Assembly (NCBI GenBank): GCA_021808485.1 | Contig: JAKBBN010000005.1 | Location: 5,571 to 69,570 of the forward strand | Reading direction: 5' to 3' | Length of the DNA stretch: 64,000 nt | Source of the DNA: Planctomycetota bacterium | Lineage (GTDB): Bacteria > Planctomycetota > Phycisphaerae > WQYP01 | In this document: piece by piece, positions 1 to 64,000 of the stretch | Layout of the letters: each line of letters starts with the position of its first letter | How positions within the stretch are numbered: position 1 is the first letter of the stretch | Translations under genes and position numbers: made by a program | Notes under the pieces: generated by a model | What the model was told of the DNA's origin: nothing | Databases searched by the model: none | What the model saw: only the letters and a program-made list of their open reading frames with translations

Positions 1-3
1 ATC

Positions 4-927
4 GTGGTCCTTACTCCGCGAGGTCCGGCGGGTGTCTCTTATGCCACTCTTTTAAGCATATTGCTGGCGATTATTTTTGACGGCTCGGTTGCCGCTATCC
101 TGATATACGGTGCGTTTTTCTGGAAGCCGCCGACGCATTACGGCAGCCGCGGCGGTGGTGTTATGATCCCGGCCGATGGGGCGACTGCCGTGGGCGGAAT
201 TATGCAGCGGGAAAGTACGGCGTTACCGCGCCGCACGACATTGGCGGCACACACATGGACAGGCACCATTCCCCGTCCGCCGCAATTGCACGCCGGTCCG
301 ACGGCGACATCCGCGCTGGCCATGGCCAATCTCCTGCGGAGCGGGAAAAGCACGGTGGCATCGCCACAGGTCATTGGATTGCCCAGTCCCGGGACGGTAT
401 GGAGCGGTCCGCCGGTTGCTGTGGAAACTCCGATTCACCCGCGTTTAAAGGTTCATACTCCCGCCCGTACGGCGCCACCGCCTCCGCGTTCGCGGGGGCC
501 GCGTCCCGATCCGGCCTATTTCAAACGTTCCAGGAACGGGATAGACCCGAATGCGGGTTTCGGCAGTCCTCTGTCGCTCATCAAAGGCGAGCATTTCAGC
601 CGATCCGGTTCCGAGGGTTTGAGCCATGGCCGCGGACGCGGAATTTCCGCTTTCGATAATCCGCGGCCGCAGGTATTGCAGCACCCTGACCCGGTTATCC
701 CGCTGAAATATGAGTTTCAGCCGCCTCCGCACTCTCCGGTGCTGCGTGTGACGGTGCTGCCGGACGGCCGTGCGGGCAATATAAAAGTCATTCACTCCAG
801 CGGCGCACCGACGGTGGATCAGGCGTGTGTGGATGCCGTGCGGGGATGGAGATTCTTTCCGGCGATCAAGGACGGAAAAAAGATCAAGTCTCACTTTACC
901 GTGAAATTTCCGGAGCACGGCTATTAA
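4..927 (+). CDS. tonB: Energy transducer TonB, proline-rich periplasmic linker and C-terminal TonB domain; probably 5'-truncated or starting at the window edge
   Basis: N-terminal TM helix (LLSILLAIIFDGSVAAILIYGAFF), long Pro-rich segment, C-terminal ...LPDGRAGNIKVIHSSGAPTVDQACVDAVRGWRFFPAIKDGKKIKS typical of the TonB C-terminal domain. Confidence 0.7.
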   Translation: MVLTPRGPAGVSYATLLSILLAIIFDGSVAAILIYGAFFWKPPTHYGSRGGGVMIPADGATAVGGIMQRESTALPRRTTLAAHTWTGTIPRPPQLHAGPTATSALAMANLLRSGKSTVASPQVIGLPSPGTVWSGPPVAVETPIHPRLKVHTPARTAPPPPRSRGPRPDPAYFKRSRNGIDPNAGFGSPLSLIKGEHFSRSGSEGLSHGRGRGISAFDNPRPQVLQHPDPVIPLKYEFQPPPHSPVLRVTVLPDGRAGNIKVIHSSGAPTVDQACVDAVRGWRFFPAIKDGKKIKSHFTVKFPEHGY

Positions 928-972
928 TGGCGCCGCCTTTACCGCCGTTTCATCCGTTGTCCGGACGGATTT

Positions 973-1959
973 TTATGGTGCGATCTCAACCCGTGAATAG
1001 CGGGAAGAAATTGACTCCATCAGCGTGCGCATGGCCCGACTGCTGATTTCCACCCCGCCGTCCTGCGGACGCAGGCAACGTATTGTAAATCCCGCCGCGG
1101 GCCGGCCATGAACCGGTACAAAGCTGATATGATCCAGATTGACCCGTCCATCCGGATGGGACGAAAAAAAACGACCGGCGATTCGATACCGTCCCGGTGC
1201 GGGCGGAAATATTGCATCCGTGCGCATCGGAAAAGAGAAGATGTATTGCGATCGTATGGAAAGATCCAGCCGCTGGGCGTGGAGTACCAGCGTTGCGTCA
1301 ATCGGGCCGAGCAGGATTTTGATCGCGCTTCCAGCCTGCATGGAAGATGGATTAAGGGAAGGGTTTAAAGTCCGGAGCATGGCCGGAGTAATGCGATAAA
1401 TATTGGCCAGATAGTCCGGTGTCTGGCCGGGTTTAATGGTTATCAGGCGGCAAAGCGTGTCTCCGGGGGCCAATGCCGAACTGAACAGCGTGCGGCGGTT
1501 AATCTGATTAAGCATCTGCCGGATCACGGCGGCCTGGGCTTCGCCCAGGCCGCCCACATCGCCCAGCGCCCGATTCAGCAATTCCCTGGCGGTAATCGGA
1601 TTTCCAAGAGTGAGTTGCGCCCTGGCGCTTCTCACCAGCAGCCGCGCCCGCCTCTGTGATCCCGGCGCCAGCACCATCAAAACGTCCGGATGCCTTCTTA
1701 CCAACTCCGCCGCCGGATCATTTTGTCGTGCATTGCTTATGGCCGTCTCTTCCCTGAACTGATGATTGCCGGATTTCCGGTCCGGCTGTGATCCGGCGGC
1801 GGCGGGGACCGGGTGATGTTTTTTATGCAGCGCGTGCAATATGGATTGCCGGATTCGCAGCCCCTGAAAAACACCTCCGGCCACAATCACGCCGACAAAA
1901 ACCCACACCAGCCCGGTGATAGCCGGTGAATCTTTACTGGATTGTAAGCGGGATCGCAT
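973..1959 (-). CDS. Membrane-anchored hypothetical protein with LysM-like peptidoglycan-binding motif
   Basis: N-terminal TM helix; segment GDTLCRLITIKPGQTPDYLANIYRITPAMLRTLNP resembles the LysM fold; no other recognisable domain. Confidence 0.45.
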   Translation of the reverse strand: MRSRLQSSKDSPAITGLVWVFVGVIVAGGVFQGLRIRQSILHALHKKHHPVPAAAGSQPDRKSGNHQFREETAISNARQNDPAAELVRRHPDVLMVLAPGSQRRARLLVRSARAQLTLGNPITARELLNRALGDVGGLGEAQAAVIRQMLNQINRRTLFSSALAPGDTLCRLITIKPGQTPDYLANIYRITPAMLRTLNPSLNPSSMQAGSAIKILLGPIDATLVLHAQRLDLSIRSQYIFSFPMRTDAIFPPAPGRYRIAGRFFSSHPDGRVNLDHISFVPVHGRPAAGFTIRCLRPQDGGVEISSRAMRTLMESISSRYSRVEIAP

Positions 1960-2023
1960 CTTTCAACCGTCATTGTCGCAGACCGGGCCGGCGGGAACCG
2001 CCAATGAGTGCGGCCGTCCGCCT

Positions 2024-2604
2024 TTATGCCTGTCTCGGTCGGCAGGTGATAACGCGTTTGTCCGTGATGATCATGGCCACGGGTACATCATGCGGTTCTT
2101 CGGGTATCAAATCCGGCAACACCTGTTCATCAAAGCAGAGGGCTACGGTAACCGCCCGCAGTTCTTTTTGGGGTAAAAATCGATCATAGAAACCTTTTCC
2201 GCGTCCCACCCGGTAGCCGCGGGCGTCAAAGGCCAGGCCGGGTACAGCCACCATATCAATCATGGATAAGCTCACGGGCGTTCCGGCTTTGGGCTGCCGC
2301 AGGCCGGAAAGATGCGGACTGGCCTGAGTTTCAAGTGATTTGACCTCAACCGGTTCAATGGACCGTTCCTGCCACAACACCCGCGGCACGATGATTGATT
2401 TTTCCGCTTGCCATGCGGCCATTGCCAGCGTGGTCGTTTCCACCTCCATGTTCATGGATAAAAAAACCATAATGCTTTGAGCCGCCAGGAACGCCGGCGT
2501 GGCCGCCAGATGCCGGCAAACCGCCTGAGATCGAATGTGGCGATCCGCGGCGGAAATCTTACTCAGGATGTCGCGCATCTGGGTTCGAATCTTATTTTTA
2601 TCCA
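2024..2604 (-). CDS. ygfA: 5-formyltetrahydrofolate cyclo-ligase (MTHFS)
   Basis: Motif GYRVGRGKGFYDRFL and overall length; start taken at internal ATG (MDKNKIRTQ), upstream part of the ORF is likely non-coding. Confidence 0.8.
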
Positions 2605-2749
2605 TTGGCCGCCGCCTTTTCGTATTGTCCGCATTCCGGCGCCTGTGTTCCATTCCGGTCCGTACGGATGCATTCAATCAGGCTGCCGGATCGTGAAGGC
2701 ATTTTAACCGAATTCCGCGGGTTTGCGTGATGGGGAAACCGGGTTTTAA

Positions 2750-4152
2750 TCAGGTCGGCTTTCCGGGCGGACTTTTCGGATTGGCGCCGGCGTCCGCGGC
2801 GGCCTGGTCCATGGATTGCAGCTTTTCCAGATATTTCCGGATAACCGCCTCATGCCCGCGATTCACGGGGTTGTAATACTTCTTTTCCACCCCGAGGTAG
2901 TCCTGCGGAATGTAACCTTCGGCGGAATCGTGTGCATATTGATACCCCTCGTGGCCAAGCTGTGCCGCTCCCGGGTAGTGCGTATCGCGCAAATGCCGCG
3001 GGACCGGCAGCACGCGCTGTTCCCGCACGTCGGCGTCGGCGGCGTCTATCGCCAGCGTGGCGGCATTGCTTTTTGGGCAGGTTGCCAGATAAGTGACCGC
3101 CTGGGCCAGCGTCAGCCGGCATTCAGGCAGGCCGACAAATTCCGTTATCTGAATTGCCGCGGCTGCCAGTACCGCGGCCATCGGATCGGCATTTCCAATA
3201 TCTTCCGATGCACAAATAGCCACGCGCCGCGCAATAAACCGCGGATCCTCGCCGGCCGCCAGCATGCGGGCCAGCCAGTAGACGGCCGCATCCGGATCGC
3301 TGCCGCGCATGGATTTAATCAGGGCGCTGGCCGAATCATAATGTTGGTCACCGGCCGGATCGTACACCATGGCTTTGGCCTGCACGCATTCGCGTGCAAT
3401 ATCCAGAGTGATTTCCACGGGTTGCCGGCTGCCGGCTTCCTGCGCCAGCGAGGGACCGCTAGCGCCGGCGAGTTGCGATGTGACGGCAAGTTCCAGGGCC
3501 ATCAGGGCCCGCCTGGCGTCACCTTCGCTTTGCACCGCCCAATAATCAACGGCTTGAGGGGTCAGCCGCACCGGTTGCCGGCCGTAGCCGCGATTTTCAT
3601 CCGCGGCGGCGCGAAGAATAACGCGGCGGATGTCGGCGGGGGTAAGCGCCTCAAACGCAAATATCTGGCTGCGCGAAATCAGCGGAGCATTAATCGAAAA
3701 AAAAGGATTGCCGGTTGTCGCCCCAATCAACGTGATAATGCCCGCCTCCACATCCGGCAGTAGAATATCCTGCTGTGTACGGTTAAAGCGGTGAATTTCA
3801 TCCAAAAACAGCACGGTGCGCTGACCGATTGTTTCCAGGTCATTGCGGGCGGCCGCCAGAATATCCCGCACCTCCTTGACTCCCGCGGATGCCGCGTTGA
3901 TTGCCACAAATCGCCGCCGTGTCTTTTCCGCAATAAGCTTTGCCAGTGTGGTTTTTCCGGTTCCGGGAGGACCGTAAAAAATGACGCTTATCAGTTGATC
4001 GGCCTCAATCATGCGGCGCAGCAAACGGCCCGGCGCCAAGATTTTTTCCTGACCGATGAATTCGGACAAGTCATGCGGGCGCATGCGGGCGGCCAGCGGC
4101 TGCACCGCTTGAATTCGCTTATTCCTTGCGGGAGTAAATAAGTCCGACACGC
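2750..4152 (-). CDS. rarA: Replication-associated recombination protein A (AAA+ ATPase RarA/MgsA)
   Basis: PLAARMRP...FYGPPGTGKTTLAKLIA Walker A, LFLDEIHRFN, GATTGNPFF, and the conserved RarA C-terminal half; probable GTG start (VSDLFTP) preceded by AGGAG; ~35 aa C-terminal extension. Confidence 0.88.
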
Positions 4153-4377
4153 TGGCTCCTGAGTGGCGCCCCTGCGGCAAACAGGCTTTCCATGCCGCCA
4201 ATTTCCGCGGCACAAGGCCTGTGCGTCCGCCGCTTCGGCGGTGATTCACCGGACTAATTATACCGGGCGACAGGTGGTTCCCGTCAGCGGAGAAACCGAA
4301 CCCCGGCGGCAACACCGCGTCGCCATTCCGGCCGCCCGGCTGGAATGGATTTTTGGCGAACTTTTCCCATGCCGGCG

Positions 4378-5943
4378 TTACAGTCGACCGCCAAGCGGGT
4401 CCCATGCCCGGCCGTCATGGGCCAGCAGTTCGTCGGCCTGGGGCGGCCCCCAACTGCCGGGCGCGTATGGGGCTAGTTCAACGGCGTTGGCTGCCCAGGC
4501 CTCTTCGATTGCATCAATGATGGCCCACGACCCTTCCACTTCGTCGCGGCGGATGAACAGCGTTGAATCCCCGATGATCGCATCCAGCAGCAGCCGTTCA
4601 TAGGCTTCCGGTGAATAGCTGCCGAAGGCCTCATGATATTCAAAATCCATGGCGGCCCGGACGATTTGGGTTACGGTTCCGGGCCGTTTGGCGTTCATCA
4701 GCAATGAGATGCCCTCATTGGGCTGCACGCGCACCGTCAGCACGTTGCGGGCCAGTCCACTGCCGGGGGTATTGAACAGCACGCCGGGGGCGGAATTAAA
4801 ATGAATGCTCACCTCGGAACCCTGGAGTTTCATCTGTTTGCCGCTGCGAAGATAAAAGGGAACTCCTTGCCATCGCCAATTGTTAATGTAGAGCTTTACG
4901 GCCGCGTAGGTTTCGGTCGTGCTTTGCGGAGACACACGCTCCTCATCGCGATAGGCTTTCACCGGCATGCCTTTGTTTTCCCCCTGTGAATACTGTCCGC
5001 GGACGGTCCATTGTGCGGCTTGCTGTGTGGAATATGACGGAATAGACTTGAGGACGCGGACTTTTTCATCCCGGATTGCATCACCATCAAGAGCCACGGG
5101 CGGCTCCATCGCAATCAGCGTTAAAAGCTGCATCAAATGATTCTGAACCATGTCACGCAGCGTGCCGGCGGTTTCAAAATATCCGCCGCGGCCCTCAACC
5201 CCAAGTGTTTCGCCGACGGTTATCTGCACATGATCCACATAGCGGCGGTTCCAGATCGGCTCAAAAATGCCGTTGGCAAACCGCAGCACCAGCAAATTCT
5301 GCACTGTTTGCTTCCCAAGATAATGGTCGATACGGAACACCTGCGATTCGTCAAAGGTGCGATTGATGCGGTTGTTGAGTTGCCGCGCGGTATCCAGATT
5401 GCTGCCGAAAGGCTTTTCCACGATAACCCGCCGCCATGCCCGGGCGTTGAACGGATCAATATTTCCCAGGCCCGCGTCACCCAGGTGATCAATGATAACG
5501 CCGAATTCCGCCGGGCTCGTGGAAAGGTAATACAGCCGGCGGCCCTGCGTGCCGTGCTTCTGGTCAATCTGTTCCAACCGCCGGGCCAGGCTGCGGTAGC
5601 CGTCGGCATTTTCAAAAGGACTTTGATGGTAGTAAATGCGGCCGGCCAGATCGTTCCACACGGTCTCATCCGCCGGTTTGCAGCGGGAAAACTGATTGAC
5701 GGCGTCGTGCATTTCCTGTCGGAATTGTTCGTCGGTCTTCGGCCGCCGGGCAAAACCGACCACAACCGTGGACTTGGAAAGCAGATTTTCCCGGCTCAGG
5801 TTGTATATCGCCGGAAGGAGCTTCCGCGCCGTCAAATCTCCGGTAGCGCCGAAAATGACAATCACGCACGGCTGGGCTGTTGACGTGCCGGATGATTTGC
5901 CTGAGTTCCCGGTCAACTGTTCGGACATTGTGTGACACTCCAT
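4378..5943 (-). CDS. zwf: Glucose-6-phosphate 1-dehydrogenase
   Basis: IFGATGDLTARKLLPAIYNL dinucleotide site and RIDHYLGKQTVQNLLVLRFAN active-site motif; start ambiguous (TTG/ATG options 5949/5943/5928). Confidence 0.9.
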   Translation of the reverse strand: MECHTMSEQLTGNSGKSSGTSTAQPCVIVIFGATGDLTARKLLPAIYNLSRENLLSKSTVVVGFARRPKTDEQFRQEMHDAVNQFSRCKPADETVWNDLAGRIYYHQSPFENADGYRSLARRLEQIDQKHGTQGRRLYYLSTSPAEFGVIIDHLGDAGLGNIDPFNARAWRRVIVEKPFGSNLDTARQLNNRINRTFDESQVFRIDHYLGKQTVQNLLVLRFANGIFEPIWNRRYVDHVQITVGETLGVEGRGGYFETAGTLRDMVQNHLMQLLTLIAMEPPVALDGDAIRDEKVRVLKSIPSYSTQQAAQWTVRGQYSQGENKGMPVKAYRDEERVSPQSTTETYAAVKLYINNWRWQGVPFYLRSGKQMKLQGSEVSIHFNSAPGVLFNTPGSGLARNVLTVRVQPNEGISLLMNAKRPGTVTQIVRAAMDFEYHEAFGSYSPEAYERLLLDAIIGDSTLFIRRDEVEGSWAIIDAIEEAWAANAVELAPYAPGSWGPPQADELLAHDGRAWDPLGGRL

Positions 5944-6074
5944 CGCCAATGTGCTCTTTCCTGCTGCGGCTTGAGCAATTCAAAACCGGAGTTATTCTAG
6001 ACGAATGTTTGCCGTGCGGCCACCGGCGCGGGGGGAGCGGCGGAGGCCGGCAAACCGAATTTTCCGGAGCATAG

Positions 6075-6617
6075 ATGAATCAATTGAATACAGGTATGAA
6101 TAAAAACTTGCTGTGGGCGCCGTGGCGGCTGGACTATATACGGGCGGTTGCCTGCGGAAACGGCGGCTGTTTTTTATGCCGGTATGCCGCGGCCCCCGAA
6201 CTCGACGCGGCCAATCTTGTGATTGCCCGGTCCGCCGGCGGAATGCTGGTGATGAATAAATTTCCCTACGTGAACGGACATCTGCTGGTTGCTCCGTACC
6301 GTCATGCGGCGGATTTATGTGATTTAACCGCTGCCGAACGCGCGGAGATGATGGAGCTTGCGGCGCACAGCCAGCGGCTGCTGATGGGGACAATGAATCC
6401 GCAGGGGTACAATATTGGTGTGAACCAGGGGCGATGCGCCGGCGCCGGCCTGCCGGGCCATGTGCACATGCACGTGGTGCCGCGATGGAACGGGGATGTT
6501 AATTTTATGAGCGTGGTGGGGCAGGTGCGGGTGATTCCCCAGGCATTGGAACAGGCGTACAGCCAGATTTCCGAGGAGCACAAGCGGATTGTCGGCGGCT
6601 CCGCGGCGCCGGCCTGA
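6075..6617 (+). CDS. HIT-family (histidine triad) nucleotide hydrolase/transferase
   Basis: LWAPWRLDYI N-terminal motif and HVHMHVVPRW histidine-triad motif. Confidence 0.8.
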   Translation: MNQLNTGMNKNLLWAPWRLDYIRAVACGNGGCFLCRYAAAPELDAANLVIARSAGGMLVMNKFPYVNGHLLVAPYRHAADLCDLTAAERAEMMELAAHSQRLLMGTMNPQGYNIGVNQGRCAGAGLPGHVHMHVVPRWNGDVNFMSVVGQVRVIPQALEQAYSQISEEHKRIVGGSAAPA

Positions 6618-6640
6618 GCCTGCGCCGGGTGCGTATGGGA

Positions 6641-7750
6641 TTATTGTTCAATAAGAGCTTCCAATCGCAGTCTGCGGTCGTAGCTGCGCATCGCCGTCAG
6701 CAGTTCATCCATGTCACCGGCAATGATTTTGGAAAGTGAAAAATTTTGATTCAGCCGGTGGTCGGTGAGGCGGTTTTGCGGGAAATTGTAGGTACGAATC
6801 CGCTCGTTGCGGTCGCCGCTGCCGATCATCTGCTTGCGGGCGCTGGAGCGGGCGACCGTGCGCTGATTATCAAAGTGTTCAAATACGCGTGATCGCAATA
6901 TCCGCCAGGCCTTGTCGCGGTTTTTATGCTGGCTGCGTTCATCACGCATCCGCACGGTAATACCCGTGGGTAAGTGCGTGAGTTGCACGGCGGATTCCAC
7001 TTTGTTCACATTTTGGCCGCCCGGGCCGCCGGCCCGGGATACGTCCTCGCGTACATCAGCGGGATTGATGGTGATGTCGGACTGATCCGGCTCCGGCAAA
7101 ACGGCCACTGTGGCGGCGCTGGTGTGGATGCGGCCCTGTGTTTCGGTTTCCGGTACGCGCTGCACACGGTGGCCGCCGCCTTCCATGGCCAATGCCCGAA
7201 AAGCCCCGGTACCCCGGACGCTGGCGATCAATTCGCGAAAACCGCCCCGTTCACCGGGCGAAAAGTCAATGGTTTCAAAACGCCATCCTGTGCGGTCTGC
7301 ATGCCGTTTATACATATCGGCCAGATCACCGACAAAAAGGGCGGCCTCATCCCCACCGGTGCCGGCGCGAATTTCAAGTATGACCGATTCCACCTGAATC
7401 TGGTCGGCGTCGAGTACGTCGTCGACCAGGCCTTCCATTCGGCGGGATAGATCCGCGGATAATGTGTTCGCCTCGTCATGGGCCAACGATTGCAATTCCG
7501 CCGACTGGCTGGTGTCCGCGGCCAGCATTTGGGCGTCTTCCAATTCCTTTTTGACGCGCGTGTAGGCTTTATAGGCTTCCAAAGACCGGGTAAGCCGGCC
7601 ATTTTCACGGGAAAGTGCCACAAGTCGGGCGGCATTCTGCGCAACGGTCGGATTTTGCAGATCCAACTGAATTTGGCGATGGCGGGCGGCCATGTTCTCC
7701 AGAGTTTTAAGGATGATGGCGTATGCTGCTTGATCGTTATCCACCGGCAT
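6641..7750 (-). CDS. prfA: Peptide chain release factor 1
   Basis: RVPETETQGRIHTSAATVAVLPE (RF1 PxT-type recognition region), GGQ motif RAGGPGGQNVNKVESAVQLTHLPTGI, RTYNFPQNRLTDHR; start at internal ATG (MPVDNDQ). Confidence 0.9.
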   Translation of the reverse strand: MPVDNDQAAYAIILKTLENMAARHRQIQLDLQNPTVAQNAARLVALSRENGRLTRSLEAYKAYTRVKKELEDAQMLAADTSQSAELQSLAHDEANTLSADLSRRMEGLVDDVLDADQIQVESVILEIRAGTGGDEAALFVGDLADMYKRHADRTGWRFETIDFSPGERGGFRELIASVRGTGAFRALAMEGGGHRVQRVPETETQGRIHTSAATVAVLPEPDQSDITINPADVREDVSRAGGPGGQNVNKVESAVQLTHLPTGITVRMRDERSQHKNRDKAWRILRSRVFEHFDNQRTVARSSARKQMIGSGDRNERIRTYNFPQNRLTDHRLNQNFSLSKIIAGDMDELLTAMRSYDRRLRLEALIEQ

Positions 7751-7918
7751 GGTGCGAATCCTGATCCTATCGGCCGGGCAAAACGGTGACATTCCGGAAA
7801 CCGCCTGCCGACCGCTTATTTGGAACAGGCCGGTGCAAGCCGGCAGGGGGTAAAGCAAAATCGTCGTGCCGACTGTTGCCAGCGGGCACGACGATTGATT
7901 TATTGCAAAATGGGATAA

Positions 7919-8140
7919 CTACTTTGCGGCCGGTTTCATTGAAAAATTGGCGAATTTCTTCTGGAATCGTTCCACGCGGCCCGCGGTATCCACAAACTTC
8001 TGTTTGCCGGTATAGAACGGATGGCAAACACCGCAAATTTCCACTTCAATATGTTTGAGCGTGGAGCCGGTTTCAAATGTGTTGCCACAGGCGCAGCGAA
8101 CCTTGGCAAAGTTATAGGCGGGGTGGGTGTTTTCCTTCAT
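7919..8140 (-). CDS. rpmE: 50S ribosomal protein L31
   Basis: [27 protein letters not shown]...[13 protein letters not shown] zinc-ribbon L31 signature; start at internal ATG with upstream AAGGAAAG. Confidence 0.9.
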
Positions 8141-8235
8141 GATACTTTCCTTGATTTTACATAAGCTGTAGTTTGCCGCACGTTTGGCGAAACAATCATC
8201 TTCTACCATTTTGTCCCGGGGTATATCCCCTTAAA

Positions 8236-8308
8236 TAGCGGCGTCCGGACTCGAACCGGAGACCTTGGGCTTATGAATCCCGCGCTCTACCAACTGAGCT
8301 ACGCCGCC
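8236..8308 (-). tRNA. tRNA with CAU anticodon (Met/fMet or Ile-lysidine), 73 nt, CCA not encoded
   Basis: Reverse complement folds as a cloverleaf: acceptor GGCGGCG/CGCCGCU, D-arm GCUC-AGUUGGUA-GAGC, T-arm UCCGG-UUCGAGU-CCGGA, anticodon loop UUCAUAA; anticodon stem has only three G-C pairs flanked by C27·A43 and A31·G39 mismatches. Confidence 0.6.
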
Positions 8309-8742
8309 GCAAACAGACCGGAAAGTGTACCATCATTTACCCTGTTTTAGCAAATGCGAAGTTGGCAAATAAACGCAAAAGCGCAAAACACCGCTTGGAA
8401 TCGCGTAAACGGCCAATTCGCCGTTGCCTTGCCAATGTCTTGAATGTTCGGCGGCCGGTTGTCAGTTTCATTCAGCAGGGGGGTGGCAGCATCCGTGTGA
8501 GCGCGCTGCTCGGCGTAGAACCAGGGTGAAAAAAATGAGTAATTGCTTATCTAAAAGGCTTTAATTCAACATCATACGGAGGATTTTGTTGGGCAGGCAT
8601 CTGGACGTTTTGTCGCCGCTTCCATACTATATGAGGCTCGATTCGCAGCGGCTGGCCGGATGGTCGGTAACGGCATGCGAACGAACCATTATTTTAGGTT
8701 TCAAGGGTTTTAGGGTTTTTAGGACAGGTACAGGAACAAATC

Positions 8743-9615
8743 ATGGTGGAAATCAGCGCAAAAGATGTAATGGCTCTTCGCGTTCAGACAAATGCGGGGC
8801 TTATGGATTCCAAAAAGGCTCTTCAGGAAGCCAACGGTGATCTTGCGGTCGCGGTTGAATTGCTTCGCAAATGGGGTGCGGGCAAGGCCGATGCCAAAAT
8901 GTCCAATGAAATGAAAGAGGGGCTTGTCGCAGGTAAGATCAGCCCGGATGGCTCTCTGGGGGTAATGTTGCGGCTGGGCTGCCAGACCGATTTCGTGGCG
9001 CGGAACGATGGCTTTCAGAAATTGCTCAAAGATCTTCTGGAATTGGCCTACAACCATCCGGTAAGCACCGCTGCGCAGCTGGGAGAATTGCCGTATTCCG
9101 ACGGCTCCGGGCGAACGGTTGCCACGGTCATCAAGGAATTGATTGGCGGAGCCATAAAGGAAAATATGGCCGTAACCGGATTGGCGAGATTCCATGCTAC
9201 CACCGGTCAGATCGGTATGTACGTGCACCACAATGCCAAGGTCGGCACGCTGGTGCGGGTGGACGGCGGCAAGGGGCCGGCTGTTGCGGCGCTTATCGGC
9301 GAGGTGGCCATGCACATCACGGCCGGCATGCCTGCGGTGCCGATAGCAATATCCCGTGAAATGGTGGACCCCGCGATTGTGGCCCGTGAAATGGAAACCG
9401 CCGCGGAATCCACCAAAGGGAAGCCCGCGAACATTGCGGAAAAAATCATCGCCGGCCGTCTGGATAAGTATTTTGGTGAAACGGTGCTGCTGGAACAGCC
9501 GTTCGTCAAAGACGATAAAAAGCGCGTCAATGACCTGGTGAAGGATGCGGGCGCTGCCACCGGTTCAACACTGACCATCGTTGAATTCGCCCGCTTCAAG
9601 GTCGGCGAAATTTAA
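8743..9615 (+). CDS. tsf: Elongation factor Ts
   Basis: N-terminal EISAKDVMALRVQTNAGLMDSKKALQEANGDLAVAVELLRKWG UBA-like EF-Ts signature and overall length. Confidence 0.92.
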   Translation: MVEISAKDVMALRVQTNAGLMDSKKALQEANGDLAVAVELLRKWGAGKADAKMSNEMKEGLVAGKISPDGSLGVMLRLGCQTDFVARNDGFQKLLKDLLELAYNHPVSTAAQLGELPYSDGSGRTVATVIKELIGGAIKENMAVTGLARFHATTGQIGMYVHHNAKVGTLVRVDGGKGPAVAALIGEVAMHITAGMPAVPIAISREMVDPAIVAREMETAAESTKGKPANIAEKIIAGRLDKYFGETVLLEQPFVKDDKKRVNDLVKDAGAATGSTLTIVEFARFKVGEI

Positions 9616-9759
9616 TCCATCGGCCGTCCCGGACGTGGAATGAACCGCGAGCGGCAATATGGCTCTTTGTCGACGAATTTTCCCGCGCCGGTGCGGGCGC
9701 CGACGGAAATATGATAAGATAAACTTGGATGTCACGGTATATTTTTTGCGGAGCATAAA

Positions 9760-10521
9760 ATGGCCGAACCAAGATACAAGCGTATTTTGCTGAAAATTTC
9801 CGGTGAAGGGCTCTGCCGGGAAGGCGGTTTCGGCTTTGATAACAAAGAATTGCACGCAATCGCCGAACAAATAGCCGAAGTGGCGGCCGGCGGCGTGCAG
9901 GTCGCCGTGGTTGTCGGCGGCGGAAATTTTGTGCGGGGCGAGTCGCTGTCCGCGCATGCGCATGTGCAGCGGTCCACCGCGGACTATATGGGCATGCTGG
10001 CCACGGTGATTAACTCGCTTGCATTGCAGGATACGCTGGAGCACCTCGGCCAGCCGACTCGCGTGGCCAGTGCCCTGTCAATGATGCAGGTATGTGAACC
10101 GTTTATCCGCAGAAAAGTTGTCCGTCATCTGGAAAAAGGGAGAGTTGTGGTTCTGGCTGCGGGCACCGGGAATCCTTTTTTCACCACGGATACCTGTGCC
10201 GCACTGCGAGCAACCGAACTCCATGCGGATGTGCTGCTGAAAGCCACAAAAGTCGACGGTGTTTACGACAGTGATCCCAAAAAAAATCCGTCCGCACGGC
10301 GGCTGGAGCATTTATCTTACCGGCAGGTGCTTACGGATAACCTGCGGGTGATGGATATGACCGCGATATCACTGGCCATGGAAAGCAAAATTCCCATCAT
10401 TGTCTTTAATCTGAAAAAAACGGGGAATATCGTCCGGGCGGTTTCCGGTGAGGCTATCGGCACGCTTATTGGTGATGAGGTCCGGTCCGTGCAGAATATT
10501 GAAGTGCAACCGGTCGTCTGA
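9760..10521 (+). CDS. pyrH: UMP kinase
   Basis: [12 protein letters not shown]...[10 protein letters not shown]...[17 protein letters not shown] typical PyrH motifs. Confidence 0.92.
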
Positions 10522-10580
10522 ATTCGCCGCCGGACAGCGGCTTGAAAACCCGGCGAAAAAATATACTCAGGAGCATGGAC

Positions 10581-11141
10581 ATGGCAATTGACGAAATTTT
10601 ATTTGAAGCCGAAGAGAGCATGGAAAAAGCCATTGAACACCTTCGTCACGAATTGCGCGGCTTGCGCACCGGCCGGGCCAGCACTTCCCTGGTGGAATAT
10701 GTGAAGGTGGATTATTACGGCACCCCGACGGATTTGCGAGCCTTGGCGTCGCTGACCACTCCGGACGCCACTTCCATTGTAATCAAGCCGTTTGATCCGG
10801 GCAGCTTTAAGGATATTGTCAAAGGACTGGAGGCGGCCAACCTGGGGATCAATCCGATCAGCGACGGCAAACAGGTCCGCCTGATTCTTCCGCCCCTTTC
10901 CGGTGAACGCCGGCAGCAGCTGGTCACCAAGGTAAAAGAAGCCGCGGAGCAGTGCCGGGTGGCCATGAGAAACATACGCCGGGATGCCAATAAGCATGTC
11001 GACGCGCAGGAAAAAGAGTCGTCTTTGCCGGAAGACCAGCTTAAAGCGGCCCGCGATGATGTGCAGGACCTGCTCAAACGATTCGAACAATCAGTGGATG
11101 AAATTGTCACGGCCAAGCAGGGCGAAATTACGGCGCTATAG
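10581..11141 (+). CDS. frr: Ribosome recycling factor
   Basis: IRTGRASTSLVEYVKVDYYGTPTDLRALASL and VAMRNIRRDANK conserved RRF blocks; ATG chosen 7 nt after AGGAG. Confidence 0.92.
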   Translation: MAIDEILFEAEESMEKAIEHLRHELRGLRTGRASTSLVEYVKVDYYGTPTDLRALASLTTPDATSIVIKPFDPGSFKDIVKGLEAANLGINPISDGKQVRLILPPLSGERRQQLVTKVKEAAEQCRVAMRNIRRDANKHVDAQEKESSLPEDQLKAARDDVQDLLKRFEQSVDEIVTAKQGEITAL

Positions 11142-11182
11142 CGGCAGCCCGGTTCTGTCTTCCGCGCCGTGCGTTGCATGTT

Positions 11183-11404
11183 TTACCTGCCGTCCGGATT
11201 CGACGGCGATTCGAGTTCGTCATCATCGGACGGATCCAGCGGCCGTGAGGTGCTGTACTTTCCGTCAAGCCATTTTCCGAGGTCCAGCAGGTGGCATTTT
11301 TCCGAACAAAATGGAAACGCAGGCGAAGCGGCGGCGACGAACGTCATTTTGCAGATGGGGCATGTCGTCGCGGATGGCGATTCATTCGGATTTGCAGGCG
11401 CCAT
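11183..11404 (-). CDS. yacG: DNA gyrase inhibitor YacG (zinc-ribbon protein)
   Basis: CPICKMTF...PFCSEKCHLLDLGKWLDGKY matches the YacG CPxC...PFCSxRCxxIDLGxW signature; internal ATG start preferred to avoid overlap with rsmB. Confidence 0.7.
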   Translation of the reverse strand: MAPANPNESPSATTCPICKMTFVAAASPAFPFCSEKCHLLDLGKWLDGKYSTSRPLDPSDDDELESPSNPDGR

Positions 11405-11456
11405 GAGTTTTTCCGTTACGTGTCTGAAACAACCAGGAATATTGCCGCGTCCGCGC

Positions 11457-12848
11457 TTATCCGATTCGCCGCAGACCGCATGCGTAGCCGCCGTCACGGT
11501 TCATGGATGCCATGTCCGTGTGAGTGGGCAATGCCTTGAATTCGTCGGCCTTTTGCCAGGATTTTCCCGTTTGCGAGGCCAAAAACGCGTCTATAAGCAA
11601 ATTGTTTTCAGCGGGGTCAATGCTGCAAGTGCTGTAAACCATGACGCCTCCGGGCGCCGCCATTTCCGCGGCCTGCGTCAGCAATGCCAACTGGGTTTTC
11701 TGCATGGCGGGTACATCTAAAGACGGCCATCGCCATCTTGCCTGAACGCGGCGGGCCAGCACACCGGTATTGGAACACGGGACATCCACCAATACCGCAT
11801 CAAACTTCATTTTTTCCGTGAGCATGGAGGATTTTCGCGTCTCCACAGTGGTGACCTGCAGCTGCTGGGCACGGATCATCAACTGTTCAAGTTTGCCTTC
11901 GTCAATATCGGCGGCGATCAGTTTTCCCGTTGGCACGAGCCTGGCCAACTGCATCGCCTTGGTTCCCATGCCGGCGCAAAGATCAAGAATCACCGGGGCG
12001 GACGGGCCGGACTTTCCGTGCAGCAGGCATGCCAGCATGCCCGCCGCCTTTCCGGAGGTGGGGTCTTGCGGAGATAAAAATCCAAGGGCGATTTCCCGGG
12101 CCAGCGCGGGTGACCAGCCATGAATCGCAAGATAGTAACCTTTTTGTTTATGAGCCAGCAGGCCGAGCCCGGCGGGGGGCGTATATGCCGGATCGTCGGC
12201 ACGCACGGCGATAACCGGCCGGGCATTGTCCGCAATCAAAACAGGAACAACGGTCTTTACGTCCATCCAGGTGAACATGGACCGGACCAGCATTAGCGGA
12301 TGACTGATCGCCATGGCAAGGTGGCCGGGCAGATCGGCTTTTGGATCGGGGAATACCGGTTTAGCCAGGCGCACCTGGCGATGATAATCCAGTGGAAATG
12401 CATCGGCGGATAAATCGCCTCGATCCTCTATTTCCAGCATCAGCCGCTGGGCGGCACGAAGAACGGCGTTGATAAGGCCCCCGGCGCGAAGAGCCGGCGG
12501 ATAATGTTTGGCCAACTCCACAGTGGTATCAATTGCGGCGTAATCCGCAATTCCATCGCACATGAGAAGTTGATACATGCCCACAAGCAGCAGCGTCTGG
12601 ACGTGCGGATCCAAACGGTCGAACGGTCTGGTGAGCAATGACTGCGTGACGCACTGGAGCGTATTCCGCCACCGAATCACGCCGTGAATCAGATCAAAAG
12701 CAAGCGCCCGATCACTCGGCGAAAGCTTTTCCCATAGCGGTGCATCATGCTGCGGGATGATCGGTGGAGCGGCGATTTTACGCCACGCAAGTAGAATTTC
12801 GACGGCTCGGCCGCGGGCTGTGGTTCGCATGGCAGCATGATACTGCAA
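11457..12848 (-). CDS. rsmB: 16S rRNA (cytosine967-C5)-methyltransferase RsmB (NusB-like N-domain + NOL1/NOP2/Sun methyltransferase)
   Basis: NusB-like N-terminus, SAM-binding LDLCAGMGTKAMQLA, DAVLVDVPCSNTGV and catalytic PGGVMVYSTCS motifs. Confidence 0.88.
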   Translation of the reverse strand: MQYHAAMRTTARGRAVEILLAWRKIAAPPIIPQHDAPLWEKLSPSDRALAFDLIHGVIRWRNTLQCVTQSLLTRPFDRLDPHVQTLLLVGMYQLLMCDGIADYAAIDTTVELAKHYPPALRAGGLINAVLRAAQRLMLEIEDRGDLSADAFPLDYHRQVRLAKPVFPDPKADLPGHLAMAISHPLMLVRSMFTWMDVKTVVPVLIADNARPVIAVRADDPAYTPPAGLGLLAHKQKGYYLAIHGWSPALAREIALGFLSPQDPTSGKAAGMLACLLHGKSGPSAPVILDLCAGMGTKAMQLARLVPTGKLIAADIDEGKLEQLMIRAQQLQVTTVETRKSSMLTEKMKFDAVLVDVPCSNTGVLARRVQARWRWPSLDVPAMQKTQLALLTQAAEMAAPGGVMVYSTCSIDPAENNLLIDAFLASQTGKSWQKADEFKALPTHTDMASMNRDGGYACGLRRIG

Positions 12849-13020
12849 AATAAAAAAAAGTGGGAAGAGTTAGGCGCGGCTTCGCAAAATTACGTATTTC
12901 CGATGCCGGTTGGCCATACATAAATTTAACAGGCGGCGACGTTTTCCGGCGCGGGCGCCGTCCGCACGGGCGGCCGCTTATATCCGCGGACGCCGATTGG
13001 CTTGCCGGAAATAACGCGGA

Positions 13021-15864
13021 TCATTCCATCGTTAAAACGTGGCCGGCCTTAAGGGTCAGCGGTGAATTGAACATGATCTGTGTGAGGTTTGAATCCCGTT
13101 TCAGGGTGATAGATGTGGGTTTGTGATCAAGCGTTGCCGTTCGGAATGTCCCCTGCAGCTGCAGTTGTCGAAAGCCGATGGACCCGGATGCACAGCTCAA
13201 TTCCAACCGTTGTCCGATGCGCCGGATCGTGCCGAAGCCCGACGTCATGACCCAGGGTGCATGAAAATCACCGGGTATCTGCGGGGAAATCATCAGACTT
13301 TCGTTCGGCATATCCGGCTTGAATCCGGTGGCGGCCAGCAGTGTTGCCCAACTGCTCATTGGGCGCGAGTAATGATCGCCGCATTCCACATGATTCCACG
13401 GCATCCCGGCCCGCAGATACCGCTCATGAACGGCGTTCACCAGCCTTTGGCCGTCATCGTAACGGCCGTGATCCATCAGGAATGAAGCGAAGGCGAATTC
13501 AATGCCGGACCATACGCCCCCGGCCTGGAGATTTTCCAGCACCAGCAGGGATTTGCCGCCGCGTGGGGCCGAGGCGTTGCGCAAACCAGTGGCGCCGGAG
13601 AAGTTGTATTTCCAGATGCTGGCAAGAGCCGAGACCAAATGTTCCTTGGATATGCCGGTCGACAGACCCATCAGGTGGCTGAACCATATTCCGCTGATCT
13701 GGTCGCTCATGCACATTTCGTCGCGTTTATCGCCATCCACCCACAGACTGTAATACTGCCCGTTAAACAATAGTCGATCAAAGGACGCAACCGCCTTTTG
13801 CCGCAGGTTTTGCCAAGTTGCGGCCTGCCCGGCATCGCCGGCATAGCCGGCAATTTTGGCGGCCGCCGCCAACGCGCCGATCCAGAGCGAACAAATATAT
13901 GCGGGCGAGCCGCGCAGACCCCATTGGTCATAGGTCTGAAAGCCGCAGTCGGTATTTGGCAGGGCGTCGTTGTCATGAATCAGCGAAGCGGTAAATGCCA
14001 TCGCTTTTTTCACATGGGGCCACATGAAATCAAGATAGGTTTTGTCCGCGGTCCATAAATAATCGCGGAGCACCATCATGACAAATTGGGGGTTCATGTC
14101 CACGCGCCCCCAACCGCTTTGATCAATGTGATGAAAATCTCCATCATAATTGTGCGGTACCTGCCCGTTGGGTTTCTGGAACTGCAGCATGTGCCGCATC
14201 TGGCCCAACTTAAGCCCGGGAAACAGTGCGACAATCGGGAAACTTGCGTCAAATTCAACATCCATGGTGCTCTGGCCGCAGCAACCAAGCCCTTCCCAAA
14301 TCGAATAGTTCCCGGCTTTATCCCACCAGGTGTTGGTGACTGCGGTTCCCAGGTGACTGGACCAGGCAAATGCCATCGGCGCGCCCAGGGAAGTGGCCGC
14401 CAGCGTGCGGGCGAAACTCCGGGTATGGTGGCGGTGTTGGGCGTAGTTGCCCACCATGAACTCGCCGACCTGCTGGGCATCGGCAAACCAGTTGTCATAG
14501 TTGTGGCCCATGTCCCGGCCGTATTTGCTGAAATGGTGCGGAAAGTGCCAGGCCAGCGTAAAGCGAATTTCCTTTTTCGCGCCGGGCGGAAGTTCCAGTT
14601 CCGCACAAAGCGCTCCACTTCCCCATGTGGAGTGCGAACGGTCCACCCCGGCCAGGCGGGTAAGGTTGTTCGCAATCTCCAGCAGAATTTCGCGCTTACC
14701 CGCAAGAGTGGCCATGGTTTTGGGGCCGGTGATTCGGGCGTCGCTGATAATCCGCCCCAGAAGCGCATCGCGCGACAGCACGGCCAGCCAGTGATCCGCC
14801 TCGCTCTGCGTCAGCTGCCGGATCTGCGCGTCAATCAAGGTGAAAGTCTGCGAAGGGTCCTGTTCGGCGGAAGAATTAGGCAGCGAACCCGTGTTAAAAA
14901 ACTGCTGCAGCAGATCCACAAGCATCCAATTGAGCCGCGGCGTATTCCAGTTAAAAGGTCCCGCGGCAGTGTACTGTGGAAAAGTGCCGCAAATCCAGGA
15001 GCATCGTCTTGTTGGATCCGTCTGATCGCTGTGCAAGGAAAGGCAAAGGCTGCCGATGGTCGTTTTATCTTCGCCTCCGGCATCGGTGCGCATCAGCAGG
15101 TTCGCTCCGCCGGGCATATGCTGGATGGCGTTGTGGAGCCGGCGCTGCGGCCGGCCGGCCGCCAGTGGATTATCCAAAAGTGACAGCAGGCTGACGGTGA
15201 CCGGGCTGTGCGATCGGTTATCAAGAGTGAAAGTAAAATTAAAGCCGGGCGTGCCGCTGGTGCGTGCGTTGCCGGGGAAGAACGGAGAAAATGCCTCCGC
15301 ACTGATCCGTACCGGCAGTGAATCGTCCACATAACGCAGGCTTGTCATGGGGAACCAGGCGTCATATTCAATCGCTTGAACATCCTGCACATAACCCAGG
15401 GAGTACAGGTTGTTTTCATGCGGTCGCAGATACAGACGGCGCATTTGCGTATCTCTGGGGTTTCCATTGGCCGTGCGCAGCATGAACTGCAGGCTCTGCG
15501 GTCCCATCGGGGGTTGACCGGACTGACCGGCCGGCAACTGCCCGGCCCAGGCGCCGGCGTTGAAAATAAGCCAATCGTAAAAACAGCCGTCCGGGCGGAT
15601 ATCCACATATCCGGTTCCAATGCCGCCCAGCGGCGACCCGGAGGCGGTGGCAATCGTTTGCGAGATACGAACTATTTCCGAGTCAGCCGCCGGTTTTGTG
15701 GATGGCGCCGGAGCGTGATCGGTCTCAAGCCGGACCCGGTGGGGGGGCATTACTTTTGCCGGCGTTTGCGGCGATTGAACCACCGCGGCCGCCACAGCGG
15801 CGGAGGCAGCCTGCACAAAGCTGCGGCGCGAGAATCCGGCATATGATGATTCTTCTGGCGACAT
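13021..15864 (-). CDS. Secreted glycoside hydrolase, GH116-like (GBA2-type beta-glucosidase/glucosylceramidase fold) with TAT signal peptide
   Basis: SRRSFVQAASAAVAAA twin-arginine signal; N-terminal GIGTGYVDIRPDGCFYDWLIFN block typical of the GH116 N-domain followed by a large (alpha/alpha)6-type domain; ATG start with AAGAGGA RBS. Confidence 0.6.
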   Translation of the reverse strand: MSPEESSYAGFSRRSFVQAASAAVAAAVVQSPQTPAKVMPPHRVRLETDHAPAPSTKPAADSEIVRISQTIATASGSPLGGIGTGYVDIRPDGCFYDWLIFNAGAWAGQLPAGQSGQPPMGPQSLQFMLRTANGNPRDTQMRRLYLRPHENNLYSLGYVQDVQAIEYDAWFPMTSLRYVDDSLPVRISAEAFSPFFPGNARTSGTPGFNFTFTLDNRSHSPVTVSLLSLLDNPLAAGRPQRRLHNAIQHMPGGANLLMRTDAGGEDKTTIGSLCLSLHSDQTDPTRRCSWICGTFPQYTAAGPFNWNTPRLNWMLVDLLQQFFNTGSLPNSSAEQDPSQTFTLIDAQIRQLTQSEADHWLAVLSRDALLGRIISDARITGPKTMATLAGKREILLEIANNLTRLAGVDRSHSTWGSGALCAELELPPGAKKEIRFTLAWHFPHHFSKYGRDMGHNYDNWFADAQQVGEFMVGNYAQHRHHTRSFARTLAATSLGAPMAFAWSSHLGTAVTNTWWDKAGNYSIWEGLGCCGQSTMDVEFDASFPIVALFPGLKLGQMRHMLQFQKPNGQVPHNYDGDFHHIDQSGWGRVDMNPQFVMMVLRDYLWTADKTYLDFMWPHVKKAMAFTASLIHDNDALPNTDCGFQTYDQWGLRGSPAYICSLWIGALAAAAKIAGYAGDAGQAATWQNLRQKAVASFDRLLFNGQYYSLWVDGDKRDEMCMSDQISGIWFSHLMGLSTGISKEHLVSALASIWKYNFSGATGLRNASAPRGGKSLLVLENLQAGGVWSGIEFAFASFLMDHGRYDDGQRLVNAVHERYLRAGMPWNHVECGDHYSRPMSSWATLLAATGFKPDMPNESLMISPQIPGDFHAPWVMTSGFGTIRRIGQRLELSCASGSIGFRQLQLQGTFRTATLDHKPTSITLKRDSNLTQIMFNSPLTLKAGHVLTME

Positions 15865-16086
15865 GTCATTCCTCTTTCCGGACCCGGCGGACGGTCCAGT
15901 GATGAAGCGGTGAATTCGACGCCGCCGCAGACCGTTTACAACGCCCCGGAGAAAGATCGCGGCACCGCACGTCACTGGAATCTATCGTACAATAATGAAG
16001 TGCCGATGAAAATACCCGTCGGACCCGGACCGCGGCAGGGCAATCGGCGGCGATGTCAAAAAGCCGTGTTTGCGTTATGATGCGAC

Positions 16087-17313
16087 TTGGAGATTTGTGC
16101 AATGGAAACGCTGCAAAAAGGCGCTCAAATACCGCTGGAAATCGTAACCCCCGCTTTATCGCCGGAGAATCCGGATATTCTTACCTCGGTGGAGGCGCTG
16201 GCCGCGGCGCTGCCCGGCATAGACCCTTCGCGGCTGAATCAGATGACGTCTATTGCCGCCAAATACAGCTTCCGGCTGCCGCGGTTCTACGTGGAAAATA
16301 TTCTTACTCGTGCGGCGGACGACCCGTTGTGGGAACTGGTTCTGCCCAATGATGGCGAACTCTACGACAGCGGCACCGAACGATGGGACGCCTTTCAGCT
16401 TGCGGACAAGGTGGTGGACCATCCGCGATGGATTCAGAAATACCGGTATGAAAGTCTGCTGCGTGTGACGGATTATTGCAGCGGCTTGTGCCGCTACTGT
16501 TATCTTAAGAACCGCGATGTCACGCCGGGCACCATCACCCACGCGGAAATTGACAACATGTTTGACATGGCGGAGCGATCCGCCGGGCTGGGCGATCTAA
16601 GGGAAATTATTCTCAGCGGCGGCGACCCGCTGGCGGTCGGCGCGGGTGTTATCAGCCATTTGGCGCAGCGGTTGCGGCGGCTGAATCAGCGCGTCGGCAG
16701 GCGGATTACCGTCTGCATTCATACGCGTGAACCGGTATGGTATCCGCAGCGTCTGCTGCGCAGCACCGCGATGCAGCAGGCTGTTACCGAACTCGCGCCG
16801 AGTTCTTATATTCTTCATGTGGTTCATCCACGGGAGGTCACCCCCGCGTTGCTGGAATCACTGGACATGCTGGTGCACTTGACCCCGGCCCGCCCGCCGC
16901 TGCTGATGACGCAGCACCCGCTTTTCCGCGGCATCAACAATGACGCCGGTGTGATCACGCAAATGTACGACCTGCTGGATTCCGGCCGCGTGACGGTCAT
17001 GCCGTATTATCTTATTCATCCATTTCCCGACGGTACGCTCCCGCAGCATCGCCTGACGTTGCCGGAAAGTCAGGGTATTTTGCGCGGCCTGGCTTCGGCG
17101 CCGGGCACGCGTGTTCCCCTGCTGACGATTCCCACACCGATGGGCAAATGTGTGATCGGCCCGTATGAACAGCTCGTTGACCGCGGCGGTTATTACCTGC
17201 TGCACACAAAAGACGGTGTGCCTGTTCACTATTCGATCGGGGAACGATATAACCCCGAGGAAATTCGGCAGGCTATCCCTGTCGTTAAGGATGTGACGGC
17301 CGATGCCCGCTGA
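16087..17313 (+). CDS. KamA-family radical SAM protein (lysine 2,3-aminomutase-like)
   Basis: CSGLCRYCYLKNR CxxxCxxC cluster in the KamA/EpmB arrangement, GGDPL motif, ~400 aa. Confidence 0.75.
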   Translation: MEICAMETLQKGAQIPLEIVTPALSPENPDILTSVEALAAALPGIDPSRLNQMTSIAAKYSFRLPRFYVENILTRAADDPLWELVLPNDGELYDSGTERWDAFQLADKVVDHPRWIQKYRYESLLRVTDYCSGLCRYCYLKNRDVTPGTITHAEIDNMFDMAERSAGLGDLREIILSGGDPLAVGAGVISHLAQRLRRLNQRVGRRITVCIHTREPVWYPQRLLRSTAMQQAVTELAPSSYILHVVHPREVTPALLESLDMLVHLTPARPPLLMTQHPLFRGINNDAGVITQMYDLLDSGRVTVMPYYLIHPFPDGTLPQHRLTLPESQGILRGLASAPGTRVPLLTIPTPMGKCVIGPYEQLVDRGGYYLLHTKDGVPVHYSIGERYNPEEIRQAIPVVKDVTADAR

Positions 17314-17410
17314 GCCTGTGTAACGCATCAGGCCGGCGGACTGGCATGGTCTTAATAACCCGCCTATATTTCCGATTTGTACAATCGATGTCGGCGTTCA
17401 GGAAACATGC

Positions 17411-19366
17411 GTGAACCAAAAGCAAAACAGACGTATACCGCGATGGTGGAACTGGGAAGATATCCTTCTGATTCTGCTGCTGGCGTGCACACTTTATTTT
17501 CCCGGCATCGGCCGGATTTCGCTGTTTGACCGTGACGAGCCGCGTTTCGCCGAGGCCGCCCGGGAAATGCTTAACAGCGGCAATTTTATTGTCCCCCGCT
17601 TTGACGGTGTGCTGCGGCCGGACAAGCCGCCGGTCATCTATTGGCTGATGGATATCAGCTACAAAATTTTCGGCGTAAGCACAATGGCGGCCCGTCTGCC
17701 GAGTGTGATATTTGGATCTTTAACACTGCTGCTGGTGTATTGGATGGCCGGCCGGCGATTCGGCCGACTCACCGGTCTCCTGGCGGCGATGATGCTGGCG
17801 GTGTCGGCGCTCTTTTTTGCGGAAACCCGCCTGGCGACGGCCGATTCCGTCATGATTTTTTTCACAACCCTGACCATGGGCTGCCTGTGGTCCGCATGGG
17901 ATGCCTGGAATGCATCGCGAGCCAATACCATGCCGCACCCACAGGTGCATAACCTGGCCAATGTTGAGAACGGCTCGCTGCTCAATGAGTATCCGATTGC
18001 GGGCGGCGGCGGCTTTTCGTGGGAAATGGCCGGTCTATTCTGGGCGGCAATGGCCGGCGGCATCCTGACCAAGGGTGTTACGCCGATTTTTGTAATTTGC
18101 ACCGTGCTGGCCCTCGGGCTGTTTACCGGCGGCTTGCCCGCCGCCTGGCGGCAAACCGGAATAAAACGCCTGCCGACGGCGCTGCCCCGGCTGTTTGCCG
18201 CCGCGATTTTCAAGGGCAACTGGGGCTGGTGCAAAAAACTTCGACCCCTGCGAGGCTTGGCGCTGCTGGCGGTTTTGATCTGTCCGTGGTTTGCGGCCGC
18301 GTGGATTGAAACCAGAGGCAAATTGATTGCGGAAATGCTGAATCAGAATCTGGTACAGCGCACAACCTCCGGCCTGCAGCACCATGGCGCCCCGCCCGGG
18401 TTTTATCTGGCGGTGATATGGGCCACGTTCTGGCCATGGAGCGTGCTGTTGGTGCCGGCGGGGTATCATTTGTTGCGCCGCGCCCGCGGCCGCACGCCAA
18501 TTATTCTGGATCGTACCGCCTATCAGTTTTTGCTCGCATGGATCGTACCGGCGTGGCTTGTGTTTGAATTGATCGTCACCAAGATGGTGCAATATGTTCT
18601 GCCTCTGTTTATTCCGCTTGCCATTATCTGTGCGGATACGCTGGTGCAAAGCTGGCATCGCATGACGGATGTGCTTAACGCCGGATGGTTTGCGGGCGCC
18701 CGATGGGTGTGGATGATCATCTGGATAATTCTGGGCGGAGGGCTGCTTCTGGCCACGTGGAAATGGCTGGCGCCCGCGGATGGCATGGAATTCCGCCTGA
18801 TCGTGCCTACCGGGGCTGCATTAATGGCCGTGGGTGTGGCGGGAGCCATGAGCTGGAATCGGCCGGCGTGGCCGTTTGTGACGGTGTTCACATTTGCCAT
18901 CGCCCTGTTGCTGGCGGATACCGTGTCCCTTCCGGCGGTGCGGCAACTGGATATCAGCAGGCGTGCGGGCATGGATATGCGGTTGCTGGCCCAGCGCGGC
19001 TATCATCTGGCGGCGGCCGGATACATTGAACCGACGCTTGTATTTTACTCCGGTGGAAATATCCAGCTGTTCGGCGGCGGCCCGCCGCTGGCGACAAAGG
19101 TTCCGTTCGCATCGCCGGGCCATCCTTTGGCTCCCAATGCCCTGAAATATGCCGTTGTGGTGAATCGCCGTACGCTGGCATGGCTGAAGCGGCATCATTT
19201 CGTTTTCTATCTGCATACCTGGTTTTCAGGAATTCAGGCCGCACGCGGCCGGTTTGTATGCATCAGTGTCATTACCAATGTTCCCCGCGGCCTTCCTGCC
19301 GGGAATTCAGTGCGGACACGACCGGGAACAGCGCCGCGGCAGGGCGGTCGCCACGCCGCTGGTTAA
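17411..19366 (+). CDS. Polytopic membrane glycosyltransferase, GT39/GT83 (PMT/ArnT-like) family
   Basis: Many TM helices, first periplasmic loop DRDEPRFAEAAREM (DExRYAE-type motif of ArnT/PMT), YWLM...; GTG start after AGGAAA. Confidence 0.75.
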   Translation: MNQKQNRRIPRWWNWEDILLILLLACTLYFPGIGRISLFDRDEPRFAEAAREMLNSGNFIVPRFDGVLRPDKPPVIYWLMDISYKIFGVSTMAARLPSVIFGSLTLLLVYWMAGRRFGRLTGLLAAMMLAVSALFFAETRLATADSVMIFFTTLTMGCLWSAWDAWNASRANTMPHPQVHNLANVENGSLLNEYPIAGGGGFSWEMAGLFWAAMAGGILTKGVTPIFVICTVLALGLFTGGLPAAWRQTGIKRLPTALPRLFAAAIFKGNWGWCKKLRPLRGLALLAVLICPWFAAAWIETRGKLIAEMLNQNLVQRTTSGLQHHGAPPGFYLAVIWATFWPWSVLLVPAGYHLLRRARGRTPIILDRTAYQFLLAWIVPAWLVFELIVTKMVQYVLPLFIPLAIICADTLVQSWHRMTDVLNAGWFAGARWVWMIIWIILGGGLLLATWKWLAPADGMEFRLIVPTGAALMAVGVAGAMSWNRPAWPFVTVFTFAIALLLADTVSLPAVRQLDISRRAGMDMRLLAQRGYHLAAAGYIEPTLVFYSGGNIQLFGGGPPLATKVPFASPGHPLAPNALKYAVVVNRRTLAWLKRHHFVFYLHTWFSGIQAARGRFVCISVITNVPRGLPAGNSVRTRPGTAPRQGGRHAAG

Positions 19367-19407
19367 CAGCGTCCGGCGAATATTGGCGGGTAATGGCCGC
19401 AGCGCCT

Positions 19408-20181
19408 ATGATGCTGGCAATGATTGAAAACAACGGGCCAAAACAAAATGCAATTGTTGTCCGCCAAGTCTGCAAGACATTTCCGCAGGGAACGGGCAGA
19501 ATCAGCGCCTTGGATGGCGTTACTATTGACGTTGCACCGGGAGAATTTGTGGCCATTATGGGGGCCAGCGGATCGGGTAAATCCACCCTGTTGCATTTGT
19601 GCGCCATGCTCGAAAAACCGGACAGCGGCAATATTCGGATAGCGGGACAAACTCTGGAAAATTTATCGGAGAAACAGGCGGTGGAATTCCGCCGCCGGAC
19701 GGTGGGCGTCATCTTTCAGCAGTTTAACCTTATTCCATCGCTTACCGTGGAGGAGAATATTTTGCTGCCCGTTCGGTTGGCCGGCCATTGCGGAAAGCCG
19801 GAGACGGACTGGAGCAATGAATTAATTGACCGGCTGGGACTTTCGACACGCCGCCGCAACCGGCCGGACGCGTTATCCGGAGGCGAGCAGCAGCGCACCG
19901 CCATTGCCCGGGCGCTGGTGATGCGGCCGCCGGTGATTCTTGCGGATGAGCCAACCGGCAATCTTGATTCCGCCAACGCGGGGCATTTCTGGAAATTGCT
20001 GGCCGGTGTGCTGCCCGCAGTGCAGGCTACCGTTCTGCTGGTGACCCATGAACCGACCGCGGCCATGCAGGCCCGGCGCGTGGTTGTATTGCGCGACGGC
20101 CGGGCCGCGGGCGAATTTTTCGTTCAGGATGTGCAACATGCAACTGCTTTGGCAGCTCGCTATCAGGAACTGGCGCATTAA
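19408..20181 (+). CDS. ABC transporter ATP-binding protein (YbbA/LolD-like)
   Basis: Walker A GASGSGKST, Q-loop, signature LSGGEQQRTAIARAL, Walker B ILADEPTGNLD; the ORF's 5' extension overlaps the upstream gene so an internal ATG (19393-19420) is the likely start. Confidence 0.85.
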   Translation: MMLAMIENNGPKQNAIVVRQVCKTFPQGTGRISALDGVTIDVAPGEFVAIMGASGSGKSTLLHLCAMLEKPDSGNIRIAGQTLENLSEKQAVEFRRRTVGVIFQQFNLIPSLTVEENILLPVRLAGHCGKPETDWSNELIDRLGLSTRRRNRPDALSGGEQQRTAIARALVMRPPVILADEPTGNLDSANAGHFWKLLAGVLPAVQATVLLVTHEPTAAMQARRVVVLRDGRAAGEFFVQDVQHATALAARYQELAH

Positions 20182-22753
20182 GCCCGGCCGCGGCATCCTG
20201 GCCGCGGCTGTTGTTTTGTTGGCCGTCGGACTCGTGACATTTACGGGACTGCTGCTGATGGCCGCACAGCGACATTTTCACCACCGGCTCACGGCATGGC
20301 TGGGCGGAACGGATGTACGGGTGCGACCGCTGGTGGCGCAGGCCGGCCGCAAGATTCCCGCAATAATGCTGGCAAATATTGCGCAGCTGCACGGAGTGGC
20401 GTTCTGCGGCGGAAAAACATCCGCATGGGCCAGGTTCAGCCATGGTGGACATGCATCCCTCGCCAAATTGGAAGCAATTTCCTGGCCGGAAATGAACCGG
20501 CTCGACCCGCTGATATTGTCCAGCGGCCGACTGCCCGCGGACGTGCGGGGGGGATGGGGCAACAGGATCGTACTGGATGGCGGCCTTGCCGGCAGCTTGC
20601 ATGTGCGGCCCGCGACGGTGATTAACGTGATAACGGCGTCGAAAAAGGCCGCGAATTTACAACTCTCGGGAATCGTGTCACGTTCCGCAGTCAAGCGATT
20701 TTTGCAGCCTCCGCGTGGTTATATATCAACACGATTGTTTCACCGGTTATTTCCGGCATCGGCGGGCTATTCTGAAATTGACATCCGCCTGAAGCGAGGT
20801 GTGAATAAGCAACTGTTTATCCGCGCCTTGCGGAAGTTTGCGGGTCCCGCCGTGACGATTGCATCGGCCGGAAACGCGCGAGCGGCATTCCATAAAGTTC
20901 GCGAGCTTTTCAGCCGGATCAGGATACTGGTGGTTGTGCCCATCGCGGCGGGCTCCGGTCTGCTGATTCTGGCGATCATGGTGACGGGTATTGCGGATCG
21001 CGTGCGCTATCTGGGGCAGTTACGCTGTCTGGGGGCCGGCCGCGGGCAGCTTGTCGGGGCAGTGCTGCTGGAGGCCGTTTTGCCGGCGATTGCGGGCATT
21101 GCGATGGGGATTGCCGGCGCCGCGGCTGCGGCGGTGCTGTTGGCCGGTCATTTCCCAACAATTTTCGGGGCTGTCGCCCTTACACCGGGCGCTTTGTTCT
21201 GGGGAATAGTGACCGGCATATTGGCGGCGGGAATCGGTGTGATTGTGCCTCTTGCCCAGGCTTTGCGTGCCTCGCCCATGGCGGCTGTGCGTATCGCCGC
21301 GGCCGGACCGCTTTATCGTCCGATCTGGCCGTTTCTTGCGTTCGGCGCGGCGTGTGTGGCGTTACAGCGGTTATTGTGGTTGATTCCGTCCAATCGGCTG
21401 GCGGTGGTGGTGTATGCGGTTGTTGGCGGACCATTGCTTTTTGCGGCGGCGTTTGCCATGGGGCCGGTACTGGCGGCCTGGCTGGAAGGATTTTCCCGCC
21501 GCCTGTTGCGGAGAATCTGGCGGATAAACGGGGAACTGCTTTATGGCACATGGCGGCGGAAGCCATTTCGTACCGGCTTTCTGATTGTGTCCATGATGTT
21601 CGCAACAGCGTTCCTGATTTCAATGCGAAGCCGCGGCGCCGGATTGATCAAATCTTGGGAGTTCCCCGCGCATTTTCCCGATGCCTTTGTCTTCAGCCCG
21701 GTATCGCCTCTGTCCGCAAAGCGACTGCGGCAACTGCCGGGAAAAGTCGCCGGTATCAAGGCCGCCGGCAGTCTGACTGCATTCTGGGTTGCGCCGGCCG
21801 CCCGGCGCGGCAACGCCGCACAGGCGACTGGAAATATGCTGTTTATCGCAGCGCAGCCGCGACGTTTCATGCGGATGGTGGGATTGCGGTTTTTGCGCGG
21901 CACACCGCAAACCGCGGAAAAGCTGCTGGCGCAAGGTTCCGGCGTGCTGGTGGCCACGCGACTGAGGCGCAGCGCGGGAAAAATTCCCCGGCATATTACC
22001 CTGCAAACGCTCTATGGCCCCACCACGTTCAAAGTGGCCGGCGTGGTCTATTCACGCGGGATGAGCTTGGCCGCCGGATACATGCGTGTAGGACACATAT
22101 TTCATGCCATGGCGGGAATTTCGATATTGGGAACGTTGCGGCAATCCGCGAAATACTTCGGCATTGCCGGCGCCAATATGGTGCTGCTTACGATCAAGCC
22201 GGGGTATAAAGGGATGGCTGTGGTGATCGCCGTCAAATCATTCCTGGGACGTTCCAGCCATCCATCATTTCTTTCCGATATGTTTAATTTTAAGGCCATG
22301 CAGTTGCGCGGCACTTCGGTTCGTGCAATGAAGAGAAAGCTGAATGCCGTGGTGCGGCGGGTCATGCATGCCTTGTCGCTGCTGGCGATTGCGGTGTTCG
22401 TGGCAGGTGGAATAGCATCCGGTTTATTGATTGCCGCGGACATTCGCTCCCGCCGACATGAACTGGGAATTTTGTATGCCGTTGGGGCCTCGCGCTGGCA
22501 GATATTAAGGCTTTTGTTGGCCGAGATTTCCTTAAACGTGGTGCTGGCGGTGTTCATCGGTATGTTGACGGCGATTTACATAACCTATATGGCCACACAG
22601 GTGGATCATCGCCTTATGGGATTCAATTCTTTGCTGGTTATTTCCTGGGCGGCGGCGCCCATCGCGCTGGCGGCGACGGCGGCGGCGGCCTTTGCCGGTG
22701 CGGCGCTGCCGCTGGCCCGCATGTTCCGGCGACCGGTATGTATTCGCGGATAA
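20138..22753 (+). CDS. ABC transporter permease, large FtsX-like family (YbbP-like, two FtsX modules)
   Basis: N-terminal MQLLWQLAIRNWRIKPGRGILAAAV typical of YbbP/FtsX-like permeases, ~870 aa with two clusters of TM helices; start overlaps ATPase by ~44 nt. Confidence 0.8.
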   Translation: MQLLWQLAIRNWRIKPGRGILAAAVVLLAVGLVTFTGLLLMAAQRHFHHRLTAWLGGTDVRVRPLVAQAGRKIPAIMLANIAQLHGVAFCGGKTSAWARFSHGGHASLAKLEAISWPEMNRLDPLILSSGRLPADVRGGWGNRIVLDGGLAGSLHVRPATVINVITASKKAANLQLSGIVSRSAVKRFLQPPRGYISTRLFHRLFPASAGYSEIDIRLKRGVNKQLFIRALRKFAGPAVTIASAGNARAAFHKVRELFSRIRILVVVPIAAGSGLLILAIMVTGIADRVRYLGQLRCLGAGRGQLVGAVLLEAVLPAIAGIAMGIAGAAAAAVLLAGHFPTIFGAVALTPGALFWGIVTGILAAGIGVIVPLAQALRASPMAAVRIAAAGPLYRPIWPFLAFGAACVALQRLLWLIPSNRLAVVVYAVVGGPLLFAAAFAMGPVLAAWLEGFSRRLLRRIWRINGELLYGTWRRKPFRTGFLIVSMMFATAFLISMRSRGAGLIKSWEFPAHFPDAFVFSPVSPLSAKRLRQLPGKVAGIKAAGSLTAFWVAPAARRGNAAQATGNMLFIAAQPRRFMRMVGLRFLRGTPQTAEKLLAQGSGVLVATRLRRSAGKIPRHITLQTLYGPTTFKVAGVVYSRGMSLAAGYMRVGHIFHAMAGISILGTLRQSAKYFGIAGANMVLLTIKPGYKGMAVVIAVKSFLGRSSHPSFLSDMFNFKAMQLRGTSVRAMKRKLNAVVRRVMHALSLLAIAVFVAGGIASGLLIAADIRSRRHELGILYAVGASRWQILRLLLAEISLNVVLAVFIGMLTAIYITYMATQVDHRLMGFNSLLVISWAAAPIALAATAAAAFAGAALPLARMFRRPVCIRG

Positions 22754-22967
22754 GGGCCGCCATCGGCCTGCGTCCCGGGCTGGTCTGGAACAGCCGGTCG
22801 CCTGCGAGGATTTGTGCGGCCCGCCGGTGTAATTGGCAGGCGGCGGTTGCTGTGCGATAATCCTTAAATGATCCGATCGATCGGAACGCATCTGTGCCGA
22901 CCGGAAGGTATAGATCAGGCGTGTTGGTAAAACGGAATTTGCGAAGCCTTCGGGCCGGGAGTTAATC

Positions 22968-23267
22968 ATGATTATCGCCAAAGTGGTGGGCAAGGTTGTG
23001 GCCACGGTAAAGGATGCCGGTTTTGAAGGCAAAAAGCTGGTGGTAGCCCATGCACATGTCATAAAGGATGGGCAGCTCGTTCCCGGTCAAAATATGATCA
23101 TCGCCAATGATGAACTCGGCGCCGGGGAGGGGGATATCGTGCTGATCACGCAGGGGAGTTCGGCACGAATTGCGCCGGGCATGAAAGCCTGCGCTACCGA
23201 TGCGGTAGTGATCGCCCTGATTGACCGGATTGATTCGGATGGCCGGCCGGTATTTAGCAAGGCTTGA
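22968..23267 (+). CDS. Bacterial microcompartment vertex protein (BMC-P; EutN/CcmL/PduN family) paralog 1
   Basis: MIIAKVVGKVVATVKDAGFEGKKLVV...ELGAGEGDIVLITQGSSARIA...ATDAVVIALIDRI aligns with PduN/CcmL along the full 99 aa. Confidence 0.9.
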   Translation: MIIAKVVGKVVATVKDAGFEGKKLVVAHAHVIKDGQLVPGQNMIIANDELGAGEGDIVLITQGSSARIAPGMKACATDAVVIALIDRIDSDGRPVFSKA

Positions 23268-23302
23268 CCCGACGGTATAACAGTCAGGAAAGGATCATTT
23301 GC

Positions 23303-23608
23303 ATGTTTATGGCCAGAGTCAAGGGAAATGTCACCGCGCCGGCGAAGCATCCAACTCTTCGCGGCCGACTGCTGATAATTCAACCGATTGATCCGATTGA
23401 CCGCAAAGAAACAGGCATTGCGCAGGTGGCGGTTGACACGCTGGGCGCGGGGATGAATTCCGTGGTGATGGCCACCAGCGACGGACGGGTGGTGCAGGAG
23501 ATGCTGAAGGCGGCGGATGATTGCCCGGCCCGTCTGGCGGTGGTGGCGATCGTGGATGCCGCGGACGCATCCGTCGCACCGGCAACACGCGCAGCAGGGG
23601 CAAAATAA
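23303..23608 (+). CDS. Bacterial microcompartment vertex protein (BMC-P; EutN/CcmL/PduN family) paralog 2
   Basis: MFMARVKGNVTAPAKHPTLRGRLLIIQPID...AVDTLGAGMNSVVMATSDG...ARLAVVAIVDA; ATG 8 nt after AGGAAAGGA. Confidence 0.88.
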   Translation: MFMARVKGNVTAPAKHPTLRGRLLIIQPIDPIDRKETGIAQVAVDTLGAGMNSVVMATSDGRVVQEMLKAADDCPARLAVVAIVDAADASVAPATRAAGAK

Positions 23609-23889
23609 TGTATTTGGGAAAAGTTATTGGCGGAATAGAGGCGAGGATGCGCGTGGCGGGGCTGGAATCACAGCGCCTTGCGGTAATTCAGCCCCTTGAT
23701 TTTGACCAAAAGCCCGTGCGGTGGACAATTGTTGCTGCGGATGTAGTGGGGGCATCGGTTGGCTCGCTGGTCCTGTACGAGGAAGGTCGCGAGGCGGCCA
23801 ATCCCTTTCACCCGGCATTGCCCGTGGATGCATGTGTGACGGCAATCGTGGAAAGCTACCAGTACGCCGACAGCCAAGCGTATGCATGA
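23608..23889 (+). CDS. Bacterial microcompartment vertex protein (BMC-P; EutN/CcmL/PduN family) paralog 3
   Basis: MYLGKVIGGIEARMRVAGLESQRLAVIQPLD...AADVVGASVGSLVLYEEG...VDACVTAIVES; start ATG overlaps the stop of paralog 2 (TAATG). Confidence 0.85.
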   Translation: MYLGKVIGGIEARMRVAGLESQRLAVIQPLDFDQKPVRWTIVAADVVGASVGSLVLYEEGREAANPFHPALPVDACVTAIVESYQYADSQAYA

Positions 23890-24068
23890 GCTTTTCATGT
23901 CTGGGCGGAAGAGTTTGCTCACTTGGTTGCAGTAATTCGTCTGTTTGGCGGGCCGCCGACAGGTTCCGAATCATTGCCGGGCCGGCTTGTTATTGAACGT
24001 TCAGCCGGTTTCCATAGGCCATGTTGAACGCGGCGCCGTGCTGTCATAACCTGCGGCAATAAGCTTTC

Positions 24069-24569
24069 TTAACGGTAATTGGTGAATTGCAGCGGAATTT
24101 CCGGTGGTTTAGCCCGCAGGTCCGCGATCACCGCCTGCAGGTCGTCCTTTTTCGCCGCGCTGACGCGCAGCGTATCCCCCTGGATAGATGGATTTACTTT
24201 CAGGCCGAGCTCCTTGATGCGCTTTTGCAGGGCTTTGGCCGTATCACGGTCAATACCGCTCTTGAGTTTTATTTTTTGCCGGAGCGTGGAGTGCGTTGCC
24301 GGTTCAATTTTCTGCCGATCCAGGCACCGCGGATCAACCCCACGCTTGGTCAGCTTGGAGATCAGCACCTGCAGGACGGCTTCCAACTGGGGTTCGTTAT
24401 CCGCGGTGATGGCAAGCAGCTTTTCTTTTTTGTCCAGATCGCCGATACCGGCGGACGTCCCGCGGAAATCAAAACGCGTGCCCAGTTCCTTTTTTGCCTG
24501 CATCAGGGCATTGTCAAATTCCGGATAATTGATTTCATTGACGATATCAAACGAAGAATCCGAGGCCAT
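24069..24569 (-). CDS. yajQ: YajQ-family nucleotide (c-di-GMP)-binding protein (UPF0234)
   Basis: MASDSSFDIVNEIN...RFDFRGTS...LQAV...LQFTNYR matches YajQ end to end; internal ATG start. Confidence 0.85.
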   Translation of the reverse strand: MASDSSFDIVNEINYPEFDNALMQAKKELGTRFDFRGTSAGIGDLDKKEKLLAITADNEPQLEAVLQVLISKLTKRGVDPRCLDRQKIEPATHSTLRQKIKLKSGIDRDTAKALQKRIKELGLKVNPSIQGDTLRVSAAKKDDLQAVIADLRAKPPEIPLQFTNYR

Positions 24570-24628
24570 TTTGTTGCATCCTTTTTCTGATTTAAGTGCC
24601 GTAAACGCCTGCGGCCGGGCGGGGAAAT

Positions 24629-24769
24629 TTACCAGGCCGCCGGCCGGGTGTTGGAACGTTTGCGTCCGCGGAAATAGCGGTACAGCGGGCCGACAAGCAC
24701 GGCAATGACAAACATCCAGATGAAAATAAGCAGAACGTTTTTGGCCCAGCCTGGATGGTCCGGCACCAT
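24629..24769 (-). CDS. Possible small single-TM membrane protein
   Basis: MVPDHPGWAKNVLLIFIWMFVIAVLVGPLYRYFRGRKR: hydrophobic helix then basic tail; lies between hisG and yajQ on the same strand; no homology recognised. Confidence 0.3.
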   Translation of the reverse strand: MVPDHPGWAKNVLLIFIWMFVIAVLVGPLYRYFRGRKRSNTRPAAW

Positions 24770-24822
24770 GTAATGCCGCCATTGCCGGTGCGAAACCACC
24801 TGTAATGCCGCGGCCGCTAAAT

Positions 24823-25707
24823 TCATGGAATCACCTTGTTCAGCGGATAGCTGATCAGGCCGGTGGCGCCGGCCCGCTTCAACCGGGGCACCAGTTCGCG
24901 TTCCAGTTTTTCTTCCACGATGACTTCCACCGCCACCCAGCTGCCATCCGCGAGCGATGAAATGGTGGGCGATTTTTCCGCGGGCAGAATGGCCAAAACG
25001 GCGGAAAGCTTTTCGCGGGGGGCGTTAAGCTTAAGCCCCACCTTTTCACGGGCGTTGATGGCGCCTTGCAGAAGCAATGCGATATTTTCAATTTTTTCCC
25101 GTTTTGCCGGTTCTTTCCAGGCATTATGGTTGGCGACAAGCCGCGTTGTGCTGGTGAGAAGGGTGTCAATGATTCGCAGATTATTGGCGCGAATGGACGA
25201 GCCGGTTTCCGTGATATCCACAATTGCATCAAGCAGGCGGGCTTTAACTTCCGTTGCGCCCCAGCTGAATTCAACTTTCACCGGAATATTGCGGGCTTTG
25301 AAATAGTCCCGCGTTACCTGCACAAGTTCCGTCGCGATAACCCCGTTACTCAGTTCTTCCGGCCGGGTGACGGCGGATTCCTGCGGCACGGCCAGCACCC
25401 AGCGGGCCGGTTTGCTGGTGGCCTTGGAATAAACGAGTTCGGCAACCTCATGCACATTCGACCCGTTTTCCCGGATCCAATCGGAACCGGTAAGCCCGAT
25501 ATCGATCACATTTTCCTCGACATAGCGGGACATTTCCTGGGCGCGAAATAAAACCACTTCAATGCCGGGATCGTCAATCGCCGGGAAGTAACTTCGATCA
25601 TTGACGCTAATTCGCCAGCCCGCCTTGGCGAACAGATCAATCGTTGCGGATTCAAGTGACCCCTTGGGAATTCCCAGCCGGAGAATTCCGGGTGCGGGTT
25701 TAAGCAT
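24823..25707 (-). CDS. hisG: ATP phosphoribosyltransferase, long form with C-terminal regulatory domain
   Basis: LRLGIPKGSLESATIDLFAKAG...GLTGSDWIRENG...C-terminal regulatory domain typical of long HisG. Confidence 0.9.
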   Translation of the reverse strand: MLKPAPGILRLGIPKGSLESATIDLFAKAGWRISVNDRSYFPAIDDPGIEVVLFRAQEMSRYVEENVIDIGLTGSDWIRENGSNVHEVAELVYSKATSKPARWVLAVPQESAVTRPEELSNGVIATELVQVTRDYFKARNIPVKVEFSWGATEVKARLLDAIVDITETGSSIRANNLRIIDTLLTSTTRLVANHNAWKEPAKREKIENIALLLQGAINAREKVGLKLNAPREKLSAVLAILPAEKSPTISSLADGSWVAVEVIVEEKLERELVPRLKRAGATGLISYPLNKVIP

Positions 25708-25794
25708 GTGCTGACTCCATTGAAAAATACGTTTCAGTCGGCGGCGTCCGCCGCGGACCCCGGATCCAGCGTCCGGTGCGAAAGCCGGGTGTTG

Positions 25795-26646
25795 TTATTT
25801 TTTCGCCTTGTGCCTGGCCGTTTCCTTATGTTTTTCCTGCGTCTTCACCGCCGGCTTGTCGCCGGTATGCCGCGAGGCTGACTTTTCCTGATGCTTGTCA
25901 GGATGCTTGTCGGGAGCTTTGGCCGCCGGCTTGGGCGGGTCGGCGACCGGTCCTTTCTTGGCGGCAGCCGGTGCGGCCTGCGGAACCGCCGCCGCCGTCG
26001 GGGGGACGAGTTTTGCGGGCGTCGGCCATACACGCGGCGTAAAATCTTCGATTTCCCTGCGGGTGCCGCGATAAAAATCAGCCATTTCATCGCCGCGAAG
26101 AATTCTTTCCAGAGCCTGCTGCAAGTCGATGACGGTCGTTTCCGGTCCCGCGGCTTCTTTCGTAATCATCCACAGGAGCAACTTGGTATCAACGGGCACG
26201 GCATGAACGTCAAATGCATCCATGGCGACAACCGCTTCCACATAGGGATTAATGCCGAAAAGCGTCTGAAGGTATTTGCGAATTTCCGCCTTTTTCATAT
26301 GCCGCAGACATTCCAGACTCATCTGATGTTCACGATCAAAAATAGATTGCAGCGTGCGGCGAAGCGCTGTACATCGCGAATCCGCAAATGGATATCGGCT
26401 TCCGATAATAGACATCGTTTCCAGGGTTGAGGCGACCCGCAGATCGTTGAAATCAACCATGGCGCCAATGAGCTTCGCAGCCGCGGCTTGTCCGCGGGCG
26501 GGTTCACAATCGTATTCCATAAAGGCTTCCACCAGGCGATGGATGGGATCCGGCGGGGTTGGCGAAGCGGGACTGTCCGGAGCATGCCGAACGATCCGGG
26601 CGGCGATTTTCTTCAAATTATCAGGTTTGATTCCAACTTTATTCAT
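25795..26646 (-). CDS. Hypothetical protein with helix-hairpin-helix-like motif and Lys/Pro/Ala-rich histone-H1-like C-terminal tail
   Basis: LFGINPYVEAVVAMDAFDVHAVPVDTKLL resembles the HhH-GPD motif of Endo III-like proteins; C-terminal 80 aa is AAKKGPVADPPKPAAKAPDKHPDKH...HKAKK; start overlaps rbfA stop by 8 nt. Confidence 0.5.
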   Translation of the reverse strand: MNKVGIKPDNLKKIAARIVRHAPDSPASPTPPDPIHRLVEAFMEYDCEPARGQAAAAKLIGAMVDFNDLRVASTLETMSIIGSRYPFADSRCTALRRTLQSIFDREHQMSLECLRHMKKAEIRKYLQTLFGINPYVEAVVAMDAFDVHAVPVDTKLLLWMITKEAAGPETTVIDLQQALERILRGDEMADFYRGTRREIEDFTPRVWPTPAKLVPPTAAAVPQAAPAAAKKGPVADPPKPAAKAPDKHPDKHQEKSASRHTGDKPAVKTQEKHKETARHKAKK

Positions 26647-27145
26647 GTGACCCTTTCGACTTGTTTTTACGACGGCCGGTGGCGGCGCGCGATGCGGCCG
26701 TTACGGGCCGGCCGGTCGGGGAAAACGCTGATTCGGTTGATTCTGAACTCGGCGGATTTGCCGGCGAGGGGGCGTTTTGGTCCTGCGGGACCGCCGGATT
26801 CGGGACGGATTCCTGAACGGTGGCAATGGTGGCCAGAACTTGGGCCTGCTTTTTCAGTGAATTGTCCAGATGAAACGTGAGCCGCGGCGCGAATTTCATG
26901 GTCAGGCCGCGGGCGACAAACGACTGCAGCCGCTTTTGTGCGGAATTCAATCCCTGTTGGATGGTCTGGTCGGGCCGTGCGGACATGACACTGACAAAGA
27001 CCTTGGCATCACGGTGGTCCGGTGTAATCTGCACACGGGTGACGGAGATCAAACCGGTCAGGCGCGGGTCGGCGGTGCCGCGGGCGAAAGCCTCGGCTGC
27101 CAGCCGCATTATGCGGGCTTCAATTTTTTGATTTCGCACGCTCAT
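26639..27145 (-). CDS. rbfA: Ribosome-binding factor A with extended low-complexity C-terminus
   Basis: ARIMRLAAEAF...DPRLTGLISVTRVQITPDHRDAKVFVSVMS...KFAPRLTFHLDNS matches RbfA (KH fold). Confidence 0.88.
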   Translation of the reverse strand: MSVRNQKIEARIMRLAAEAFARGTADPRLTGLISVTRVQITPDHRDAKVFVSVMSARPDQTIQQGLNSAQKRLQSFVARGLTMKFAPRLTFHLDNSLKKQAQVLATIATVQESVPNPAVPQDQNAPSPANPPSSESTESAFSPTGRPVTAASRAATGRRKNKSKGSHE

Positions 27146-27186
27146 GGTTACGATTCAATCCCCGTGAGGAGAAAGTATGATTCCTG

Positions 27187-27465
27187 TCAGATGATTTCAA
27201 TCTGAAAATCCAGTAATTCAGTCCGCCGCTCACGCTGCATTTGTTCAACAACTTTGGCCAGGGCACTTTCAAGAAACCGGGCGTCGTTTCCAACCATTGC
27301 CAGCCCAAGCATGGCGTGCTGAGGATGGTCAAGAAAATCAACCTCCGCCACGGACACATTGCAGCGGCGCCACCGGTCTTTCAACGAGCGAAGAATGCCG
27401 CGTTTTTCACGCAGATTCAGGGCGTCGCCGATTTTTAAATCCACCTGAAGAATTCCGATCTTCAT
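27187..27465 (-). CDS. ylxP: DUF503 family protein (YlxP-like), conserved between infB and rbfA
   Basis: MKIGILQVDLKIGDALNLREKRGILRSLKDRWRRCNVSVAEVDFLD typical DUF503; position in nusA-infB operon. Confidence 0.75.
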   Translation of the reverse strand: MKIGILQVDLKIGDALNLREKRGILRSLKDRWRRCNVSVAEVDFLDHPQHAMLGLAMVGNDARFLESALAKVVEQMQRERRTELLDFQIEII

Positions 27466-27515
27466 ATCGTCAGCCGGCCGGCAGTCCGGCAAAAAAAACA
27501 ACCCGGCCCGCGGCC

Positions 27516-30500
27516 TTATAACGTTCGGGCCACATCCACGGTCTTGTAAGCTTCCAACCGGTCGCCGATTTTAATATCGTCATGACCGGCGAATTTAACG
27601 CCGCATTCCAACCCGCCGCGCACATCCTTTACATCCTCTTTGAATCGCTTGAGCGACTCGAGGGTCAGGCCTTCGATGAAAAGATTGCCCTCGCGGAAAA
27701 TGCGGTATTTATTTGTGCGCTGCAATACGCCGTCGGTGACAATGCAACCGCCGATGTTGCCTACCTTGCTCACGCGGATGACCTGGCGCACTTCCGCATG
27801 GCCGAGTATCTGCTCCTGTTTCTCCGGAGCCAGCATGCCCGTAAGAGCTTTGCGGATTTCATCGGTAATCTGGTAAATGATGTTGTACAGCCGGATATCC
27901 ACGCGGCGGGCTTCGGCGAGCTTGCGGGCCGTTTCATCCACTTTGACGGAAAAACCGACGATTACCGCATTGGAGGCTTCGGCAAGCAGCACGTCGCTTT
28001 CCGTAATTCCACCCACAGCCGAGTGCAGCAGTTTTACCTGCACTTCCTGGGACAGTTCCTCCGTCATTGTTTTGCGAAGGACATCCACGGAACCCTGCAC
28101 ATCGGCCTTCAGGATCATATTGAGCTCTTTAATCTGGCCGCGTTTGATCGTGTCGTACAGGTTTTCCAGGGTTACCTTGCTGCGCTGTGCGATTTCCGCA
28201 TCGCGGTCCGCCCGGGCGCGTTCCTCAGCGATTGTTTTCGATTGGCTCAGGTCGTCCACAACATAAAGTGGATCGCCGCCGACGGGAACGTTATCCAGTC
28301 CGATTACTTCCACCGGTGTTGCCGGACCGGCTTCCTGAATGGACAGGCCCTTGTCGTCGATCAGTTGGCGTACGCGGCCGGAGGCCGGCCCGCACACCAC
28401 CGGATCGCCTATGCGAAGCGTGCCATTCTGCACCATCACGCGGGCTACCACGCCGCGCAGCGGATCCATGAAGGATTCAATGACAGAGCCTCTTGCCGGC
28501 AGACCGGGGGAAGCCCTAAGTTCGCGAAGCAGGGCCACGTAATCCAGATATTCGATAAGCTCTTTAACGCCCTGACCGGTGGCGGCGCTGGTTCGCACCA
28601 CTTCCGTGTCACCACCCCATTCCGCGGGATTAAGGCCGTTTTCCGCCAGCTGCCCCAGGACTTTGTTGGCATTGGCTTCGGGTTTGTCAATTTTGTTGAG
28701 CGCCACGACGATCGGCACGCCGGCCGCCTTGGCATGATTGATGGATTCGATTGTCTGCGGCATGACGCCGTCATCCGCGGCCACAACCAGCACCACGACA
28801 TCGGTAAGATTGGCGCCGCGGGCGCGCATTGCGGTAAACGCCTGGTGTCCCGGCGTGTCCAGGAAAGTGACGCGCTTGGTTTTGCCGTCCGAACCGGCGA
28901 CTTTAATGGTATACGCACCGATATGCTGCGTAATTCCGCCCGCTTCACCCGCTGCAACCTGGGCGGAGCGAATCTTATCCAGCAGGCTTGTTTTACCGTG
29001 ATCCACATGGCCCAATACCGTCACGATGGCGGAACGCGGCTCCTGAGGCGCCGCGGCCGCTTTTTCCCGGTACTGCCGTTCCATGGCCGCATACAGCGAT
29101 TCTTTGGCTTTCACCACCAATTCAATGCCAAAATCGATCGCCAGCATCTGCGCTGTCTCTGCGTCCAGCGTCTGGTTCACCGTGACCATGGCGCCCTGGG
29201 CCATCAATTTTTTCAGCAGTTCACCGGATTTGACGCCCATCGCCTCGGATAACTGACGGACCGTAAGTGGAGGGGTGATTTCCACGGCCGATGGCCGCGC
29301 GGCCGGGGCGTGCGGCAGTTGATTGCGAGACTGGGACTTGTTGATCTGACGCCGGCGGCTGCGAAAAACATCGCCGGTGGCGGATGCCAGTCGCTCCGCA
29401 CGATCCTGAAGATCGGCTTCACGCCATTCACGAATCAAATCAATGCCCGCATCGCCGGAGCGGGTTGAACCGCGGCGCGGATTTTTGCCTTTGGCGCGAG
29501 CCGCTGATTCTTCATCATCGGAATAGGAACTTTCAGTACGACCCTTTGCCCGGTGGCCGCTCGCGGAGGTGGGCAGCGGCATGCCGCCCCTGCCGACGGG
29601 CGGAGGCCCGCCGAGATTGGCTGCGGGCGGACGCGGACGGGAGCGCGGTGCGGCCACTTGATCCGGCGCCTCAACGCGCACAACCTTGGGGCCCTGTAAT
29701 TGCGCCGGGGCCGGTACATTGCGATGGCCGGCGGGCGCCACCACCGGTCGTTGAACAACGTTGGGCACGCCGCGTGGTGATACAACCGTCGGCGGCCGTA
29801 CCGGCTTAACCGGCACTTCCGCGGCGGGTTTTACCGTGGCGCCGCCCGGCGGCGGAGTTCCGTGAGCCGGCTGACGTTTGGCATGGCTGACGGCGTCCGC
29901 ATCCGTCGATACGGCGGCGGCGTGTTCGGCGGTGCCGTGTGCATCGGTTTTTTCCGGCTTGTGGCCTGGACGTACCGGGTGGGCAGGAATTTCAACAGGC
30001 GTGACCGGCGGTTCATCCGGCTTGGCCGCAACGGTTTCAGGAGCCGGGTGCTCAACAACAGCCGGAGACTCAGGCTCCGCCGCCGGACTGGCGGATGATT
30101 CGACGGTTGAAGTTTCCACGTCCTCGGGAATGTCCCGTTCGGGTGGGGTCGTCGTTTCTGCTTTGGTGCCGCGGGATCTGCGCCGCGGCGGGGCCGAATC
30201 GGATTCGGCGGGGGGCGGCTCTACGGTCAGAGTGGCGGTGGAACCTCCTGCATCGGTGTCTTCGGTGCGATCTTCCGTTTTCGATTTGCGGCCGGCCTTT
30301 TTCTTGATTTTCGCCACATCGACATGGGCGGCCTTTTCAACGGCGGTCCGGGGCGAACCGGTGCTGAACCACTCGCGGATGGTTTGCGCCAGACCCACTC
30401 CCACGGAGCTGCGGTAATCCTTTATTCCGGGTATGTCCTCAGCCAGACATTTTTCAACAATGTCTTTGCTTTCAACGCCGAGTTCTTTGGCGAGTTGATG

Positions 30501-30518
30501 TACTTTCATCGTACTCAA
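27516..30518 (-). CDS. infB: Translation initiation factor IF-2
   Basis: G-domain [28 protein letters not shown]; long Pro/Ala-rich N-terminal region; IF2 C-terminal beta-barrels. Confidence 0.95.
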
Positions 30519-30620
30519 TGAACGCTCCAGTGAATGAGGGCCGCTGATCGCCGGGGAATAATCGGGCCGGCCTGCGGACCCCGTATCAGGTTTTCCAGTG
30601 CGCCGTGCTCACAGCGCGGC

Positions 30621-31916
30621 TCAATTCGGTGATGCATTTGCATCGGGTTCCGGTACGGCCTCCTGGGCCGTCGCGGAAGTTTCATCGGCCGGTCCGGCCA
30701 GCGCCATGGCTGTGGCGGCGGCTTCCGCACGGGCGGCCTGGGCCTCGGCGGCTTTTCGAACGGCATCTTCCTCCGCGATGCGTGCCGCATTCACACGGGC
30801 GGTATCCAGTACCGTGGCGGCAAGCTCCGGGGTAATCTCCAATTCTTTTACCAGCGGCTCGGCCCCAACTTCATCAAGGTCGTTGAGGTTGATAATGCCC
30901 AGCGCCACCAGCCGGTCGACAAACTTGTCGTCCACACCGGTAATCGTCTTCATGACCTTTTCCAGATCATCCAGACCCTTGCTGTATTCCGGCGGCGTAA
31001 GGATGTCAATATCCCAGCCGGTCAGGCGGGCGGCGAGGCGCACGTTCTGGCCCCGTTTGCCGATGGCCAGCGAGAGTTTATCTTCATTGACCACTACCGT
31101 GGCGCGGTTTAATTCAAAATTCAGGGCGATTTCAATAATTTCCGCCGGCTTGAGGGCGTTGGTGATCAGCACCTGACTTGATTCATTCCAGCGCACAATG
31201 TCGATTTTTTCGCCCCCCAGCTCATCCACGATATTTTTAATGCGGCTGCCGCGAACGCCCACGCAGGCGCCCACGCAATCAACTTTTGTATCAATGGAAG
31301 AAACGGCGATTTTTGTGCGGTAGCCGGCCTCACGGGCAAGGGCGCGGATTTCGATGATTTTTTCCTGTACTTCCGGTACTTCCAACTCAAAAAGCCGTTT
31401 GATGAAATCCGGATGGGAGCGGGAAAGAATGATTTTCACCTGGCTGCCGACATCGCGCACTTCCAGCACCAGGCAACGGATGCGTTCGCCGGGTTTGTGG
31501 GATTCGCCCGGAATCTGTTCACTGCGAGGCATGAAGCCCTCGCACCGGCCCAGGTTGACCGACAGGATATTGCCCTCCGCTCGGGCTACCGTACCGGTGA
31601 TGAGTTGGCTTTTGCGATCGGAAAACTCTTCATATATGCTGCCGCGCTCGTCCTCGCGAATTTTCTGGATCAGAACCTGTTTTGCGGTTTGCGCCGCAAT
31701 TCTCCCGAATTCCTTGTAGTCGATGAGGATGCCGTTTTTGCGGACTTCAATGTCGCCGGTCATACGGTCTATGGTGCACATCACGTCATCCGCTTCGCCG
31801 TAGAATTTACGGGCGGCCGAAAGCAGCGACGTTTCAATATCGGTAAAGATGGAATCCTTTTCTATGTTCTTGTCGCGTGCGATGGAGTCCACGATACGCA
31901 GAAGATCCTGATTCAT
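30621..31916 (-). CDS. nusA: Transcription termination/antitermination factor NusA
   Basis: S1 and tandem KH domains, C-terminal acidic repeats; ATG (MNQDLLRIVDS) with AAGAGG upstream preferred over upstream TTG. Confidence 0.92.
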   Translation of the reverse strand: MNQDLLRIVDSIARDKNIEKDSIFTDIETSLLSAARKFYGEADDVMCTIDRMTGDIEVRKNGILIDYKEFGRIAAQTAKQVLIQKIREDERGSIYEEFSDRKSQLITGTVARAEGNILSVNLGRCEGFMPRSEQIPGESHKPGERIRCLVLEVRDVGSQVKIILSRSHPDFIKRLFELEVPEVQEKIIEIRALAREAGYRTKIAVSSIDTKVDCVGACVGVRGSRIKNIVDELGGEKIDIVRWNESSQVLITNALKPAEIIEIALNFELNRATVVVNEDKLSLAIGKRGQNVRLAARLTGWDIDILTPPEYSKGLDDLEKVMKTITGVDDKFVDRLVALGIINLNDLDEVGAEPLVKELEITPELAATVLDTARVNAARIAEEDAVRKAAEAQAARAEAAATAMALAGPADETSATAQEAVPEPDANASPN

Positions 31917-32811
31917 GTTGTTTCTAACCTCTTGCAAATATCCTCACCGGATCATGCCGGCGGGCCGCCGCAATCAGTGCGGCGCATTCCTTATGCTTTC
32001 AATCCGCGCGAAAACACGTCTTTCGCACCTGGCGTATCGTCCGGTCCCGGGACAGGTTGATTCCGGCCGTCGATGCGCCGCGGCCATGTAAATAACACCG
32101 CTCCGGCTGGTCCGACGCCTCCGGTAATAATCCCGCGGACGGCCGGCAAAACCCGGTCATCAGGGAAACCGTGCCGCACCGCAAGCGGTGCGACTCATGA
32201 CAAGGGGAAAACAAAACCCTCGTGATGACACACCGCGCGGTGCGCCTGCGGAACAATAGGCTGTCCCGCCCGTCTGGAGGACGGCTTGGCAGGCGTGATT
32301 CTATGAGACTTATGCCTACGCATAGCTCTGCTCAATTCCACGCAAAAGCTGCACGTCAAACTCCCAAAGGGACGCCAAAGGCCGGGACAACACCCGTCCA
32401 GAACGAATCAACATTATACCCGTCTGCTGGAGAACCACAATCCGTCTGAATTTATAAATGCGAAAACAAAATGCTTCCGTTTGACTTATCGCCCGATTGC
32501 GTGGTGGTATAACCCGTTCTTTTCAATGGAATGTGAAGTCCTTCCCATCGGTTTGACCAAAATTGTTTCGCACAAAAGAATTTTTAAGGGATATGAAATA
32601 TTGACTTATGCCGTCGGTTAAATTAACCTGTCGCATTCGAATTTTCGCTGCGGGCGATTCCATGTATCTGGAAATTTGCGTCAGGTGGACGAAAATGAGG
32701 TGGTTTGGAATCGCCGCCGTTATGAATAAGGGCGGCCGGTTGCGATCGCAGCGCAGCGGCTGAAGGCCGGTTATTGCCGGAAATATGAAATCTGCGAATG
32801 GAGCTTAGAAC

Positions 32812-33000
32812 ATGTTACCTGTGGCCAGAACCAGCAAATCCCGCAAGGGTATGCGCCGCGCCCATCACGCCCTAACCGGAATTGCCGCGGTTCGTTGTCC
32901 CCGTTGCAATCAAGCCAAGTTACCGCATCGCGTATGCGGAAGTTGCGGTTATGTGAATCGTAGCCTGACCGTCGCGACGGTCGGCAAACAAAACAGCTGA
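32812..33000 (+). CDS. rpmF: 50S ribosomal protein L32
   Basis: MLPVARTSKSRKGMRRAHHAL...CPRCNQAKLPHRVCGSCGYV zinc-ribbon L32. Confidence 0.9.
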   Translation: MLPVARTSKSRKGMRRAHHALTGIAAVRCPRCNQAKLPHRVCGSCGYVNRSLTVATVGKQNS

Positions 33001-33111
33001 CATTCGACCTACCAGCGTCGCCTTGCGGCTGCTCTCGGCGGTTGTTTCTGAATGCTCCGGTGCGGGGGTTCGGATTGAAATTTTGTTTCCTCTTTCAGGG
33101 CATTTGATTCG

Positions 33112-34110
33112 ATGCGCATCGCCATTGATGCCATGGGTGGAGATCACGCTCCGGAGAAAATTCTTCAGGGTGCCGTGGATTCTCTCGACCTTCTGGATTC
33201 CTCCGATGAATTGATACTCGTCGGCAGGCCGGAAATTATTCAGCCGTGGATCGCCGGTGTTTCCACCCATGGACCGAGCGTGCGGGTTGTGGCGGCGGCC
33301 GACGTCATCGGCATGGATGAATCGCCCGTTGAGGCGGTGCGCAAAAAGCGCGACAGTTCCATCGTCAAAATGGTTAAAATCGCCGCGGCCGGCGATGCGG
33401 ACGCCATTATTTCCGCAGGCAACACGGGGGCGTTGGTGGCCGCGGGTGTTCTCATGCTCAAAAGTCTTGCCGGCGTTGAAAGACCGGGCATAGCCTGTAC
33501 GATTCCTACGCCGCACGGCGTGGTGATGTTGTGCGATGCCGGCGCCAATGTGACGCCCAAGCCGGCGCATCTGCACCAATATGCCGTGTTGGCGAGCGTG
33601 TACATGCAGGCGCTGCATCATATTGAAAACCCGCGCGTCGGGTTATTGAATGTGGGAACGGAAGAGGGAAAAGGCACCCCGCTGATAAAGGAAACTCGCG
33701 GACTGTTGGAAAAGGACCAATCGCTTAACTTTGTCGGGTACGTGGAGGGGCGGGAAATGTTCAAAGGCGTGTGCGACGTCGTCGTAACCGACGGCTTTAC
33801 CGGCAATGTCATGCTTAAAGTAATCGAAGGAATGAATTCGTCCTTCATGACCATGTTGCACCAGGCCGCCGTGGAACACAGTCCCACGGCTCTTGCCGAT
33901 TTTAAACCTTTGCTCTCGCGCGTAACCAGTCGCTATGACCATGAAGAATATGGCGGTGCTCTGCTTTTGGGCGTGGCGGGATTGTTTTTCAAGGTGCATG
34001 GTGCGGCGGGTCCCCGGGCCATTCGCAACGCAGTGCGGCGCGCAAAGGACGCCGGCCGGCTGAATGTCAATGCCCGGATCGTACAGCGGCTCTCACCGTC
34101 GGCGGTGTAA
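33112..34110 (+). CDS. plsX: Phosphate acyltransferase PlsX
   Basis: MRIAIDAMGGDHAPEKILQGAV... classic PlsX N-terminus and length. Confidence 0.92.
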   Translation: MRIAIDAMGGDHAPEKILQGAVDSLDLLDSSDELILVGRPEIIQPWIAGVSTHGPSVRVVAAADVIGMDESPVEAVRKKRDSSIVKMVKIAAAGDADAIISAGNTGALVAAGVLMLKSLAGVERPGIACTIPTPHGVVMLCDAGANVTPKPAHLHQYAVLASVYMQALHHIENPRVGLLNVGTEEGKGTPLIKETRGLLEKDQSLNFVGYVEGREMFKGVCDVVVTDGFTGNVMLKVIEGMNSSFMTMLHQAAVEHSPTALADFKPLLSRVTSRYDHEEYGGALLLGVAGLFFKVHGAAGPRAIRNAVRRAKDAGRLNVNARIVQRLSPSAV

Positions 34111-34239
34111 AACGGTAGCGGTTTAGGGTGAATCGTGGTAGGGTCTTGCAGCAGCGACGCAGGCTTCGTCGCTGTCCACGGGTCGGGGACGTAAAGTCCG
34201 TGGCCCGGCAAAACCGAATTTAGAGGAGAAAACGCGGCA

Positions 34240-35232
34240 ATGCCCCGATTTGGCGCAATTATTTCCGGAACCGGAAGTTATGTTCCGGAAAAACGTTTGA
34301 CTAACCAGGACCTTGAAAAACTGGTGGAAACCAGCAATGACTGGATTGTGCAGCGCACCGGCATTCGTGAGCGGCGCATCGCCGCGTCGGAGCAGGCTAC
34401 ATCAGATCTTGCCATTGAAGCGGCGCGGCGGGCCATAGAATCCGCCCGCATTAAGCCCGACGATATTGACCTGATTATCGCGGCCACTTTGACGCCGGAT
34501 ATGTCCACACCCTCCACCGCCTGCATTTTGCAGTCGGCATTGGGTATCAAGCGGCATATCGGCGCCTTTGACATAAATGCCGCCTGTTCCGGATTTGTCT
34601 ATTCGCTGTCCACGGCGTCGCAATTTATCGTCAATGGAATCTATAAGCATGTACTGGTGGTGGGTGCGGAAACACTTTCACGTATTGTGGACTACACCGA
34701 TCGTGGAACCTGCATTCTCTTCGGCGATGGGGCGGGCGCCGTGATCCTTTCCGCGTGCGATGACCCGGAACGCGGCCTGCAGGCGTTTGAACTTGGCGCG
34801 GATGGAGCAGGGGGGCCGCTGTTGAATGTGCCGGCCGGCGGCTCGCGTATGGCCATAACACCGGAAGTGCTGGCCCGGCACGACCACTGCCTGAAGATGA
34901 GCGGGCGCGAAGTCTACAAATTTGCCGTCACCCAGATGACGCACAGCCTGCAGCAGGCCATGCAGGCCTGCTCCCTGACGAGTGAACATGTGCGGCTGGT
35001 GGTGCCCCATCAGGTAAATCAACGGATCATCGACAGCGCCACGGGAAAAATGGGTTTTCCCGCGGAGAAGGTCTATATCAATATAGACCGGTACGGCAAC
35101 ACCTCCGGCGCTTCGGTGCCCATCGCGCTGGATGAGGCAATGCGGAGCGGCCGCTGCGGCGCCGGCGACTGGATCATCATGGTGGCGTTCGGCGCGGGCC
35201 TCACCTGGGCTTCGGCCACGGTTCGGCTGTAA
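34240..35232 (+). CDS. fabH: 3-oxoacyl-ACP synthase III
   Basis: IISGTGSYVPEKRLTNQDLEKLVETSNDWIVQRTGIRERRIA, active-site ACSGF, C-terminal GAGLTW. Confidence 0.92.
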   Translation: MPRFGAIISGTGSYVPEKRLTNQDLEKLVETSNDWIVQRTGIRERRIAASEQATSDLAIEAARRAIESARIKPDDIDLIIAATLTPDMSTPSTACILQSALGIKRHIGAFDINAACSGFVYSLSTASQFIVNGIYKHVLVVGAETLSRIVDYTDRGTCILFGDGAGAVILSACDDPERGLQAFELGADGAGGPLLNVPAGGSRMAITPEVLARHDHCLKMSGREVYKFAVTQMTHSLQQAMQACSLTSEHVRLVVPHQVNQRIIDSATGKMGFPAEKVYINIDRYGNTSGASVPIALDEAMRSGRCGAGDWIIMVAFGAGLTWASATVRL

Positions 35233-35330
35233 TTAAGGGCGATGCCGGTGCAAAGTAAACCGCGTGCCGGAAGATCGGAATTTTATATTCATGCCGCACT
35301 CCGCCGGCGGCGGAACGGTGCGGAATTGGA

Positions 35331-36254
35331 ATGAACATGCAGCAGGCTATCTTATGTCCCGGACAGGGTGCTCAGCACGTGGGCATGGGTCGGGATTTTT
35401 ATGAATCACACAAAGCGGCGCGGGATGTGTATGCCGCGGCGGATGATATCCTCGGCTTTTCACTTTCCGACATCTGCTTTCAGGGGCCGGAAAACAGGCT
35501 CCAGCAGACGGATGTCGCCCAGGTCGGTATTTTTGTAACCAGCGCCGCAATTTACGAAACACTCAAACTCCTGGGAAAATTGCCGGCCGGTGTGGATGCA
35601 ACTGCCGGACTTTCACTGGGCGAATACACCGCGCTTTACATCGCCGGCGCCATAACCCTGGCCGACGGTATCCGCGTTGTGCGGGCACGCGGTGAACTGA
35701 TGCAGGCGGCCGCTGTCGCCCAGCCCAGCACCATGCTGGCGCTGGTGGGGGCTGATGAGGCTCAGGCGGCGGAGATATGCCGTCAGGCGTCGACAGAAGG
35801 CGTGATCGTGCCGGCGAATTTTAACGCGCCCGGACAGATTGTACTTTCCGGCGGCGTGGAGGCCTGTGGGCAGGCCGCAAAAATCGCACAGACCCTGGGG
35901 GTGCGGAGTGTGCAGTTGAGCGTGGCCGGCGCGTTTCATTCGCCGTTCATGCAGCCTGCCGCGGATCAAATGCGGCGGATTCTCGCCGAGGTTCCATTGG
36001 TGATGCCCCGAATCGCGGTGATCAGTAATGTCACAGCGCGGCCGCATGAATCCGTGGAAAAGATACGGGATTTGCTGGTGGAGCAGATTGTTGCACCGGT
36101 ACGCTGGAGCCAAAGCATGGATTACCTGCGGCAGCACGGCGCCGCCGGGTTTCTTGAACTTGGACCCGGGCGCGTGCTTACCGGTTTGATGAAGAAAATG
36201 GACCGGCGCGCGGCAGTTGTGAATGTATCAACGACTGACGGCCTGGCGGCCTGA
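35331..36254 (+). CDS. fabD: Malonyl-CoA:ACP transacylase
   Basis: LCPGQGAQHVGMG, active-site GLSLGEYTA, GAFHSPFM. Confidence 0.92.
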   Translation: MNMQQAILCPGQGAQHVGMGRDFYESHKAARDVYAAADDILGFSLSDICFQGPENRLQQTDVAQVGIFVTSAAIYETLKLLGKLPAGVDATAGLSLGEYTALYIAGAITLADGIRVVRARGELMQAAAVAQPSTMLALVGADEAQAAEICRQASTEGVIVPANFNAPGQIVLSGGVEACGQAAKIAQTLGVRSVQLSVAGAFHSPFMQPAADQMRRILAEVPLVMPRIAVISNVTARPHESVEKIRDLLVEQIVAPVRWSQSMDYLRQHGAAGFLELGPGRVLTGLMKKMDRRAAVVNVSTTDGLAA

Positions 36255-36294
36255 ATGCCGGCGGCTTCCGGAGCGTCCAGCGGAGATTTAGCGA

Positions 36295-37041
36295 ATGACT
36301 GAAGCAAATACCAGACGGGTGGCCTATGTGACCGGCGGGTCGCGCGGTATTGGCGAAGCAATTGTGCGGGCGTTGGCCGCGGACGGGCATCACGTCGTGG
36401 CGGTTGCGCGAAATGGGGACCGATTGTCCGCATTGTGTGCGGAAATTTCCGCGCGGGGCGGATCCGCTGAACCCGCCGTCGTGGATATTTCCGATGGGGC
36501 GGCCGTAACCGCATCCGTTGAAGCCGTTATTGAAAAACATGGTCGTCTGGATGTACTGGTCAATAACGCGGGAATTACGCGGGACGGGCTGTTCATGCGG
36601 ATGGATGACAAGGATTTTGACGATGTCATCAATACCAACCTACGCGCGGCATTTGTGGCCTGCCGTGCCGCGAGCCGCAGCATGATACGCGCCCGTTGGG
36701 GACGGATTATCAATATTGCCTCCGTTTCGGGTATTATCGGCAACGCCGGGCAGGTGAATTATTCGGCGTCCAAGGCCGGCCTCATCGGCATGACCAAATC
36801 AATAGCCAGGGAGCTGGCCGGCAAGCAGGTGACCGCCAATTGTGTCGCACCCGGATTTACCACAACGGATATGACGGATGTTCTTCCCGCGCCGATAAAA
36901 GACAAGGTGAAGGAAGTCATTCCTCTGCGGCGATTTGGCACACCGGCGGAAGTCGCGGCTGTCGTCGGTTTTCTGGCGGGTGATGGAGCCGCATACATCA
37001 CCGGACAGGTGGTGGCCGTGGATGGGGGCATGAGTATGTAA
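36295..37041 (+). CDS. fabG: 3-oxoacyl-ACP reductase
   Basis: VTGGSRGIGEAIV, NNAGITRD, catalytic YSASKAG SDR motifs. Confidence 0.92.
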   Translation: MTEANTRRVAYVTGGSRGIGEAIVRALAADGHHVVAVARNGDRLSALCAEISARGGSAEPAVVDISDGAAVTASVEAVIEKHGRLDVLVNNAGITRDGLFMRMDDKDFDDVINTNLRAAFVACRAASRSMIRARWGRIINIASVSGIIGNAGQVNYSASKAGLIGMTKSIARELAGKQVTANCVAPGFTTTDMTDVLPAPIKDKVKEVIPLRRFGTPAEVAAVVGFLAGDGAAYITGQVVAVDGGMSM

Positions 37042-37261
37042 TGAATCGGCCGGGATGGAGCGGGCCGAAGGTGGCGGCGGCGTAGCCGGGTGCTTTTGGG
37101 TCTTTTGCGAATTTTGGGCATTCCGCATCGGCGCCTGAAATCGCTGCAGTCAGCTTGGCGGCGTTGCCAAGTTGACAGTTATACGCTAACCTAATCATCC
37201 TGATAAATGCACGGGTGATGATAGTTTTTTGACTAAAACCCTTTTTTTGGAGGCCTTTGGC

Positions 37262-37528
37262 ATGGCTGAACTCGATTCACAGATTGAAACTAAAGTTATT
37301 GACATCGTTGCCGAGCAAATGGGCGTGGATAAGGCGGAAATTACCCGTGAAACCAGCTTTGTCAATGATCTGAATGCCGACAGCCTGGACACGGTGGAAC
37401 TGGTGATGGAATTCGAGGATGAATTCGAAATGTCCATCCCGGATGAAGAAGCTGAAAAAATTCAGACTGTCGGTCAGGCAATCGATTACATCAAGACCAT
37501 CGCTGCCAAGGTAAAGCCGCAGCAATAA
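37262..37528 (+). CDS. acpP: Acyl carrier protein
   Basis: [20 protein letters not shown] phosphopantetheine-attachment site; ATG after GGAGG. Confidence 0.92.
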
Positions 37529-37627
37529 CCGTCGGCAGGAGCGGCCCTTCACCGCTGCCCGTCACGCGTGTTTTACCGCCGTCTGCGCCGGTCCGGCCAT
37601 GCAGCGTTATGGAGTGCGTACCCCACA

Positions 37628-38872
37628 ATGTCAAAGCGAAGAGTTGTAATCACGGGTTTGGGTGTTGTGACGCCCTTGGGAGAAGACCTGAACCTGTTCT
37701 GGCAGCGTTTACTGGCCGCGCATTGTGGAATTCGAAAAATCACGCGATTCGACTGCAGCGCCTATCCGGTGCGCATTGCCGGCGAGATTCTTCCCGCCGA
37801 CTTCCAACCAGATAAAATTATTCCGCATAAGGAAATAAAGCGCATGGACCGTTTCAGCGTCTATGGGCTTGCTGCGGGTATTCATGCGGTTGCCGACGCC
37901 GGTATTGACTTTTCCAAAATGGATACCGACCGCGCCGGCGTTATCGTTGGCTCGGGCATCGGCGGCATTGAGGAAATGGAACAGCAGTACGATAAAATGC
38001 TGGCCAAGGGTGTGGATCGCGTTTCACCGTTTACCGTGCCGAAGTTGATGGTAAATGCAGCCGCCGGCAATCTTTCCATTCAATGGGGGCTTCGCGGGCC
38101 GGTGTCAGCCACCGCGACCGCCTGTGCCACATCAGGCAACGCGATTGCCGATGCGTTCCGTACAATTCAATCCGGCGAGGCGGACGTGATGCTGGCCGGG
38201 GGAGCGGAAGCCGCACTTACCAAACTCGGTGTGGCGGCGTTTTGTGCGCTCAGGGCGCTGTCCACGCGCAACGACGAACCGGAAAAAGCCAGCCGTCCAT
38301 TTGAGAAAAACCGTTCCGGCTTTGTCATGGCCGAGGGGGCGGGAGTGGTGGTGCTGGAGGAATATGAGGCGGCCAAAGCTCGCGGCGCCAGGATTTATGC
38401 CGAACTGCTGGCCTGCGGAGCCACGGGCGACGGCTGCCATATTACCGCGCCGGATGAAAACGGAGCCGGTGCGGCAAAAGCCATGACCAAAGCTATGCGT
38501 GAGGCCGGCGTTCAACCCGGGCAGATCGGATACATCAACGCGCACGGCACCAGCACGGAACTCGGCGATCTTGCGGAAACCAAGGCCGTGCATACTGCTT
38601 TTGGTGCGGCCGCCGGAAAAGTTCAAATTAGTTCCACCAAGGGCGCCTTGGGACACAGCCTTGGCGCCTCCGGCGGAATTGAACTGGCCATTACCTGTCT
38701 GGCGCTGCACCGTGGTGAATTGCCGCCGACCATCAATTACGATGAACCGGATGAACTGTGCAATCTGGATTATATTCCCAATACCGCCCGAAGTGCGGCC
38801 ATCAAATATGCCATGAGCAACAGTTTCGGTTTTGGCGGGCATAATACCAGCATTCTTATCGGAAAAATCTGA
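37628..38872 (+). CDS. fabF: 3-oxoacyl-ACP synthase II
   Basis: MSKRRVVITGLGVVTPLG, active-site ATACATSGNAI, HGTSTELGD, GHSLGASGG. Confidence 0.92.
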   Translation: MSKRRVVITGLGVVTPLGEDLNLFWQRLLAAHCGIRKITRFDCSAYPVRIAGEILPADFQPDKIIPHKEIKRMDRFSVYGLAAGIHAVADAGIDFSKMDTDRAGVIVGSGIGGIEEMEQQYDKMLAKGVDRVSPFTVPKLMVNAAAGNLSIQWGLRGPVSATATACATSGNAIADAFRTIQSGEADVMLAGGAEAALTKLGVAAFCALRALSTRNDEPEKASRPFEKNRSGFVMAEGAGVVVLEEYEAAKARGARIYAELLACGATGDGCHITAPDENGAGAAKAMTKAMREAGVQPGQIGYINAHGTSTELGDLAETKAVHTAFGAAAGKVQISSTKGALGHSLGASGGIELAITCLALHRGELPPTINYDEPDELCNLDYIPNTARSAAIKYAMSNSFGFGGHNTSILIGKI

Positions 38873-39105
38873 CCTCTCCTCATGAATGTTCACGCGGTAC
38901 GGCATGACGCGGTTGCGGTATCGGGCCGATCGGCGGCGGTGAAACCGTTCCCGGCGGCGTTGCCGAAAAAAGAAAATTCCCCCCTCATGGGCTTTATACC
39001 GGATTGATTTCCAACTAGAATACAGGGCTTGGCTTTTGCCCGGTGGATGGCGAGCGGTTTTCGCTCCCGCGCCTGTGTGAGTGATTATTTTCGGAACCGA
39101 CACCT

Positions 39106-40944
39106 ATGAAGCGTAGAGACGAATTACGCAATATCGCTATCATCGCCCACGTAGACCACGGAAAGACCACGCTGGTCGATGCGCTGCTACGCCAGTCGGG
39201 CATGTTTCGCGCCGCCCAGTTGGAGGACAAAACACTTATCCTGGATAACAACCCGCTGGAACGGGAACGCGGCATCACTATTCTGGCCAAGAATGTCGCC
39301 ATGAATTATCCGGATGCCAAGGGGGTTGTCCGCAAGATCAACATTATTGATACGCCGGGCCACGCGGATTTCGGCGGCGAAGTGGAACGCGTGCTTAAAA
39401 TGGCCGACGGTGTATTGCTGCTGGTTGACGCCTTTGAAGGCCCGATGCCGCAGACGCGATTTGTGCTGAAAAAAGCCTTTCATTACAACATAAAACCCAT
39501 TGTCGTAATCAACAAAATAGACCGGCCAGACGCCCGTCCAGATGAAGTGCTCAACGAAATTTTTGACCTGTTTGTGGAACTTGAAGCCAGTGATGACGCG
39601 CTGGATTTTCCGGTTGTGTACGCTTCAGGCCGGGCGGGTTTTGCCAGGCTTAACCTGGAAGATACGGGCACGGATATGCGGCCGCTGCTGGAAACCATTA
39701 TCTCAAAGGTTCCCGGCCCGGTGGCGGATCTGGAAAAGCCCCTGCAAATGCAGGTGACCAATATCGACTACAACGAATATGTGGGCCGCATCGGCATCGG
39801 CCGGGTGTTTAACGGCTACCTTCGCAAAGGGGAAAAAATTGCCCTGCTGAAACGCAACGGCAAGCAGGAGTCCCACGCCACCGCTGAACTGTACCTGTTC
39901 GCCGGCCTGGGTCGGGAAAAAACCGAGCATGTGGAGGCGGGCGATATTTGTGCGGTGGTGGGCATTGAAGATGTGGATATCGGGGACACCATCGCCGCGC
40001 CGGAACATCCGGAAGCCTTGCCGCTGATTGATGTGGATGAACCCACGTTAAGCATGATCTTCTCCGTGAATGATTCGCCGTTCGCGGGCAAAGAAGGCAA
40101 ATATGTGACCAGCCGCAATTTGCGTGACCGGCTCTACCGGGAATTGCAAAGCAATGTGGCGCTGCGCGTGGAAGACACGCAATCCGCCGACTCGCTGCGG
40201 GTCAGCGGCCGCGGGCTGCTGCATCTGGGTGTGCTTATTGAAAACATGCGGCGCGAAGGCTATGAGCTTCAGGTCAGCAAGCCGAAGGTGATCTTCAAGG
40301 AACTCAACGGTCATAAGTGTGAACCGGTGGAAAACCTGGTGATTGATGTCCCGCAGCAGAATGTCGGATCCGTGATGGAACTGGTGGGCAACCGCCGCGG
40401 CGAACTTGTGCGCATGGATGCCAAGGGAAATATCACCCATCTGGAATTCACCATTCCATCACGCGGATTGATCGGTCTGCGCACCCGGCTGTTAAACGCC
40501 ACCCAGGGTGAAGCAATTATGCACCACACGTTTCATGACTATCAGTTTATCCGCGGCGCGCTGCCCGGCCGGCAGAACGGCGTCATGGTGAGCATGGAAA
40601 ACGGCTCAACCAATGCCTATGCTCTTGATACGCTGCAGGATCGCGGCGTCATGTTTGTAAAGCCGGGCGATGACGTGTATGAGGGCATGGTGGTAGGCGA
40701 ATACAACAAGGATACGGATATCACCGTGAATGTATGCCGGGAGAAAAAGCTTTCCAACATGCGCACCACCAGCAGTGACAAGAATATTATTCTCAAGCCG
40801 CCGCGGGATATGTCATTGGAAATCGCCCTGGAATACATTGAAGATGATGAACTCGTGGAAGTGACGCCGGCCGCAATCCGTCTGCGCAAGCGTTATTTGA
40901 AGGAAAACGATCGCAAACGATACAGCCGGACCGAAGTGGTCTGA
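39106..40944 (+). CDS. typA: Ribosome-associated GTPase TypA/BipA
   Basis: [40 protein letters not shown]-like domains, ~610 aa. Confidence 0.92.
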
Positions 40945-40999
40945 ATCGCCGGTCGGCTGCGGCACCCAACGGAATTGCCGGATCAGGAATCTGTTTCCC

Positions 41000-41713
41000 A
41001 TGAACTACATTGATGTTCACAACCACTTCCTTCCCGGCATGGATGATGGCTGTAAAAACTTCGGTGAATCGTTGCTTTGTGTGCGGGCCATGATCGCCCA
41101 GGGGTACAACCGCTTTTTTCTTACCCCGCATACCGGTCCTACGGAAATCACCAACATCAAACCGGCGCAGACTTGCCTGGCCGTGGAACGGTTCAGCCGT
41201 CAGATGGCGGAAGCCGGCGTGAAGGCTGAATTCCGCCCCGGCGGCGAATTGCGTTTATCGCCGGAAATGTGCCGCTGGACGGATATGACATTGGTGCCCA
41301 CTTATGGCATGAACACCCGGTATGTGCTTGCGGATTTATGGGAGCCGTTCTGGCCTGCATGGGGGGACGAGGCCGTTGACTGGCTGCAACACCGCGGTTT
41401 TACGGTTGTGCTGGCGCATCCGGAACGAATGGCGTGCATGTTGGATGATCCGGGGTTCATACAGGTGCTTGCCGATCGCGGCGTATTGTTTCAGGGGAAC
41501 CTTGGGCCGCTGGGTGGCTCGGAGACGGAACTCGTCCGTCAACTGGCGCAGCGCTACCTTAAGGAAGACCGCTATTTCATGCTGGGTACGGATGGCCATC
41601 GTCCGGATCACATCGCTTTCCGCATGGCCGGCATCACCCTGGCGGCGGATTTGGTGGGTGAGGCACACCTGCGTCGTCTCATGGTGGAGAACCCATCCAA
41701 ATTGTGGCAGTAA
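41000..41713 (+). CDS. PHP-domain protein-tyrosine phosphatase, CpsB/YwqE-type
   Basis: MNYIDVHNHFLPGMDDGCKNFGESL...FLTPH N-terminal metal-binding motif of CpsB/YwqE PHP phosphatases. Confidence 0.75.
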   Translation: MNYIDVHNHFLPGMDDGCKNFGESLLCVRAMIAQGYNRFFLTPHTGPTEITNIKPAQTCLAVERFSRQMAEAGVKAEFRPGGELRLSPEMCRWTDMTLVPTYGMNTRYVLADLWEPFWPAWGDEAVDWLQHRGFTVVLAHPERMACMLDDPGFIQVLADRGVLFQGNLGPLGGSETELVRQLAQRYLKEDRYFMLGTDGHRPDHIAFRMAGITLAADLVGEAHLRRLMVENPSKLWQ

Positions 41714-41725
41714 AAGCGTCGCGGC

Positions 41726-43183
41726 TCATACCGGTGGAGTCTGCGTGTGCCAGGGATGATGCTTTTCATACTGACGGGCCAGCCGCAACATCCGTGCTTC
41801 ACTGAATACCGGCCCGAATAATTGCAGGCCTATCGGCAATCGATCACTGGAAAATCCGCATGGAATGTTCATTCCGGGAATGCCGGCGATATTGCACGTA
41901 ACCGTGAAGACGTCGCACAAATACATCTGCAACGGGTCTCCACTTTTGGAGCCGATCTCAAATGCGGTGGTGGGTGATGTCGGACAGGCGATGAAGTCGC
42001 ATTGCTTGAATGCGTCGTCAAAATCGCGTTTGATCAGCGTGCGTATCTTCAATGCCCGCACATAATATGCGTCATAATAGCCGGAAGATAGGGCATATGT
42101 TCCCAGCATGATCCGTCGTTGCACCTCCGGCCCAAAGCCCTCCGCCCGGCTCGCGGCGTACAGTTCGTAAATGTCCCCCGCGGATGCGGTGCGGTGTCCG
42201 TAATGCACGCCGTCATAGCGGGCCAGGTTGCTGGAGGCTTCCGCCGGGGCGATAACGTAGTAGGCGGCAATGCCGTATTTTGTGTGCGGTAATTTCACCG
42301 GAACAATCTCGGCCCCCTGGGATTTGTAAAACTCAATCGCCGCATTGACCGCCGCCAGAACCTGCCTGTCGGTGCCCGAACCGAAAAATTCCTCAGGCAG
42401 GCCGATTCGCACGCTTTCCAGCGGCTTTTCAAGCCCGTCCAGGTAATTCTGCGGTTCGGCAGGCCAACTGGTGGAGTCCAGTGGATCATGACCGGCCAGC
42501 ACCTGCAGCAGCAGAGCGGCGTCCGATACGGTGCGCGTCATCGGGCCGATTTGGTCCAGCGAACTGGCAAAAGCCACCAGTCCATAACGGGAAACCAGGC
42601 CGTAGGTCGGTTTCAGCCCCACGATGCCGCACAGAGATGCCGGTTGACGGATGGATCCGCCAGTATCCGAACCCAGGGAGGCCGCGCACAGCCGGGCCGC
42701 GGTCGCCGCCGCCGATCCGCCGGAAGAACCGCCGGGTACGCGGTCCGTGTTCCATGGATTGCGTGTGGGGCCGAATGCGGAATTTTCCGTGGAACTGCCC
42801 ATGGCGAACTCATCAAGATTCGTTTTCCCGAGAAATACGGCGCCGGCCGCGGACAGCTTTTCAATGACCGTTGCATTGTACGGAGCACGAAAATCCTTGA
42901 GCATTCGGGATGAACATGTGGTGGCGCCGAAAGTGGTGCACAAATTATCCTTCAGCGCAATCGGTACGCCCGCCAGCAGGCCCAGCGGTTTACCGGCGGC
43001 CCGCAGGCGGTCGATGGCCGCGGCACTGTCCATTGCCTTTTCTTCAAGCAGGCTGTTATAGCAATGCAGTTTCGGTTCCAGGGAGCGGATGCGGTCGAAT
43101 GCCGCAGCGGCTGCCTGAACGGCGGTGATATCACCGGCGGCAATTTTGTCGCGTGTTTCCAGTGCGCTTAATTCGTGAAGCAT
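41726..43183 (-). CDS. gatA: Glutamyl-tRNA(Gln) amidotransferase subunit A
   Basis: Amidase signature GGSSGGSAAATAARLC, overall GatA length and N-terminus MLHELSALETRDKIAAGDITAV. Confidence 0.9.
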   Translation of the reverse strand: MLHELSALETRDKIAAGDITAVQAAAAAFDRIRSLEPKLHCYNSLLEEKAMDSAAAIDRLRAAGKPLGLLAGVPIALKDNLCTTFGATTCSSRMLKDFRAPYNATVIEKLSAAGAVFLGKTNLDEFAMGSSTENSAFGPTRNPWNTDRVPGGSSGGSAAATAARLCAASLGSDTGGSIRQPASLCGIVGLKPTYGLVSRYGLVAFASSLDQIGPMTRTVSDAALLLQVLAGHDPLDSTSWPAEPQNYLDGLEKPLESVRIGLPEEFFGSGTDRQVLAAVNAAIEFYKSQGAEIVPVKLPHTKYGIAAYYVIAPAEASSNLARYDGVHYGHRTASAGDIYELYAASRAEGFGPEVQRRIMLGTYALSSGYYDAYYVRALKIRTLIKRDFDDAFKQCDFIACPTSPTTAFEIGSKSGDPLQMYLCDVFTVTCNIAGIPGMNIPCGFSSDRLPIGLQLFGPVFSEARMLRLARQYEKHHPWHTQTPPV

Positions 43184-43425
43184 AGTGTCCTGTCCGCAAG
43201 TTAATATCACCCGCTGCGCCGGGCGGATGCCGACGGACGCAACGGAACTAAATCATAAAAGATTTTAACCAATTTGACAGCAGCATCCGCGGCCCGGACA
43301 AAATAGCGCCGAAAATCGCTGGAAATCCGCCCGCTCGGGGGCGGCCGAGCCCCCGATGTGTATCAAACAAGCCCCGCGGGCCGCACGCGGCGTCCGCCGA
43401 TTTGTCCCGTCGCGCTTTGCCGCCC

Positions 43426-44448
43426 TTATCCATGTAAACCGCGGAAATGCTGCGGTGATTCGGCCGCGCTGGTTCGGTGCGACACCATCATCGCCGTAAG
43501 CACGGCGGCCGTGTCGGATAAAAAATGCGGCCAGCCGCGATCCGGAGACGCCGGAGCGGCAAACTTGTCGCAAAATTCGGTCAATTCCGCCGCCAGCGGC
43601 TTCCATGCGGCATCACGTAATTGCGACGCAGCCGTATCTTTTTCGATTTCCGAACCGTTGGCCGCGGAACGTATGCTGTACGCATGATCGGAAAGGTTCA
43701 CCAGGTGGCTTGCGTTAAACAAGGATAAAGACCGGCTCAATGGGGAGTCGTTATCACATATCACCAGCGACGCCGTTGATTCAATAAATCGCAGCGTCAT
43801 TGATACCAACCCGTTGACATCGGTAAAGCGGTCACGGTTGCCCAGTTCGCCCTGCACAGCGGCATACACCGTCGCCGGTACGCCCATCGTTTCAATGACC
43901 GTGCGGCAGGCGTCCCATGCCAAAACGGACAATGACCGGACGGATGCCTGCGCTCCGGGCCATTCCCGTGCACGCGAATGGGTGATACCCGTCCACTGAC
44001 CGCTCAAAAAGCGAACCCCGCGAAGATAGTCTTCTTGCTCACGGCATTGCCGCATCGCCCAGGAGGATGTCATGCGCGGCCAGATATAAAGCAGGTGGCT
44101 GATCGGTTCCAGCATCACGCTGAGTTTTTGCGCCTCGGCAAGGTTCTGCACCGGCGGGCCAAGGCTGAATACCCCGATTCCCTGCTGCAGGCACGCAATC
44201 ACAAAATCCAGCGGAAAGTTGCGCGGCCGGTCCAGAATGACCATCTGCGGCGCCGCTTCCAGCATCATGCGGCGGAAATCGACATAAAAGGGGGCATCCA
44301 GACGTTGCCCAAGATTCCGGGCGGACCCCATCTGCAATTGCGCCACCGCAACCAAATTAATTTTCCCGCTGTCGCGCACTTGCGCAATGGCTTCCACCCA
44401 GTCTTTCTGGATCTGCTCCAACCCTACAATCGCGCAATTTATCGGCAC
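43426..44448 (-). CDS. Hypothetical protein with Gfo/Idh/MocA-like NAD(P)-binding N-domain and unrecognised C-terminal half
   Basis: AIVGLEQIQKDWVEAIAQ...VAVAQLQMGSARNLGQ...MVILDRP Rossmann N-domain resembles Gfo/Idh/MocA; GTG start after AGGAAG; no gatC nearby. Confidence 0.45.
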   Translation of the reverse strand: MPINCAIVGLEQIQKDWVEAIAQVRDSGKINLVAVAQLQMGSARNLGQRLDAPFYVDFRRMMLEAAPQMVILDRPRNFPLDFVIACLQQGIGVFSLGPPVQNLAEAQKLSVMLEPISHLLYIWPRMTSSWAMRQCREQEDYLRGVRFLSGQWTGITHSRAREWPGAQASVRSLSVLAWDACRTVIETMGVPATVYAAVQGELGNRDRFTDVNGLVSMTLRFIESTASLVICDNDSPLSRSLSLFNASHLVNLSDHAYSIRSAANGSEIEKDTAASQLRDAAWKPLAAELTEFCDKFAAPASPDRGWPHFLSDTAAVLTAMMVSHRTSAAESPQHFRGLHG

Positions 44449-44514
44449 ACGCTGCTTCCTGAAAAAACCTGCGGGGCTCCAACAGCCCGCAACATTACCC
44501 GCTCACTTTTTATC

Positions 44515-46590
44515 TTAGTGCACCCGCTGGCCCGGCGACGCCTTGGAATCCACCGCAAGAAGAAAAACTTCCGCCCCGCCCGGACCGCTGGCCAGAATCA
44601 TTCCCTCGCTCACGCCGAATTTCATCTTTCTTGGCGCCAGGTTCGCGCAAAAAATGACCAGGCGCCCCGTCAGTTCCTCGGCCGTATATGCCTTTTTGAT
44701 GCCGGCCAGAATATTTCTCTTTCCCAGCGGCCCGGCGTCCAGCACAAGTCGCATTAGTTTGTCCGACTCCGTCACGGCACTCGCCTCCAGCACCCGGGCC
44801 ACGCGCAAATCCACCGCCGCAAATTGATCAATCGTGCAGGTGGGGGCCAGCGGTTCCTCGATGGCCGCCGTCGCGGCCGCATGAACCGGTGCAGCGGCGG
44901 TGCCAGCGGCGGCCGGATCGGTTGATGGCGCGCCGGTCGGCGGCAGCGCGGCGTCTGAATTGTCCTGAAGCATGGCTTGAATCCGCCTTTCGTCTATACG
45001 GGTAATCAGATGTTCAAAGGGATTAATTGTTTGGGACGGCATGGAATTAACTGCATCGGACCATTTCATCGGCTCCAGCCGCAGGCAGGCTTCCACCTTT
45101 TCGGCATAGGTCGGCAGAATCGGCTTAAGGTAAAGCGTCAGAATTCGTCCGCATTCCAGAGCTGCGGTCAATACGCCCCGCGCCGCTTCCGTGTCCTTCT
45201 TTATCAGCGTCCAAGGGGCCTGATCTTCAACATATTTGTTGGCTTTATCGGCGAGTTGGCATATCAGCCGCGTCACTCCCGCATAATTCCGTTCTTCATA
45301 AAGTTGCGTGACGGTGGCCTGCGCCTCGCGAATTTCCTTTATCAGTGGCAGGGCGTCCGCGAGTGGAATCCCGGTCTTTCCGTCCAGATTTCTGGAAAGC
45401 ATGGGTGCGCATCGGCTGATAAGATTGGCCAGTTTGCCTACCAGTTCACTGTTCACCCGCGCTGTAAAGTCATCAAAACTAAGATCCAGATCCGCCGGGG
45501 TTGCCGTAAGCCGCGTGGCCAGATAGTAGCGGAGCCACTGCGGATCCAAAAATCGGGCATATTGATCCGCGTTGATGAAAGTGCCGCGACTCTTGGACAT
45601 CTTCTCGCCGTTTACCGTCAGATGGCCGTGCACAAACAGCCGGCGGGGCGGATGCAGCCCGCTCGCTATCAGGATCGCCGGCCAGAATAACGCATGGAAA
45701 TAAACGATATCCTTGCCGATAAAATGATAAATCTCCACATCCGGGTCCTGCCAGAATTCCAAGGCGTCCGCGGCATTGCCGTGCAGGAATTTCGCCAGTC
45801 CGGCCAGGTAACCGATGGGGGCGTCAAGCCAGTTGTAAAAGTACTTTCCCGGGTGGCCCGGTATTTCAAAGCCGAAGAACGGCGCATCGCGGGAAATGTC
45901 CCAGTCCTTCAGCCGGTCGCCGAACCATTCCGCGAGTTTTCGGGCCACGGTTTCGTCGGTAAATCCGCTGCCAATAAGGGATTGAAGCGCGTTGCGGAAT
46001 TTCTCCAGCTGCAGAAAAAAATGCGGGCTTTTTCGCCGCTCCGGGGTGGCCCCGCTCACCGCGCTTTTTGGATTAATCAGGTCCGTAGGGTCATAGGTTT
46101 TTCCGCAAATTTCGCAGGAATCCCCGTACTGCTCCGGCGATTTGCAGTTCGGACAGGTTCCACGGATGAACCGGTCCGGGAGAAAAATGTTCTCGACCGG
46201 ATCGAAAAATTGTTCCACCTCCCGCTGTTCAATGCAGCCCGCCGCTGAAAGCCGCGAATACAGCAACTCGCAGAGTTCCCGATTTTCCGGCGAATGGGTG
46301 GAATAATACTGGTCGAAACTGATGCCGAACCGCGCGAAGCTTTGCTGATGCTCCTGGTTCATCCGCGAAATAAACCGGTCCGGTTCCAGCCCTTCTTTCC
46401 GGGCTCGCAGCATGATGGGCGTGCCGTGCGCATCGTCGCCGCAGATATAGGTAACGCTATGCCCGCAGAGCCGTTGAAATCGCACCCAGATATCTGTCTG
46501 GATGTATTCAACAAGATGACCGATGTGAATGGATCCGTTGGCGTAAGGCAGGGCGGATGTGACCAGAATTTTACGATACTTTTGCGTCAT
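44515..46590 (-). CDS. metG: Methionine--tRNA ligase with C-terminal tRNA-binding (EMAP/Trbp111-like) domain
   Basis: KILVTSALPYANGSIHIGHL (HIGH), CPNC...CEIC zinc knuckles, KMSKS, C-terminal FAAVDLRVARVLEA...LVIFCANLAPRKMKFGVSEGMILA. Confidence 0.93.
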   Translation of the reverse strand: MTQKYRKILVTSALPYANGSIHIGHLVEYIQTDIWVRFQRLCGHSVTYICGDDAHGTPIMLRARKEGLEPDRFISRMNQEHQQSFARFGISFDQYYSTHSPENRELCELLYSRLSAAGCIEQREVEQFFDPVENIFLPDRFIRGTCPNCKSPEQYGDSCEICGKTYDPTDLINPKSAVSGATPERRKSPHFFLQLEKFRNALQSLIGSGFTDETVARKLAEWFGDRLKDWDISRDAPFFGFEIPGHPGKYFYNWLDAPIGYLAGLAKFLHGNAADALEFWQDPDVEIYHFIGKDIVYFHALFWPAILIASGLHPPRRLFVHGHLTVNGEKMSKSRGTFINADQYARFLDPQWLRYYLATRLTATPADLDLSFDDFTARVNSELVGKLANLISRCAPMLSRNLDGKTGIPLADALPLIKEIREAQATVTQLYEERNYAGVTRLICQLADKANKYVEDQAPWTLIKKDTEAARGVLTAALECGRILTLYLKPILPTYAEKVEACLRLEPMKWSDAVNSMPSQTINPFEHLITRIDERRIQAMLQDNSDAALPPTGAPSTDPAAAGTAAAPVHAAATAAIEEPLAPTCTIDQFAAVDLRVARVLEASAVTESDKLMRLVLDAGPLGKRNILAGIKKAYTAEELTGRLVIFCANLAPRKMKFGVSEGMILASGPGGAEVFLLAVDSKASPGQRVH

Positions 46591-46870
46591 GCAGACTCCA
46601 CAAGCCTCTATCGGCGGCGGGTATTGTAACGCAATATACGGAAATTTGCGTCAGGGCGGCGGCGGCCGTGCCGGTGGCAAAGCGAATTCCGCCCGCCCCA
46701 TTTTTGCAGGGTCGCTTCGACCGCCGACCCTTCGCCGATCCGGAGATTTACGCAAAGCGGAAAACAATCCGTGATGCACTTCGCATCCCCTTCGCCTTGC
46801 GGTAAACTACAGGACTTGCTGATTCGCGGACTGACCGCGCATGCAAAGCTGAAGCCTTGAGGAGTTTATC

Positions 46871-48124
46871 ATGATTTCCCGGCGGAAAACCCGGCAGGTA
46901 AAAGTAGGGAATGTGCTGATCGGCGGTGACGCCCCGGTCGCCGTGCAATCAATGACCAGCGGTTACACCCATGATATCGACGGATGTGTGCGCGAAATCA
47001 ACAAGCTTGCCGCCGCCGGGGCGGATATTGTTCGCGTGGCGGTGCCGGAACGCAAGGACACTGAAGCCCTCAAGGAAATACTCAAACAGGTCAAGGTGCC
47101 GGTAGTGGCGGATGTCCATTTCCACTTTCAGCGGGCGATGGAGGCGATTGAAGCCGGTGTAAGCAAAATCCGCCTGAACCCGGGCAACATCAACGACCGC
47201 AAGCAGGTGGAGGCGGTGATTGATGCGTGTAAGGACCGGGGCATACCAATCCGCGTCGGGGTGAATGAAGGCTCCATCGTGGAACGCAAGGATAAACAGC
47301 GGCGACTCAAGGAACTCGGCGCCGTATTCAGCAACAACCGCCACGGCCAGATGCTGGCGATCATGATTTCAAAGCTCGAAGAATATCTGGATATTTTTTA
47401 TGAGCGGAATTTTTATGACATTGTCATTTCCGCCAAATCAATTGACCCGCTGCTTGTGCTGGACGCCTACACCGAAATTTCACGCCGGTTCGATCATCCC
47501 CTGCATCTGGGGGTGACGCATGCCGGCCCGAAAGAGACCGGCACGATCCGCAGCGTAGTGCCGTTGGGTACACTGCTTGCCAACGGCATCGGCGATACCA
47601 TTCGCATCAGCTACGCCAATGATCCGGTATATGAAGTTCAGGACGGCCTGGAACTGCTGTACGTACTGGGGCTGCGGACTCGCAAAGGGGCGGAGTTGAT
47701 CGCCTGTCCCACCTGCGGCCGCATACAGGTTGATCTGTTTACTTTGGTGCAGGATGTCAATCGCAAATTAAAGGAGCGGATCACCCTGCCGATTAAAGTT
47801 GCCGTAATGGGCTGTGTGGTCAACGGTCCGGGCGAATGCGAAGGGGCCGATGTGGCCATTTTCGCCGGTGACAAACGCGGCATTATTTATGTTCAGGGGC
47901 AAAAAGTCGCCAACGTTCCCGAAGAAAAAATTCTTGACGCCCTGCTGGAACAATGCGCCCTGTTTCAGGAAAAAGTCATGCGCGGCGAAGCCCGCCTGGG
48001 CGAAAAACTGGTGGACATCCTGCCGCCGGACCCGATTGGTGAACTGGGTTCCGGTTACGCCAAAATCGCCGCCGAAAAAGCTCATTCGGCCGGGCAGGCT
48101 GTGTCACTTCCACTTGCGCCGTGA
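46871..48124 (+). CDS. ispG: 4-hydroxy-3-methylbut-2-en-1-yl diphosphate synthase (flavodoxin)
   Basis: TRQVKVGNVLIGGDAPVAVQSMT, CPTCGR...GCVVNGPGE Fe-S cysteines. Confidence 0.92.
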   Translation: MISRRKTRQVKVGNVLIGGDAPVAVQSMTSGYTHDIDGCVREINKLAAAGADIVRVAVPERKDTEALKEILKQVKVPVVADVHFHFQRAMEAIEAGVSKIRLNPGNINDRKQVEAVIDACKDRGIPIRVGVNEGSIVERKDKQRRLKELGAVFSNNRHGQMLAIMISKLEEYLDIFYERNFYDIVISAKSIDPLLVLDAYTEISRRFDHPLHLGVTHAGPKETGTIRSVVPLGTLLANGIGDTIRISYANDPVYEVQDGLELLYVLGLRTRKGAELIACPTCGRIQVDLFTLVQDVNRKLKERITLPIKVAVMGCVVNGPGECEGADVAIFAGDKRGIIYVQGQKVANVPEEKILDALLEQCALFQEKVMRGEARLGEKLVDILPPDPIGELGSGYAKIAAEKAHSAGQAVSLPLAP

Positions 48125-48188
48125 TGATATCGACCGTGTGTCAACGCCCTCGGCAGGGCGCAACACCATTTTGGGGTGATATAAAGGC

Positions 48189-49637
48189 ATGTTTGACGGC
48201 TTATCCGAAAAATTCTCTTCACTGTTCCGAAATCTGTCAGGTAAGGGAAAAATAACCGAATCCAATGTGCGCCAGGCCATGGAAGAAGTCCGCACGGCCC
48301 TGCTGGAAGCGGATGTCCATGTGCAGGTCGTGCAGAGTTTCTGCGACCGGGTCATCGAACAGGCGATCGGCTCCCATGTTCTGGCCTCCCTGGAACCGGG
48401 ACATCAGATGGTCAAAATCGTTTTTGACCAGCTGGTGCAGCTGATCGGCCCGGCGGATTCCACACTTTTCTATGTTGATCCGCCGCCCACGGTAATCATG
48501 ATGTGCGGTCTACAGGGATCGGGCAAAACCACCACCTGCGGCAAATTGGCGCTTTATCTGAAAAGCAAGGGAAAAAATCCGCTGCTGGTTGCGGCCGATA
48601 CACAGCGTCCCGCGGCCGTGGATCAGCTGGCCACGCTGGCCGACCAGGTGGGTGTGCCGGTTTATCGCGAGGACTCCGGCAACGGACCTGTCCAGATATG
48701 CCGCCGGTCGGTTGATTTTGCCCGGGCCAACGGCCGGGATGTAGTCATTCTGGATACCGCCGGAAGATTGCACATTGATGAGGCCCTGATGGCCGAATTG
48801 CGCCAGATTAATCAGGTGGTCCGGCCGCATCAGATATTGCTGGTCGTCGATGCAATGGTCGGGCAGGACGCGGTGAATTCCGCCCGGGCGTTCAACAGCC
48901 AGCTTGAACTTGACGGCGTAATTCTCACGAAATTCGACTCGGATACGCGCGGCGGCGCCGCGCTGAGCGTAAAGGAAATTACCGGCAAACCCATAAAATT
49001 TCTAGGTGTGGGCGAAAAACTGGCCATGCTGGAGGAATTTCATCCTGATCGCGTGGCCCAGCGCATTCTTGGCATGGGCGACGTGCTGACCCTGGTGGAA
49101 AAAGCTCAGCAGCAGTTCGACGCCCAGGAAGCCGAGAAAATGCAGGAGAAAATCTCCAAGGCGACTTTCACCCTTGACGATTTTCTTCAGCAGATGCGAT
49201 CGTTCCGGAAAATGGGACCCATGAAACAGCTCCTCGGCCTTTTACCCGGTGCAGGTTCCGCCCTGAAGGATGTGGATCTTCCGGAAGAGGAACTTGATCG
49301 TACCGAAGCGATTATTCAAAGCATGACCCGCAGGGAAAAGGAATCTCCCGACGTCATCGACGGCGGCCGCCGCCGTCGCATCGCCGCCGGGTCCGGTACC
49401 GATGTGCGTGATGTTTCCCAGCTGATCAAGGGATTTATGACCGCACGTACCGTGGCACGAAAGCTCAGCGGCATGTCCATGTCTCAGCGCATGACTATGA
49501 TGCGCGGCATGGGAGACGGCGGCATCCCCGGCATGACCGGAATGGGGCACATGGGCGATGCCGCCCCGGCAAAACAGCACCGCCTTTCACCGGAGCAGAA
49601 GCGAAAACTGCGCGATAAACGCCGCCGCGGCAAATAA
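48189..49637 (+). CDS. ffh: Signal recognition particle protein Ffh
   Basis: N-domain, G-domain GLQGSGKTTTCGKLA, DTAGR, Met-rich M-domain, basic C-terminus. Confidence 0.93.
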   Translation: MFDGLSEKFSSLFRNLSGKGKITESNVRQAMEEVRTALLEADVHVQVVQSFCDRVIEQAIGSHVLASLEPGHQMVKIVFDQLVQLIGPADSTLFYVDPPPTVIMMCGLQGSGKTTTCGKLALYLKSKGKNPLLVAADTQRPAAVDQLATLADQVGVPVYREDSGNGPVQICRRSVDFARANGRDVVILDTAGRLHIDEALMAELRQINQVVRPHQILLVVDAMVGQDAVNSARAFNSQLELDGVILTKFDSDTRGGAALSVKEITGKPIKFLGVGEKLAMLEEFHPDRVAQRILGMGDVLTLVEKAQQQFDAQEAEKMQEKISKATFTLDDFLQQMRSFRKMGPMKQLLGLLPGAGSALKDVDLPEEELDRTEAIIQSMTRREKESPDVIDGGRRRRIAAGSGTDVRDVSQLIKGFMTARTVARKLSGMSMSQRMTMMRGMGDGGIPGMTGMGHMGDAAPAKQHRLSPEQKRKLRDKRRRGK

Positions 49638-49794
49638 TTGGTTTTCAGTTCCTGTTCCGTATTCAAGCGGAGCGTTGATTGCTCAAAATCCGGGTCGCAA
49701 GCGGGCGCAATGCGCCCGCCCGCCGCGGCGTGGAATTTTAAAAATAATGCTTCGCCGGCCTTTGTCAAGCGGCCGGGCAGTCGCCGGGCCGCTT

Positions 49795-51393
49795 TCACAT
49801 CCGCAGGCGCGGGTCCGATATGTCCAGCCGGTACATAATCTGGTTGTAATCGTAGCGCGGCGTGGGGTGCGTGTTGCCGGAAAACGTGGCCGAATAAGTT
49901 CCCTGAAAATATATGATGCGGCCGTTGTCCTGATCAAAAAATGGATTTTGCACCGGATTGTAAAATGAATAATTGGGGTGGGTCGCCACTTTTTTTGCCA
50001 GTCGCCATGGTCCGTAAGGCTTTTCCGCGGAGGCAAACCATATCTCCCCCAGGAATGAATCGCCGCCGCGTTCCACTCCAATCATGATCCACCGCCGCAA
50101 ATAGTTGTTCCAGAAAAAAGAGCCGTTCTGAATAAGAATCGGCCGGCCGCTCCGTGCGTCCAGTAGCTGAAAATGCGCTTCGTCGGGTTTCATAAGTCCA
50201 TGCGAAATCAATTGCTTTTCCTGTTCGGAACCCACCGGTGCAGTTTCCTTCTTCCACGCCCATATCAGTCGGCCGTGTGCATCGCGGTCGAGCCGCGATT
50301 TTTTCCCGGAAAATGTCGTACCGCTCTGCAGGCAGGTAAAAGCTTCATAGTGCCGGCAGTGCATCACCGCATTCAGATTTGCTTTCACGCGAACCACCGG
50401 AAACTGTGGTGAAAAAAGAAGATAAAGGGAGTTTTGATCCTGCACCGTACTCGGATGCCCGACCGGAAACCGCCAGTGTTCATGCAAAGGGTATTCGGCG
50501 GCCTTTTCAAATATCTGTGCCGAGTCATTCCAAACGGCCAACCCATGCTCCAACAGCGATATCAGTCCGTTGCGCCGCGAATACCGGGCAATCAGCCGTC
50601 GTCTGCCCTGCCGGTCGGCAACCGTTGTCAGGCCATCCAGCCAGACGACTCCCTTCGGTTCACCGGGCAAAGGACACATCGCCCGGCAAAATCCGGAGGC
50701 ATCGGTGAAATAGTGCAGATTAATGCCGATATCCGGCCCAAGCCCGCCATGGCCCGGAATTGCCGAGGTCGCCCCCGAAGTCCGGAAATTACCCAACGGG
50801 TATTGCGGGCCGGCTGTATCGCCCCATATCCAGAAAATGCGCCCCTGATATACCGTACCCAGACACGAATCCTGCCCCATGACCCGCCCGTTAAGCAGTG
50901 GCGCTTTGATGGGCGCTTCAATCCCCAGTTGAACCGAATCGGAATAAATGCCCTCACCGGTAATGCGATACAGCCGTTCGGCAATATTTGTCCGTTGAAC
51001 GCGAATCAGTGCCGTTTTGCCCGGTGTTGCCTCCAACGCAATGCCGCTGTAACCAAAGGCGTCTTTGGGATAGGTGTATCCCGGGCTGGATATATAAAAA
51101 TAAACGCGATTCCGCAGCAGACCGGGATCGTGCACGGCCGCAACCCCCGAACTATCCGTCACATAGCGAATGTTGTTAACCGTCCGCAACTCCACCAGCG
51201 GCACGCCGCGACCTGTCTGGGAATCAATCACGCGGATGCCGAATATTTCGCCGGCGGCATGTGTGCCGGCGATTGTCTGCTTCGCCGCGCCGGTATCCGC
51301 TGCCCCGGAGATTGGTCCGGCGGATATGGCCGCTGCCCCGGCTGCCGCTCCCAGTCCATGACGCATAAGCTGTCGGCGGTTGATATTCAGCAT
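49795..51393 (-). CDS. TAT-secreted hypothetical protein, possible glycan-active beta-propeller/GH-like (DUF-type)
   Basis: NRRQLMRHGLGAAAGAAAISAG twin-arginine signal; ATG with GGGAGG RBS; GRIFWIWGDT-type motif; 50 nt downstream of beta-mannosidase on the same strand. Confidence 0.5.
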   Translation of the reverse strand: MLNINRRQLMRHGLGAAAGAAAISAGPISGAADTGAAKQTIAGTHAAGEIFGIRVIDSQTGRGVPLVELRTVNNIRYVTDSSGVAAVHDPGLLRNRVYFYISSPGYTYPKDAFGYSGIALEATPGKTALIRVQRTNIAERLYRITGEGIYSDSVQLGIEAPIKAPLLNGRVMGQDSCLGTVYQGRIFWIWGDTAGPQYPLGNFRTSGATSAIPGHGGLGPDIGINLHYFTDASGFCRAMCPLPGEPKGVVWLDGLTTVADRQGRRRLIARYSRRNGLISLLEHGLAVWNDSAQIFEKAAEYPLHEHWRFPVGHPSTVQDQNSLYLLFSPQFPVVRVKANLNAVMHCRHYEAFTCLQSGTTFSGKKSRLDRDAHGRLIWAWKKETAPVGSEQEKQLISHGLMKPDEAHFQLLDARSGRPILIQNGSFFWNNYLRRWIMIGVERGGDSFLGEIWFASAEKPYGPWRLAKKVATHPNYSFYNPVQNPFFDQDNGRIIYFQGTYSATFSGNTHPTPRYDYNQIMYRLDISDPRLRM

Positions 51394-51443
51394 TGGCACA
51401 CCTCCCAAACGCACGCCGCGGAATGCCATGAATCAAACCATGG

Positions 51444-53984
51444 TCAATCGCGGCCCTGCATGACATCCTTCAGTGTACGCACCTGCAATTGCGCCTGAAA
51501 GTCCGCAAGAGACATCAGCCTCTCCGGCTGAACGTTGACGCTTGCCGTATCGCCGGAGCCCATGTGGAAAAAATTGTCGGAATACCGGGCGTCGGCCCGG
51601 CTTAGATTCAGCCATACCCACAAAGCCGGGTGCGCGGCGCGGACCGTCACCCGGAAACTCCGGTCGATCGCCTGAACGGACGTCGAAATGCCCGGATTAA
51701 CCAGTGCAAGGTCCCGTGGGGCGACCAGCGCATGCATATTCCGCGACGCCATTTCGCCGTCTGTTGTGACACTGCTCGAGATCAACAGGTTATTCGGCGG
51801 CGTGTCCCTGGGCAGGTCCGGATGCGCCCATCGCTTGTGAAGGATGCTGGAACGGGCCGGCATGCGGATGTGATGCGTGTGACCGGCCAGTTCCTTGCCT
51901 TGCAGATCCGTTATCCGCCACGTCAGAATGCCCGTCGTATCCCGGACCAGATCGCTCGTTACCCACAATTCCGCGGAATCTTTGCTTTCAGATGATACCG
52001 CACTGACAAGGACCGGCGAAAAGAAACGTCGTGCGGCGTACATCACCGCCTTCCACCGGCCATACCAGTCGATCATGGACCACGTAGGTCCCGGCCAGCT
52101 GTCATTCAACTGCCATATCAGGCTGGCCATGCTTTCCGGCATTTGCCGCCGCCAGTGTTCCACACCGTACCCCACGATATAGGCCTGCATGATCTGCGTC
52201 AGCCACAGGGCGGAATCAAAGTTCGCCGGAGTCGGTCCGAAGTATTGGTTGACATACCGCAGCATGGCGTCAATGCCTGCGCGTCCCCATGATCTTTCGT
52301 GGTAAACCATGACGGGACTGTACAGACTTCGGCGGTCCGGCGGAGTGGTATACGCGGCAACTGTCCGCGGTGACGGAAAGGACTGCATGCCGAATTCCGA
52401 AATAAACCCGCGGGCTTTGGAAAACGCCGCCGGGGGATTAATGACATGCCAGTCGGACCAGTAATGAATATCATTGCTGGTGAATGGGTCGCCGCTGCCT
52501 GTCTCATAATTCGCGCCAGGCAACTCCTTAATGACGGTCGCACCGATTGTGTCGCGAAAAAGCTTCTCAAATCCTTTGAACAGGTAAATTTCGTTGTTCC
52601 CGCTCCACAAGGCGATGCACGGATGGTGCCGATTGCGACGTACCTGTTCCTGAACCTCAAGGCGTACATTTTCCAGCCACGCCTCGTCAAATACCGGGTA
52701 GAAATGGTTGGCGAATTTAAATTCGAACAGCACCATGATGCCCAGTTCATCGCATGCATCAAATTGTTCCTGTGGCTCATAGTAGCCGCCGCCCCAGAAC
52801 CGGAGCAGATTAAAATGGCAGTCCCGCGCATCCTGGATATATTGCCGCAGCGTCTGCGGCTGTACGCGCGTCGGAATATTATCCGGTGGAACCCAATCTG
52901 CGCCTTTGGCAAAAAATGAAACGCCGTTTACCGCCAACCGCACGGATTTTCCGTTTTTGGCCCCAAGGTAATGGATGGTGCGAAGGCCGATCTTCCGCTG
53001 GGCGCTTTCCACGGTCCGGCCGTCCGCGGAAACCAGGTCTATCTTCACCACGTACAGGTGCTGTGGTCCCATGCCGTTCGGCCACCACCGCTGCGGGTTG
53101 TCAATTCGCAGTGCCGCGCGGCTGTGCCCGCCGATCACCGTGGACACTTCCCGGCACACGGCAGCCCCATTGAACATAACGGTGAATTCCGCCCGCATCC
53201 CCGCCGGCGCTGCGCCGCCGACTTCCACCGAAGCGTGCAAAACCGCTTGCAAAGGCGCCGTGAGGTCCTGCTGTATATTGACATCGGTGATTCTGAACTC
53301 GAACCCGACAAGCTCAATAGGCCGCCATATCCCGCAGGTCAGCAGCGGCCGGCACCAGTCCCATCCCCACATATACGGCGCCTTGCGCACCCAGGCCTGC
53401 GCGGCATTCAGCAACAATCCGGTTTTTGCCTTGTAACGTGCGGCGCGGCCCGATGCATAATTGTTCGTGGAATTAAACCGAATCTCAATCGAATTCTCCC
53501 CGGGCCGGAGCAACTTTTTGACGTCAAATTCCCATGTGCGGTACATATTGTCCGCGCGGCCCGCCGGCTTTCCGTTGATATGAACCACCGCCAGGGTATC
53601 AAGACCGTTGCATCGCAAATGAATGAATCGTCTTGAAAGCAAATCCGGGGATACGTTAAATTTGCGCGAATAAATCCACGCCGTCCGCCCCACCCATTGA
53701 ACTTTTCCGTTATTGTCGCGGAAATAAGGGTCCGGAATATGTCCGGCGGCCATAAGATCGGTAAAAATATCACCGGGCACTTCAGCGGCGGCGGTAATCC
53801 GTCGCGATGGATCGCATACCTGCCATTCCTTGCCGTTCAGCGATGTGACCTGAAGCCCCGCCGGCAGGCGCTCGATAGCCGCCGTCGAGTTTGAACTGAC
53901 ACCCGACGCCGCCACGATCCCCGCACCCGCGGAAAAAAACGCCCGGCGGTCCATCATTGTGGAGCCATCGTCCATCTCTAACAT
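51444..53984 (-). CDS. Beta-mannosidase, glycoside hydrolase family 2, TAT-secreted
   Basis: MMDRRAFFSAGAGIVAASG TAT signal; GH2 N-terminal sugar-binding domain, WGWDW, NLLRFWGGGYYE and catalytic-domain blocks typical of GH2 beta-mannosidases; ATG 8 nt after GGAGG. Confidence 0.8.
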   Translation of the reverse strand: MLEMDDGSTMMDRRAFFSAGAGIVAASGVSSNSTAAIERLPAGLQVTSLNGKEWQVCDPSRRITAAAEVPGDIFTDLMAAGHIPDPYFRDNNGKVQWVGRTAWIYSRKFNVSPDLLSRRFIHLRCNGLDTLAVVHINGKPAGRADNMYRTWEFDVKKLLRPGENSIEIRFNSTNNYASGRAARYKAKTGLLLNAAQAWVRKAPYMWGWDWCRPLLTCGIWRPIELVGFEFRITDVNIQQDLTAPLQAVLHASVEVGGAAPAGMRAEFTVMFNGAAVCREVSTVIGGHSRAALRIDNPQRWWPNGMGPQHLYVVKIDLVSADGRTVESAQRKIGLRTIHYLGAKNGKSVRLAVNGVSFFAKGADWVPPDNIPTRVQPQTLRQYIQDARDCHFNLLRFWGGGYYEPQEQFDACDELGIMVLFEFKFANHFYPVFDEAWLENVRLEVQEQVRRNRHHPCIALWSGNNEIYLFKGFEKLFRDTIGATVIKELPGANYETGSGDPFTSNDIHYWSDWHVINPPAAFSKARGFISEFGMQSFPSPRTVAAYTTPPDRRSLYSPVMVYHERSWGRAGIDAMLRYVNQYFGPTPANFDSALWLTQIMQAYIVGYGVEHWRRQMPESMASLIWQLNDSWPGPTWSMIDWYGRWKAVMYAARRFFSPVLVSAVSSESKDSAELWVTSDLVRDTTGILTWRITDLQGKELAGHTHHIRMPARSSILHKRWAHPDLPRDTPPNNLLISSSVTTDGEMASRNMHALVAPRDLALVNPGISTSVQAIDRSFRVTVRAAHPALWVWLNLSRADARYSDNFFHMGSGDTASVNVQPERLMSLADFQAQLQVRTLKDVMQGRD

Positions 53985-54263
53985 CGGTTTTGCCTCCACC
54001 TGCTTTGTCCCGTCATTGTTTTGTCTGCCTGCGGTCCTCACCAAATACCGCCCGCGGCAGCACGGCAAATGTCCTCCGTCAGCGGATGGACATCGCAATA
54101 TCATGTTGCAGTATATGCGCCCTCGCCGTTGCGGCAATCCCGCCGCTATTAGCGGCCGGATAGTTGGCTGCCAATTGATCCCCGTGGATCCGGCGAGCTG
54201 TACCTGATGGGAATGTCCTTGGAATCCGATGGTTTGCCGATGATCCTGGCCGGTTGTCCGTCG

Positions 54264-56279
54264 TTATTCGCTTGCCGCTGTCGGATGTGCGGGCGCCGGG
54301 GCCAATTCCGCCGCCCGGCTGAAATATTCGCCGGCCTTTTGACTGTCCTTCACCACCCGCAGATGGATTCGGCCGAGCCACAGGAGCGCCCGCATGTGCC
54401 GCGGATTAAACACCAGGCAGGTTTCAAGCGCCTGAATGGCGCGATCAAATCGGTTCAGCCGGATAAGCGCAAGGCCAAGGGTGAAATGCGCCGCCGGGTA
54501 TGCGTGCATAAGGCCGACGGCGCGCAAGGCGGATTCTGCGGCCTTCTGCCACTGTCTTGTCGCCAATTGGCAACGCGCCATGCCCTCAAGCGCAATCGGA
54601 CTGTCACCATCAATGTCCAGTGCCCTGGCATAAGCCCGAAGCGCTGACCGCCACATGCGACGTCGTGCGTATACTCCGCCAATGGCACAATGCAGTCCCG
54701 GCATGCACGGATTGCTCCGCTCCGCCAGCCGCAGGTGCCGCAGCGCCGCGCCATTGCGGCCTTCGGCAAACAGCAATGTTCCCAGCAGCAACTGTGCCGC
54801 GGCACTGTCCGCATGTTTGGCGATAAGTTCCTCCACTATCCGCCGTGAGTCGGCCAATCTTCCGGCCTGTTGCAGGCTCTGCGCAAGCAGCAGCCGGATG
54901 CGCGGCCGGTCCGGAAGTGCGTTACCAAGTTTTTCCAGCAGTGGGATCGCCTCCCGGCAATTCCCGCCGGCAAGCAGTGTAACCGCTAAATTGTACTCAA
55001 TTTCCTGCTTTGCCAGGGTGACGGTTTTGGATTTGTCGGCATCCAACGGCGTAAGATACCCCAGTGCCACAAGTTGATCCACCGCTTCCTGCGCGTCCAT
55101 CGGATCACGCCGAACTTCCGGAGGATGCATGCCCGCCTCGCCATCCCGCGTTTCCCATGAATCAATGCGGTCTATCTCCGGGGTATGTTCAAACGCCTGC
55201 CCAAGCACCTTACCGTCCATGTCCCGGCCCACCGGCAACCCGAAGAGAGTTAAAATCGTCGGTGCAATATCCAGGATGCCCGCACCATAAATACGCTCAT
55301 CTTTCCGCACGCCTGGTCCGGCAAGACAAAATATTCCAAACGGCCTGTGGCAAACCGTGGGTCCGGAAGGCTCGTTGGGAATCGCCCGCGGCCGCAAATG
55401 ATCGCTGTAAAATCCATGGTCGGAAATGACCATGATGTGCGTGTCGGGTCCGGCAAGATGCATCAGGCGGCCCAGCATCATGTCATGGTACCGGTAGGTG
55501 CGTTCCACCACATGCCGGTACAGCTCAAATTCACGCTCCGGAACCTCCTGGAGCCGCGGCGGATGGAACGGCATGAACGCATGCGATAAATGGTCGACCG
55601 CGTCAAAATAAACGGCGGCAAAATCCCACGGCCGGTTTTCCATCAGCCATGTGGCCGCCGCGTGCACGCTCATGCTTTCGGATAACATGCGGGCCAGTGT
55701 CGAAAGATGATGGTCTTTGGTTTGATCCACTTCGGCGGCGCGCGGCACAAAAGGCAGGATCATCTCTGATTCAATTTCCCCCGGATGCACGCGCAGCCCA
55801 CCCAATTCCGCAACAAGCTCCGGTGGGTGCACCGTGCCGGCTGCGATCGGCCATTCCTCTCCCGGCCGTCGGGATGCTTTTTGGAACATTTCACTCACGC
55901 ATGCGCCGCGGATCGGCTCCGCCGGATGGCCCGCAAACCAGCCGGTTACCTGACATTCCAATCCACTCTGCGAAAAAATATTCCACAGTGCCTTGCATCG
56001 CCGGGAGGTGCTTGCAAACGGCCGCACGCCCCGGTTATCCGGATCCGGCTCAATAAACCCCAGGATACCGTGCTTGTCCGGTCGCTTGCCCGTTGCAATG
56101 GTGGTCCACAACATCGGGGAAATGATCGGTTCCATGCTGGCCAGATTCCCCATCACGCCCTGCTCAATAATGCGGCCGATAAACGGCATCTCTCCTTTTT
56201 CGAGCAACGGGTTGATGACCTGCCAATCCGCTGAATCCCAGCCGACCAGCAGTAATTTGTTCGCAATTCGTTCAGCCAT
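54264..56279 (-). CDS. Alkaline-phosphatase-superfamily protein (type I phosphodiesterase/nucleotide pyrophosphatase-like) fused to C-terminal TPR repeats
   Basis: LLLVGWDSADWQVINPLLEKGEMP metal-site motif of AlkP-like phosphodiesterases; ISDHGF; C-terminal ~250 aa of TPR-like helical repeats; no signal peptide. Confidence 0.65.
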   Translation of the reverse strand: MAERIANKLLLVGWDSADWQVINPLLEKGEMPFIGRIIEQGVMGNLASMEPIISPMLWTTIATGKRPDKHGILGFIEPDPDNRGVRPFASTSRRCKALWNIFSQSGLECQVTGWFAGHPAEPIRGACVSEMFQKASRRPGEEWPIAAGTVHPPELVAELGGLRVHPGEIESEMILPFVPRAAEVDQTKDHHLSTLARMLSESMSVHAAATWLMENRPWDFAAVYFDAVDHLSHAFMPFHPPRLQEVPEREFELYRHVVERTYRYHDMMLGRLMHLAGPDTHIMVISDHGFYSDHLRPRAIPNEPSGPTVCHRPFGIFCLAGPGVRKDERIYGAGILDIAPTILTLFGLPVGRDMDGKVLGQAFEHTPEIDRIDSWETRDGEAGMHPPEVRRDPMDAQEAVDQLVALGYLTPLDADKSKTVTLAKQEIEYNLAVTLLAGGNCREAIPLLEKLGNALPDRPRIRLLLAQSLQQAGRLADSRRIVEELIAKHADSAAAQLLLGTLLFAEGRNGAALRHLRLAERSNPCMPGLHCAIGGVYARRRMWRSALRAYARALDIDGDSPIALEGMARCQLATRQWQKAAESALRAVGLMHAYPAAHFTLGLALIRLNRFDRAIQALETCLVFNPRHMRALLWLGRIHLRVVKDSQKAGEYFSRAAELAPAPAHPTAASE

Positions 56280-56636
56280 CCAGCAGTCCTGCGCAGTTAC
56301 ACGTCATGGTGCCACCGCATGCCCGCGCTCGTGCGGGATGCAGCATCCGCTCAGACTATCCGCATGATGTGTGAAATGCGCAAAGAACAGGATAATGCGG
56401 CTTAAAGGTCCGTCGTTGTTGTCCGCCCCGTCCCGGCGGGGGCGCTTATTGAATCAAAATAATCCACTGGCTCCATTCTTACCCAATTCACTTATAACTT
56501 TCTCAATACCTTTATCTGCGGGCAACAATTGCGGACTACGCTGTTTATCGACGCCGGGGTCGAGAACCGGCGGATAACGGCCGGATTGAGTACAGGGTTT
56601 CCCGGCCGTTTTGTGAATTTTCAGGAGAACTGGCTT

Positions 56637-57746
56637 ATGAATTTCAATCGGATCCGTACTGCAAAAAAAGGAAACTGGCGGCTGGCGGCCAATATCAGCG
56701 CCATCGCCGCAGGCTGCGCTTTTACCATCTGCGCAGCGCCCGCGGCTCAGGCGACGATTCTTTCGCCCAGTCATGTCGTCGTGGTCATTGAAGAGAATCA
56801 TTCGTACAGTCAGATTGTCGGCAACACCGCCGAGGCCCCATTTATTAACAACACACTGATCGGGCAGGGGGGGCTGCTTTACGCGGGGTCCCATTCGCCC
56901 GAACATCCCAGCCAGCCAAATTATCTTGATCTGTTCTCGGGGAGTGATCAAGGGATTACCGGCGATTATGTTCCATCCGCTCCGCAATATACCGAACCGC
57001 TGGCAAACGCGGGCAATCTTGGGGCCCAGCTTCTTAATGCGGGTTACACTTTCCAGGAATATAATCAAGGTTATTCCGCGATCGACAACACCACGAGCTA
57101 CAATGCGGCCAGCTACAATCCGTACACCGGCATCACCGGGGCTACGTCCGCCCAGCTCAGTGAAACGTATGTGCGTAAGCACAATGCAGTGGTTAATTGG
57201 GTAAGTCCGGCACTGTCAAAAGTGTCGGGTAATCTGCTGCCTCTTTCCACAATGAGCGGATTCAGCCAGTTTCCCGGCACCGCCGCCGGTTATGCCTCCC
57301 TTCCGACCGTTTCATTTGTGATTCCCAATCTTGAAAATGACATGCACAATGGCAGCATTGCCACCGGTGATGCATGGCTTTCCCAGAATCTGGGCGGCTA
57401 TCTGCAGTGGGCCAAAACCAACAACAGCCTGTTGCTGGTCACCTGGGATGAAAACAATTACACCCTTCCGGATGGCAACCACATTGCCACCATCATTAAC
57501 GGCGATCCCTCGCTTTTTCAGGCCGGGACTTCCCAACAGGTGTTTAACAGCTACAGCGTCCTGCGGACTTTGGAAGATATGTACGGTCTGGGTTATGCCG
57601 GAAATGCAGCCGTATCGCCCGATCTTGCCACCAATTCCGCCGGACAGTTGATTGCCACACCGGAACCGGCCTCGCTGGCGGTTCTGCTCATCGGTATGGC
57701 GATCGCGGCGATCCCGATGCGTTTGAGATTAACCGCCCGGCGCTGA
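56637..57746 (+). CDS. Phosphoesterase-family protein (phospholipase C / acid phosphatase AcpA-like) with C-terminal PEP-CTERM sorting signal
   Basis: Signal peptide AAGCAFTICAAPAAQA; VVVVIEENHSYSQIVG...PNYLDLFSGS phosphoesterase (PF04185-type) motifs; C-terminus TPEPASLAVLLIGMAIAAIPMRLRLTARR = PEP motif + TM + Arg-rich; ATG 9 nt after AGGAGA. Confidence 0.7.
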   Translation: MNFNRIRTAKKGNWRLAANISAIAAGCAFTICAAPAAQATILSPSHVVVVIEENHSYSQIVGNTAEAPFINNTLIGQGGLLYAGSHSPEHPSQPNYLDLFSGSDQGITGDYVPSAPQYTEPLANAGNLGAQLLNAGYTFQEYNQGYSAIDNTTSYNAASYNPYTGITGATSAQLSETYVRKHNAVVNWVSPALSKVSGNLLPLSTMSGFSQFPGTAAGYASLPTVSFVIPNLENDMHNGSIATGDAWLSQNLGGYLQWAKTNNSLLLVTWDENNYTLPDGNHIATIINGDPSLFQAGTSQQVFNSYSVLRTLEDMYGLGYAGNAAVSPDLATNSAGQLIATPEPASLAVLLIGMAIAAIPMRLRLTARR

Positions 57747-57815
57747 GGCGTCAGGTTCGCGATGTGCCGTTGGCGCACATGATGTGATGCAAAATTAGAA
57801 AAAGGAGATCAAATC

Positions 57816-58562
57816 ATGAAAATTTATAACACTCCCTCAAAATCCGGAAAATCCCCGCAACTCGCCGGTCCGTCCGCTTTTGAAGCCCGCCTGGCGGCCT
57901 ACGCCGCCGCAGGTCTTTCCATGATGGCGGTGGGCAGCGCGGCTGCCACGCCGCAATACACGGCTATTTCCGCCCCAATGACCACACTTACGCCCGGCGG
58001 TGAGGCGTTTATTAACTATGGCGGCAAGGCGGCCTTTCTGGGAATGATGACCTCGCTGAACCGGATCACCGGTGATGCAAGCGTCACGTTCTCCGGCATG
58101 ACCCCGGGCGTGGACATGGTAACGGTGGCCGCATCAACCAATGGTGGCGCCACTTCAACACTGGAATTTCTGCCAAAGGGCACGGAAGTGGGCGACGCCG
58201 GCAACGCGTTTGTATTCGGCAATGGCGGTTATAACAGCACCAACATTGTCAAGGCCGGCAATCATGAAATTTTGTACACGGGGTTGCGCACCACCAGCAA
58301 CGGCAAAGACTTTTACGGCTGGGCGGCTTTCTCATTTAACACAACCACGGAACCTTCGACTTCTCTGGTGGATTTCAATTCAAAGCTTCTCGGTTACGCG
58401 TTTGAGTCATCCCCCAATACTGCCATCGCTGTTGGTGATACCGGCGGCGCACAATTGATTCCCGCCGGCGCTTCCACACCGGAACCCGCGTCACTGGTGC
58501 TTATGGCGATGGGTGCGGTTGGCGTAATCGCCTGGCGCAGCCGCCGAAATTTGGCGGGATAG
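57816..58562 (+). CDS. PEP-CTERM sorting-domain protein, Gly/Thr/Ser-rich, unknown function
   Basis: C-terminus STPEPASLVLMAMGAVGVIAWRSRRNLAG; strong RBS AAAAGGAGA; no catalytic motifs. Confidence 0.7.
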   Translation: MKIYNTPSKSGKSPQLAGPSAFEARLAAYAAAGLSMMAVGSAAATPQYTAISAPMTTLTPGGEAFINYGGKAAFLGMMTSLNRITGDASVTFSGMTPGVDMVTVAASTNGGATSTLEFLPKGTEVGDAGNAFVFGNGGYNSTNIVKAGNHEILYTGLRTTSNGKDFYGWAAFSFNTTTEPSTSLVDFNSKLLGYAFESSPNTAIAVGDTGGAQLIPAGASTPEPASLVLMAMGAVGVIAWRSRRNLAG

Positions 58563-58567
58563 CCGGT

Positions 58568-59272
58568 TTGGGAGATTGCTTGCCTATGATCCGCCCCGTG
58601 CACAATCCCGCAGGCCGCCAGTCTACGCAAATGCAGCATAAGGACTTAGCCGACGCCCGGGCCGATGCCGGCTTCGCCTTTCCCTCGCCCTTGCCGCCGA
58701 TCGATCACGATCCGCGCATCACCATCGTCTCCGGTCTGCCAAGATCGGGTACTTCGCTGATGATGCAAATGCTCTCTGCCGGCGGAATGACGGTGCTTAC
58801 CGATGGCTGCCGCACTGCGGATATTTCCAATCCGGCTGGCTATTTTGAGCTTGAAGCCGTCAAGCAAACCCGCACCAACACGGCCTGGCTCACGCACGCC
58901 GCGGGCAGCGCGGTGAAAGTGATCTATCGCCTGCTTTACGATCTGCCTCTCAATCGGCGTTACCGGATACTGTTCATGCGGCGCAATATCGGCGAAGTGA
59001 TTGCATCACAGAGGGCCATGCTCGGGCTATTATCGGAAAATGCCGATGGGAGCCGGCGCCTTGCGGACATCTTCACTAGGGAACTTGCTCAAATTGATGC
59101 ATGGCTGGCCGCGAAAGCGCAGTTTCAAGTGCTTCATGTTGACCATGCCCAGGTGCTGGCCTCGCCCCATGCCACAGCCGAAGCTGTCGCCGCATTTCTT
59201 GATCGGCGGCTGGACCTCAACCTTATGTGCCAGGCCGTAAAACCGGCTCTTTACCGGCAAAAATGCCGCTGA
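58568..59272 (+). CDS. Sulfotransferase-family protein
   Basis: IVSGLPRSGTSLMMQML 5'-PSB (PAPS-binding) loop of sulfotransferases; ~230 aa. Confidence 0.65.
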   Translation: MGDCLPMIRPVHNPAGRQSTQMQHKDLADARADAGFAFPSPLPPIDHDPRITIVSGLPRSGTSLMMQMLSAGGMTVLTDGCRTADISNPAGYFELEAVKQTRTNTAWLTHAAGSAVKVIYRLLYDLPLNRRYRILFMRRNIGEVIASQRAMLGLLSENADGSRRLADIFTRELAQIDAWLAAKAQFQVLHVDHAQVLASPHATAEAVAAFLDRRLDLNLMCQAVKPALYRQKCR

Positions 59273-59376
59273 ATGATTTGTTTTCGCAATTCAGCTTCGT
59301 CCGTTGAGTTCGGGCAAAGCGTTCGAACGGATGAATCCTCCAAGCCGCCGATTGAATTCCCGTGACACGGGAAAGC

Positions 59377-60537
59377 CTAATTCTCTCCGCCCGCAAGCCG
59401 GCACATTCCGATGTGGCCGCCAAAGCCCTGCGCAATGATGATCGAATCCCCGTAATCCGGTAGTGGATCACCCGTCAGTGTACGGCCGACCCGGTGACAC
59501 TCCGCGGAAAGTGCCAGGCTCACCAGGCCGGACGCCCCCAAGCTGTGCCCCAGCCATTGTTTATGCGAAAAAATCGGAATTTGGCCGAACGCCCTTCGGA
59601 TTGCGGCTGATTCCACGGCGTCATGTTGCGTTCCAGCCGCATGGGCGTGCACAAATGAAATCCGGCTCAGGTCGGATGCGTTAACGCATCGCAACGCGTT
59701 AATTCCGTTCGTCAGGCGGCTGCCGCAGGGGTCAGCACCCACCATATGCAGCCCTTCTGCTCCCAGCCATGTGGCCTCAATCATCGGATGTTTTTTGTGT
59801 GCGGCGATCGGTTCATCCGTGCTCAGCAGCACCGCCGCGCCCGCTTGCGATACCACAAATCCACCGGCGCCGCCGGTTAGTGGTCGGCACCGGCGATGGC
59901 CGTCCGGTTCGCGGGCCGCCAGTACGCCCAAATTGTCATAGCATCCCGTAAACAGTGCATGCAGTGATGAGTCCGCTGCCAGTACAACGGCCCGCCGGCA
60001 ATCTCCGGAATCCAGTGCTTTAACCGCGCGGTGCAGCGCCGCCATACCGCCCGCACAGGCTGCTACTGTAGTATGGATAGACCCGCGGCAACCCAGAAAC
60101 GCACCTGCCGCCGTGCCCAGGGCGCCCGTGCCCAGGGCAACGTGCCACGCCTGCTCCAAGGTCAGCCCCGGCGCCCCGGATTGTCTCATGGTGTCCAATG
60201 CCGATAGCCAGCTAATCGCCGGACCTTTGCTCGTGGCCGTGAAAATGCCTGTGTCTTCTGCGGAAAGTGACTCCATCGGCCATGCGGCGCTATCGCATGC
60301 TTCAAAAAGGGCCGCGAGTCCCAGTTGTATGCTTCGATCCAGTTGCTCCGGCATGCCGCGACCGATACTCCGGGCCGCAATTTGCCGTATCATCGGTTCC
60401 AGAAAACTCTCCGGCACCTCGCCCGCATCCAGAACCCGTCCCCCCGCCATGATGCCGGCAAAAGTCTCGGGCAGCGTGCGGCCCAGCGGCGTGATCAGCC
60501 CCGTACCGTGGATATAAACAGGTGACCGCACCACCAC
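59377..60537 (-). CDS. Beta-ketoacyl-ACP synthase family protein (FabB/FabF-like, short)
   Basis: Active-site Cys TVAACAGG, His HAHAAGT, GHSLGASG; 386 aa, shorter than canonical FabF; immediately downstream of bioB on the same strand. Confidence 0.75.
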   Translation of the reverse strand: MVVRSPVYIHGTGLITPLGRTLPETFAGIMAGGRVLDAGEVPESFLEPMIRQIAARSIGRGMPEQLDRSIQLGLAALFEACDSAAWPMESLSAEDTGIFTATSKGPAISWLSALDTMRQSGAPGLTLEQAWHVALGTGALGTAAGAFLGCRGSIHTTVAACAGGMAALHRAVKALDSGDCRRAVVLAADSSLHALFTGCYDNLGVLAAREPDGHRRCRPLTGGAGGFVVSQAGAAVLLSTDEPIAAHKKHPMIEATWLGAEGLHMVGADPCGSRLTNGINALRCVNASDLSRISFVHAHAAGTQHDAVESAAIRRAFGQIPIFSHKQWLGHSLGASGLVSLALSAECHRVGRTLTGDPLPDYGDSIIIAQGFGGHIGMCRLAGGEN

Positions 60538-60603
60538 CGCCTCTACAACTTGGCAGGATTGCAGCGACTGCTTATCTGCGACAGCATACTTGCCGAATGA
60601 AAA

Positions 60604-61773
60604 TCAATTGCGGGCACTGATCAATTCCTGATCCACCGCAACTTCGGCTTCATGCAGAATTGGAATATTGAATTTGCCGGTATGGCTGACGCGCGAAAGC
60701 AACGGCTTTGCCGCAGCCGGTTGCACCGGACCCTGTTCGTACGACTGCCAGTCAAGTCCCAAGTCGCGTACCATTTGATGGTCCAACTCCGGACTCCTGC
60801 CGTAAGTGGTCAAATAATTTCCGATCATGGTGCTGTCCGCCCCGGCAAAAAATATCCAGCTTTGCAGATCGCGCAGGCACACTTCGCGTCCGCCGGCAAC
60901 CTTAAGCTCCACGGTTGGATAAATAAACCGGCAAATGCTGATGATTTTCAGACATTCCATCGGCGGCAGCTTCGGCTGATTCTCCAGCGGTGTGCCGGGT
61001 ATTGCATTCAGGAAATTTACCGGCATGACATCCACCCCGATGTCGCGCAGCGCAAAAATCATATCCAGCCGGTCAGACCACTTTTCCCCCATGCCGAAAA
61101 TTCCGCCGGAACAAAGCGATAGACCGGCCGCTTTGGCCACGCGCAGGGTATTAAGCCGCTCGGAATAGGGGTGGGTAGATACGATTTCCGGATAAAAATT
61201 TTCGCTTGTTTCCAGGTTGTGATTCACCCGGCGAACACCGTTGTCGTACAAAAACTGCGCCGTCTCCGGCGTCAATGCCCCTAGGGTGGCGCAGGCGCGG
61301 GTCTTGCCCTCCGTCGCAATTTTCTGCAGCATAGGGCCCAGCCAGTTTTCCAGCTCGTTGCGTGTCGGCCCGCGGCCGGAATTAACAATTCCGAAGCTGT
61401 CCGCTCCCACCGCGCCGGCGTGCAGGGCCGAATCTATTACCTGCTGATCGGTTAATTTATTTTGACCAGCTATCGCCGTCTGGTAATGTGATGATTGTGC
61501 ACAAAACTTGCAATCTTCGGAGCATCCTCCCACCTTCGCCGCCACGATGGCGCAAAAGCGGATATTGCGTCCCTTAAAATGAATGCGAATCTTGTTCGCC
61601 CAATAAAAAAGGTCATAAACATCGTCGCTCGAAACGGCGGTCAGGGCCGCGGCATCGACGCGGCTGATGAGTTCGCCGCCAATAACTTTCTCCGCCAAAT
61701 TGCGAACTGATTCCAGCAACTGAATTATCCTTTCCAGAAAATTACCCAACTCCCGACCGCCTTTATCCACCAA
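60604..61773 (-). CDS. bioB: Biotin synthase (radical SAM), with N- and C-terminal extensions
   Basis: CSEDCKFCAQSS radical-SAM cluster, VNHNLETS, CSGGIFGMGE blocks align with BioB; ~389 aa. Confidence 0.8.
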   Translation of the reverse strand: MVDKGGRELGNFLERIIQLLESVRNLAEKVIGGELISRVDAAALTAVSSDDVYDLFYWANKIRIHFKGRNIRFCAIVAAKVGGCSEDCKFCAQSSHYQTAIAGQNKLTDQQVIDSALHAGAVGADSFGIVNSGRGPTRNELENWLGPMLQKIATEGKTRACATLGALTPETAQFLYDNGVRRVNHNLETSENFYPEIVSTHPYSERLNTLRVAKAAGLSLCSGGIFGMGEKWSDRLDMIFALRDIGVDVMPVNFLNAIPGTPLENQPKLPPMECLKIISICRFIYPTVELKVAGGREVCLRDLQSWIFFAGADSTMIGNYLTTYGRSPELDHQMVRDLGLDWQSYEQGPVQPAAAKPLLSRVSHTGKFNIPILHEAEVAVDQELISARN

Positions 61774-61846
61774 TTAAACCGCCAACGGCGATAAACCGGC
61801 GAGGCATCGATCAGCGAATTGGGGCCGCGACAGCCGATCGCGATAA

Positions 61847-62134
61847 TCAGCGAAGCCGCGGTCTGCCGAAGGCGCGATTAAGGTTTTCCACGCTCACCGG
61901 TACCAGTCGCGTGCCGTTGAGGCTGTAAACCAGCATCAGGCCGTCACGGTTATCAATCACATTCAGGATTTCCACATTGCCGAAAGTAATACTGGATGTC
62001 AGCAATGTAATATCTGAACCGGTGGAAAGAACATCGCCATATGCCGGCTTCCGGGCGCTTTGATTAAGCACCAACAGGGCCAGTATCAGGGCGGTTACCG
62101 TAAGAAAGCCGATCATCAGATTCGAGCGTTTCAT
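61847..62134 (-). CDS. Small membrane-anchored/secreted hypothetical protein (paralog of next gene)
   Basis: N-terminal TM/signal MIGFLTVTALILALLVL then ~70 aa domain (GLMLVYSLNGTRLV) similar to the downstream 62202..62507 product. Confidence 0.45.
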   Translation of the reverse strand: MKRSNLMIGFLTVTALILALLVLNQSARKPAYGDVLSTGSDITLLTSSITFGNVEILNVIDNRDGLMLVYSLNGTRLVPVSVENLNRAFGRPRLR

Positions 62135-62201
62135 GGGGTGTTACTCCATGGGGTAAGGTCAAAAAATCTAAAAAACGGTGCGGAAAAACGCGGCCTGAAG
62201 A

Positions 62202-62507
62202 TCAGCGCATTCGTCGCTTGATCCGCTTTATATCCTGACTGATGCTGCGCGGCACAATTGGCACCGGATTGCGTGGATTGGCCTGCTGGAATATGTAGCC
62301 GCCCATCACGCCTGTATCCACGTTGTACAGGTAAACTACCCCACCCTGCTGTGACGTTCCGGATACTGCCATGTAATGTCCTCCCCGCAACGCCTGCGCC
62401 TGAGCCTGAGCCGTCGGCGTTAAACTCATACGCCCTGCGCAAAACGCGACGATCAGTGCGGCGTTCAGCCCGACCAGACCGCCAACCAACCAGTTTCTGG
62501 CATTCAT
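62202..62507 (-). CDS. Small membrane-anchored/secreted hypothetical protein (paralog of previous gene)
   Basis: N-terminal TM LVGGLVGLNAALIVAFCAG; GGVVYLYNVDTGVMGGYIF block parallels upstream paralog; internal ATG start (MNARNW). Confidence 0.4.
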   Translation of the reverse strand: MNARNWLVGGLVGLNAALIVAFCAGRMSLTPTAQAQAQALRGGHYMAVSGTSQQGGVVYLYNVDTGVMGGYIFQQANPRNPVPIVPRSISQDIKRIKRRMR

Positions 62508-62618
62508 GGCAATACTCCAAAAGGCCACAGTAAACACTAAAGAAGGGCCGGATTCATCCGCCCCCAGTGAAAACCTGTTCTCGTTCCATCCCGTCGGTGG
62601 TTTGCGGCGCCGGACCGC

Positions 62619-62909
62619 TTATTTTTCACGTCCGCCGCCCCGTGTCCCACGGTGCGCACTGCGAAACGTAGCCACTGTCACTCCCGTCAATGCCAACCCG
62701 GCAATGATATAAGTAACCGCCGGACTTGTATGCTCCGTCAACTTCGGAATATACGCCGGAATCTGCTTTGACTTTAATTGTGCCTGAACCGGCGTGATAT
62801 TGCCCGCCAACAGGCTTGCCAAAGTGACACACCCGCCGACGACAATCGGTTTGGCCAATGCCCGCCCGCCTATGCCGCCCGCACGCTTTAACCATGTACG
62901 CGTTTTCAT
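62619..62909 (-). CDS. Small hypothetical membrane protein
   Basis: MKTRTWLKRAGG...IVVGGCVTLASLLAGNITPVQAQL signal-like N-terminus plus second hydrophobic segment; same strand as bioB operon. Confidence 0.35.
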   Translation of the reverse strand: MKTRTWLKRAGGIGGRALAKPIVVGGCVTLASLLAGNITPVQAQLKSKQIPAYIPKLTEHTSPAVTYIIAGLALTGVTVATFRSAHRGTRGGGREK

Positions 62910-63029
62910 TCTAAAGATGATAAACCGTGGCGCGGGTAAGTCAATGGCCAAAAAAGGCTGTTCGCTTTCTCCGCATGCCGGCAGAGGCCCGCAGGCATGC
63001 CGCCGGTATCATCTCCGGCCGCGACTTGG

Positions 63030-63959
63030 TCAGTAGGCAGCCTGAACTTTCGCCACCCCAGGCGCCGTCGAACTTTCCGTCGCACCCGGAAAGACGGCCC
63101 GCTGCGGTTTGCACCGATGCAACACCACCTCGCCCCGCTGCACCGTCAGATATGTTGAAGGTATTTCCGTCCAGCAACCGCTGTTAAAATACGAAACTTC
63201 ATCGCCGGGCATTTCCACCGCATGGTGCGTATGCCCGCACAGTACCACGTCACATGCAAGTTTTTGACCGTACGCGATTGATTTTCTCTGGACTTTGTCA
63301 ATGCAGTGGAGGAAAGTTTTGGATCGCGCTTTGGCCAGCCGCGCCACGTAATGCCTTCGGTCCACTTTTTGCAAAATATTGTAAATAACATCCCCCATCC
63401 AGGTCAGAATCGGATGGTGGTCGATAAAATCATCAAACCGGTGGCCGTGAAGCACCAGAATCCGCCGGTCCCCGCTGCGGAAAATAAACTCATCGCGCAC
63501 ATCCACGCCCAGAAGGTGCGATACAATTTCCGCCGGGCCGTCGTGATTGCCGCACGTCCAGATCACCTCCAGTTTATCGGATAAATGTCGGATCATGGAA
63601 AGCACTTTCCAATGCGTTTTCCGCAATCGGCGAAAATCGATGGAATCAAACATATCGCCGTTGATGATCAAACGCCGCGACTGCAGCCGGCCCTCCAATA
63701 TGTCCTCCAAAAAAGCGGTAAGAGTCTTTGCTTGGCAGTTATCACAGCCAAGGTGAATATCCGATATCACCACCGCATCCAGCATTTCGTCATTGCGAAA
63801 TAGCTCGTCATCAGCCGGCGGTGTCTCGTTTCGCACGCCCTCGCGACCGCAATGTTCATCAATTGACCGGATTTTTCGCCGCGGCTGCGGACCAAATCGC
63901 TCTGTATCAATCAGCCCGCCGGTGGATTTGTTAATAATGTCTGGTGTACCTTCCTTCAT
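63030..63959 (-). CDS. Calcineurin-like metallophosphoesterase, LpxH-like (UDP-2,3-diacylglucosamine hydrolase family architecture)
   Basis: VVISDIHLG, INGDMFD, CGNHD, LHGH, GHTH metal-binding blocks in LpxH order; possible alternative start at MLDAVVISD (63785) removing a 58-aa N-terminal extension. Confidence 0.65.
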   Translation of the reverse strand: MKEGTPDIINKSTGGLIDTERFGPQPRRKIRSIDEHCGREGVRNETPPADDELFRNDEMLDAVVISDIHLGCDNCQAKTLTAFLEDILEGRLQSRRLIINGDMFDSIDFRRLRKTHWKVLSMIRHLSDKLEVIWTCGNHDGPAEIVSHLLGVDVRDEFIFRSGDRRILVLHGHRFDDFIDHHPILTWMGDVIYNILQKVDRRHYVARLAKARSKTFLHCIDKVQRKSIAYGQKLACDVVLCGHTHHAVEMPGDEVSYFNSGCWTEIPSTYLTVQRGEVVLHRCKPQRAVFPGATESSTAPGVAKVQAAY

Positions 63960-64000
63960 AACCCGCCATCCTCACCGGCTATTGTGTGAAAGCGGGCAGT

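Follow-up and report, generated by a model that had tools for sequence, protein, structure and literature searches.

An isolated operon of three microcompartment vertex protein genes in Phycisphaerae, probably a satellite of a fragmented or PVM-related microcompartment

The window analyzed here, i.e., the whole 64 kb stretch of DNA, carries three tandem genes for BMC-P vertex proteins of microcompartments (BMCs) at positions 22968-23889. This triplet is most probably an autonomous satellite shell operon that belongs to a fragmented or PVM-related microcompartment. The preliminary description of this DNA had reported three genuine BMC-P paralogs with no shell hexamer or core enzyme gene nearby, and both parts of this statement held, the former through the PF03319 matches of the three proteins and the latter through the empty window and flanks. 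It had also proposed a satellite locus with a main locus elsewhere. This remains the most likely reading; the isolation from hexamer and core enzyme genes is confirmed, and the main locus would lie elsewhere in the genome.

All three genes lie on the forward strand. The first paralog (P1; 22968-23267, 99 aa) is PvmH-like and was assigned to the standard vertex pentamer class, with a PF03319 score of 80.2 bits. The second (P2; 23303-23608, 101 aa), whose ATG is at 23303, is PvmK-like and corresponds to 'special pentamer 1' of the grey clade (64.9 bits), and the third (P3; 23608-23889, 93 aa) is PvmM-like and corresponds to 'special pentamer 2' of the orange/yellow clade (64.9 bits). A gap of 35 nt separates P1 from P2. 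Between P2 and P3 the gap is -1 nt, with the TAA stop codon of P2 (23606-23608) overlapping the ATG of P3 (23608-23610) within the sequence TAATG at 23606-23610, as previously described. The N-termini (MIIAKVVG in P1, MFMARVKG in P2, and MYLGKVIG in P3) match the usual BMC-P start.

The three proteins were submitted to the PF03319 (EutN_CcmL) profile, a failure of which would have removed the BMC-P call. All of them scored far over the gathering score of 25 bits and covered the 83-position profile nearly or fully (positions 1-83 for P1 and P2, 1-82 for P3). The tandem genes of 99, 101, and 93 aa are intact ORFs that match the family end to end. The pairwise identity among P1, P2, and P3 is 31-35%, and because of these values the term 'mutually divergent', which had been applied to the paralogs, is correct. 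None of the three reached any of the NCBIfam equivalog cut-offs for CcmL, EutN, and CsoS4; the best scores were 69 bits against the 125 needed for CcmL and 51 against the 118 for EutN. On these scores, the proteins are not carboxysome or EUT orthologues. In phmmer comparisons, P1-P3 matched solved vertex pentamers over the full length, namely GrpN (4i7a), CcmL (4n8x/2qw7), EutN (2hd3), and the HO BMC-P (5v74), with E-values from 1e-11 to 1e-6. The closest solved structures were GrpN 4i7a and CcmL for P1, and the HO-shell BMC-P 5v74 for both P2 and P3. The AlphaFold2 model of P1, obtained from an alignment of 24 close homologues, had a pLDDT of 43, too low for the model to be used.

For the assignment to vertex protein classes, P1-P3 were compared by BLAST with one canonical PVM main locus (L046/L047). 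The gene order of that locus is PTAC, three BMC-H, acetate kinase, a BMC-P of 112 aa, aldehyde dehydrogenase, a BMC-P of 89 aa, a hypothetical gene, a BMC-P of 98 aa, class II aldolase, and an LDH-like gene. P1 matched best the 112-aa PvmH-type protein (46% identity), P2 the 89-aa PvmK-type protein (37%, E=8e-16), and P3 the 98-aa PvmM-type protein (34%, E=6e-13), with the motif EGREAAxPFHP present in both of the latter pair. In Sutter et al. 2021 (PMC8217296), the vertex proteins are divided into a standard pentamer, 'special pentamer 1 / greys', and 'special pentamer 2 / yellows' (supplementary file 17), and grey and orange proteins are reported to occur invariably together, each supplying one member of a 'BMC-P triplet'. 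By BLAST against the single PVM locus, each paralog pairs with a different PVM pentamer, and the three genes comprise the standard, grey PvmK-class, and orange PvmM-class members of such a triplet.

Outside its own clade, P1 shares 43-46% identity with its nearest relatives, which are PvmH-type proteins. The closest extra-clade P1 homologue with a usable context (P0068) is located in a canonical PVM locus with the order DeoR, PTAC, two BMC-H, AckA, BMC-P, aldehyde dehydrogenase, BMC-P, a hypothetical gene, BMC-P, and class II aldolase. As judged from sequence comparison, the triplet is PVM-related by ancestry because its members pair one-to-one with PvmH, PvmK, and PvmM and because the closest outgroup protein resides in a canonical PVM locus. 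The link to PVM made in the preliminary description was retained only to this extent. The nearest extra-clade relatives and the one-to-one pairing favor it, whereas the PVM main loci examined have BMC-P genes split by other genes and not all three in tandem. The further statement that a BMC-P triplet is the hallmark of PVM had to be given up, since Sutter et al. 2021 (PMC8217296) report triplets in the PVM, HO, ACI, and FRAG1-8 types.

The genes next to the triplet are ABC/FtsX genes and YajQ/HisG. For the search of shell genes in the window, five BMC-H genes with Pfam annotation (L044 and L046) and the sequences of PduA, EutM, and CcmK2 were combined into a BMC-H HMM. The latter three align cleanly with the annotated BMC-H, and the HMM retrieves every true BMC-H at E <1e-40. 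When all six reading frames of the 64 kb window were searched with it, the best E-value was 0.99, and no gene was found. Likewise, the queries with a tandem BMC-T and with a BMC-Tdp resulted in no match in the window. The Pfam families PF00171, PF06130, PF00596, PF01791, and PF02502 were not found among the 30 large ORFs and the precomputed calls for the central 20 kb, and within this same coverage there was no aldehyde dehydrogenase, PTAC, class II aldolase, DeoC, or RpiB. Thus, the claimed absence of BMC-H, BMC-T, and core enzyme genes from the window was borne out by the HMM, by the BMC-T and BMC-Tdp queries, and by Pfam.

The window is otherwise occupied by housekeeping genes. They include TonB, MgsA, G6PD, a release factor, EF-Ts, UMP kinase, RsmB, GH116, PMT, ABC/FtsX, YajQ, HisG, RbfA, IF2, NusA, the series PlsX-FabH-FabD-FabG-FabF, BipA, a GatA-like amidase, MetRS, GcpE, Ffh, and GH2. 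Longer contigs of the same species extend the region by ~10 kb before the window and ~5 kb after it, and no BMC genes were found there; these flanks harbor TonB, GreA, DAHP synthase, an SSF transporter, ABC transporter genes, and PtsI. This answers the proposed check for main-locus genes immediately outside the window, and the answer is negative on both sides. The gene content of a PVM main locus, i.e., class II aldolase, acylating aldehyde dehydrogenase, PTAC, and BMC-H/T adjoining BMC-P, was absent from the window and the ~15 kb beyond it.

A promoter-like site, TTGGCA-N17-GATAAT with a TG extension (TGCGATAAT), is located on the forward strand at 22833-22861, ~107 nt upstream of the first ATG. 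In the consensus scan, this site resembled a sigma-70-like -35/-10 pair with an extended -10 and had 10 matches out of 12. With both strands considered, the 64 kb window contains the motif TTGGC./.TGGCA-N-TGnNATAAT a single time, at 22833-22861. Between the site and P1 lies a leader (22862-22967, forward strand), which carries a GGGAG ribosome-binding site just 5' of the ATG and is common to the closest relatives (L013, L049, and L001). On visual inspection, the TGGCA motif does not qualify as a sigma-54 site, since its GG-to-GC spacing is wrong; sigma-70 with an extended -10 fits. A riboswitch in the leader was also considered, and this idea was dropped because the leader had no match in Rfam and no significant structure (z = -1.1).

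The same upstream arrangement was found at other triplets. A -35/-10 pair of the TTGGCA-N17-TGCGATAAT type precedes the triplet in 26 of the 37 distinct loci, which have unrelated contexts, and an extended -10 is present in 24 of the 37. In most of the other loci, the -10 element is ~35-45 nt from the start codon. From its sequence, 22833-22861 is a putative promoter, and a motif that travels with the triplet fits an independent transcription unit.

We then turn to the distribution of the triplet. The exact P1 protein was found, with the same neighbors, in several 'Phycisphaerales bacterium' MAGs (GCA_027323455.1 and GCA_027429695.1) and in many ENA/Logan assemblies. GCA_027429595.1 and GCA_021826585.1 are further assemblies that carry the triplet, as are species representatives such as DATKPA01, JBQCGD01, DASZTO01, and JAKBMM01. 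All P1 homologues with at least 68% identity and an organism name came from 'Phycisphaerae bacterium' MAGs, and the next step down was at 46% or less. In a scan with one genome per species, the P1-P2-P3 unit was present in 31 species-representative Phycisphaerae/Planctomycetota MAGs, and the metagenome scan added 13 further contigs. The gene order was P1-P2-P3 at every one of the ~40 loci. All triplet ORFs were intact, the gaps between genes ranged from -7 to 129 nt, and P1 was 99 aa long in 39 of 41 loci. Across the ~40 loci, the amino-acid identity falls as low as 66% for P1, 37% for P2, and 44% for P3. The median pairwise dN/dS was 0.10 for P1, 0.27 for P2, and 0.18 for P3, values that are rough because dS is near saturation. 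The triplet genes are under purifying selection.

The genomic surroundings of these loci vary. When the neighboring ORFs of 33 loci were clustered, the triplet alone was common to all of them, and the commonest neighbor occurred in 8 of the 33; a conserved partner gene beside the triplet was rejected on this count. Contexts elsewhere include HNH/CcsA, GH43, a UbiA-like gene, and others. No BMC-H or BMC-T was found in ~590 kb of triplet flanks, nor within 10 kb of any of the ~40 loci, and none of the related triplets had PVM main-locus genes within that distance. The triplet is an autonomous, portable unit that is kept intact across varied genomic contexts.

Shell and cargo genes were also searched for beyond the triplet loci. 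The BMC-H profile was run against a set of 5.8 billion proteins, and only tandem BMC-T proteins were present among the best 120 of 8000. The search with a PVM aldehyde dehydrogenase profile returned mainly Tepidisphaeraceae among the matches listed. For ten NCBI-sourced matches, the cluster names were Acidobacteria where a name was given. The contexts of P0189, P0150, P0113, and P0165 are complete PVM or PVM-like loci of other lineages. Where named, the sources of such loci were Tepidisphaeraceae and another Phycisphaerales MAG, and these loci have BMC-P genes of their own, separated by other genes. Accession-block matching, which started from the NCBI accessions of P1-family proteins, provided no candidate partner protein, and the lists of matches had no contig in common when their longest contigs were compared. 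Altogether, the profile searches (best 120 of 8000) and the context look-ups gave a weak negative, with no hexamer, trimer, or cargo gene found in a triplet-bearing genome.

As a satellite shell operon, the locus would consist of the promoter-like site followed by three genes, one for each vertex protein class (PvmH-, PvmK-, and PvmM-like). By analogy with solved structures, the three proteins would each assemble into homopentamers and plug the five-fold vertices of a shell with icosahedral shape, which BMC-H hexamers and BMC-T trimers would otherwise make up. The BMC-H/BMC-T and cargo genes would lie elsewhere in the genome, in a fragmented BMC organization. By ancestry, the cargo would most likely be a PVM-type module of aldolase, aldehyde dehydrogenase, and phosphotransacylase, and the substrate may be fucose or rhamnose-like sugars.

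The loop of the pentamer-hexamer interface bears on whether such a shell partner exists. In solved shells, the acidic residue of the GAGxG(E/D) loop forms a salt bridge with the arginine of the BMC-H motif (A/P)RPH (PMC13370225). P1 has this loop unchanged (GAGEGD), and modified versions are found in P2 (GAGMNS) and P3 (GASVGS), both of which depart from GAGxGE at the acidic position. Within the GAGEGD motif of P1, LGAxEG is invariant across loci. P1 keeps this loop under strong constraint, which argues for a hexamer partner.

Other explanations were weighed against the satellite operon. An ordinary main locus, with hexamer and enzyme genes just off the window, has next to no chance of being correct. 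The window continues for 23 kb on one side of the triplet and for 40 kb on the other, and the catalogue of Sutter et al. 2021 (PMC8217296) lets a locus extend at most 12 ORFs from a shell gene; additionally, the stretches before and after the window have no BMC genes, which refutes this explanation for the region examined. It is also very improbable that the triplet is an evolutionary relic, i.e., a remnant of a PVM locus that lost its other genes and is drifting to pseudogenes. Its isolation among housekeeping genes would suit a relic, and a related Phycisphaerae isolate has lost the BMC locus entirely (PMC13514998). However, the ORFs are intact in ~40 loci despite the divergence of all three proteins, the dN/dS values are low, and the upstream motif and the ribosome-binding sites are kept. 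Because of the intact ORFs and the low dN/dS across 31 species, a relic is strongly disfavored.

A pentamer-only system deserves more attention, although we consider it unlikely. Here, the clade would lack BMC-H/T, and the EutN/CcmL-fold trio would act outside a canonical shell, either as a small oligomeric scaffold or as the partner of an unrecognized shell protein. The absence of hexamer and trimer genes within 10 kb of ~40 loci, or in ~80 kb in this species, is compatible with such a system, as are the promoter-like motif of a unit that moves whole between contexts and the purifying selection on all three genes. Nevertheless, a fragmented organization predicts precisely such a lack of hexamer genes in the vicinity, and P1 retains the hexamer-contacting loop under strong constraint. 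No such organization is described in the two surveys consulted, Sutter et al. 2021 (PMC8217296) and Axen et al. 2014 (PMC4207490), and in the former the grey and orange classes always co-occur in triplets that belong to BMCs. The idea that vertex proteins serve outside a classical BMC, which the preliminary description had raised, gained no positive support. There is similarly only a slim chance that at least 31 uncultured Phycisphaerae species keep a separately promoted vertex cassette while they are devoid of BMC-H/T or while the cassette is functionally uncoupled from the shell. If the clade does lack BMC-H/T, EutN/CcmL-fold pentamers would have a role outside the canonical microcompartment; if the cassette is uncoupled from the shell, producing the vertex proteins separately would regulate how the shell closes or how large it is.

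If the triplet is an ordinary satellite, it provides a well-sampled example of a fragmented BMC, with ~40 loci, a strict order of the genes, and an accompanying promoter-like motif. Sutter et al. 2021 (PMC8217296) flag as unexplained that many BMCs retain three vertex paralogs although 12 pentamers of a single type would be enough. The triplet would be suited to studies of this question and of whether the vertex proteins are regulated apart from the remaining shell. For annotation, a BMC-P triplet alone identifies neither a PVM locus nor a substrate. Only if the genomes are truly without hexamer genes would this be a surprising case, in which vertex proteins work outside a shell.

The closest comparison by ancestry is the PVM microcompartment of Planctomycetes-Verrucomicrobia for fucose and rhamnose (Erbilgin et al. 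2014, as cited in PMC4207490; Sutter et al. 2021). It resembles the triplet in having one protein for each pentamer class, in the H-K-M order, and in belonging to the same phylum. The arrangement differs. The PVM and PVM-like loci examined have an aldehyde dehydrogenase gene and usually a hypothetical gene between the BMC-P genes, and they are adjoined by PTAC, BMC-H/T, and mostly acetate kinase, with a class II aldolase where the contig reaches it. In contrast, the triplet is a tandem operon with none of those PVM enzyme and shell genes within tens of kb. The Haliangium ochraceum (HO) type I system also places BMC-P paralogs away from the main shell locus, and its 5v74 is the nearest solved structure for P2 and P3. 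However, the HO type I satellite has an aldolase and only two of the three BMC-P genes, the remaining one being part of the main locus, and the organism belongs to Deltaproteobacteria.

The isolated position of the triplet fits with fragmented and satellite systems. In Sutter et al. 2021 (PMC8217296), the FRAG types have shell genes dispersed over up to six sites with the BMC-P triplet as a common feature, and in FRAG7 the triplet stands alone at one site and BMC-H and the enzymes at another. Planctomycetes are represented in FRAG2, FRAG5, and FRAG8, and the PVM entry shows a 'PVM organization with satellite loci' (Supplementary Data 2). The FRAG triplets there consist of green, grey, and orange members, whereas the nearest relatives of P1 are PvmH-type proteins, the purple clade of that study. 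The satellite criteria of Axen et al. 2014 (PMC4207490) include the presence of only PF03319 or only PF00936 and contiguous shell genes; two of the three criteria of that definition describe the present locus, which has PF03319 only and contiguous shell genes. Isolated triplets have already been catalogued, and the best reading of this locus is a further example of a satellite or fragmented-BMC vertex operon and not a new system.

The gene that follows the triplet differed among the related loci of Phycisphaerae MAGs and metagenome contigs. In seven of them, a gene for a membrane protein of the UbiA prenyltransferase family (approximately 325 aa) is co-oriented with the triplet and starts only a few bases from the end of P3, the third BMC-P gene, a position resembling that of a fourth operon member. 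The seven genes were located at L020:10926-11912, L023:2880-3866, L025:4003-4989, L026:2619-3605, L030:10925-11911, L034:2040-3032, and L035:10906-11934. The encoded protein matched PF01040 at 43 bits and carries the motif NDLLDxRRD. In L013, one of the two closest relatives of the window locus, a UbiA-family copy lies on the opposite strand, about 6 kb from the triplet, and the window itself contains no UbiA-family gene. We also observed two differing triplet-plus-UbiA copies in a single MAG, ZJ5.bin40, on contigs JAKBCC010000050.1 (L025) and JAKBCC010000015.1 (L035). Each copy is near-identical to the unit of another MAG (L026 and L030); either the unit is genuinely duplicated, or two related species are mixed in the bin.

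In eight other loci, the gene immediately 3' of the triplet, on the same strand, encodes a conserved product about 107-117 aa long (L014:2396-2785, L017:5517-5852, L018:10933-11295, L039:4467-4916, L040:4025-4474, L041:10893-11315, L042:1717-2097, and L043:3341-3610). The protein begins with MF(Y/F)(I/L)GA(T/N)DQR(V/M/I)SVVN, continues with F(E/S)P(H/G)L and then a conserved DARLLAL(A/S)ALV, and ends in a lysine-rich tail. It gave no Pfam match and may be an accessory BMC protein that is lineage-specific; its gene is absent from the window.

Upstream of P1, the first gene of the triplet, the distance from the promoter-like -10 to the start codon was approximately 105-115 nt in the window species and its two closest relatives (L013 and L049), and approximately 35-45 nt in most other triplet loci. 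The extra leader of these three loci (window 22862-22967) contains a small conserved hairpin, GGCC-NNCG-GGCC, immediately 5' of a GGGAG ribosome-binding site. The leader had no Rfam match, and its overall structure was not significant. The start codon of P1 was GTG in 12 of 41 loci and ATG in the remainder; P2 and P3 start with ATG in every related locus.

Directly upstream of the triplet in the window are an ABC ATPase ORF (19180-20181, + strand) and an FtsX-type permease ORF of 870-900 aa (20048-22753, + strand). Taken as longest ORFs, they overlap by more than 100 nt; the permease start assigned by gene callers gives an overlap of about 44 nt. Elsewhere in the window, a pair of small genes on the - strand, encoding 95 and 101 aa, was called between the BioB-like radical SAM and metallophosphoesterase genes in all three assemblies of the window species. 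Their window coordinates, about 61847-62134 and 62202-62507, are approximate, converted by hand from L069, and neither product had a Pfam match.

A 12,020-bp contig encodes a PVM-type BMC-T and an aldehyde dehydrogenase (P0169/P0231), which NCBI labels as belonging to a 'Burkholderiales bacterium' MAG. The proteins share 72-83% identity with their Phycisphaerales counterparts (L048), and the aldehyde dehydrogenase is named Phycisphaera-like in nr; the contig is probably mis-binned. A compact BMC locus was found on an unrelated metagenome contig (L044:7477-10636), comprising genes for an OMP-decarboxylase-family protein (PF00215), a BMC-H, a BMC-Tdp (CsoS1D_N), a protein of 115 aa that matched no Pfam family, a single BMC-P, and a second BMC-H with an N-terminal extension of 20 residues. 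A class II aldolase is encoded about 9 kb downstream, and the single BMC-P shows 46% identity to P1, with 89% of the length covered.
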